Part shown: one piece after another, positions 1-10,384 of the stretch
How positions within the stretch are numbered: the stretch's first letter is position 1
Layout: every line of letters begins with the position of its first letter
Source of the DNA: a virus
DNA: 10,384 nucleotides
UHGV virus genome: UHGV-0374782
Reading direction: 5' to 3' (one strand)
Translations under genes and position numbers: made by a program
Notes under the pieces: generated by a model
What the model was told of the DNA's origin: nothing
What the model saw: the letters and a program-made list of their open reading frames with translations, nothing else
The model's database searches: none

Positions 1-1812
1 GCTGATGCCAATGGCAAAATGCGCCCAAAGGAAACTGTGTTACTGGATTTGTACAAGGCCACGCAGAAATACGGGCAGGTTGATCAGGTTTCATTCTTTA
101 AAAACATTGCCGGTGAAGAAGCCTTTGTGGGTTTGCAAACACTGGTACAGGCGGCGGGTTCTGGTGAACTGCAAAAGCTGACAAAAGAACTTCAGGGGGC
201 AGCCGGTGAATCAGCGATCGTTGCAAAAAAAATGGCTGACAACCTGGGTGGTGACCTGAAAGAGCTCGACAGCGCCTGGGAAGCGTTCCGCATTCAGGTC
301 GAAGAACTCGCAGACGGTGCATTACGCAAATTAACTCAGGCATTAAGTGGCACTATCGGGGTTATGACAGAGTGGGCGCATAACAACCCCCAACTTTCAA
401 AAGCACTGCTGGTGACACTCGGAAGCACCCTGGCACTGACCGCCGGAATTGGCGCAACCTCCCTGGCGGTGGGCCTGCTGCTGGGGCCGCTGGCAAAGTT
501 ACAGCTTGGCTTTACCCTGTTAACCAGTGCAAGCGGGCTGGGTGGTGCGATCCCTCTGTTTACCCGTCTCGGTAGTGTGATTACCGGGCCGCTTGGCAGT
601 ATCCGCGGCTGGGGCCAGGCGTTCAGCATGATGGCAGGAAGCACCGGAAAACTCACTGCCGTATTAACGCCATTGCGCGGGATGATGGCGGCAGCGTTTA
701 TTTCACCAGGGGCGGCGCTCAGTGGTCTGGTTAAGGGTATTGGCGGCTTACTTCTCAGGCTGACCGGTATCCCTGCCATTATGGGAATAGCGTCATCAGC
801 GCTTAGCGCATTAGGCGGCGCGCTCTCTTTGCTGTTAAGTCCAATCGGCTTGATTGGCGCGGCATTTATCGCAACAGGGTTGCTGATCTGGCGATTCTGG
901 GAACCCATTAAGGCATTTTTTGCAGGCTTCTTTTCCGGGGTTATGCAGGCGCTGACGCCATTCCGGGATGCTTTCGCGGGTCTGGCCCCCGTTTTTGGGG
1001 TGATCGCTAATGCCGTCTCGCAGTTGTGGCAGTGGTTTAGCAATCTGCTGACCCCCGTGAACGCCAGTAAAGAGACGCTGGATAAATGCGCCAGCGCCGG
1101 GGAGACATTCGGCAGGGTCTTTGGCCTCGCCATTCAGGGGCTCATGTTACCTCTGACCGGGCTGGCCAAGATGGTTGGCTGGATTCTGGAAAAGCTGGGG
1201 CTGATACCCTCAGGAATCGACGCGGCAAAAGCGAAAGCGGAGAAAGTCCAGAAGGAATTAACACCGGCAGGGCTGGCATTACTTCAGGACAAAGTAAGTG
1301 CACTGACCGGAGATATTAAAGCCGCAAGCCAGCCTGTTGCAGCGCCGCCGTCACCCGTCATTGCAACTGAAACAGGAACCCAGCGCCGCCTGCAAAAAAT
1401 TGCTGACAACACCGGCGGGATGCTGGATGAAACCAAAAAGCAGCGGATTGGCCCCGGTGATATCGTGTTTAAAAACCTGCCCCAGGCACTCGCCGTTCAT
1501 GGTGCATGGCAGGAAGCACGATCAACGCCCGGAGCGAACCTGGCGCAACTTGGCGCACGAACAGTGATTGCAGCAGCATCCGCACCAATCAAACCACCGG
1601 TAACAGCACCGGCAGTGGGGCAACCTGGCAGGGCTGAACGAAGCTCCCAGGCGAAAACCGCCGCACCATTTGGGGAAATGCATGTTCATGTACACCTTCA
1701 CGGTAATTTCACGGATAACGCACGCGATATTGCCCGCGCAGCCGCTGACGCAGTACAGGCGGAATTTGATAAACGTTTCCGCTCACGTAGCAGCTTCAGT
1801 GACAACGATTAA
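1..1812 (+). CDS. Phage tail tape measure protein (P2 gpT-like), 5'-partial; the frame is open from base 1, so the gene starts upstream of the window
   Basis: About 600-codon ORF with no in-frame stop from base 1 (the ATG at 19 is internal). Long Gly/Ala/Leu-rich hydrophobic central stretches and coiled-coil-like ends are typical of tape measure proteins. It is followed 11 nt downstream by a gpU-like gene, as in the P2 FI-FII-E-T-U-D operon. Stop TAA at 1810..1812. Confidence 0.85.
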   Translation, partial: ADANGKMRPKETVLLDLYKATQKYGQVDQVSFFKNIAGEEAFVGLQTLVQAAGSGELQKLTKELQGAAGESAIVAKKMADNLGGDLKELDSAWEAFRIQVEELADGALRKLTQALSGTIGVMTEWAHNNPQLSKALLVTLGSTLALTAGIGATSLAVGLLLGPLAKLQLGFTLLTSASGLGGAIPLFTRLGSVITGPLGSIRGWGQAFSMMAGSTGKLTAVLTPLRGMMAAAFISPGAALSGLVKGIGGLLLRLTGIPAIMGIASSALSALGGALSLLLSPIGLIGAAFIATGLLIWRFWEPIKAFFAGFFSGVMQALTPFRDAFAGLAPVFGVIANAVSQLWQWFSNLLTPVNASKETLDKCASAGETFGRVFGLAIQGLMLPLTGLAKMVGWILEKLGLIPSGIDAAKAKAEKVQKELTPAGLALLQDKVSALTGDIKAASQPVAAPPSPVIATETGTQRRLQKIADNTGGMLDETKKQRIGPGDIVFKNLPQALAVHGAWQEARSTPGANLAQLGARTVIAAASAPIKPPVTAPAVGQPGRAERSSQAKTAAPFGEMHVHVHLHGNFTDNARDIARAAADAVQAEFDKRFRSRSSFSDND

Positions 1813-1823
1813 AGAGGATTGAA

Positions 1824-2312
1824 ATGATGATGGTTTACGGAATGTTCGTCTTTGAATTGAAGACCGTTCCACACCAACAAATGCAACAGTCAAAAACCTG
1901 GCGGCATGTGAAAAATGAGCGCATTAACCGTTCAGCAAAATGGCAGTACATTGGCGCTGGCGATGATCAGATCACGCTTTCCGGCGTGCTGTATCCTCAG
2001 ATTACCGGTGGCAAGGTTAGCCTTGCTGTACTGGATACGCAGGCATACACCGGACGGCCCTGGCCCCTGATTAGCGGCACAGGGCAGATCTTCGGGATGT
2101 ATGCCCTTACCCAGCTACAGACCACGCATACTGAATTCGACCGGTATGGAGAGGCAAAGAAAATAGAATTTACTATTACCTTCCAGCGAGAAGATGAAGA
2201 CCTCAGAGAAAGCCTTCAGTCATCATCCGTGGGGGATTTACTTAACAACCTACAGAGTACCGCCAAATCAGCGTATAACAGCGTGAGCGCCGCCACATCA
2301 AGCCTGTTTTAA
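1824..2312 (+). CDS. Phage tail protein U (P2 gpU-like)
   Basis: 162-aa ORF starting MMMVYGMFVFELKTVP..., recalled similarity to P2 gpU. Shine-Dalgarno AGAGGA lies 7 nt upstream of the ATG at 1824. It directly follows the tape measure stop, consistent with translational coupling. Confidence 0.85.
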   Translation: MMMVYGMFVFELKTVPHQQMQQSKTWRHVKNERINRSAKWQYIGAGDDQITLSGVLYPQITGGKVSLAVLDTQAYTGRPWPLISGTGQIFGMYALTQLQTTHTEFDRYGEAKKIEFTITFQREDEDLRESLQSSSVGDLLNNLQSTAKSAYNSVSAATSSLF

Positions 2313-2324
2313 CCGTTGACCAAT

Positions 2325-2354
2325 GCCGCGCCACCAGGTGCGGCTTTTATTTTT
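2325..2354 (+). terminator. Rho-independent terminator of the T-U transcription unit
   Basis: GCCGCGCC-ACCA-GGTGCGGC hairpin (8-bp GC-rich stem with one G-U pair, 4-nt loop) followed by TTTTATTTTT, 13 nt after the U stop. On the opposite strand there is no U-run after the hairpin, so it is unidirectional. Confidence 0.7.
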
Positions 2355-2391
2355 CAGCGTTCCGCAACTGAATCTTCTGGCTGCACCAGGG

Positions 2392-2945
2392 CTAATATTT
2401 ACCGGCGGGGATTTTTTTGTATAAGGTCGATATCCCAACATCATAAATAATCGCCACACGCCGCCGTGATTCTCCTGCCGCTAACAATCTTTCTGCCTGC
2501 GCCCATTGCTCCGGGGTTAATTTTGGTTTTCTGCCGCCGATCCTGCCCTCTGCACGCGCCGCAGACAATCCCGCCCTGGTGCGTTCGACAATCAACTCTC
2601 GCTCCATTTCAGCCAGTGCGCCCATGACGTGAAAGAAAAAACGCCCCATTGGCGAAGACGTATCTATGCTGTCAGTCAGGCTGCGAAAGTTAATCTCCCT
2701 TTCCCGCAGTTCCTCCACTAAAACGACAAGATGCCGCATGCTGCGACCGAGGCGATCCAGTTCCAGACCACAAGAGTATCGCCCTCTGACAAGGTTCGGA
2801 GCAGCCTTTTAAGCCCTGGTCTGTCTGATGTTTTACCGCTGATTTTGTCTTCAAAAATAAGCTCACATCCTGCGCACTCCAGTGCATTTCGCTGTAATGC
2901 GGTGTTCTGGTCATTTGTTGATACACGCACATAGCCGATAAGCAT
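2392..2945 (-). pseudogene. pin: Serine DNA invertase (Hin/Gin/Cin/Pin family), interrupted by a 1-nt frameshift
   Basis: Two adjacent minus-strand ORFs (2718..2945 and 2392..2739) together cover a full-length invertase. The N-terminal part has MLIGYVRVSTNDQNT...GDTLVVW with the catalytic Ser in VRVS. The C-terminal part has SLTDSIDTSSPMGRFFFHVMGALAEMERELIVERT and a C-terminal HTH. The frames rejoin if one nucleotide is restored in the sense sequence GTGGTCTGGAA-CTGGATCGCCTCGGTCGC (plus coords about 2760..2765), which would read W-K-L-D-R-L-G-R as in intact family members. The symbol is a family-level assignment. Confidence 0.85.
2846..2926. promoter_or_regulatory. Putative Fis-dependent recombinational enhancer inside the 5' coding region of the invertase gene
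   Basis: In hin, gin and cin the enhancer lies within the first ~100 bp of the invertase ORF, over codons for ...STxDQNxxLQRNAL.... The equivalent codons here (VSTNDQNTALQRNALECAGCE) map to about 2846..2926. This is positional inference only; individual Fis sites were not resolved. Confidence 0.3.
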
Positions 2946-2968
2946 GATAAATAGCCCTGTAAAAAGCC

Positions 2969-3550
2969 GTGATCATGCCATCCGAACGGAATAACTGCAT
3001 TTTCCAAAAGGTTGGTTTGGGAGAAGGCTCTGCATTACCGGTTGGGGTGCCTGTTCCGTGGCCTTCAGCCACTCCGCCAACAGGCTGGCTGAAATGCAAT
3101 GGTGCGGCTTTTTCTGCTGAAGAATACCCGGAACTGGCAAAGGCTTACCCGACCAATAAATTGCCTGATTTACGCGGTGAATTTATTCGTGGCTGGGATG
3201 ATGGACGTGGAGTGGATGCGGGGCGAGCCTTGCTAAGTCTTCAGGATGACTCTTTTGAAGCTCACAGACATGAGTCCTTTTTTTACGCGGGTATTTCACG
3301 CAATGAAACACCATTAAAAAATCTTCCAAGTTCAGACGAGATGCTGACTTTAAGTTCCACAACTAATGCCTTGTCCCCGGACAGTATTGATGCCACCAAT
3401 TCGTTAATTGGTAATGATGATTACAACTGTCTGATTGAAGGAAATAAAAATAACAAACGAACGGCAACGGGGTTGAGTACCAGTATTGTCGGTGCAGCAG
3501 AGACACGCCCACGTAATATTTCATTTAATTACATTGTGAGGGCTGCATGA
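2969..3550 (+). CDS. Alternative tail-fibre C-terminal cassette (Mu Sv'/P1 Sv'-like), silent in the present orientation
   Basis: The ORF reads through the crossover site in the same frame as the tail fibre gene (…FQKVGLGE|GSALPVGVPVPWP…). It carries the tail-collar motif PWP…PxGWLKCNG…YPELAKAYP…LPDLRGEFIRGWDDGRG and ends …NISFNYIVRAA, like Mu S / P1 S C-termini. The ATG at 2969 is unlikely to be a real start; only codons from about 3014 would be fused to the fibre constant region after inversion. Confidence 0.75.
   Translation: MIMPSERNNCIFQKVGLGEGSALPVGVPVPWPSATPPTGWLKCNGAAFSAEEYPELAKAYPTNKLPDLRGEFIRGWDDGRGVDAGRALLSLQDDSFEAHRHESFFYAGISRNETPLKNLPSSDEMLTLSSTTNALSPDSIDATNSLIGNDDYNCLIEGNKNNKRTATGLSTSIVGAAETRPRNISFNYIVRAA
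3000..3025. other. Invertase crossover site (gix/pix/hix-like), left boundary of the invertible segment
   Basis: 26-bp imperfect palindrome TTTTCCAAAAGG-TT-GGTTTGGGAGAA. The right half-site fits the family consensus GGTTTnnGAGAA exactly, and it is in inverted orientation relative to the site at 4638..4663. Confidence 0.8.
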
Positions 3551-4155
3551 TGTATAACGCTATCTTAAATAATAAATTTATTGCCACAAAGGCAGGAGAG
3601 GTTACCGTTTATAACTATGACAGTGAGACACGGGAGTATATTTCTGCATCAATTGAATATCTTGCTGTGGGTGTCGGTATCCCCGCATATTCCTGTTTAG
3701 ATGCTCCTGGCACACATAAGGCTGGTTATGCAATCTGCCGTTCTGCAGATTTTAACTCATGGGAATATGTGCCAGACCATCGCGGTGAAATCGTCTTTAG
3801 CACCGAAACAGGAGAATCAAAAGAAATCACAGCTCCGGGTGATTACCCTGATAATACAACCACTATCGCCCCGTTAACACCATACGATAAATGGGATGGT
3901 GAGAAATGGGTGACGGATACCGATGCACAGCATAGCGCCGCAGTAGATGCAGCAGAAGCACAACGCCTGTCGCTGATTGATACTGCAATGGCTTCCATCA
4001 GTCTGATTCAACTGAAATTACAGGCCGGACGGAATCTGACGCAGGCAGAAACCAGCCGACTTAACACGGTGCTGGATTACATTGACGCGGTGACGGCAAC
4101 AGATACCAGCACCGCGCCTGATATTATTTGGCCTGTATTCCCTGAGACTGATTAA
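3547..4155 (+). CDS. Tail fibre assembly protein (Tfa / Mu U'-like chaperone) for the alternative fibre tip
   Basis: 202-aa ORF overlapping the upstream cassette stop by ATGA. The C-terminal motif …LNTVLDYIDAVTATDTSTAPDIIWPVFPE is characteristic of the Tfa/gpG/U chaperone family. Confidence 0.85.
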   Translation: MMYNAILNNKFIATKAGEVTVYNYDSETREYISASIEYLAVGVGIPAYSCLDAPGTHKAGYAICRSADFNSWEYVPDHRGEIVFSTETGESKEITAPGDYPDNTTTIAPLTPYDKWDGEKWVTDTDAQHSAAVDAAEAQRLSLIDTAMASISLIQLKLQAGRNLTQAETSRLNTVLDYIDAVTATDTSTAPDIIWPVFPETD

Positions 4156-4384
4156 CCTCAATTAGTATTGGTTCGCCTTTCTCATTAATTGTTAGCTCCA
4201 TGCCCTGAGGAATTTCTGTCATAGTAAAAAACCAGTTGTCCTCCGGTAATTCAATAGCCCCGGTCACGTCATGAAGACCGGGGATTACTTCAGTCAAAGT
4301 AACTGGATTAAACAGGCGCACAATAAACCCTCCAGGAAAAAGCATTTGATGATGGTCTGCCGTCGTACATCTGGCAGCGGGCAT
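4124..4384 (-). CDS. Hypothetical small ORF downstream of the expressed fibre tip; the start is uncertain (candidate ATGs at 4345, 4222, 4201) and it may not be a gene
   Basis: 86-codon ORF whose 5' end overlaps the fibre gene's 3' end in another frame and whose 3' end overlaps the 3' end of the convergent Tfa gene by 32 nt. No convincing Shine-Dalgarno precedes any internal ATG. It has no Tfa-like C-terminal motif. It occupies the position where Mu or P1 would carry the second chaperone gene. Confidence 0.2.
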   Translation of the reverse strand: MPAARCTTADHHQMLFPGGFIVRLFNPVTLTEVIPGLHDVTGAIELPEDNWFFTMTEIPQGMELTINEKGEPILIEVNQSQGIQAK

Positions 4385-5699
4385 AAAAGCCGGTATTTGT
4401 TAACTGATCATCCACGATCATTGAAACGTGAACATTATTAGGTGTGCTCTCGTAATCCGTTCTTATTCTTTCCGCGATACTGATAAAACGTGAAAGTTTA
4501 GGCAGTGCAATTGGGTAAACAACTTTAGCCAGTCCATTATCATTAGATCCACCGGTTCCAAATACTTCTATTGCACCATCTGACCAGCGTATCCATGCAC
4601 CATTGGCATTAGCTCCTCGCTGAATGACATATCTGGCTTCTCCCAAACCAAGGTATTGGAGAAGGCCTGAAACACTTTTCCCACTGAGGTCGGTCAGTGT
4701 GGCATCCAGTGGTTGTTTACCTGCCAGTGCATTTGTGATTGTCGTGGCGAAGTTAGGGTCATTACCCAATGCGGCCGCCAGTTCATTTAACGTATCCAGT
4801 GCCTCCGGCGACGAGCCGACCAGCCCGGCAACCGCTGCTTTCACAAATGCCGTGGTAGCAATCTGCGTATTATTCACCGTCTGCGCAGCCGTCGGAGCCG
4901 TCGGCGTTCCGGTCAGGGCCGGGCTTGCCAGTGGTGCTTTCAGCGCCAACGCATTGTTAATAGTGGTGCTGAAATTTGGGTCATTGTTGATAGCCACAGC
5001 AATTTCTTTCAGCGTATCCAGCGTTGCCGGTGCTCCGCCGATCAGGGTAAGAATCGCCGCCTGCACAAAAGCAGTACTGGCAATCTGCGTGGTGTTATTC
5101 CCTGCCGGTGCCGTTGGTGTTTTTGGCGTTCCGGTAAGTGACGGGCTTTCCTTCGGTGCATATTGCTTATGCGGATCTGCCGCCGAAAGGTGAGAGTCCA
5201 TCAGCTTAGTTGCATAACTCTTAACCTCAAGCACTGCCACATCAACATACTGACGCGTTGCGAGTACCACAGACGGATCAATCTTCAGGGTAACTGCGTC
5301 CGTGCTCGATACAGTTAGAAGCATCCTGATAACCTGAGTTCGGCCCGATCCCTCATCTGTTGTCGCCTTGTATGTTTCCGGGCAGTTAGCAACAGCAATC
5401 AAATCACCATCAGCATCAAAAAGCCCGATTTCGCGAATCCACCAACCACCGGCAGATTCAGGAATAATTTGTTCTGCAATAATCTGGCTGTCGTTGTTTT
5501 TATCGACTGACAGGGAATTAAGCTGGGCGCGGCGCACCTCGTTAACCAGCTTCGTTTGAGCCTGGTTAGGGGTTGGCGATACACCGCCGCCATCACCTAC
5601 CGCGAGTGAAGTGATATTCAGCTTTTCACCCAGCGCCGCCATGTTTGATAATTTTGCTGCCCCCACATTAGTCAGCAGGGCAAAGTATTTAAGCGCCAT
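4308..5699 (-). CDS. Tail fibre protein (P2 gpH-like); constant region about aa 1-350, variable tip about aa 355-463 lying inside the invertible segment
   Basis: The N-terminus (…AVGDGGG…, …IRMLLTVSS…) resembles P2 gpH / Mu S N-terminal baseplate-attachment domains. The shaft has two about 74-aa repeats (LTGTP…NNTQIA.TAFV…LDTL.E.A.A..NDPNF.TTI.NALA.K). The C-terminal tip (…GAWIRWSDGAIEVFGT…VVYPIALP…TGFYARCQ…FSWRVY…) looks like a complete distal receptor-binding domain, but of a different class from the silent cassette. The start overlaps the upstream gpI-like gene end. Confidence 0.9.
   Translation of the reverse strand: MALKYFALLTNVGAAKLSNMAALGEKLNITSLAVGDGGGVSPTPNQAQTKLVNEVRRAQLNSLSVDKNNDSQIIAEQIIPESAGGWWIREIGLFDADGDLIAVANCPETYKATTDEGSGRTQVIRMLLTVSSTDAVTLKIDPSVVLATRQYVDVAVLEVKSYATKLMDSHLSAADPHKQYAPKESPSLTGTPKTPTAPAGNNTTQIASTAFVQAAILTLIGGAPATLDTLKEIAVAINNDPNFSTTINNALALKAPLASPALTGTPTAPTAAQTVNNTQIATTAFVKAAVAGLVGSSPEALDTLNELAAALGNDPNFATTITNALAGKQPLDATLTDLSGKSVSGLLQYLGLGEARYVIQRGANANGAWIRWSDGAIEVFGTGGSNDNGLAKVVYPIALPKLSRFISIAERIRTDYESTPNNVHVSMIVDDQLTNTGFYARCQMYDGRPSSNAFSWRVYCAPV
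4638..4663. other. Invertase crossover site (gix/pix/hix-like), right boundary of the invertible segment
   Basis: Plus strand TTCTCCCAAACCAAGGTATTGGAGAA; its reverse complement is TTCTCCAATACC-TT-GGTTTGGGAGAA. It shares 23 of 27 positions with the 3000..3025 site and the same central TT dinucleotide. Confidence 0.8.
4700..5145. repeat. Intragenic tandem direct repeat, two units with a 222-bp period, encoding the tail-fibre shaft repeats
   Basis: Anchors repeat at a 222-bp offset: gggtcatt at 4756 and 4978, cgtatccag at 4791 and 5013, gcaatctgcgt at 4858 and 5080. The units are imperfect (very roughly 70% identical by eye). Boundaries are approximate. Confidence 0.6.
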
Positions 5700-6303
5700 T
5701 TGTTACCTCTAACGTATCAATAATATGTATTGCTCCCCCAGGGAAATAACCGCCGCTTACTTCCACTGCTTCCGGCATATAGGGGTAAATTGTCATCACG
5801 TCGCCGCCATAGCACCCGGCGTGAGCGTAAAGCTTTCCCTCCACCTGCAAATTAATGGCAAGGCCGGTAAGGTGACGTGAGCACGGTTTTGCATCAGCGA
5901 TCAGGCGCTCAAGCTCACGATAGGTCTCCTCAGTAATTCCTGATTCAGAAACACCGATTTCAAGCTGAAATGTCCCTGGCTCACCGCCGGTCTGCCACCA
6001 CTCGATCACCTTTATCAGGAAGCCGAACGGCTCCACTACATGGCGTAGCGCCGCGATGGTTCCCTTCTGACGATGTACCACCCAGGCTGATTTGATCACC
6101 TGGCGTTTCGTTTGCTCTGACCAGTTCTTATCCCAGCGATCAACAGACAGCGCCCACGCCAGATAAGGCAGGAGGGCAACCGGGCATTCATCGGGATTCC
6201 ACAGCTTGCGCAAATCTACCGGAATATCTGTTATGCGCTGCGTACCCGCCTCTGCACGACGCATGAAATCGCTGGCTGAAGGAGGTAACAGACTTTTATT
6301 CAT
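5689..6303 (-). CDS. Baseplate / tail protein I (P2 gpI-like)
   Basis: Contains …LWNPDECPVALLPYLAWALSVDRWD…HRQKGTIAALRHVVEPFGFLIKVIEWW…ERLIADAKPCSRHL…, recalled similarity to P2 gpI. The preferred start is the ATG at 6303 (MNKSLLPP…), preceded by GAGGGGGA and overlapping the J stop in ATGAATAA. The longest ORF would extend to 6357, which would overlap the J-like gene by 60 nt and is less likely. Confidence 0.85.
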   Translation of the reverse strand: MNKSLLPPSASDFMRRAEAGTQRITDIPVDLRKLWNPDECPVALLPYLAWALSVDRWDKNWSEQTKRQVIKSAWVVHRQKGTIAALRHVVEPFGFLIKVIEWWQTGGEPGTFQLEIGVSESGITEETYRELERLIADAKPCSRHLTGLAINLQVEGKLYAHAGCYGGDVMTIYPYMPEAVEVSGGYFPGGAIHIIDTLEVTNGA

Positions 6304-7192
6304 CTGTTCCCCCTCTGGTGATTGTGACGGAGGTACAGCGCGCCGCCTGGGTATCACTGATCACCACATTGTTGATCGGCGACTGAACCTCCACGCGCTG
6401 CACACCCTGGACGTGTAACGCTGCCATGATTGCTGACAACGCAACATCACGACCAATACCTCCCTGCCCTGCCAGCCAGGATTGCAACGCCTTTTCAGCC
6501 GCATCAGCGATGGGCTCAGATTCCGGCCCCGGATAAAAGTAAAGGGTGGCGCTAATGTCGTAGTTAATGATCTCCGCGCTCTGTACGGTCAACCGGTCGC
6601 CAACCGGGCGCACGCTCTCATCCGATAACGCCGCGTTTACGGTGGTGATTAGCTCTGCTGAAGCCGTACCATCACCTTCTGAGGACAGTATCGATACAAT
6701 AACCTCGGCAGGTGCCGGGCTTGACGCTTTGGCGTCTGCCACCTTGCCAGAAGCGCTTTTTGCAAAATACTCATAAGCGGCGGTTGGCCCGGCAACACTC
6801 AGCCCTTCAAATGCCGCCTGAGCGCGCAAACGTAACTTTGAATCGCTTTCCATTACGGCACCTGTTGTATCGGTCGCCTCAGTAATGGTTAGTCTTTTGG
6901 TGTTGTTATTCGCCGCCAGGTTATCCAGATCCGTTGATGTGGCATGGCTTAACATGCACGCAGCAGCACCGTCATTTATGGCCTGCCGTAACATTAATTC
7001 ACGGTATGCCACCACCTGAGCGATCACATTTAGTGGCTCTGATTCAAGTTCCATCGCTGCCGCAATCGCGCTTTGCTTCTCTTTTGGGTAGGCCGAAATC
7101 ATCATCGCTTTCACTTCGCTCAAAATAACTTCGTAATCCAGCGTGGCGATCACTTCCGGTGGTGGCAGTTCCGATAAATCAATAGTTGCCAT
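6296..7192 (-). CDS. Baseplate assembly protein J (P2 gpJ-like)
   Basis: 298 aa with …LESEPL…YREL…RQ…, …RLTIT…, …AFEGLSVAG…Y…, …VRPV.DRLTVQSA…, …LY.YPGPESEPI…, …GRD..LSAI.AALHV.GVQRVE… matching the P2 gpJ pattern. It sits between the W-like and I-like genes as in P2. Confidence 0.9.
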   Translation of the reverse strand: MATIDLSELPPPEVIATLDYEVILSEVKAMMISAYPKEKQSAIAAAMELESEPLNVIAQVVAYRELMLRQAINDGAAACMLSHATSTDLDNLAANNNTKRLTITEATDTTGAVMESDSKLRLRAQAAFEGLSVAGPTAAYEYFAKSASGKVADAKASSPAPAEVIVSILSSEGDGTASAELITTVNAALSDESVRPVGDRLTVQSAEIINYDISATLYFYPGPESEPIADAAEKALQSWLAGQGGIGRDVALSAIMAALHVQGVQRVEVQSPINNVVISDTQAARCTSVTITRGGTDE

Positions 7193-7547
7193 TGTCCTGT
7201 TCCTTCAAAGTCACAGAGCCTGTCGCCGCCTGCATGGTGGTAGTGATCAGCCCGCTAAGTCCCACTGTCACCGCGCCGGACTCTGAAAAATTCACATCCA
7301 CCTGATTTAAAGCGATGCGCGGCTCCCACTGCGTTAAAGCAATCACCGTGGCGCTCATCAGTTGCAATCGTGTCGTTTCGTTCTGAGGCTCATCCAGCAA
7401 GTCAGGTAATAAACTGCCATACGTGCGGCGCATCACCCGCGACCCCAGCGGTGTTAACAGGACATCTTTCACCGACTGCCAGAGGTGATCACTGTCGGAA
7501 AGCGTTCCTGTTCCGGCCTGATTCATGCCCGTATATTTCGCTGTCAT
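7179..7547 (-). CDS. Baseplate assembly protein W (P2 gpW / gp25-like)
   Basis: 122 aa starting MTAKYTGMN… with …PLGSRVMRR.YGSLL…L.D.PQ…, recalled similarity to P2 gpW. ATGA overlap with the V stop. Confidence 0.85.
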   Translation of the reverse strand: MTAKYTGMNQAGTGTLSDSDHLWQSVKDVLLTPLGSRVMRRTYGSLLPDLLDEPQNETTRLQLMSATVIALTQWEPRIALNQVDVNFSESGAVTVGLSGLITTTMQAATGSVTLKEQDNGNY

Positions 7548-8125
7548 TGCGTCCCCTTCGTCCAGCTACCACCAGGTTGAACAGCGCCATGAGTATGTTC
7601 ATCAACCCGTACACCGTTTGAGGTAAGCGCGCCGCCGGTGTGTGTGACGCCGCCAGTCATCTTCCCACCCTCAGTGAAATCAAAGGTTTTTGCCTTCAGA
7701 TGGCTGGTACACTCCACCACCGCTGTATCAAGCGTGATTTTTGTCTCGGCCTGAATCGTTGCCGTTTTCATGCCGCTTGCGGTCAACGCGCTAACCTCTG
7801 CGTCATATTCGAATCTGGCCCCGTCAGGCGCTGTAACCACCATCTGTTTCAGGCTGGCAGAGGGGGCGTCATTTTCATTGCTGTACAGACTCCCCAGCAA
7901 AACCGCCGTTTCCGGGTTGCCACCGATACAGCCCAATAACACCTGCTCACCCCGCGACGGCGGACACCAAATCTTAAAATCACCGGCACGGCCTGTTTTC
8001 CAGCGAAGCCAGGTTGTTTTCAGTTCGCCGCTCTGTACGCGCACGCTTTTACCGTCTTCCGATATTTCCGCGACAATACCCACACGCAGCACGTTTTCCA
8101 GGAGTCTCATCAGTTCGGCGCTCAT
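7544..8125 (-). CDS. Baseplate spike/hub protein V (P2 gpV-like)
   Basis: 193 aa with an N-terminal …GIV.E…RV..G….T.WL.W…RAG… region and a C-terminal …THTGG.L.SNG…H.H… motif, as in P2 gpV. ATGA overlap with the S stop. Confidence 0.85.
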   Translation of the reverse strand: MSAELMRLLENVLRVGIVAEISEDGKSVRVQSGELKTTWLRWKTGRAGDFKIWCPPSRGEQVLLGCIGGNPETAVLLGSLYSNENDAPSASLKQMVVTAPDGARFEYDAEVSALTASGMKTATIQAETKITLDTAVVECTSHLKAKTFDFTEGGKMTGGVTHTGGALTSNGVRVDEHTHGAVQPGGSWTKGTQ

Positions 8126-8760
8126 TTCCCCGCACTCCCCAGACTGTTGATCACTGCACTACGGATCAGTGCCTCATCCGCTTTGGAAATTCCCAGCAAT
8201 ACGCGGGGGGCATATTTGGCGAAAGCACCGGGCCCAATCTGCTCACGTAAACCGTCCTGATGAATACGTGCAATACGCGCCGCCATACCACTAAAACCAA
8301 CCTCAGCACCTTCAGATGTCGCTTTCATCTTCATAAAGCGGGATGTGCGCAGCTTCACGAACATTGGCGCTTTGACGGTTCTGGGCGTCTGACCCGCCCG
8401 TGTATTAATCTCGGTATAGCGTTCAATGTCAGCCCGATAAAACGTGCGCACTTCATTCCTGTCTTCATCAAATCCGGTGATGGTTCGCCCGTACTTACCG
8501 CGTCCGCTGTGCCAGTTTTTCAGTCGTCGCAACTGACCTTCCCAGATGAAGGAGATCCCCTGCTGCGTGCGTAATTTTTTACGGCGTCGCGCCGGGTACT
8601 GGCTCCCGTCCGGATTACGTTGTGCGCGTATACGCTGCTGTTGGCTGATGCGCAGCATCTTCCCAACTTCACGCGCCGTCCTGGCTCGCCCGGTAGGTGA
8701 CACCCCCGCCAGGATGTCAGAGAAATACTGATCCAGTGTGTGAATACCTTCGGCACTCAT
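8122..8760 (-). CDS. Phage virion morphogenesis / tail completion protein S-like
   Basis: 212-aa basic protein in the position of P2 gpS, between R and V, with ATGA overlaps on both sides. The family call is from position and general resemblance to virion-morphogenesis (P2 S / Mu G) proteins. It is longer than P2 gpS (150 aa). Confidence 0.7.
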   Translation of the reverse strand: MSAEGIHTLDQYFSDILAGVSPTGRARTAREVGKMLRISQQQRIRAQRNPDGSQYPARRRKKLRTQQGISFIWEGQLRRLKNWHSGRGKYGRTITGFDEDRNEVRTFYRADIERYTEINTRAGQTPRTVKAPMFVKLRTSRFMKMKATSEGAEVGFSGMAARIARIHQDGLREQIGPGAFAKYAPRVLLGISKADEALIRSAVINSLGSAGK

Positions 8761-9212
8761 AAGGGCGCACTCCAGGTAACGTCCTCAATAATTCCGCTCC
8801 ATTCCGGCTGTATACGTGGGCGAGGCTCTGGCTTGTGATCTGCCTTTAACGTGCCATCGTCATTGCGCGTTACGATCACACGCTCGCTGATGGGTAATTC
8901 GAAAAATAAATCCGCAGTGTCGTCGCTGTTGATCGCCGTGGTGAATTTAATCTCTTTGTTTTTTTCAGGATTCAGCAACAGTTGCGGTTGCTCCTGCCAC
9001 AGCCAGGCCATCAACGGAAGGGTAAAATCATCCAGATCACCGGCAAAATTCATCACAAACAGACACAGCGTATAGGCATAAACAAAATCAGCCGTTTCGC
9101 CGGTCGTCTCCACATGCCCGGACTCAATGAACACACTGAAGGCTTCAGGGTTTGCCTTGCACCACTGGTTCGAACGGGTGAGCGCATCGCGCAGGGAGTT
9201 AATTTTCAGCAT
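8757..9212 (-). CDS. Tail completion protein R (P2 gpR-like)
   Basis: 151 aa starting MLKINSLRDALT…, recalled N-terminal similarity to P2 gpR (MLKPDSLRRALT…). It lies immediately downstream of the lysis genes and upstream of S, as in P2. Confidence 0.8.
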   Translation of the reverse strand: MLKINSLRDALTRSNQWCKANPEAFSVFIESGHVETTGETADFVYAYTLCLFVMNFAGDLDDFTLPLMAWLWQEQPQLLLNPEKNKEIKFTTAINSDDTADLFFELPISERVIVTRNDDGTLKADHKPEPRPRIQPEWSGIIEDVTWSAPL

Positions 9213-9540
9213 GTTGCTTAACCTCTTTACCTTGCTGGCGCGCCAGGCGCTTCAGATTCAACTCACTGATCGCACGCTTGTCCGCGTTGCAGCTATCAAG
9301 CGCGTCATGTAACCGATCGGCGTAAATCGCGATTCCACCCCACGTGACCGGCGTTTTCAGTTCCGGTTCCGGGGTTTCATTAGTCAGGCTTTGCGGTACT
9401 GGTTCGTGAATCAGCCGGGTTTGCACTTTTATCTTTTCTGAGCAACCCATTACTGACAGCAACAGGCACAACAGCACCGGCACATTTATCAGTACGCATC
9501 GCCGTGGACATATTTTCACGCCTGGCTTCACCTTCACCAT
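9199..9540 (-). CDS. o-spanin (LysC/Rz1-like outer-membrane lipoprotein), overlapping the i-spanin gene in another frame
   Basis: Start ATG at 9540 preceded by AGGAG. Signal peptide MVKVKPGVKICPRRCVLINVPVLLCLLLSVMG followed by Cys (lipobox-like VMGC). The mature part is Pro-rich with a C-terminal Cys. The gene begins inside the i-spanin gene and runs past its end into the start of R, the classic P2 lysB/lysC overlapped architecture. Confidence 0.6.
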   Translation of the reverse strand: MVKVKPGVKICPRRCVLINVPVLLCLLLSVMGCSEKIKVQTRLIHEPVPQSLTNETPEPELKTPVTWGGIAIYADRLHDALDSCNADKRAISELNLKRLARQQGKEVKQHAEN

Positions 9541-9751
9541 TTCGCTCCTGTTCCGCTTTTCTGACATCTGCAAGCACCGCTTGCGCATCAGCCGTTAGCC
9601 CGCGCATTTCTGCGATCACTGCTTCACTTTCATCAAACATGCGCTGCAATTTTTCTTCGTTATCGTCTGCAATGGCGCCTGTGTATCCCCGGTAATAACC
9701 GGATGCATAACCACCAATGCTGATGACGAGTAACCACAAAAAAGTTTTCAC
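9380..9751 (-). CDS. i-spanin (LysB/Rz-like inner-membrane protein)
   Basis: 123 aa with an N-terminal transmembrane segment (FLWLLVISIGGYASGYY) then a charged, helical periplasmic domain. Apparent GTG start at 9751 with GGAGG 5 nt upstream; GTGA overlap with the endolysin stop. Confidence 0.6.
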   Translation of the reverse strand: MKTFLWLLVISIGGYASGYYRGYTGAIADDNEEKLQRMFDESEAVIAEMRGLTADAQAVLADVRKAEQERNGEGEARRENMSTAMRTDKCAGAVVPVAVSNGLLRKDKSANPADSRTSTAKPD

Positions 9752-10290
9752 CTGGCCTCCAGATCTCGCTTACACCACACCTGGAAATCAGTACGTCGAT
9801 TTACCAGGCCCTGCGACCGCTTACCGGCGCTGTTCACAAAATCGGTTAACCGGTCACACACGCCGCTCCAGTTGTGCGCCTGGGCGTTTTTCCAGATCGT
9901 GGTACGCTGCTTGCGTTTGTTCTTATCCGTGAACCACATCAGCCCCGAACACCCCACATTCAGCCCGGCATCAGCCATCGCCTCAAATACGGATTGCGGC
10001 ATCGCCTTACCATTGAAGTTCTGGTTTATGCAGTTCTCGGAATGCTGCATGTCATTTACCCAGCGGCGGGCCACCTCTGCATTGCTGTACTCGCGCTTCT
10101 GCACGTTGCCGGTTGAACCAATCCCCACGGTCAACACCCCGGCGGTACAGTAGTAAGGCGTGTTACGGCAATCTTCCCAGGACGCTATTTTTTGCTGTGC
10201 TTCAGGCGACGTCCGCAACACATCGGGCGACATCGACACCCCCAGGGCGACAATCAGCGCGACTGAGCAACGTTTAATAACCGCCTTCAT
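9748..10290 (-). CDS. SAR endolysin, GH24 lysozyme of the P1 Lyz type
   Basis: Preferred start ATG at 10290 (GGGGA upstream); the track's 10296 start is a TTG. The N-terminus has a weakly hydrophobic signal-anchor-release-like segment containing a Cys (KRCSVALIVALGVSM). The catalytic region is SWEDCRNTPYYCTAGVLTVGIGSTG: Glu, then Cys in the position of the T4 lysozyme catalytic Asp, then Thr, with an extra caging Cys two residues after the Glu. This matches the P1 Lyz arrangement. Confidence 0.85.
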   Translation of the reverse strand: MKAVIKRCSVALIVALGVSMSPDVLRTSPEAQQKIASWEDCRNTPYYCTAGVLTVGIGSTGNVQKREYSNAEVARRWVNDMQHSENCINQNFNGKAMPQSVFEAMADAGLNVGCSGLMWFTDKNKRKQRTTIWKNAQAHNWSGVCDRLTDFVNSAGKRSQGLVNRRTDFQVWCKRDLEAR

Positions 10291-10384
10291 CGTCAATCCC
10301 CGCTTTGAGTTGTGTTAACTCCTGCCGCTCAACGGCAGTCAGATCCCGGCGCGCTGCCAGCGTCAGAATCTGCTCAATCAGGGC
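10274..10384 (-). CDS. 3' end (36 codons) of a gene running off the window edge; by position a probable holin or pinholin
   Basis: Open frame from the window end to TAA at 10276..10274 (…ALIEQILTLAARRDLTAVERQELTQLKAGIDDEGGY*), overlapping the endolysin start. The charged, hydrophilic C-terminus and the position upstream of the endolysin suggest a holin. The protein family cannot be confirmed from 36 residues. Confidence 0.3.
   Translation of the reverse strand, partial: ALIEQILTLAARRDLTAVERQELTQLKAGIDDEGGY

Follow-up and report, generated by a model that had tools for sequence, protein, structure and literature searches.

The order of the tail genes in the 10,384-nucleotide stretch of DNA analyzed here (the window) is real and ordinary, and it is the normal map of a P2-like branch that includes plaque-forming phages. 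Because this order is inherited in a large branch with plaque-forming phages, it is not the scar of a recent or invertase-driven rearrangement. The window belongs to an E. coli prophage at cyaR, flanked by yegQ and yegS. It very probably covers the tail and lysis genes of a P2-like (Peduoviridae) prophage that is defective but has the inherited, functional layout of its clade. The layout was 100% identical across three complete-genome records from two strains, and the strains carrying the remnant were 30EVA2 and JX21CE33. An assembly artefact was ruled out by the identity of these three records and by the presence of the same order in more than 110 independent loci.

The features of the window are listed in the table below, in which coordinates preceded by L001 refer to the larger locus around the window; the coding sequence of T begins 1166 nt ahead of the window. 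The gene order of the locus was ogr(-) D(-) / FI..U(+) / invertase(-) / invertible segment / H..O(-) / P, Q(+). Pfam matches above the gathering score were obtained for U, H, I, J, W, V, S, R, LysC, lysozyme, D and Ogr, which form a P2-family virion and lysis set. The part of T within the window (1-1812) had no Pfam match; the identity of T was 34% to gpT of P2 and 58% to the corresponding proteins of P88 and phiT5282H. The identity of gpU was 45% to U of P2, 76% to that of phiT5282H and 87% to that of ES1.

Table. Features of the window and of the D/FI region outside it.
Feature	Position	Strand	Evidence or remark
Tape measure T, C-terminal 604 codons	1..1812	+	RefSeq CDS L001 17834-20812, "phage tail tape measure protein"; full CDS 992 aa
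gpU tail protein, final gene of inverted FI-to-U block	1824..2312	+	PF06995 Phage_P2_GpU, E = 7e-39
Intrinsic terminator of FI-to-U transcription unit	2325..2354	+	Stem and T run
Serine DNA invertase pseudogene, Pin/Gin/Cin type	2392..2945	-	Frameshift near 2760; RefSeq note "frameshifted"
Alternative fibre C-terminal segment, presently unexpressed orientation	2969..3550	+	PF07484 tail collar domain
Crossover site A, 26 bp (TTTTCCAAAAGG TT GGTTTGGGAGAA)	3000..3025	.	Inverted repeat; half-site score 19.5
Tail-fibre assembly gene paired with alternative fibre end	3547..4155	+	PF02413 Caudo_TAP, E = 4e-31
Short ORF, 65 aa, downstream of H at expected fibre-chaperone place	4124..4321	-	RefSeq "hypothetical protein"
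Tail fibre H, constant N-terminal part and variable end now joined	4308..5699	-	PF12571, E = 4e-61
Crossover site B, 26 bp, inside H (TTCTCCCAAACC AA GGTATTGGAGAA)	4638..4663	.	Inverted repeat; half-site score 20.5
gpI	5689..6303	-	PF09684; RefSeq CDS
gpJ baseplate protein	6296..7192	-	PF04865
gpW	7179..7547	-	PF04965
gpV spike	7544..8125	-	PF18715, PF04717, PF18946
gpS	8122..8760	-	PF05069
gpR	8757..9212	-	PF06891
Lysis genes lysC, lysB (DUF2570), lysozyme	9199..10290	-	PF23793, PF00959; RefSeq CDSs
gpD	L001 14335-15453	-	PF05954; outside window, ogr adjoining
FI	L001 15622-16812	+	Divergent from D

A first-pass annotation of the window had placed T and U on the plus strand, ending in a strong terminator, and V-W-J-I-H and the lysis genes on the minus strand; the open reading frames and the Pfam matches agreed with this description. 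The terminator stem has 8 bp (2325-2344), of which 7 are G-C pairs, and is followed by TTTTATTTTT. Its fold energy was -21.9 kcal/mol (z = -4.97 relative to shuffled sequences), and none of 200 shuffles was as stable. The terminator was thus as strong as described but did not directly abut the stop codon of the invertase (2392-2394), given that approximately 37 nt separate this codon from the end of the T tract. The FI-to-U block lies on the strand opposite to that of V-to-H and is convergent on the fibre end. Transcription from FI to U would end at the terminator past U, which would shield the convergent invertase gene and the O-to-H operon.

Examination of the flanks, which the same annotation had proposed, revealed FI, FII, E, D, ogr and the capsid genes beyond the window. 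The annotation had noted that no gpD follows U, which holds within the window, but D was not lost: a missing gpD was ruled out by finding D and ogr upstream, outside the window. D lies 5.4 kb from U on the other strand; D and ogr have the same orientation as the O-to-H operon and are divergent from FI. The canonical order of P2 (Peduovirus), in which FI FII E E' T U D follow V W J I H G as one co-directional operon, was accordingly absent. The proposal of a P2-like lineage with an inverted F operon was borne out, except that the inversion relative to P2 is limited to FI-FII-E-E'-T-U and includes neither D nor ogr.

The same order, including an invertase convergent on U, was found in Escherichia phage P88 and in Citrobacter phage phiSM, both of which belong to Xuanwuvirus. 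P88 is mitomycin-inducible and plaque-forming, with a burst size of approximately 65 (PMC5285337), and phiSM is an active temperate phage (PMC6456863). The order was also found in phiT5282H (Novemvirus), in Klebsiella ST16-OXA48phi5.4 (Reipivirus) and in an intact-looking prophage of E. coli ES1, which has int, cox, A, portal and flanking direct repeats and does not have the invertase. It had been set out beforehand that intact, inducible relatives with exactly this order would make it a lineage feature, and the synteny comparison found such relatives. Xuanwuvirus, Novemvirus and Reipivirus are thus the named genera in which the inverted layout was seen. The proteins of the window were closer to those of clade members than to those of P2, with amino-acid identities of 75-91% to ES1, 58-78% to phiT5282H, 44-74% to P88 and 34-56% to P2.

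Gene order followed the similarity of gpD. The inverted block was present in 34 of 34 informative genome loci from approximately 20 genera and in all 79 informative IMG/VR loci with a gpD at least 68% identical, whereas the P2 order was kept in all 73 informative loci with a gpD at least 77% identical to that of P2, and the distant phiCTX has the P2 order as well. We concluded that O-to-H rightward, a cargo or invertase slot, U-T-E'-E-FII-FI leftward and D-ogr rightward is the layout of a broad Enterobacterales clade of Peduoviridae. Parsimony on the sampled loci, rather than a rooted phylogeny, points to a single origin of this layout from the P2/phiCTX order, in which the FI-to-U block would have inverted together with its own promoter, with one breakpoint exactly between U and D.

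The suspicion that the prophage might be defective proved correct. IS1 truncates the portal gene of the 30EVA2 copy, and with the deletion of the early region nothing is left of int, C, cox and A according to the RefSeq annotation, so that this copy does not possess the integrase, immunity, replication and portal genes of a complete inducible genome. It is a defective remnant of a member of the P88/phiT5282H-type clade, and its defects (IS1 in the portal gene, loss of the early region and the invertase frameshift) are unrelated to the gene order. The decay is clear, and in strain AMSCJX04 a sister copy has lost the stretch from the invertase to lysB, including the baseplate and fibre genes; both observations would speak for a recent inversion private to this prophage during its decay, with the order as the scar of a defective element. 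However, viable phages have the identical order, as do all 113 informative loci, from approximately 20 genera, whose gpD is like that of the window prophage. Further, the D/FI spacer has a conserved length and a conserved activator-type dyad, which are not expected at a fresh breakpoint. We regard such an inversion as extremely unlikely: a rearrangement of the prophage itself, as suggested in the first-pass annotation, was ruled out by P88 and phiSM, which are inducible or active and share the exact order with D located elsewhere.

The tail genes of the 30EVA2 copy (D, FI, FII, E, E', T, U, H, I, J, W, V, S, R and X) are annotated as intact, as are its lysis, capsid and terminase genes. The intact tail, lysis and ogr genes next to a truncated portal gene and a deleted early region might indicate that the remnant in 30EVA2 and JX21CE33 is kept as a tailocin-like element, with a convergent layout for tail-only expression. 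We consider this very doubtful. The copies are 100% identical between the strains, so their intactness may merely reflect recent decay; the capsid and terminase genes are still intact, and the AMSCJX04 copy lost baseplate and fibre genes instead. In addition, the fibre gene in its current orientation is followed by the 65-aa ORF only, with no recognizable chaperone, and the layout was inherited from whole phages.

Comparison with the P2 record confirmed that the invertase and the invertible segment fill the slot that G and Z/fun occupy in P2. The Resolvase (PF00239) and HTH_7 (PF02796) domains of the invertase are split over two ORFs. When the P88 invertase was used as a tblastn query, the match passed from frame -3 to frame -2 at residues 61-63. 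The frameshift was identical in all three genome records, and the reading frame is not intact. Crossover sites A and B are in inverted orientation, with cores TT and AA, and bound the alternative fibre ends. At the DNA level, the alternative fibre segment (2969-3550) was approximately 90% identical to stf/tfa cassettes from many phages. We asked whether the ORF that follows H (65-86 aa) is a truncated tail-fibre assembly gene, and found neither a Pfam match nor a blastp match to the plus-strand tfa. A single hint of such an origin was a 17-nt inverted repeat shared with the 5' region of tfa.

The invertase gene and its two 26-bp crossover sites adjoin the U end of the block, and the first-pass annotation had accordingly thought a large invertase-mediated inversion conceivable. 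If the serine invertase had inverted the FI-to-U block via secondary crossover sites, whether recently or in the ancestor of the clade, such sites would lie at the breakpoints. A half-site profile derived from sites A and B was run over 48 kb of L001 (99.9th percentile of the background, 12.25). Only sites A and B stood out, with site B scoring highest, and the additional crossover-like site proposed for the other breakpoint was not found above background. No crossover-like site lay at either breakpoint of the block, one of which is at the 3' end of the invertase gene and the other within the D/FI spacer; the best scores at these junctions were 11.75 (U/invertase) and 10.75 (D/FI), below 12.25, in contrast to 19.5-20.5 for the real sites. 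Further, some relatives with the same order do not have the invertase, and their slot holds an acyltransferase gene (ES1), a DUF262 gene (Reipivirus) or nothing (phiT5282H), while phages with the P2 order can also have an invertase in the same slot. Inversion of the block by the invertase is thus highly improbable. The Pin-type inversion switch just swaps fibre ends and had no role in the inversion of the block.

The inherited layout places D and FI divergently. Their spacer is 168 bp long and contains a dyad, GTTGT-N12-ACAAC, at L001 15527-15548 (TGT-N12-ACA at 15529-15546), the center of which is 84.5 nt from the start codon of D and also from that of FI. The dyad matches that of the O/P spacer. 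The strict form, TTGT-N12-ACAA, occurs just twice in the 22.7-kb prophage, in the D/FI and O/P spacers, which are its only two divergent late spacers. The dyad was at the same position in 32 of 38 D/FI spacers (reference and genome loci with divergent D and FI). Among 71 distinct spacers its left arm was at least 90% conserved, and the right arm reads AGA instead of ACA in many relatives. The prophage thus shows the clade trait of D-ogr divergent from FI across a spacer of approximately 160-170 bp with a central TGT-N12-A(C/G)A dyad. Two -10-like hexamers, AATCAT and AATTAT, are both 46 nt away from the center of the dyad. They are weak (four of six matches), and the D-side hexamer is partly conserved. 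They were read directly from the sequence: a sigma-70 consensus scan, which covered positions 1700-4600 of the window, does not suit Ogr-dependent promoters, which have no -35 element.

P2-type late promoters that depend on Ogr or Delta carry a partial dyad, TGT-N12-ACA, centered approximately 55 nt upstream of the transcription start. In the P2 record, one activator site serves the divergent PP and PO promoters, and transcription starts 55-56 nt on each side of its center. The placement of the D/FI dyad relative to the start codons resembles that of the PF and PP/PO sites of P2, which suggests that a single Ogr site in the spacer is shared by D and FI. The dyad-symmetric Ogr activator site of PF would now be mid-way in the 168-bp spacer and would drive late transcription both ways, from PF into FI-to-U and from a new promoter, PD, into D, in parallel with the site that serves both PP and PO in P2. 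We infer PD and the sharing of the Ogr site from the geometry of the sequence alone. By a narrow margin, we favor the possibility that, clade-wide, gpD is a separate fifth late unit that uses the Ogr site of PF as a bidirectional activator, 55 nt from each start, and that the whole late regulon runs on two shared Ogr sites (O/P and D/FI) without PV. If so, the classic P2 late-gene circuit would have been rewired in a way not described before, and this arrangement would cleanly mark the clade within Peduoviridae. The symmetric D/FI spacer offers a directly testable prediction on this rewiring.

The significance of the gene order itself is mostly one of annotation, with little beyond. T-U convergent on the fibre operon and the absence of D after U should not be taken as prophage damage or invertase scrambling. 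The inverted order is the standard map of P2-like phages of the Xuanwuvirus, Novemvirus and Reipivirus type, which are common in Enterobacterales, and offers an easy and robust means of telling this clade from P2, 186-like and phiCTX-type phages. We found no explicit account of the inverted order in the accessible literature on P88, Xuanwuvirus, Novemvirus, KSP20 and the xenorhabdicin xnp1 cluster; the branch is known in the sense that its genomes are deposited and classified by the ICTV.

The prophage shares with P88 and phiSM the order R S V W J I H, tfa / tfa', H' / invertase / U T E' E FII FI (opposite strand) / D, ogr. It differs from them in its GH24 lysozyme, where they have an M15 peptidase or GH108 endolysin, and in its fibre genes, and the amino-acid identity is only 44-74%. 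Further, the window copy does not have the early region, and its invertase is frameshifted. The closest named phage is Enterobacter phage phiT5282H (58-78% amino-acid identity): its FI-to-U block is likewise inverted, D-ogr diverges from FI, the D/FI spacer also measures 168 bp and has the dyad in the corresponding place, and the lysozyme is of the same type. In contrast, phiT5282H has neither invertase nor invertible segment, and its integration module and cargo are different.

The prophage resembles P2 in its structural, lysis and late-control genes, in having an activator of the Ogr type, in the activator-type dyad with its GTTGT left arm and N12 spacing and in a cargo hot spot past the fibre genes; its O/P dyad would correspond to the single site that serves PP and PO in P2. 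However, in P2, FI-FII-E-E'-T-U-D is one operon co-directional with V-to-G, and D overlaps U. Between S and V, P2 also carries orf30 and a PV promoter of its own; in the window, gpV overlaps S, which leaves no separate PV spacer. P2 does not have the invertase, and the amino-acid identity is 34-56%. The fibre switch resembles the Pin, Gin, Cin and Min switches (e14, Mu, P1 and p15B), in which an HTH_7 serine invertase adjoins a segment with 26-bp inverted crossover sites, one of them inside the fibre gene, and alternative fibre ends are accompanied by assembly genes. It is approximately 95% identical in DNA sequence to a locus annotated as pinE (H50), and it differs from these switches in that the invertase frame is broken and one of the two chaperone genes is absent or reduced to 65 aa.

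The genes of the window were identified from an ORF listing and Pfam scans (see table), which agreed with the gene calls and strands of the first-pass annotation. The tape measure was 34% identical to P2 gpT. A strong terminator does follow U, as had been proposed (fold energy -21.9 kcal/mol, z = -4.97), but it does not directly abut the stop codon of the invertase gene, its T tract ending ~37 nt short. In the ORF listing, S and V overlapped, and thus the window has no P2-style PV spacer.

Features of the window and, where marked L001, of the window with its chromosomal flanks (a separate coordinate system)
Feature	Coordinates	Strand	Basis or remark
Tape-measure gene T, C-terminal 604 codons	1-1812	+	RefSeq annotation of full 992-aa CDS
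gpU	1824-2312	+	PF06995, E = 7e-39
Intrinsic terminator after U	2325-2344 (stem) + T run	+	8-bp stem, 7 G-C pairs
Resolvase/HTH_7 invertase	2392-2945	-	frameshift near 2760
Invertible segment, 1.6 kb	between invertase and H		26-bp inverted crossover sites, 3000-3025 and 4638-4663
Alternative fibre end	2969-3550	+	part of invertible segment
Tail-fibre assembly gene (tfa) of alternative fibre end	3547-4155	+	part of invertible segment
65-86-aa ORF	4124-4384	-	after H
Tail fibre H	4308-5699	-
I, J, W, V, S, R, lysC, lysB, GH24 lysozyme	beyond H, in that order	-
cyaR	L001 13424-13509		Rfam RF00112, 100.7 bits
TM2-domain gene	L001 13628-13924	-
ogr	L001 14048-14296	-
D/FI spacer, 168 bp	L001 15454-15621
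-10-like hexamer AATCAT	L001 15494 to 15489		D side
Dyad GTTGT-N12-ACAAC	L001 15527-15548		perfect
-10-like hexamer AATTAT	L001 15581-15586		FI side
O/P spacer	L001 33138-33293

E. coli strains 30EVA2 and JX21CE33 carry chromosomal DNA 100% identical to the window. When 19 kb of flanking sequence was added at either end (L001), the element proved to be a P2-like prophage inserted between yegQ and yegS, directly downstream of the sRNA gene cyaR. In K-12, this locus carries the cryptic P2 remnant PR-X (ogrK, yegZ; 4115-4821 of the K-12 locus L203), indicating that two different P2-like lineages use the yegQ-yegS site. The gene order in L001 was the TM2-domain gene, ogr and D (minus strand); FI, FII, E, E', T and U (plus); the invertase (minus), followed by the invertible segment; H, I, J, W, V, S, R, lysC, lysB, lysozyme, a holin-like gene, X, L, M, N and O (minus); and P and Q (plus), with Q cut by IS1. 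The TM2-domain gene, which encodes a zinc-ribbon membrane protein, sits between ogr and the prophage end that faces cyaR and is cargo at the lysogenic-conversion gene position. As first noted, gpD is not downstream of U, but it is not absent: gpD (PF05954) and Ogr (PF04606) were found in L001, with D divergently oriented upstream of FI. Relative to the P2 annotation, FI-to-U alone is inverted, and D and ogr retain the direction of the O-to-H operon.

The convergence of T-U on the fibre/baseplate operon had been attributed either to a lineage with an inverted F operon or to a rearranged prophage. We found this inverted F block, that is, FI to U on the strand opposite V to H, in a number of relatives. 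The ES1 prophage of E. coli, the proteins of which are 75-91% identical to those of the present prophage, possesses it at a different site (fieF/cpxP). That prophage is flanked by direct repeats and has a complete portal gene, along with integrase, immunity, cox, replication and dam genes. The inverted F block was also present in Escherichia phage P88 (Xuanwuvirus), with an invertase convergent on U, Citrobacter phage phiSM (Xuanwuvirus), Enterobacter phage phiT5282H (Novemvirus) and Klebsiella phage ST16-OXA48phi5.4 (Reipivirus). P88 is induced by mitomycin C and forms plaques, with a burst size of ~65 (PMC5285337), and phiSM is described as an active temperate phage (PMC6456863). Intact, inducible relatives thus share exactly this order, with D located elsewhere than after U.

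In a tblastn-based survey of related loci, counting the informative ones, the inverted F block was found in all 34 genome loci from ~20 genera of Enterobacterales and in all 79 IMG/VR loci with a gpD at least 68% identical to the present one. The P2 order was found in all 73 IMG/VR loci with a gpD at least 77% identical to that of P2. We concluded that the inverted F block is a lineage feature, common to phages, prophages and survey loci, and not a rearrangement of this prophage, because its relatives carry the identical order. This layout is the usual one of a known P2-like phage clade, already represented among deposited genomes, and the present prophage is a decayed, new member of that clade. 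Because the loci close to P2 and the distant Pseudomonas phage phiCTX hold the P2 order, the inverted F block is, by parsimony, predicted to be the derived state. A single surveyed locus, in Trabulsiella odontotermitis (L041), was rearranged further: H and I share the strand of U-to-FI there, and J is found past ogr. In the phiSM record OR565851 (L206 2294-4745), the annotation is shifted, with 'ogr' as the label of the gpD homologue and 'late control gene D protein' as that of the sheath gene, which could mislead synteny comparisons based on product names.

An invertase-mediated large inversion had been considered conceivable, and we scanned all 48 kb of L001 for further crossover-like sites using a half-site profile derived from the two genuine sites. 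Those two sites alone were recovered (scores 20.5 and 19.5). At the block junctions the scores were at background (10.75 in the D/FI spacer and 11.75 between U and the invertase; 99.9th percentile of background, 12.25), and invertase-free members of the clade, such as ES1, have the same order. Further, the invertase was on the strand opposite to U in 18 of 18 inverted-type loci carrying one and co-directional with U in 8 of 9 P2-order loci, suggesting that its orientation is fixed relative to the fibre operon and that the F block is the part that differs. A role of the invertase in the inversion is thus not supported. Members of the clade carry different cargo between the fibre genes and the end of U, a variable site comparable to the Z/fun hot spot in P2. 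ES1 has an acyltransferase there (L002 21132-22100), the Klebsiella Reipivirus a DUF262 protein and another gene (L207 8612-10515), and P88 (L004 26977-27564), phiSM and the window the invertase switch.

The present copy is defective, and gene order is not the cause. The portal gene (Q) is truncated by IS1 and everything beyond is lost, including the replication, immunity and integrase genes. The invertase frameshift is a further defect. The frameshift, of 1 nt, falls between residues 61 and 63 and breaks this Pin-type invertase into two ORFs, one of 75 aa (N-terminal) and one of 115 aa (C-terminal). All three genome records show the identical frameshift, which, if real, would leave the fibre switch stuck in the present orientation. 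In this orientation, the short ORF after H stands alone in the slot expected for a tail-fibre assembly gene, had no family match and is convergent with the plus-strand tfa, overlapping its 3' end by 32 nt, which suggests a deletion within the invertible segment. Strain AMSCJX04 carries, at the same locus, a 100% identical sister prophage (L003) that retains the early region, in which the integrase annotation overlaps an ISEc33 transposase gene. What it lacks is the whole stretch from the N-terminal part of the invertase to lysB. The deletion is clean (L003 22392-23085), joining the C-terminal part of the invertase to lysB and taking out S, R and lysC along with the fibre and baseplate genes. 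In the sister prophage, the same element has decayed independently.

The F operon of P2 ends with D, which overlaps U, whereas in the present prophage D is divergent from FI; because D lies outside the F operon, it would need its own promoter. The D/FI spacer contains a perfect dyad, the centre of which is 84.5 nt from the start codons of both D and FI. Two -10-like hexamers, read from the sequence, each lie 46 nt from this centre, placing both predicted transcription starts ~55 nt from it. Just two copies of the strict dyad TTGT-N12-ACAA are present in the 22.7-kb prophage (~0.35 expected by chance for 8 specified bases), one in D/FI and one in O/P, which are its only divergent late spacers, and their flanks are nearly identical (TTTTAGTTGTCAGA...CACAACC). 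Of the 38 reference and genome loci with divergent D and FI, 32 have a TGT-N12-A(C/G)A dyad in the corresponding place. Over 71 distinct spacers, the left arm and T-rich flank were at least 90% conserved and N12 was variable. In both divergent late spacers, a conserved G+C-rich stretch (CGCGCGCGGG or CCACGCGGGCGCGCG) separates the dyad from one of the -10-like regions, facing P in one spacer and D in the other.

The dyad and its placement point to a shared bidirectional Ogr-dependent D/FI promoter, a prediction that is the sole mildly new point of this analysis. The late genes would form four units expressed from two bidirectional Ogr sites, one driving P-Q and O-to-H and the other D and FI-to-U, and the terminator after U would keep FI-to-U transcription from extending antisense into the invertase and the fibre genes. 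The geometry of the D/FI spacer is the same as that annotated in the P2 record for the divergent promoters PP and PO, in which a single activator site centred at 3072 serves starts at 3016 and 3127.

Follow-up and report, generated by a model that had tools for sequence, protein, structure and literature searches.

Known invertible tail-fibre systems

The closest described counterpart of the locus analysed here is the P segment of e14 with its invertase Pin, laid out as invertase gene, crossover site, one fibre tip with its Tfa, a 65-aa ORF with the other tip, and second crossover site; the K-12 e14 repeat TTGGTTTGGGAGAAGG has been inverted experimentally by PinE and PinQ (PMC12529663). Switching has also been seen experimentally in the E. 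coli P2-like prophages of EPEC E2348/69 (PMC4272514), and the 26-bp sites of the Din family, including pix, cix, gix, hix and nix, have been tabulated (PMC3241671, Table 3). The C segment/Cin of P1 and the G segment/Gin of Mu each combine a constant S/H part with a variable tip and a chaperone and have an enhancer in the 5′ part of the invertase gene, while the related Hin/hix system of Salmonella flips a promoter. Din-family invertases cross-complement, and the dual constraint on gix and cix, as coding sequence and as binding site, is textbook knowledge.

The window (the whole 10,384-nt stretch of DNA analysed) shares the e14 layout, in a P2-family myovirus tail module rather than the e14 backbone. 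A preliminary description recognised a Mu G-, P1 C- or e14 P-type switch in a P2-like tail module, and it was right in kind. The best explanation of the data, to which we assign a probability of roughly 0.85, is a Pin/e14-type Din-family invertible segment at the 3′ end of the tail-fibre gene H whose invertase is broken and which is most likely frozen with a 109-aa tip.

A defective P2-family prophage

The segment sits in E. coli between yegQ and yegS, within a defective prophage of the P2 family whose gene order is Reginaelenavirus-like. P2-type T, U, V, W, J, I and H lie in the window and FI, FII, E and D in the adjoining part of the prophage, and assignment to the P2 family was supported by PF06995 (GpU), PF12571 and the RefSeq annotation of the locus. 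The FI–U block is convergent on H, as in Klebsiella phage 3LV2017 (Reginaelenavirus) and unlike P2 itself, and a terminator-like hairpin (2325..2344, plus strand) with seven G-C pairs in its 8-bp stem, followed by a T run, lies between the convergent gpU and invertase genes. The portal gene breaks off at an IS1, early genes are missing, and a sister strain has lost the whole region through a 6.7-kb deletion; judged by this gene content, the prophage is a decaying, truncated remnant incapable of making virions.

Two tail-fibre tips facing each other

The tail-fibre gene H (4308–5699, minus strand) follows the I, J, W and V genes and spans the right crossover site. Its constant N-terminal part (4664..5699, minus strand) has a P2 gpH-type N-terminus (PF12571, Phage_tail_fib, 3.7e-61) and lies outside the segment, whereas its C-terminus, the currently expressed 109-aa tip (4308..4637, minus strand), lies inside and matches phrog_2557 (8.6e-15) and phrog_2712 ('tail fiber', 1.1e-5). 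Downstream of this tip is a 65-aa ORF (4124..4321, minus strand; WP_001440573.1), the identical protein being found in e14 of strain AL.H8 and in NCTC8623. It matches phrog_5400 (1.4e-25) over profile positions 1–66 of 145 only, with no match in Pfam or NCBIfam, and is a candidate partner or chaperone of the 109-aa tip, a position occupied in Mu and P1 by a U-type Tfa.

Oriented opposite to H are a silent alternative tip of 174 aa (3026..3550, plus strand) and the 202-aa tail-fibre assembly protein Tfa (3547..4155, plus strand; PF02413, Caudo_TAP, 3.9e-31; phrog_105, 1.8e-95), the partner of that tip. The silent tip carries a tail-collar domain (PF07484, Collar, 1.7e-15; phrog_523, 'tail collar fiber protein', 1e-69), is 100% identical to the cassette of e14 in AL.H8 and, together with Tfa, is ~92% identical at the DNA level to HK97 stf/tfa; on these matches it is a tail-collar tip of the HK97 Stf or e14 StfE kind. 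The resemblance to Mu S proposed earlier was rejected, with BLASTP E-values of 0.75 against Mu S and 1.1 against S′, and the Mu tips are unrelated to those of the window. RefSeq calls the silent tip as part of a 191-aa ORF at 2975–3550, which should be described as a silent 3′ cassette and not as a stand-alone 'phage tail protein'.

The opposed arrangement of H and the alternative cassette with Tfa, as first described, was thus borne out, as was the preservation of frame in both orientations. Inversion in silico kept the frame (...LQYLGLGE|GSALPVG...) and lengthened H from 463 to 528 aa by exchanging the 109-aa for the 174-aa tip. The locus consequently has the layout of a fibre switch, with a constant 5′ part outside and two in-frame 3′ cassettes inside, each followed by a partner or candidate partner gene.

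Crossover sites

The invertase-proximal site (3000..3025) is the 26-mer TTTTCCAAAAGGTTGGTTTGGGAGAA, with the reverse complement TTCTCCCAAACC AA CCTTTTGGAAAA, and the site within H (4638..4663), which encodes the minus-strand peptide ..LLQYLGLGE.., is the 26-mer TTCTCCCAAACCAAGGTATTGGAGAA, or TTCTCCCAAACC AA GGTATTGGAGAA. They lie in inverted orientation, are identical at 22 of 26 positions and fall within the longest inverted repeat of the window (2997–3026/4637–4666; 30 nt, 83% complementary). Both sites are imperfectly palindromic, with an internal dyad symmetry of 8/12 and 10/12, respectively, and have in common the central dinucleotide (TT at 3012–3013, AA at 4650–4651) and the 14-mer TTCTCCCAAACCAA, which occurs exactly twice; 0.11 matches would be expected by chance in a scan allowing two mismatches. 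Measured from core dinucleotide to core dinucleotide, the invertible segment (3012..4651) is 1,640 bp long, compared with ~3 kb in Mu and 4.2 kb in P1.

The reading of these repeats as two inverted Din-family sites was upheld by alignment to published sites (PMC3241671, Table 3; P1 and Mu records). The inner halves of both sites and the core equal those of pixL/pixR (PMC3241671, Table 3), window positions 3012–3027 are identical to the K-12 e14 repeat (PMC12529663), and the site within H matches P1 cixR (TTCTCTTAAACCAAGGTATTGGATAA) at 23 of 26 positions. The outer half-sites differ from those of e14 because they are part of the flanking backbone. In addition, the outer half of the invertase-proximal site departs from that of its relatives, which carry CGTTTAnGAAAA; the CC beside the core is found too in hixR and nix sites (PMC3241671, Table 3), and the outer half of hixR (TTTTCCTTTTGG, against TTTTCCAAAAGG in the window) is similarly divergent within the same 26-bp architecture. 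This unusual outer half could reflect decay or be harmless. The site within H is at once coding and, presumably, DNA-binding sequence, a dual constraint that is not new.

A frameshifted invertase

Adjoining the invertase-proximal site, as noted in the preliminary description, is a homologue of the serine DNA-invertases of Pin/Cin/Gin type (2392..2945, minus strand), but it is a pseudogene split into ORFs 2718–2945 and 2392–2739 and flagged 'frameshifted' by RefSeq/PGAP. The resolvase catalytic domain (PF00239) is divided over both ORFs, and the C-terminal helix-turn-helix (PF02796, HTH_7) was also found, while an intact autonomous invertase ORF was not. Comparison with five intact homologues places a 1-nt deletion between 2760 and 2761, a G missing from TGG AAG CTG. 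With this G restored the ORF is otherwise intact and encodes 184 aa, with 82% amino acid identity to P1 Cin and PinE and 78% to Gin (range 78–84% across Gin, Cin, PinE and other invertases) and a match to the Gin structures 3UJ3/4M6F (E 2e-90), the same recombinase subfamily as in P1 and Mu and the same invertase family as Hin. At the DNA level the e14 invertase gene is ~75% identical to the frameshifted one. Because the deletion, at codon 62/63, precedes the DRLGR catalytic motif, the invertase of this copy would be unable to drive the switch. The earlier wording of a 'complete', 'invertase-driven' switch consequently had to be given up: all assemblies that carry the cognate invertase show the frameshift (the sequence is identical in three assemblies of two strains, one from a chicken and one from a human in Singapore), the prophage is decaying, and blastn at E ≤1e-40, for which PinQ/PinR-type genes are too distant, found no second close Pin/Gin/Cin-type gene on the chromosome. 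One weak second invertase-like match, with an E-value between 1e-5 and 1e-40, is present on the same chromosome.

Nucleotides 19–90 of the invertase gene (2856..2927, minus strand) are homologous to the recombinational enhancer of P1 cin, with 60/72 positions identical to the annotated 'enhancer of Cin-mediated C-segment inversion', 55/72 to Mu, 55/72 to e14 and 58/72 to pro483, and this stretch, placed as in P1 and Mu, may function as an enhancer. By analogy with the Hin/Gin/Cin/Pin literature, in an intact system the serine invertase would bind both 26-bp sites and cut at the central AA/TT dinucleotide, with the help of Fis bound to an enhancer within the 5′ part of the invertase gene itself. 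Inversion of the 1,640-bp segment would then decide whether the constant part of H is joined to the 109-aa tip, with the 65-aa ORF behind it, or to the 174-aa collar tip, with Tfa behind it, a swap of 3′ coding cassettes where Hin flips a promoter. In this copy the segment would be frozen in the orientation that expresses the 109-aa tip, except where a compatible invertase acted in trans.

Relatives and natural inversion isomers

Over its full 1,640 bp the segment shares 99.7% identity with that of e14 in strain AL.H8, and 98.5% with those of the P2-like prophages of NCTC8623 and SCU-485, flipped in the latter; the 109-aa tip is 99.1–99.7% identical in e14 and the P2-like relatives. Outside the segment the flanks are merely 70–75% identical, the identity breaking at the core dinucleotide. 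Window position 3012 is also exactly where homology to HK97 and other phages sets in. SCU-485 and NCTC8623 carry the same segment in opposite orientations between identical outer flanks, with breakpoints at the core. Like the window, these two prophages, pro483 and the P2-like prophages of EPEC E2348/69 have the segment at the 3′ end of H with an adjoining invertase gene, but theirs is intact. In SCU-485, NCTC8623 and pro483 the genes run H-[segment]-invertase-FI-FII-E-T, the canonical order of P2, and in pro483 the series goes on with U and D. The constant part of H is only ~70% identical between the window and the E. coli P2-like copies, and in the window FI–U converges with H.

Both orientations therefore exist among relatives, and the junction generated by in-silico inversion was present in 11 genomes, while this exact copy was found in one orientation in three assemblies, which represent only two strains and are weak evidence for locking. 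Present inactivity is suggested by the broken invertase; the assemblies by themselves are compatible with residual switching. Taken together, the switch can probably no longer flip by itself.

Alternative explanations

The alternative that survives best, although we consider it unlikely, is that the segment is still flipped in trans by another serine invertase, encoded by another prophage, a plasmid (for instance a P1-like element) or a superinfecting phage. Such flipping would draw on the cross-complementation among Din-family invertases and on the weak second match on the chromosome; moreover, the K-12 e14 P segment is inverted by PinQ of a different prophage (PMC12529663), and its core is identical to that found here. 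Against this stand the single orientation across all three assemblies, the absence of a second close homologue from the chromosome at E ≤1e-40 and the atypical outer half of the left site, even though an enhancer-homologous stretch is available in cis.

We regard as very improbable a fully functional, autonomous switch in which the frameshift would be an artefact of sequencing or be overcome in translation. The invertase lacks a single base and is otherwise 82% identical to Cin and PinE, and the sites and enhancer-homologous region are conserved, but the deletion recurs in two independent strains and carries the PGAP flag, its context (GGAA-CTGG, read from the sequence) forms no long homopolymer and corresponds to no known slippery site, and the N-terminal fragment would lack both the DRLGR motif and the HTH domain. 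Domestication of the remnant by the host, with segment products serving the cell, for example by blocking phage receptors, rather than phage host range, is likewise hardly probable. Such a role has a precedent in the e14 StfE2 chimera, which blocks phage receptors (PMC12529663), and would agree with the loss of virion production and with segment ORFs that are intact and 99–100% identical to copies elsewhere; recent acquisition explains that identity equally well, however, the dead invertase means that the regulated inversion of the e14 mechanism is lost, and deletion of the whole region in the sister strain argues against selection for keeping it. Finally, that the inverted repeats arose by chance or as a by-product of tail-fibre gene homology, with protein-level conservation of the GLGE peptide contributing and no site-specific recombination, has a negligible probability, as the repeats match published functional Din-family sites down to the dyad structure and core dinucleotide at a chance expectation of 0.11, an invertase homologue adjoins them, and the natural isomers SCU-485 and NCTC8623 contradict it by breaking exactly at the core.

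Cassette exchange and implications

The frozen segment favoured here belongs to a kind of system that is already known; the copy has decayed and, unless some invertase acts on it in trans, is probably locked. Its importance is mainly one of annotation: the proper entry is an invertible tail-fibre segment of Pin type, in a defective prophage, with an invertase gene that has become a pseudogene. The pattern of identity (98.5–99.7% inside the segment, 70–75% or undetectable outside, with the break at the central dinucleotide) raises the possibility, which we put forward tentatively and with some doubt, that the segment is a cassette moving among unrelated backbones (e14, several P2-like lineages and HK97-like stf genes) by recombination at the crossover core. 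Exchange of tail-fibre cassettes at crossover sites was already proposed by Sandmeier (1994, as cited in PMC3945230), and the locus is therefore a clean example rather than a discovery: the break at the core tidily illustrates the exchange of tips among unrelated phages, which is of use in predicting host range and in engineering phages or tailocins, and adds no new principle. If invertases do catalyse such exchange between elements, a remnant with a dead invertase would still act as a reservoir of tips for active phages.

Architecture of the invertible segment

The longest inverted repeat of the window (2997–3026 and 4637–4666) holds two 26-bp crossover sites in inverted orientation, a left, invertase-proximal one at 3000–3025 and a right one at 4638–4663, which are identical at 22 of 26 positions, have the central dinucleotide in common and delimit a segment of 1,640 bp from core to core (3012–4651). 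Repeat searches and Pfam assignments bore out the arrangement given in the preliminary description: the P2-type tail-fibre gene H (4308–5699, minus strand, PF12571) runs across the right site, and a silent cassette with a tail-collar domain (PF07484; 3026–3550, plus strand), followed by a Caudo_TAP Tfa gene (3547–4155, plus strand), faces the opposite way. Inversion of 3012–4651 in silico kept the reading frame, as had been proposed, and converted H from 463 aa with a 109-aa tip to 528 aa with a 174-aa tip. The likening of the silent 174-aa tip to Mu S did not hold, with BLASTP detecting no similarity between the two; by its sequence, the silent tip belongs with the collar tips of HK97 Stf and e14 StfE. 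Nor is the partner of the expressed tip a recognisable Tfa. In that position lies a 65-aa ORF (4124–4321, minus strand) that matches phrog_5400 over the first 66 of 145 positions only and, at its 3′ end, shares 32 nt with the convergent Tfa gene, while none of the four segment proteins had a match in NCBIfam. Derivation of the ORF by truncation of the 147-aa Tfa of pro483 was rejected, as the two lack similarity. The length of 65 aa is conserved in e14 and the P2-like copies, and the ORF may encode a partner protein that is short by nature or one that has been truncated. Ahead of the silent cassette a consensus promoter scan returned no sigma-70-like site, but it was equally blank for the invertase gene and is therefore uninformative on the cassette. 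H includes two tandem 74-aa repeats at residues of about 184–331 (window about 4700–5160, minus strand; pattern SPxLTGTP...NNTQIATTAFV...LDTLxE...NDPNF...), which correspond to a direct repeat (D2) with a spacing of 222 nt.

Crossover sites

Internal dyad symmetry extends to 8 of 12 positions in the left 26-mer and 10 of 12 in the right. The 14-mer common to both sites occurs exactly twice, against a chance expectation of 0.11 matches with two mismatches allowed. A third crossover site, as in a shufflon or Min-type system, was rejected since the window has two sites only; the 43-kb locus holds one two-mismatch match, in the tape-measure gene, which lacks a second half-site. Alignment to pix and cix sites agreed with the proposed site family. 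The published sites pixL (TTCTCCCAAACC AA GGTTTTCGAGAG) and pixR (TTCTCCCAAACC AA CGTTTATGAAAA) (PMC3241671 Table 3) match both window sites exactly over the inner half and core, and the right site, with outer half GGTATTGGAGAA, equals P1 cixR, taken from the P1 record, at 23 of 26 positions. The invertase-proximal outer half is CCTTTTGGAAAA, compared with CGTTTA[T/A]GAAAA in four relatives. As CC beside the core is also found in hixR and nix sites (PMC3241671 Table 3), this atypical left outer half would not be clearly disabling.

The invertase pseudogene and the present state of the switch

The switch had been described as complete, a claim that fails at the invertase gene (2392–2945, minus strand), which is split into two ORFs (2718–2945 and 2392–2739) and annotated as frameshifted in RefSeq. 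Alignment with e14 pinE, pro483, NCTC8623, P1 cin and Mu gin places the lesion at one G missing from TGG AAG CTG, between 2760 and 2761. With the base restored, the gene encodes a 184-aa protein with 82% identity to Cin and to PinE, the e14 invertase, and 78% to Gin, and the nearest solved structures are those of Gin (3UJ3 and 4M6F, E 2e-90). The frameshift lies upstream of both the DRLGR motif and the HTH domain, which would leave the two fragments inactive. Codon 84 of the repaired gene (2692–2694) could be a second lesion: it specifies Glu, against Gly in all six invertases compared (RERGINF to REREINF; G84E). Nucleotides 19–90 of the gene form a putative enhancer, sharing 60 of 72 positions with the enhancer annotated in P1 cin.

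By analogy with the family, an intact invertase would occupy the two sites and, together with Fis at the enhancer, form an invertasome; cleavage at the AA/TT core, strand rotation and religation would follow, exchanging the 3′ end of H along with its downstream partner gene. This copy lacks the enzyme, so its segment is most likely locked in the orientation that expresses the 109-aa tip. Activation in trans by a distant PinQ-type invertase, or by one from a plasmid or phage, is possible. The e14 repeats TTGGTTTGGGAGAAGG, to which window 3012–3027 is identical, have been inverted experimentally by PinE and PinQ in K-12 (PMC12529663). On the same chromosome as the window, a search at E ≤1e-5 gives two invertase-like places, the second of which is weak and gone at E ≤1e-40.

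Relatives, inversion isomers and possible cassette exchange

Conservation is much higher within the segment than in its surroundings: 3012–4651 shares 99.7% identity with the e14 P segment of AL.H8 and 98.5% with the segments of the SCU-485 and NCTC8623 P2-like prophages, whereas the invertase genes of these relatives share only 72–75% identity and the constant part of H about 70% in the P2-like relatives, with no detectable match in e14. The identity break falls at the core dinucleotide. The outer flanks of SCU-485 and NCTC8623 are identical and the invertases of both are intact, but their segments lie in opposite orientation, the collar tip being fused to H (528 aa) in SCU-485; by this comparison the two are natural inversion isomers. 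Sequencing and PCR have demonstrated that P2-like prophages of E. coli undergo inversion (PMC4272514). At least 80% of the segment is carried by 79 of 5,426 genomes, and the junction produced by in-silico inversion was found in 11 genomes.

Window 3012–4135 is homologous to stf/tfa of HK97, HK106, Klebsiella phages and others, an E. coli O157:H43 P2-like phage among them, at 86–92% identity, and in every match the homology starts exactly at the crossover core, 3012. A start at the core is consistent with tip exchange there, even in phages that lack an invertase. A published proposal has tail-fibre exchange driven by stf-associated invertases (PMC3945230, citing Sandmeier 1994).

In the NCTC8623 record (NZ_LR134234.1) two P2-like prophages lie on either side of the record origin, some 20 kb from each other (4934410–4937341 and 13977–16143), both carrying the segment, one in the state of the window and the other with the collar tip fused to H. 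A 93%-identical segment is annotated differently between assemblies of the same label (two 'DH5alpha' records; search hits H165 and H183) and between the W and KO11FL records (H166/H180) and those of HBUT-L and hubt-sl (H181/H182), either as a fused 'tail-collar fiber' protein or as separate 'phage tail protein' entries. At the level of annotation, this suggests that assemblies of one strain may have caught the segment in either orientation.

A decaying host prophage

The window is present at 100% identity on the chromosome of E. coli JX21CE33 from chicken (two assemblies) and of 30EVA2 from a human. In 30EVA2, yegQ and yegS flank the P2-family prophage that contains it, whose genes run ogr, D, FI, FII, E, E′, T, U, then the switch region, and then H, I, J, W, V, S, R, lysis genes, X, L, M, N, O and P. 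Beyond the window, the portal gene is cut short beside an IS1 element (IS1B; 33755–35195 of the locus record L001), with no early, integrase or immunity genes after it or elsewhere in the prophage. In the same prophage of AMSCJX04 (giant panda), a 6.66-kb deletion (around 10402–10405 of locus record L006) has taken window 2705–9366, starting inside the invertase gene and ending at the lysis genes, and has removed the whole switch with H, I, J, W, V, S and R. Given the truncated portal gene, the loss of early, integrase and immunity genes and the AMSCJX04 deletion, the prophage is a decaying remnant. The HUE1 copy shows a further truncation, within the tape-measure gene.

The FI-FII-E-E′-T-U block lies on the strand opposite to H..V and to D/ogr (window 1–2312 against 4308–10296; L001 13036–20013), unlike in P2 and pro483, where all three are collinear. 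A large invertase-mediated inversion was rejected as the origin of the FI-FII-E-T-U orientation, since no inverted repeats flank the block and the order recurs in an 80%-identical prophage of strain ES1 and in Klebsiella phage 3LV2017 (Reginaelenavirus). As the order is shared with these two, it is native to this Peduoviridae lineage, with no rearrangement. The switch itself is a system of a known kind, decayed in the copy carried here.

Follow-up and report, generated by a model that had tools for sequence, protein, structure and literature searches.

The stretch of DNA analysed here (the window, 10,384 bases) is represented, with a single mismatch, in three assemblies of two E. coli strains, JX21CE33 from chicken in China and 30EVA2 from a human in Singapore. 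In both strains this DNA belongs to a P2-like prophage located beside yegQ and comprises its tail and baseplate part, with genes for the tape measure, gpU, an invertase, a fibre segment, fibre H, and the baseplate proteins I, J, W, and V. PGAP and Pfam assignments follow the P2 order, V-W-J-I-H fibre and then FI-FII-E-T-U-D-ogr, which is a Peduovirinae-type tail module. Annotations of three related loci (L001, L002, and L003) list GpU, tape measure, GpE, tube, sheath, GpD, Ogr, baseplate V, W, J, and I, and tail S and R. The phage collection contained one partial match only, at 87.7%, and thus yielded no sequenced free phage that belongs to this lineage.

Several features of the host genomes and of the window are worth recording. 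Position 29 carries A in the window and T in all 19 related loci, a private SNP that changes the tape-measure ATG to AAG (Met to Lys). Both hosts share an IS1A element in feaR, in addition to an IS1A-cut pinR-type gene, and these common insertions indicate that 30EVA2 and JX21CE33 are close relatives despite their different sources. The two JX21CE33 chromosome sequences (NZ_CP139177.1 and NZ_CP149449.1) differ in size by 172,459 bp, the exact length of pCE33-5, which has either integrated or been merged into the chromosome by assembly in one version.

A pseudogene for a Gin/PinE-type serine DNA invertase, disrupted by a 1-nt deletion, occupies 2392..2945 on the minus strand. In the three-frame translation of this strand the recombinase frame switches at GTG GTC TGG AAC TGG ATC, between AA and C. 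Native residues 1-61 (MLIGYVRVSTNDQ...DTLVVW) give way to 14 out-of-frame residues that end at a stop codon (2718-2720), and the remainder (LDRLGRSMRHL...PAGKY), in the frame regained by one restored base, runs to the stop at 2392. The lesion itself is the remnant AA of the Lys62 codon at 2761..2762 on the minus strand (TT on the plus strand), within the interval 2755-2770 named by an earlier sequence-only reading of this DNA; the intact allele has AAA there (TTT on the plus strand). When one base is restored in GTGGTCTGGAA-CTGGAT, a protein of 184 aa results. This repaired protein has the domains of the invertase family, with Pfam Resolvase at residues 3-135 (E=5e-51), HTH_7 at 138-181, and Ser9 in VRVSTNDQ. 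It aligns without gaps over residues 1-182 with phage Mu Gin (PDB 3UJ3/4M6F, E=2e-90), including VVWKLDRLGRSM, against E=2e-31 for gamma-delta resolvase, and it is 87% identical to PinE of e14, clearly above resolvase level, and 44% to PinR of Rac. In the gene as it stands, the frame is lost at codon 62 and no single product contains both the resolvase domain and the HTH. The gene is labelled "recombinase family protein, frameshifted" by PGAP in both strains, and the pseudogene is thus already flagged in public annotation.

The identity of the lost base is given by sister prophages, which were reached through the neighbouring gpU protein. Carrier loci read GGAACTGG and four intact loci (L014, L015, L017, and L018) read GGAAACTGG, so that one A has been lost from AAA; the 184-aa product of the intact loci is identical to the repaired protein. 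The lesion is carried by 15 of the 19 related loci fetched, either as the same DNA deletion or as the exact encoded 75-aa fragment. One of these (L009) has a synonymous SNP nearby, and its lesion was confirmed through translation. The sequence-only reading had proposed a single-base frameshift in an invertase of the Gin/Pin/Hin family, a Lys codon reduced to AA, and a catalytic Ser and C-terminal HTH that are otherwise intact once the base is restored. The three-frame translation, the Pfam domains, and the gapless Gin alignment bear this out, and the orthologous prophages to which it pointed do include the intact AAA allele.

Two minus-strand ORFs remain of the gene. The N-terminal fragment (2718..2945, 75 aa) consists of the 61 native residues, including Ser9, and the 14 out-of-frame residues, and lacks the KLDRLGRS motif (residues 62-69), the E-helix, and the HTH. 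The C-terminal fragment (2392..2739, 115 aa) starts at native Met70 and lacks the catalytic Ser9. Residues 62-69 hold conserved Asp/Arg active-site residues of serine recombinases such as gamma-delta resolvase and Gin. Neither a slippery heptamer (X XXY YYZ) nor a long homopolymer is present in GTC TGG AAC TGG ATC. Because of what each fragment lacks, and because there is no slippery site, the cis-encoded invertase is taken to be inactive, with a predicted activity of nil. In these systems a Fis-dependent enhancer lies in the 5' part of the invertase gene, and the Hin enhancer is ∼100-160 bp from hixL. Judged by those distances the deletion, located 251 bp from the crossover centre, is probably outside the predicted enhancer.

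Next to the pseudogene, a pair of inverted repeats (2997-3026 and 4637-4666) holds two 26-bp crossover sites. One adjoins the invertase (3000..3025; TTTTCCAAAAGG TT GGTTTGGGAGAA) and is 55 nt from the invertase ATG (2945). The other is within the tail-fibre gene (4638..4663) and reads TTCTCCAATACC TT GGTTTGGGAGAA as its reverse complement. The two sites are in inverted orientation, hix-like, with a central TT/AA and a common inner half, and they match both crossover sites of the e14 P segment exactly in core and inner half. They delimit an invertible segment of 1.64 kb (3012..4651), containing two alternative fibre C-termini with their downstream genes, which is inverted in L003, L004, L008, L014, and L017. 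Taken alone, the segment (3012..4654) is 98.5-99.1% identical in other E. coli prophages (H77-H81), in which the rest of the window is unmatched, and the cassette appears to move between prophages as a unit.

The tail-fibre gene as currently joined (4308..5699, minus strand) encodes 463 aa with a Phage_tail_fib N-terminal domain. Its constant part extends to about 4652, and its variable C-terminus (4308..4651) matches the end of phrog_2557. Downstream of it on the same strand is a truncated gene of 86 aa (4124..4384), which covers the first 66 of the 145 profile positions of phrog_5400, an uncharacterised family in PHROGs. A truncated Tfa was considered for this ORF and ruled out, as it has no BLASTP similarity to two Tfa proteins. 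The window orientation may therefore be without a working fibre chaperone, given that the gene following the fibre is both truncated and unlike Tfa. On the plus strand, a silent alternative fibre C-terminus with a Collar domain (2969..3550) joins the constant part only after inversion, and is accompanied by a gene for a full-length tail-fibre assembly protein (Caudo_TAP; 3547..4155, plus strand). The inverted segment yields a 528-aa fibre, as seen in L003, L004, and L008.

Both orientations of the segment are found among prophages with the lesion. Four carrier loci (L001, L002, L007, and L010) have the orientation of the window and four (L003, L004, L008, and L011) are flipped, with the block 3012..4651 inverted, and the flanks of carriers in both orientations are 0-5 SNPs from the window. 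The flipped junctions are exactly in the 26-bp sites: each outer half-site remains attached to its flank, and the point of exchange lies within the common 15-17 nt. Among the 24 longest carrier contigs, ∼14 are apparently flipped and ∼4 are window-like, a count which assumes that collapsed 'similar places' have the arrangement of the locus displayed. Loci with the intact allele are likewise divided, L014 and L017 being flipped and L015 and L018 unflipped. Two carrier contigs (L012 and L019) break off at the crossover site, which is where branching reads would stop an assembler. Since the identical lesion occurs in both orientations, at least one inversion took place after the lesion, and a single origin of the lesion with at least one later inversion is the most economical reading.

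Other rearrangements were observed in this prophage group. In three loci with the same frameshift (L005, L009, and L016) the whole segment has been replaced exactly at the two crossover sites, between the equivalents of window positions 3026 and 4637, by a different cassette encoding a 514-aa fibre, a 200-aa Tfa, a 147-aa Tfa, and a Gp53-like_C piece; the flanks are near-identical to those of the window, with one common SNP at window position 5633. A sister prophage (L013, also found in NZ_CP058308.1 of AMSCJX04, H46) has a 6.7-kb deletion (window 2705..9366), which starts within the invertase gene, reaches the lysis region, has TTCC microhomology at its junction, and has removed the fibre and baseplate genes. 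In the frameshift carrier L006, a capsid gene, cut to 223 aa, is fused to the fibre gene at window position 4765, ∼100 nt beyond the crossover site, and a large deletion has removed head-completion, lysis, and baseplate genes.

We consider it likely that a real single-base loss has killed the cis invertase and left the crossover sites intact, that helpers acting in trans flip the segment, and that it is frozen in hosts without a helper. The P2-like prophage at yegQ carries a segment of the Mu G or e14 P type that swaps the tail-fibre C-terminus, and its own Gin/PinE-type invertase has been reduced by the loss of one A of AAA (Lys62) to the 75-aa N-terminal fragment and, at best, the C-terminal one. 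Any compatible invertase that another prophage or a plasmid provides in trans should still be able to act on the segment, because both 26-bp sites are intact and have the core and inner half in common with the e14 P sites. Such action would be the simplest account of the two orientations among carriers of an identical lesion, and we infer that it has operated on this segment in the flipped carriers. In a host lacking a helper, the segment would keep the orientation in which it happened to be.

Cross-complementation among Gin, Cin, Pin, and Hin is established, and was reportedly described by van de Putte et al. in 1984. Potential sources of related enzymes are widespread: when this invertase gene was compared by blastn with 5,426 complete E. 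coli genomes, 3,554 were matched one or more times. Trans inversion of another prophage's segment has been documented experimentally for PinQ, PinR, and PinE on e14: the e14 P segment is inverted by PinQ and PinR, which belong to other cryptic prophages, and is locked in pinE and pinE pinQ mutants (Kirigo et al. 2025, PMC12529663).

The strongest competitor, which we nevertheless regard as rather unlikely, is that the switch is locked permanently in all carriers with the fibre fixed as 4308..5699. It agrees with a dead cis invertase, with the window orientation of all three complete assemblies, and with the absence of any intact Gin/PinE-type or PinR-type gene from those found in 30EVA2 and JX21CE33. 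A search by DNA similarity, which reaches to about 65-70% identity and which a very divergent serine invertase would escape, found no second Gin/PinE-type gene in the chromosomes of the two strains (one place in each). When K-12 pinR was appended to the window-specific query, the number of places rose from one per chromosome, as in the control without pinR, to two, and each chromosome thus has exactly one PinR-type place. This place, located by synteny, is in both strains a 351-nt remnant annotated as "missing C-terminus" and abutting IS1A, i.e. an IS1A-cut pinR-type gene of a Rac remnant (L030 6381..6731 in 30EVA2; L031 24094..24444 in JX21CE33). The three plasmids of 30EVA2 contain no invertase and only resolvase-type genes with 26-44% identity, and the Tn3-type resolvases on plasmids of 30EVA2 and JX21CE33 have at most 44% identity to the repaired invertase. 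For JX21CE33 the plasmids were covered in part, pCE33-5 indirectly and the first 50 kb of pCE33-1 directly. Within that scope (both chromosomes, all 30EVA2 plasmids, and part of the JX21CE33 plasmids) no usable helper was found, and for this reason the switch is probably frozen in 30EVA2 and JX21CE33, in the orientation with the 463-aa fibre and a truncated chaperone-like downstream gene.

What speaks against a lock in all carriers is the existence of the four flipped loci, which have the identical deletion and differ by 0-3 SNPs over about 9 kb, together with the excess of flipped arrangements among the 24 longest carrier contigs, provided that collapsed places are alike. The sequence-only reading had called the switch probably locked, with the fibre fixed in the 4308..5699 configuration unless another invertase acted in trans. 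As a general statement about carriers of the lesion neither part is supported; for 30EVA2 and JX21CE33, in which no usable helper was found within the scope above, both probably hold. Its reservation about trans-complementation was well placed, since carriers of one and the same lesion are found in either orientation, and the search for other invertases of the Hin/Gin/Pin family that it suggested has, in the sequences covered for these two strains, turned up the IS1A-truncated PinR-type gene only. "Locked" is thus a description of helper-free hosts and not of the allele as such.

The distribution of orientations could also be explained without any inversion after the lesion, if the same deletion arose twice or was moved by homologous recombination between prophages that were already in opposite orientations. 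Intact-allele prophages do occur in both orientations, and the haplotypes are almost free of SNPs and too similar to root a tree. We nonetheless find this very unlikely: the A3 run is not a hypermutable tract, a single origin plus inversion needs fewer events, and the SNPs characteristic of the flipped intact prophages L014 and L017 are all absent from the flipped carriers. The cassette swap at the crossover sites of L005, L009, and L016 is, moreover, a second sign of exchange at these positions.

There is only a very slim chance that the deletion is a sequencing or assembly error and that the genome truly has AAA and an intact invertase. The site is a short homopolymer located 5 nt from GATC, and the 30EVA2 assembly has many 'frameshifted' plasmid genes, among them traP, psiA, ssb, an antirestriction gene, and IS26 on p30EVA2-1 (L020). 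These indicate indel errors in that assembly, and frameshifts in it need outside confirmation. Such confirmation is plentiful, however. The exact 75-aa N-terminal fragment, which has EHN7281069.1 among its accessions, is encoded on 120 contigs and indexed in ∼214 blocks. The assemblies concerned, from NCBI, ENA, and Logan, are the work of many laboratories, and the C-terminal fragment has been called as a gene in a 115-aa form on 28 contigs and in a 108-aa form on 116 contigs. The exact repaired 184-aa protein is present on 39 E. coli contigs. The intact allele is assembled correctly in the sister prophages L014, L015, L017, and L018, which means that the site is not systematically miscalled, and ∼214 independent occurrences of the lesion refute an error. 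The 30EVA2 assembly is unconvincing by itself, and it is the many independent assemblies that settle the matter: the lesion is real and not an assembly artefact.

The lesion is also young. Over 9,311 nt, the intact locus L015 differs from the window only by an inserted T at 2761 and by the SNP at position 29. The mutation is very recent and has spread through one E. coli prophage lineage. Of the two origins that the sequence-only reading had offered, a recent lesion or a sequencing error, the near-identity of L015 favours the first and the ∼214 blocks and 120 contigs dispose of the second. The weakest alternative, that the frameshifted gene still yields active enzyme by ribosomal frameshifting or through cooperating fragments, would also account for both orientations among carriers, but we give it next to no credence and reject it on sequence grounds, as the junction offers no slippery heptamer and no homopolymer long enough for transcriptional slippage, and as the two fragments together lack residues 62-69.

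Trans-acting helpers on an otherwise intact switch thus remain our preferred explanation, and the system fits well among its known relatives. It most resembles the PinE/P segment of the cryptic prophage e14 of K-12, in the repaired invertase, in the position of this gene beside a segment with two opposed fibre C-termini and tfa genes, and in the identical crossover core and inner half-site (TT GGTTTGGGAGAA). It differs from e14, a remnant at icd, in belonging to a complete-looking P2-like prophage at yegQ, in its frameshifted invertase, and in the truncated downstream gene carried by one half of the segment. Gin/G of Mu, Cin/C of P1, and Hin/H of Salmonella have the same domains as the repaired protein, which aligns with Gin from end to end. 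As at hix, the sites are 26-bp imperfect palindromes with a central TT/AA; the switch here exchanges tail-fibre C-termini. What sets the present enzyme apart from Gin, Cin, and Hin is that its gene is a pseudogene. In Mu gin- and in a K-12 pinE deletion, a segment deprived of its cis invertase is frozen unless another invertase is present, and the same would apply here. Unlike those laboratory mutants, this is a natural allele that circulates in wild E. coli and is not kept in one orientation. The lesion is an instance of ordinary prophage decay, and the mechanism lies wholly within the known Gin/Pin family.

A broken invertase gene beside an invertible segment does not prove that the switch is frozen, as sister genomes show flips that have occurred since the lesion. 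These flips agree with the known cross-talk among prophage invertases. In strains without a helper, the prophage is probably confined to the fibre variant that is followed by a truncated chaperone-like gene, and any particles that are still made may be restricted in infectivity or host range as a result. More tentatively, we suggest as a possibility that this is a still-transmissible P2-like lineage which has lost its own invertase and relies on the invertases of resident cryptic prophages for host-range switching. If so, the prophages resident in each successive host would determine the fibre type, and exchange of entire cassettes at the crossover sites, of the kind seen in L005, L009, and L016, could occur too.

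What the first reader, a model, noticed from the sequence alone, without database searches (positions are those of the whole stretch)
3026..4637. The two arms of the invertible segment are asymmetric: different tip classes, and only one arm has a recognisable chaperone
The silent arm encodes a tail-collar tip (PWP…GWLKCNG…LPDLRGEFIRGW…NISFNYIVRAA) plus a 202-aa Tfa chaperone, about 1.13 kb in all. The expressed arm encodes a shorter, unrelated tip (…GAWIRWSDGAIEVFG…FSWRVYCAPV) and no Tfa homologue, only about 0.33 kb of fibre coding sequence followed by about 150 bp and a doubtful small ORF. In Mu and P1 both arms carry fibre tip plus chaperone. This suggests either a chaperone-independent tip or a deletion or replacement in one arm, i.e. 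a mosaic switch assembled from unrelated receptor-binding modules.
Basis: partly seen in the sequence, partly recalled or inferred. Interest (0 to 1): 0.55.

Follow-up and report, generated by a model that had tools for sequence, protein, structure and literature searches.

The report
Tail-fibre switch with a half-size chaperone
The two arms of this prophage tail-fibre switch really do differ, but the "doubtful" small ORF is a conserved 65-residue gene matching only the fibre-binding half of a normal tail-fibre chaperone, so the arm is a common ready-made module and not a damaged one.

Summary
The window is the tail region of a P2-like E. coli prophage. It carries a Gin/Hin-type invertible segment with crossover sites at 3000-3025 and 4638-4663.

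- **Silent arm:** a tail-collar tip (PF07484) plus a 202-aa Tfa (PF02413).

The "doubtful ORF" is a real gene, but it runs 4321..4124, not from 4384. It has a GTG start, a GGAGGG ribosome-binding site, and overlaps the fibre stop codon. Its 65-aa product belongs to a family of 57-71-aa proteins found across Enterobacterales. These lie directly after this knob in almost every one of about 70 loci that hold the upstream DNA (dN/dS about 0.13). In 12 non-invertible P2-like elements the gene sits exactly where gpG (Tfa) normally lies.

The protein is homologous to the N-terminal module of two-domain Tfa proteins but lacks their conserved C-terminal helical domain. I call it a mini-Tfa. Its function as a chaperone or cap is inferred, not shown.

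The invertase gene has a 1-nt deletion, so the switch is probably locked.

The parts
2392..2945 (-). Serine DNA invertase (Gin/Hin/Pin type), a pseudogene with a 1-nt deletion after codon 62, at about position 2762.
   Evidence: Two ORFs, 2718-2945 and 2392-2739, hit PF00239 and HTH_7 and PHROG DNA invertase families. PGAP marks it 'frameshifted'. Alignment to three intact invertases shows 'tgg-aactgg' against 'tggaagctgg'.
3000..3025 (.). Left 26-bp crossover site, TTTTCCAAAAGG TT GGTTTGGGAGAA.
   Evidence: Arm of inverted repeat I1; sequence. The inner half-site is identical to the fibre/collar-tip junction in a strain with the opposite orientation, L002.
4638..4663 (.). Right 26-bp crossover site, TTCTCCCAAACC AA GGTATTGGAGAA. 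It lies inside the fibre gene and encodes ...LLQYLGLGE.
   Evidence: Homology with strains in the opposite orientation stops right after the central AA at 4650-4651.
3013..3550 (+). Silent alternative fibre C-terminus: a tail-collar type tip, about 175 aa after the crossover.
   Evidence: PF07484 Collar, E 1.7e-15, plus a weak S_tail_recep_bd hit. PHROG tail-collar fibre families. Fused to the fibre in L002.
3547..4155 (+). Silent-arm two-domain tail fibre assembly protein (Tfa, 202 aa).
   Evidence: PF02413 Caudo_TAP, 108 bits, residues 79-200. phrog_105 tail fiber assembly, E 1.8e-95.
4124..4321 (-). Mini-Tfa: a 65-aa protein (GTG start) equivalent to the N-terminal, tip-specific module of a modular Tfa. 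It has no C-terminal helical domain. Its 3' end overlaps the Tfa 3' end by 32 nt.
   Evidence: phrog_5400 positions 1-66 of 145, E 7.9e-25. Family of 57-66-aa proteins. Next to the knob tip in nearly every locus that holds the upstream DNA. dN/dS about 0.13. Homology to the N-terminus of P0174 and phage JK004 gene_1, both PF02413.
4328..4333 (-). Shine-Dalgarno GGAGGG for the mini-Tfa, 6 nt before the GTG. The same bases encode the tip's invariant W-R residues.
   Evidence: Sequence. GGAG is conserved upstream of the aligned ATG/GTG start in all 19 sequences examined, the 18 loci L001-L018 plus the window.
4308..4650 (-). Expressed alternative fibre C-terminus: a divergent gp53-like lectin-type knob, about 110 aa.
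4651..5699 (-). Constant part of the P2 gpH-like tail fibre. The whole gene is 4308-5699 (463 aa).
   Evidence: PF12571 Phage_tail_fib, E 3.7e-61. PHROG tail fibre families. Followed by gpI, gpJ, gpW and gpV.

Best explanation
This is a Gin/Hin-type invertible tail-fibre switch of a P2-like prophage. Each arm is a self-contained receptor-binding module of a different kind.

- **Arm now joined to the fibre gene:** a gp53-like, R-pyocin-foot-like lectin knob, followed by a translationally coupled 65-aa mini-Tfa at 4321..4124.
- **Mini-Tfa:** it corresponds to the N-terminal, tip-specific module of a modular tail fibre assembly protein. It lacks the conserved C-terminal helical domain that published work assigns to trimerisation.
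- **Most likely function (inferred):** it binds the nascent or finished knob as that arm's dedicated assembly factor or cap, taking the place of gpG/Tfa.
- **Other arm:** collar tip plus 202-aa Tfa, silent because transcription enters only from the constant fibre part.
- **State of the switch:** the invertase carries a 1-nt deletion, so the switch is probably frozen with the knob arm on.

Shown: the anatomy, the tip fold class, that the small gene is real and selected, its strict linkage to this knob, its occupation of the gpG position, and its homology to Tfa N-domains. Inferred: binding to the knob and a chaperone or cap function without a C-domain.
For: **The small gene is real.**
- It has a conserved ATG/GTG start with GGAG upstream, overlapping the tip stop, in the window and all 18 loci L001-L018.
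- Median dN/dS is 0.13 over non-overlapping codons 6-53.
- The 57-66-aa family occurs in Escherichia, Salmonella, Enterobacter, Citrobacter, Hafnia, Xenorhabdus, Erwinia, Pantoea and others.

**It is linked to this knob.**
- In nearly every locus that holds the upstream DNA it lies directly after a homologue of the knob.
- It stays 58-75% identical where the tips are only 35-64% identical.

**It sits in the chaperone position.**
- Twelve non-invertible P2-like loci read I - H(knob) - small gene - sheath.
- Eight of these, examined with up to 10 kb on each side, contain no ORF with a Tfa C-domain. Six of seven invertible controls contain one. The seventh, L134, is the same contig as L049, where both arms carry a mini-Tfa, so none was expected there.

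**It is homologous to Tfa N-domains.**
- Residues 1-56 align with the N-termini of P0174 (E 7.8e-6 in a library of 1.8 billion proteins) and Cronobacter phage JK004 gene_1.
- Both are PF02413 members, at 73 and 74 bits.
- The JK004 C-terminal half matches Mu Tfa (5YVQ_B residues 110-174, E 8.6e-10).
- A second short type (71 aa, L048/L049) is 54-56% identical to the JK004 N-domain, and its tips are 71-75% identical to the JK004 tip.

**Tip fold and literature.**
- Tip fold.
- In Tfa proteins the N-domain binds the fibre and the C-domain trimerises (PMC9608196).
- R-pyocin lectin-fold tips need a chaperone for good soluble yield, and it co-purifies with them (PMC6363177).

**The switch works in nature.** Both orientations occur in other genomes, and homology breaks at the central AA.
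Against: - No direct Pfam, NCBIfam or PDB sequence match for the small protein.
- Profile-profile comparison with six classical Tfa proteins found nothing. Homology therefore rests on intermediate two-domain sequences.
- No usable structure model.
- No complex prediction and no experiment, so binding and function are inferred.
- The C-domain is thought to drive fibre trimerisation, so a protein without it may not act as a chaperone in the usual sense.
- The Tfa C-domain HMM used was built ad hoc from 8 sequences.
- In E. coli W the small gene is interrupted by an IS3 element. This shows the gene can be lost in a resident prophage and says nothing about fibre function.
Confidence: 0.62

Rival explanations
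1. The knob tip folds without any chaperone, and the small ORF is a decaying remnant of a Tfa gene whose 3' half was deleted.
For: - The product lacks the conserved Tfa C-domain and has no Pfam hit.
- Longer two-domain relatives exist.
- Some fibres work without their chaperone (PMC10579305, PMC11464564).
- An IS3 element interrupts the gene in E. coli W.
Against: - dN/dS is about 0.13.
- Length is conserved at 57-71 aa, and the start codon and Shine-Dalgarno site are conserved across many genera.
- The gene is retained as the only gene between H and the sheath gene in 12 non-invertible elements.
- It is more conserved than the tip itself.
Confidence: 0.08
2. Split chaperone: the 65-aa N-module works together with a Tfa C-terminal domain supplied in trans. 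That domain could come from the other arm's Tfa or from another prophage's Tfa.
For: - In this window a full Tfa lies in the same segment, converging on the small gene with a 32-nt overlap.
- E. coli genomes often carry several Tfa genes (general knowledge).
Against: - The other arm is read antisense from the fibre promoter, and promoter-like sites in the segment do not exceed chance.
- Eight non-invertible elements have no Tfa C-domain ORF within up to 10 kb on each side, and L049 has mini-Tfa genes on both arms.
- No known mechanism joins separate N and C modules.
Confidence: 0.08
3. The small protein is not a folding factor. It is a tip accessory that stays on, or transiently caps, the finished knob. 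It would shield the knob during lysis or contribute to receptor binding, as proposed for Mu Tfa and the Alteromonas phage chaperone caps.
For: - It retains only the fibre-binding module.
- Tfa of Mu remains on the fibre and is thought to bind LPS. Chaperone 'caps' have been proposed for fibres with lectin-like heads (PMC9608196, PMC10579305).
- Its conservation is higher than that of the variable tip.
Against: - No direct evidence either way.
- R-pyocin lectin-fold tips needed their chaperone for good soluble yield (PMC6363177), which points to a folding role for partners of this tip class.
Confidence: 0.2

Closest known systems
Invertible tail-fibre segments of phage Mu (G segment, Sv-U / S'v-U'), P1 (C segment) and e14 (P segment), driven by Gin/Cin/Pin serine invertases
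   Same: - A constant fibre N-terminal part lies outside the segment and alternative C-termini lie inside.
- 26-bp inverted crossover sites have a central AA/TT.
- An adjacent serine invertase gene is present.
- Accessory genes are arranged convergently inside the segment.
- Both orientations are seen in natural genomes.
   Different: - One arm carries a 65-aa N-domain-only protein instead of a full Tfa.
- The two tips are of unrelated folds rather than diverged copies.
- The invertase is a frameshifted pseudogene here.
- The host element is P2-like.
Modular tail fibre assembly proteins (Tfa; Pfam PF02413 Caudo_TAP; P2 gpG, Mu U, PDB 5YVQ)
   Same: - The gene lies immediately downstream of, and is translationally coupled to, the fibre gene.
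- The N-terminal 56 residues are homologous to the N-module of two-domain Tfa proteins.
- It occupies the gpG position in non-invertible P2-like elements.
   Different: - It lacks the conserved C-terminal helical domain, the part shared with Mu Tfa.
- It is about 60 aa long, against 130-200 aa.
- It fails the Pfam threshold.
- PHROG 5400, which it matches, is annotated 'unknown function'.
gp53-like C-terminal knob (Pfam PF21882; phage AP22 gp53, PDB 4MTM) and the R1/R2 pyocin fibre foot (PDB 6CXB, 6CU2, 6CL6)
   Same: - Weak but consistent PF21882 matches over the whole profile.
   Different: - Sequence identity is only 13-19%.
- The window tip is below the Pfam gathering score.
- R-pyocin fibres use a full-size chaperone (PA0621), which co-purifies with them (PMC6363177).
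Cronobacter phage JK004 gene_2 / gene_1 pair (MZ188976)
   Same: A knob-type tip cassette is followed directly by a partner whose N-terminal 56 residues are homologous to the window's 65-aa protein (34% identity).
   Different: The JK004 partner is 128 aa and keeps the Tfa C-domain (PF02413, 74 bits; matches 5YVQ_B).

Membership tests
Gin/Hin-type invertible tail-fibre switch | Adjacent serine DNA invertase gene | tested here: met
   PF00239 plus HTH_7 at 2392-2945. The gene is inactivated by a 1-nt deletion, so the switch is probably not autonomous in this strain.
Gin/Hin-type invertible tail-fibre switch | Inverted 26-bp crossover sites with a central AA/TT dinucleotide flanking the segment | tested here: met
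   Sites at 3000-3025 and 4638-4663. Resemblance to the hix/gix/cix consensus is from memory.
Gin/Hin-type invertible tail-fibre switch | Both orientations occur, with the breakpoint at the crossover site | tested here: met
   E. coli genomes carry the knob either fused to the fibre or detached. About 16 ON and 25 OFF among the invertible loci. Homology with L002 ends after AA 4650-4651.
Gin/Hin-type invertible tail-fibre switch | Fis-dependent recombinational enhancer in or near the invertase gene | not tested
   No search for an enhancer was made.
Tfa / PF02413 Caudo_TAP (65-aa product) | Pfam match above the gathering score | tested here: not met
   No PF02413 hit for the window protein or for any of 28 family members, even at E 10.
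Tfa / PF02413 Caudo_TAP (65-aa product) | Conserved C-terminal helical domain (ending ...W.YR..L..VD....WP..P) | tested here: not met
   The conserved core ends at about residue 56 and is followed by a variable 1-15-residue tail. In non-invertible loci there is no room for a C-domain before the sheath gene.
Tfa / PF02413 Caudo_TAP (65-aa product) | N-terminal module homologous to that of bona fide family members | tested here: met
   P0174 (E 7.8e-6 for the whole library; PF02413 73 bits over residues 12-131) and JK004 gene_1 (PF02413 74 bits). A direct profile comparison with six other Tfa proteins was negative.
Tfa / PF02413 Caudo_TAP (65-aa product) | Gene immediately downstream of the tail-fibre gene (gpG position) | tested here: met
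   14-nt overlap with the fibre stop. Order I-H-small-sheath in 12 loci.
Tfa / PF02413 Caudo_TAP (65-aa product) | Binds the fibre tip and is needed for fibre assembly | not testable with these tools
   No multimer prediction or experiment was available.
gp53-like C-terminal knob, PF21882 (expressed tip) | Pfam match above the gathering score | tested here: inconclusive
   Window tip scores 17.5 bits against a cut-off of 24.9. All 19 family members match positions 2-80 of 84 weakly, best E 4.2e-5.
gp53-like C-terminal knob, PF21882 (expressed tip) | Lectin-type beta-sandwich fold like 4MTM or the R-pyocin foot | tested here: met
   [not shown]
Phage tail collar tip, PF07484 (silent tip) | Pfam match above the gathering score | tested here: met
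   57.2 bits against a cut-off of 24.

The most novel reading that the evidence does not exclude
A widespread, uncharacterised family of about 60-residue mini-Tfa proteins is a free-standing tip-binding module that assembles or caps lectin-knob tail fibres without the conserved C-terminal trimerisation domain. That domain has been dropped in at least two sequence types (MRLFNP and MWYWNP), while close relatives of the same tips keep a two-domain partner. If so, the Tfa C-domain is dispensable for this tip class.
Probability: 0.45. Interest if true: 0.55.

Novelty: new variant of a known kind. Interest (0 to 1): 0.42.

Why it matters
- **Tfa mechanism.** Published work assigns fibre binding to the variable N-domain and trimerisation to the conserved C-domain. 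A naturally occurring, strongly conserved N-domain-only partner gives a direct test of whether the C-domain is needed for a lectin-knob tip.
- **Engineering.** Retargeting phages or R-type tailocins needs the right tip and chaperone pair. A 110-aa knob plus a 60-aa partner would be a very compact portable module.
- **Annotation.** The gene is called 'hypothetical protein' in RefSeq and has no Pfam family. In many of the detached-tip E. coli records seen here the knob cassette is also called 'hypothetical protein'. Both could be named.
- **This strain.** The frameshifted invertase suggests host range is fixed on the knob arm.

Tried and rejected
- **Structure of the small protein.** The single-sequence model was useless (pLDDT 51), so I made no fold comparison with the Mu Tfa N-domain.
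- **Gene-context look-ups.** I used genome and viral contig scans instead.
- **Direct family searches for the small protein.** Pfam, NCBIfam, PDB sequence and PDB profile searches returned only noise. hhalign against six classical Tfa proteins gave probability 0.08.
- **Hits to giant repeat proteins.** P0159 (2,709 aa, 15 stretches) and P0166 matched in the representative search. I judge these to be summed weak repeat matches, not homology.
- **Apparent triple knob cassettes in L067/L068.** These turned out to be one frameshifted tip split into three matches.
- **Promoter and terminator scan of the segment.** No more sites than in shuffled sequence.
- **Literature.** North et al. 2019 and North & Davidson 2021 are not held in the library. 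Their conclusions are cited second-hand from PMC9608196.
- **Non-invertible arrangement in E. coli.** A search for the H-small-sheath arrangement in complete E. coli genomes found none at blastn sensitivity.
Full report
**What the window is.** The window is 100% identical, over the stretches compared (4100-4680 and 2380-2960), to a prophage in E. coli JX21CE33 and 30EVA2. The + strand carries a tape-measure gene (19-1812) and gpU (1824-2312, PF06995). The - strand carries a P2-type block:
- lysis genes and gpV (8125-7544)
- gpW (7547-7179)
- gpJ (7192-6296)
- gpI (6357-5689, PF09684)
- a 463-aa gpH-like fibre (5699-4308, PF12571)

A serine invertase gene (2945-2392, -) and the invertible segment lie between gpU and the fibre.

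**Checking the observation.** The repeat finder gives one outstanding inverted pair, 2997-3026 and 4637-4666. Each arm contains a 26-bp site of the hix/gix type:
- TTTTCCAAAAGG-TT-GGTTTGGGAGAA at 3000-3025
- TTCTCCCAAACC-AA-GGTATTGGAGAA at 4638-4663

The right site lies in the fibre gene and encodes ...LLQYLGLGE. The left site continues in frame into the silent tip.

- The silent arm is 1.13 kb. It holds a collar tip (PF07484, E 1.7e-15) and a 202-aa Tfa (PF02413, 108 bits).
- The expressed arm has 330 nt of tip coding sequence and then 152 nt.

The switch is a working design in nature. The same knob tip, small gene and convergent gene are present in 106 complete E. coli genomes. In some the knob is fused to the fibre and in others it is detached. 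Homology between the window and a strain in the opposite orientation ends right after the central AA at 4650-4651.

The best viral predicted structure is also annotated gp53-like. The expressed tip is a divergent member of a known lectin-knob class.

**The small ORF.** The real gene starts at GTG 4321.
- GGAGGG lies 6 nt upstream, at 4328-4333.
- The start overlaps the fibre's last codons: TGT GCG CCT GTT TAA is read as GTG CGC CTG TTT AAT.
- PGAP annotates exactly this 65-aa product.
- The window and all 18 loci examined (L001-L018) keep an ATG or GTG at this position, GGAG upstream and the same overlap. The bases encoding the tip's invariant ...SWRV... also serve as the ribosome-binding site.

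Homologues are 57-66 aa long. They share a conserved 55-residue core, MRLFNPxTMTEVIPGxHDxxGAIELPDDNWFFTxxEIPEGKxLAVNExGEPxLxD, followed by a short variable tail. They occur in Escherichia, Salmonella, Enterobacter, Citrobacter, Hafnia, Pseudescherichia, Xenorhabdus, Erwinia, Pantoea, Kalamiella, Trabulsiella and Intestinirhabdus. Over codons 6-53, which overlap no other gene, median dN/dS is 0.13 across 20 unsaturated pairs. The gene is real and under purifying selection.

**Linkage and position.** I examined 11 genome loci and 58 viral contigs. In nearly every case where upstream DNA is present, the small gene lies directly after a homologue of the knob tip. It remains 58-75% identical where the tips have drifted to 35-64%.

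Three arrangements occur:
1. **Non-invertible (12 loci):** gpI - H(knob) - small gene - sheath. The small gene sits exactly where P2 has gpG, for example in Erwinia aeris and Ca. Erwinia dacicola.
2. **Invertible with a different partner arm:** the other arm is collar plus 202-aa Tfa (as here), a gp53-like tip plus 140-aa Tfa, or a glycine-rich tip plus an 88-aa ORF.
3. **Invertible with a knob plus short partner on both arms:** L048 and L049.

So a second full Tfa does not normally lie at 4124-4307. The asymmetry comes from combining different ready-made modules.

**Relation to Tfa.** Direct searches of Pfam, NCBIfam and PDB find nothing for the small protein. A profile comparison with six classical Tfa proteins was also negative. 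An exhaustive phmmer search did find longer relatives whose first 50-56 residues align with it:
- P0174 (131 aa, E 7.8e-6 for a library of 1.8 billion proteins)
- P0181 (147 aa)
- P0173 (108 aa)

A tblastn search of phage genomes found gene_1 of Cronobacter phage JK004 (128 aa, 34% identity). P0174 and JK004 gene_1 are clear PF02413 members at 73 and 74 bits. The C-terminal half of the JK004 protein matches Mu Tfa (5YVQ_B residues 110-174, E 8.6e-10). The gene just upstream in JK004 is a knob cassette of the same kind.

The 71-aa partner in L048/L049 is 54-56% identical to the JK004 N-module, and the tips are 71-75% identical. Yet that partner stops before the C-domain.

The 65-aa protein is therefore the N-terminal module of a modular Tfa, without the C-terminal module. 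PHROG 5400, to which it matches at positions 1-66 of 145, is annotated as function unknown.

**How it most likely works.** Published structural work on Mu Tfa and Pam3 gp25 assigns fibre binding to the variable N-domain and trimerisation to the conserved C-terminal helices (PMC9608196). Lectin-fold R-pyocin tips needed their downstream chaperone for good soluble yield, and it co-purified with them (PMC6363177).

From position, coupling, linkage and homology I infer that the 65-aa protein binds the knob and acts as this arm's assembly factor or cap. It would be made by coupled translation from the fibre transcript. The collar arm and its Tfa lie antisense to that transcript and stay silent.

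Help from a C-domain encoded nearby is unlikely. Eight non-invertible elements with up to 10 kb on each side have no ORF matching an ad hoc Tfa C-domain HMM. The same HMM found the expected gene in six of seven invertible controls. The seventh, L134, is the contig of L049, where both arms carry a mini-Tfa, so no C-domain gene was expected. Binding and function remain untested.

**State of the switch here.** The invertase has a 1-nt deletion after codon 62, at about 2762, relative to three intact homologues. PGAP flags it as frameshifted. At full length and 100% identity this allele was found only in the two strains that carry this exact prophage, and both have the knob arm fused to the fibre. 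The switch is probably locked unless another invertase acts in trans.

**Verdict.**
- The novelty is modest. The invertible switch and both tip classes are known kinds. The N-domain-only Tfa family appears uncharacterised and is a new variant of a known kind.
- It gives a clean way to test whether the conserved Tfa C-domain is needed for lectin-knob fibres.

Noticed in passing
window 2392-2945 (about 2762): The invertase gene carries a 1-nt deletion after codon 62, reading TGG-AACTGG where three intact homologues read TGGAAGCTGG or TGGAAACTTG. At full length and 100% identity this allele was found only in strains JX21CE33 and 30EVA2. The switch is probably locked with the knob tip expressed.
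   Followed up: partly
L003 (E. coli W, NC_017664) 2069-3494: An IS3-family element is inserted in the 5' end of the small gene, replacing its first 7 codons, in a prophage whose fibre carries the knob tip.
   Followed up: no
L004/L005 2056-3056: Another arm type has a glycine-rich tip (GGGGGGGG..., 244 aa) followed by an 88-aa ORF. That ORF shares only its last 22 or so residues (IDAV..DTSTAP.IWPV.PE) with the Tfa C-terminus. The junction DNA is conserved with the window at 4090-4170, which suggests a recombination joint.
   Followed up: partly
L048, L049 (L049 2640-3749): This invertible segment has a knob plus a short N-domain-only partner on both arms (61 aa MRLFNP type and 71 aa MWYWNP type). 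The two small genes converge and overlap by 20 nt.
   Followed up: partly
P0159, P0166: The 65-aa protein gives high summed phmmer scores against giant repeat proteins (2,709 and 1,373 aa; 15 and 5 stretches at about 26-30% identity). These look like Mollicutes-type surface proteins. The scores probably come from adding up weak repeat matches.
   Followed up: partly
L006, L008, L013, L015: Several genome assemblies hold the segment as a separate 1.2-1.7 kb contig that starts at the knob tip. This is as expected if assembly breaks at the inverted repeats because both orientations were present in the culture.
   Followed up: no
window 4308-4333: This stretch is dual-use sequence. The codons for the tip's invariant ...FSWRVYCAPV end also provide the ribosome-binding site (TGGAGG) and the first five codons (MRLFN) of the small gene. 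That may explain why both motifs are invariant.
   Followed up: partly
window 19-2345: The tape-measure and gpU genes on the + strand converge on the invertase and fibre block, with a strong terminator-like hairpin at 2325-2344. No gpD follows gpU. The order differs from P2 and from most related loci, where the sheath gene follows the fibre module.
   Followed up: no
H115 (NZ_JBRBPZ010000006, 89 kb) and L062/L146 (89-kb viral contig): A knob plus small-gene cassette also occurs on replicons of about 89 kb that carry several tip cassettes. These may be a P1-like phage-plasmid with a multi-cassette invertible region.
   Followed up: no

Follow-up and report, generated by a model that had tools for sequence, protein, structure and literature searches.

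How does a P2-family phage carry out lysis when its holin and endolysin are unrelated to those of P2, and how would such an endolysin be held in check until the holin triggers? These questions are raised by the window analysed here, the whole 10,384-nucleotide stretch of virus genome UHGV-0374782. Our analysis makes it likely that the locus is a P2-family prophage cassette with a P1 Lyz-type, disulfide-caged SAR muramidase that would act through a five-step lysis mechanism, for which the anatomy is read from the sequence and every step is drawn from homology.

The window carries the lysis cassette of a rare P2-like (Novemvirus-like) E. coli prophage. A P2-family prophage 100% identical to it is carried by 4 of 5426 E. 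coli genomes, and these four chromosomes are the sole known source of the exact sequence. Megablast against 50,697 phage records returned no DNA-level relatives of the cassette, and its phage relatives are detectable at the protein level only. The prophage copies observed have an IS1 element in the portal gene and a frameshift in the invertase, and one of them has a deletion as well; these copies are defective and the cassette may therefore be idle in their hosts. The inverted FI-U tail operon was at one point read as a rearrangement, a reading that was discarded since phage phiT5282H normally has the same layout.

From X the genes run through a 99-residue holin, the lysozyme and an overlapped pair of i- and o-spanin genes to R and S, and the window contains the following features of this series:

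10274..10384, minus strand: holin/pinholin candidate (99 aa), 3' end only, comprising the last 36 codons and the stop, with the remainder past the window edge (identical prophage; PHROG 1350 'holin', E=1e-15; hhalign to HP1 pinholin).
9748..10290, minus strand: endolysin, 180 aa, a P1 Lyz-type muramidase with the GH24 (T4-lysozyme) fold (PF00959, E=9e-21; PHROG 7, E=3e-46; PDB 1XJT, E=4e-29; AF2 pLDDT 94, Foldseek TM 0.89 to 1XJT).
10225..10269, minus strand: putative SAR/signal-anchor segment of the endolysin, residues 8-22 (CSVALIVALGVSMSP), containing Cys8 and following the basic n-region M-K-A-V-I-K-R (15 uncharged residues; C8 corresponds to P1 Lyz C13; modelled helix).
10129..10176, minus strand: active-site stretch of the endolysin, E39-D-C41-RNTPYY-C48-TAGVL-T54, comprising the catalytic residues Glu39, Cys48 (replacing Asp) and Thr54 and the caging residue Cys41 (direct reading; column match to P1 Lyz E42/C44/C51/T57 and to HP1 Lys).
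9380..9751, minus strand: LysB-like i-spanin of 123 aa with a TMD at its N-terminus (Rz-like spanin, PHROG 214, E=1.5e-17).
9199..9540, minus strand: o-spanin (LysC), 113 aa (PF23793 LysC, E=4e-14; PHROG 456).
8757..9212, minus strand: tail completion protein R (PF06891, E=4e-37; 35% identity to P2 R).
8122..8760, minus strand: tail completion/virion morphogenesis protein S (PF05069, E=6e-25; 27% identity to P2 S).

These genes are tightly interlocked. The endolysin frame runs on the minus strand from an ATG at 10290 to a TGA at 9750-9748, and its start overlaps by 17 nt the end of the partner gene, which terminates with a TAA at 10276-10274. At its other end the sequence GTGA at 9751-9748 combines the endolysin stop with the GTG start of the i-spanin, an overlap that leaves no space for lysA; lysA is absent and there is no further sense-strand ORF within 9199-10384. 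The o-spanin begins within the i-spanin gene in the +1 frame, at an ATG at 9540 preceded by AGGAG, and extends 181 nt beyond it, giving an overlapped architecture, and its sequence reads a lipobox (LSVMG/C33); its end at 9199 is in turn overlapped by the start of R at 9212. The earlier note, made from the letters of the window, had placed the endolysin frame and its active-site motif and the end of the upstream gene at 10274, and had described a P2-style cassette without lysA in which overlapped LysB/LysC-like spanins adjoin R and S. Direct reading recovers the same 180-residue frame, strand, motif and upstream stop codon, and the GTGA overlap, the PF23793 and PHROG 456 assignments and the Pfam matches of R and S bear out the arrangement. 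RefSeq labels the partner of the endolysin 'hypothetical protein' or 'phage tail protein' and the endolysin itself only 'lysozyme', and places the lysC start downstream of the lipobox; all three annotations can be corrected.

The endolysin scores 75 bits against the Pfam Phage_lysozyme family (PF00959; cut-off 22.3), and its closest solved relative in a phmmer search of the PDB is P1 Lyz (1XJT, E=3.8e-29). It is 35% identical to P1 Lyz (E=1.5e-32), 39% to HP1 Lys and 27% to Mu gp22, and at the level of sequence its similarity to the GH24 lysozymes is one of homology and not of chance. Superposed on active P1 Lyz, the AF2 model (pLDDT 94) gives a TM score of 0.89 and an rmsd of 1.6 A over 174 columns, as compared with a TM score of 0.58 on the inactive form (1XJU); Foldseek matches of the model comprise P1 Lyz, R21 and the P22 and T4 lysozymes. 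The active site reads W-E39-D-C41-R-N-T-P-Y-Y-C48-T-A-G-V-L-T54, and in alignment the spacing of its Glu, Cys and Thr (+9, +6) is that of T4 lysozyme E11/D20/T26. E39 and T54, which align with E11/T26 of T4 lysozyme and E42/T57 of P1 Lyz, occur unchanged in 88-89 of 89 homologues, and C41 is invariant across the family. The phmmer alignment pairs C8/E39/C41/C48/T54 with C13/E42/C44/C51/T57 of P1 Lyz, the pairing of C8 with C13 being found by HMMER and MAFFT alike, and all seven cysteines of the protein align with all seven of P1 Lyz. Both the assignment to the P1 Lyz type and the triad of cysteines that had been proposed from the letters of the sequence are thus upheld, C8/C41/C48 corresponding to C13/C44/C51. 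The endolysin is of the P1 Lyz type, and it is probably exported, tethered at the membrane and kept inactive by a disulfide lock.

In P1 Lyz a C44-C51 disulfide, present while the enzyme is tethered, gives way to a C13-C44 disulfide on release. The window protein keeps the Cys triad, and disulfide isomerisation is therefore expected on top of refolding control. According to the model that we favour, the basic N-terminus and the 15-residue segment would direct export by Sec, and the segment would stay uncleaved as a weak anchor that tethers the enzyme at the periplasmic face of the inner membrane. In this state the enzyme would be off by virtue of a disulfide between Cys41 and the catalytic Cys48, while Cys8, placed where the membrane segment meets the cytoplasm, would be out of reach. 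The 99-residue class II holin, a two-helix protein that is most likely a pinholin, would accumulate and trigger, depolarising the membrane. The anchor would then exit the bilayer and pack onto the enzyme body, and Cys8 would attack the C41-C48 bond to form C8-C41, freeing Cys48 for catalysis with Glu39 and Thr54. Finally, after degradation of the murein, the overlapped LysB/LysC-type spanins would disrupt the outer membrane.

The third of these steps depends on what the partner of the endolysin is. The earlier note had suggested that it may be a pinholin, and the sequence upstream of position 10384, recovered from the identical E. coli prophage (L001:19812-20111), gives the full 99-residue protein and agrees with this suggestion at the level of prediction. 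The first TMD (W12-W29) is rich in Ser/Thr/Gly, weakly hydrophobic and SAR-like by prediction, with a delta-G sum of +3.6 and a Gly/Ala/Ser/Thr content of 44% (S21 TMD1, +6.4 and 63%). The second (L33-V50) is likewise weakly hydrophobic and carries a GxxxG-type motif, G37xxxG41xxxG45; it is followed by a charged, basic tail of ~50 residues that begins HRARVERAQEKR. AF2 models the protein as a helical hairpin (H4-26 and H29-75), and the 99-residue protein has no dual-start motif. Its match to PHROG 1350 'holin' (E=1e-15) places it with the HP1 pinholin, to which PHROGs 1350 and 20 are common, and hhalign of its family against the HP1 pinholin gave a weak, marginal match of 69% (E=4e-5, 56 columns); the same comparison found no relationship to S21 (18.6%), P2 Y (14.6%), P1 LydD (0.4%) or Mu gp25 (0.3%). 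The protein falls outside every Pfam and NCBIfam family, and HMMER, run exhaustively over 1.84 billion representative proteins, returned just 10 clusters, so that the family is small. Its members always adjoin exported GH24 endolysins. Judged from these profiles, the partner is probably a remote homologue of the experimentally characterised HP1 pinholin.

The chief alternative accepts the endolysin as described and takes the 99-residue partner to be a class II holin of the canonical, large-hole kind or a mere timing factor. We regard this as a serious if less probable reading. The size of a hole cannot be read from sequence, the similarity of the partner to S21 and P1 LydD falls short of significance, and its charged tail is far longer than that of S21-68. 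Moreover, P1 Lyz works not only with the pinholin LydD but also with two canonical holins, LydA and LydC, so that a SAR endolysin is no proof of a pinholin partner (PMC9025707). Against this stand the remote homology and the PHROGs common to HP1 Hol, a pinholin that kills without release of beta-galactosidase (PMC7312051), a first TMD as poor in hydrophobicity as that of the SAR type, and the constant position of the family beside exported GH24 endolysins. A pinholin thus remains our preferred identity for the partner.

The first step of the model assumes that the N-terminal segment of the endolysin is retained. Instead, it could be an ordinary Sec signal whose cleavage yields a soluble periplasmic lysozyme that lacks Cys8 and any tether and is inactive only through the C41-C48 bond or otherwise. 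The uncharged, hydrophobic stretch is indeed short, at 13-15 residues versus 24 in P1 Lyz and R21, and follows a basic n-region; on the Hessa scale and by the length of the uncharged run it resembles both a SAR segment and the h-region of a cleavable Sec signal, its hydropathy being like that of the OmpA, MalE and PhoA signals. Small-residue candidate sites are present at A-L-G17/V and G-V-S19/M20, and SignalP-type tools score the N-terminus of HP1 Lys as a signal peptide (PMC7312051). However, cleavage would discard Cys8, which is kept in 78 of 90 homologues and lost only jointly with the catalytic Cys, and the segment is conserved nearly as well as the mature domain (mean pairwise identity 0.55 versus 0.66). 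The only signal-peptidase-like site beyond the hydrophobic core always has Pro at +1, within a [ST]-x-[SA]-Pro22 motif that is kept in the close subgroup. Proline at +1 blocks signal peptidase I. In the AF2 model a helix spanning residues 10-20 (pLDDT about 96) packs into the enzyme body as it does in active P1 Lyz, which makes the segment part of the mature fold, although AF2 was trained on 1XJT and this packing may therefore be partly remembered. Furthermore HP1 Lys, which has a similar stretch of 16 residues, behaves experimentally as a SAR endolysin, and phage release in that system is Sec-dependent (PMC7312051). On this evidence cleavage of the segment appears rather unlikely, and a retained anchor is the reading that we carry forward. 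Cys8 was also considered as a lipoprotein cysteine and rejected as such, direct reading finding no lipobox upstream of it.

The link between the N-terminal segment and the active site can be followed among the homologues. An N-terminal Cys together with C41 and C48 is found in 78 full-length homologues. In one clade (n=11), nested within the diversity of the Cys type, the substitutions C8Y, C48D and I57C occur together, so that the covariation of the cysteines rests on a single evolutionary event; one homologue, P0046, is an exception that combines C8 with D48. The joint change implies that the N-terminal and the catalytic Cys are linked, and their joint loss is the pattern expected if C8 serves only a caged catalytic Cys. 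The Y8/D48/C57 clade has the same P2-like cassette and the same holin family, and has converged on the Asp-type active site of R21 and Mu gp22, including the Cys of 'TVC-G'. It is conceivable, but improbable, that the lineage documents a natural switch between two control modes (C8/C41/C48 to Y8/C41/D48 with C57) and that, if C41-C57 were a different regulatory disulfide or the long cytoplasmic tail of the partner had a releasin-like or regulatory role, its endolysins would be controlled in a way not yet described. Whatever its history, the pair of Cys-type and Asp-type homologues offers a ready natural control for the disulfide-caging model outside P1.

Residues R6 and K7 of R21 recall K6 and R7 of the window endolysin, yet R21 is not known to need a releasin, which counts against a need for one here. 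That the 99-residue protein is a membrane-tethered, cytoplasmic releasin-like factor that extracts the SAR domain in the manner of Mu gp25, and not a hole-former, is highly improbable and was rejected: Mu gp25 is likewise 99 residues long and has the same overall design, a membrane segment at the N-terminus and then a long helical domain in the cytoplasm, and basic residues such as K6 and R7 make Mu gp22 releasin-dependent (PMC9239132), but the partner has no match to DUF2730 (PF10805) even at E<=1, where Mu gp25 itself scores 2.5e-13 as a control, its hhalign value against Mu gp25 is the 0.3% given above, the PHROGs differ (1350/20 versus 736 for Mu gp25), and the HP1 pinholin is the better-supported relative.

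A probable pinholin-type partner and a putatively tethered, caged endolysin can now be set against the systems already known. With P2 itself, whose lysis genes are Y, K, lysA, lysB and lysC, the window shares the site of the cassette between X and R, the overlapped i- and o-spanins and a LysC of the same PF23793 and PHROG 456 families; L, X, R and S are homologues of their P2 counterparts (27-55% identity), and P2 LysB, which matches PHROG 214 weakly (2e-4), is distantly related to the i-spanin. In contrast, P2 has lysA (PHROG 162), which is absent here, and P2 Y (PF04550, PHROG 175) and the transglycosylase-type P2 K (PHROG 90) bear no relation to the window's holin and endolysin, BLASTP giving no match and the Pfam and PHROG families being different. 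The modular swap of the lysis cassette that the earlier note had suspected is therefore supported, the L/X/R/S genes and LysC family being P2-like but the holin and endolysin belonging to other families.

Such a cassette is already present in sequenced Peduoviridae, of which the window is an ordinary further example. An arrangement in which a small holin, a GH24 lysozyme and Rz-like spanin(s) stand in this order between X and the genes R and S, without lysA, is found in phiT5282H (Enterobacter, Novemvirus), ST16-OXA48phi5.4 (Klebsiella, Reipivirus) and 3LV2017 (Klebsiella, Reginaelenavirus); endolysins of phages with this cassette are 66-77% identical to that of the window and their holins 22-45%. 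The same cassette occurs in Klebsiella KP12 (PMC9902359) and in the E. coli P2-like phage Midge (PMC12697156), and the literature already has names for such pairs, 'class II holin + SAR endolysin' or 'P1 Lyz-like in a P2-like cassette'. Our finding thus leaves the current view of phage lysis unchanged. It adds an E. coli example to the P2-family phages whose Y, K and lysA are replaced by a holin of the pinholin type and an endolysin of the P1 Lyz type, and shows that holin and endolysin move together, as one module, between P2-like and lambdoid backbones.

Among the SAR endolysins, R21 and Mu gp22, which have the canonical Asp and are uncaged, share with the window protein the GH24 fold and an N-terminal SAR segment, which is putative in the latter, and differ from it in lacking the Cys triad. 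P1 Lyz, the prototype of the caged SAR endolysins (1XJT, active; 1XJU, inactive), shares the fold, the E-x-C-x6-C-x5-T site with Cys for Asp, the Cys in the N-terminal hydrophobic segment and the positions of all seven cysteines. However, its uncharged N-terminal segment has 24 residues and is richer in Gly, with the Cys in mid-segment, whereas the window segment has 15 and Cys8 is its first residue. In P1, moreover, lydD/lydE come directly after lyz and lydA/lydB are not linked to it; in the window, by contrast, holin, endolysin and spanins form a compact cassette between X and R. A comparable case of a pinholin and a SAR endolysin shown by experiment is the hol-lys pair of HP1, a Haemophilus phage of the P2 family (Peduoviridae, Hpunavirus) (PMC7312051). 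HP1 Lys, 39% identical to the window endolysin, has the same Cys pattern and an uncharged N-terminus of 16 residues, and HP1 Hol is likewise of class II and lacks a dual start, its two helices being followed by a charged, helical tail; hol overlaps lys, and an Rz-like gene comes next. The two systems differ in that HP1 Hol has 78 residues and the partner 99, and in that the HP1 cassette follows the tail-tube gene and is not placed between X and R.

Direct reading of the window bears out the earlier note on the endolysin: its active-site motif, three cysteines (C8, C41 and C48) and coordinates are all exact. The N-terminus reads MKAVIKRCSVALIVALGVSMSPDVLRTSPEAQQKIASWEDCRNTPYYCTAGVLTVGIGSTG, and the lysis genes within the window are arranged as follows:

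9748-10290, minus strand: endolysin ORF, 180 aa, start ATG at 10290 with GGGGA ahead of it
9380-9751, minus strand: i-spanin (PHROG 214, 1.5e-17)
likely start ATG at 9540, minus strand: o-spanin (Pfam LysC, PF23793, and PHROG 456)

The endolysin TGA stop overlaps the i-spanin GTG start as GTGA (9751-9748), so no gene fits between them, and the ORF of the 99-aa upstream partner ends with a TAA at 10276-10274, reaching 17 nt into the endolysin.

The endolysin matches Pfam PF00959 (E=9e-21) and PHROG 7, and among solved structures P1 Lyz is nearest to it in sequence (1XJT, E=3.8e-29); in BLASTP it shares 35% identity with P1 Lyz, 39% with HP1 Lys and 27% with Mu gp22. Comparison sequences for P1 Lyz, Mu gp22/gp25, P2 and HP1 came from records, and S21, R21 and T4 served for comparison as well. 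In the alignment with P1 Lyz that had been proposed as a check, C8, E39, C41, C48 and T54 stand opposite C13, E42, C44, C51 and T57, and when 89 full-length homologues were aligned with P1 Lyz in MAFFT, each of the seven endolysin cysteines (8, 41, 48, 87, 114, 145, 173) shared a column with one of the seven in P1 Lyz (13, 44, 51, 91, 118, 150, 178 in matching order). An AlphaFold2 model built from 67 homologues has a pLDDT of 94, with residues 10-20 helical at ~96. Foldseek aligns 174 columns of it with 1XJT, for which the PDB title is 'active form of P1 phage endolysin Lyz' (TM 0.89/0.90, rmsd 1.6 A), but with 1XJU, the 'secreted inactive form', the TM is just 0.58. Through this better fit to 1XJT the N-terminal segment is modelled as belonging to the globular enzyme, like that of released P1 Lyz. 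P1 Lyz was reported by Xu et al. in 2005 to be caged by C44-C51, with isomerisation involving C13; we infer every part of the mechanism for the window's lysis proteins by homology.

The N-terminal Cys, C41 and C48 are all present in 78 homologues, while 11 carry Y8, C41, D48 and a new C57 and one combines C8 with D48. In a neighbour-joining tree computed from residues 60-173 alone, the 11 Asp-type sequences (P0018, P0019, P0022, P0023, P0026-28, P0032, P0043, P0047 and P0048; locus L008:3001-3543) form a single clade nested within the Cys-type proteins, and the change at Cys8 and Cys48 counts as one event in evolution rather than as statistical evidence. The anchor and catalytic cysteines changed together, as the isomerisation model predicts, and the clade represents a caged-Cys enzyme turned Asp-type. 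Its members are close homologues (62-72% identity), have C57 within 'TVGCGSTG', where R21 and Mu gp22 carry a similar Cys, and share the P2-like cassette and holin family of the window.

The choice between a signal anchor and a cleaved signal is the weak point of this reading. The uncharged stretch C8-P22 has 15 residues, whereas those of P1 Lyz and R21 have 24, and on the Hessa scale it overlaps with the signal peptides of OmpA, MalE and PhoA; the N-terminus might conceivably be cleaved at the small residues G17 or S19. However, Cys8 is kept in homologues and covaries with the catalytic Cys, conservation of the segment comes close to that of the mature domain (0.55 vs 0.66), and the segment packs into the fold in the AlphaFold2 model. 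Moreover, beyond the hydrophobic core there is just one signal-peptidase-like site, [ST]-x-[SA]; here, as in all close-subgroup members possessing such a site, the next residue is Pro, and Pro at +1 prevents cleavage by signal peptidase I. HP1 Lys offers a precedent: its uncharged stretch of 16 residues is also called a signal peptide by SignalP, yet the protein alone lyses E. coli, Sec inhibition blocks HP1 phage release from H. influenzae, and the authors concluded that it is a SAR endolysin (PMC7312051). We consider it quite probable that the window endolysin retains its N-terminus as a putative anchor.

Sequence upstream of 10384, which the earlier note had wanted for classifying the holin, was obtained from the identical E. 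coli prophage (L001:19812-20111) and gives the full 99-aa partner, MELNSFHRLYDWITWITSSISVGVGVMTWNEKLGMAGLMLGVLSGWRAWVHRARVERAQEKRNALIEQILTLAARRDLTAVERQELTQLKAGIDDEGGY. A Ser/Thr/Gly-rich first hydrophobic helix (W12-W29) is followed by a 3-residue loop, a second helix containing G37xxxG41xxxG45 and a charged tail of ~50 residues; the AF2 model is a helical hairpin (H4-26 / H29-75) and then another helix. Every family member in alignments A1 and A3 has G25, M27 and T28, which lie in GVGVMT at the turn between the helices. The partner has no family in Pfam or NCBIfam, matches PHROG 1350 'holin' (1e-15) and PHROG 20 (1e-4), and belongs to a small family (10 representative clusters among 1.84 billion proteins). 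HP1 Hol matches the same PHROGs (20 at 9e-10, 1350 at 5e-6) and the family profile (69% probability, E=4e-5), in an alignment that spans the two helices and reaches into the tail; HP1 Hol is lethal without beta-galactosidase release and needed for phage release (PMC7312051). Neither a dual-start motif in the partner nor lysA in the cassette was found, so no separate antiholin is apparent. On these features we lean towards the partner being a pinholin. Comparison with P2 Y, S21, P1 LydD and Mu gp25 gave them as unrelated. In a weak hhalign match, M27-T-x-x-E-K aligns with the P2 Y N-terminus MTAEEK; translation beginning internally at M27 would yield a product with a single TMD, and no clear Shine-Dalgarno was seen for it. 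One gene call, the JGI metagenome protein P0095, joins the C-terminal two-thirds of a same-family holin in frame with the endolysin (…LCNRMSRK-MKQLIKKC…); this fusion is either genuine read-through or an artefact of sequencing or gene calling.

A megablast search of 50,697 phage records gave no hit to the 1.2-kb cassette. Of 5426 complete E. coli genomes, 4 carry a chromosomal prophage that matches it at 100% identity. In JX21CE33 this prophage is flanked by yegS and yegQ, with the order:

portal (IS1-interrupted), terminase, scaffold, capsid, M, L, X
99-aa 'hypothetical', lysozyme, DUF2570 protein, lysC, R, S
V, W, J, I, H, invertible tail-fibre segment, frameshifted invertase
U-T-E-FII-FI (opposite strand), D, ogr

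Because of this gene order and the broken portal and invertase, the element is a defective P2-family prophage. A Gin/Hin-type DNA invertase (2392-2945, minus strand) adjoins the tail-fibre segment as overlapping 115-aa and 75-aa ORFs, labelled 'frameshifted' in RefSeq, so the tail-fibre switch is probably frozen. A 65-aa ORF (4124-4321, minus strand; L001:26064-26261) overlaps the H 3' end at the edge of the invertible segment and matches PHROG 5400 ('unknown function'; E=1e-25). The FI-FII-E-T-U tail operon (19-2312, plus strand) runs opposite to H/J/W/V/R/S (4308-10384, minus strand) and to D/ogr, unlike in P2 (loci L001:28073-33763 and L013:898-6623). Enterobacter phage phiT5282H (Novemvirus) is laid out alike, opposite-strand FI-U operon included, which rules out a rearrangement and makes this a lineage trait. 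In E. coli AMSCJX04 (L002:12634-13327) a deletion from the lysB end to mid-invertase takes out lysC, R, S, baseplate genes and tail fibres; replication genes and an intact portal gene are retained, the latter lost to IS1 in JX21CE33. After ogr, beyond the window at the prophage end, L001:35461-35757 encodes a 98-aa zinc-ribbon and TM2-domain membrane protein, likely a moron.

The proposed modular swap and LysB/LysC-like spanins both stood up. BLASTP shows the flanking L, X, R and S to be homologous to their P2 namesakes (36%, 55%, 35% and 27% identity), whereas none of the four lysis proteins has a BLASTP match to its P2 counterpart, so holin and endolysin have been exchanged, with lysA absent. 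The spanins are divergent LysB/LysC relatives: P2 LysB matches PHROG 214 weakly (2e-4), and P2 LysC falls in PF23793 and PHROG 456 like the window o-spanin. ATG 9540 has AGGAG 5 nt upstream and opens the signal MVKVKPGVKICPRRCVLINVPVLLCLLLSVMG|C, with lipobox LSVMG|C33; the RefSeq lysC start, GTG at 9426, lies downstream of the lipobox Cys. At this position genome H3 has a feature named 'peptidase' and other genomes lysC. The window's endolysin family also occurs in Pasteurella lambdoid prophages, where it lies, together with a DUF2570 i-spanin, downstream of antiterminator Q; in the one from P. multocida (L010:2708-3827) the endolysin (37-38% identity) keeps the Cys triad and is preceded by a 98-aa protein with two weak TMDs and a long charged tail (PHROG 20). 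The lysis module is thus common to P2-like and lambdoid backbones.

The same cassette is found in phages classified as Peduoviridae, namely phiT5282H (endolysin 77% identity), ST16-OXA48phi5.4 and 3LV2017. In 2023 the P2-like cassette of Klebsiella KP12 was described as encoding a P1 Lyz-like SAR endolysin (PMC9902359), and in a 2025 announcement the genes of the P2-like coliphage Midge are annotated as including a class II holin and a SAR endolysin (PMC12697156). HP1 provides the experimental precedent for the window's pairing of candidate pinholin and putative SAR endolysin (PMC7312051). Thus the first reading of the endolysin is correct, and the system itself is an ordinary one of an already known kind.
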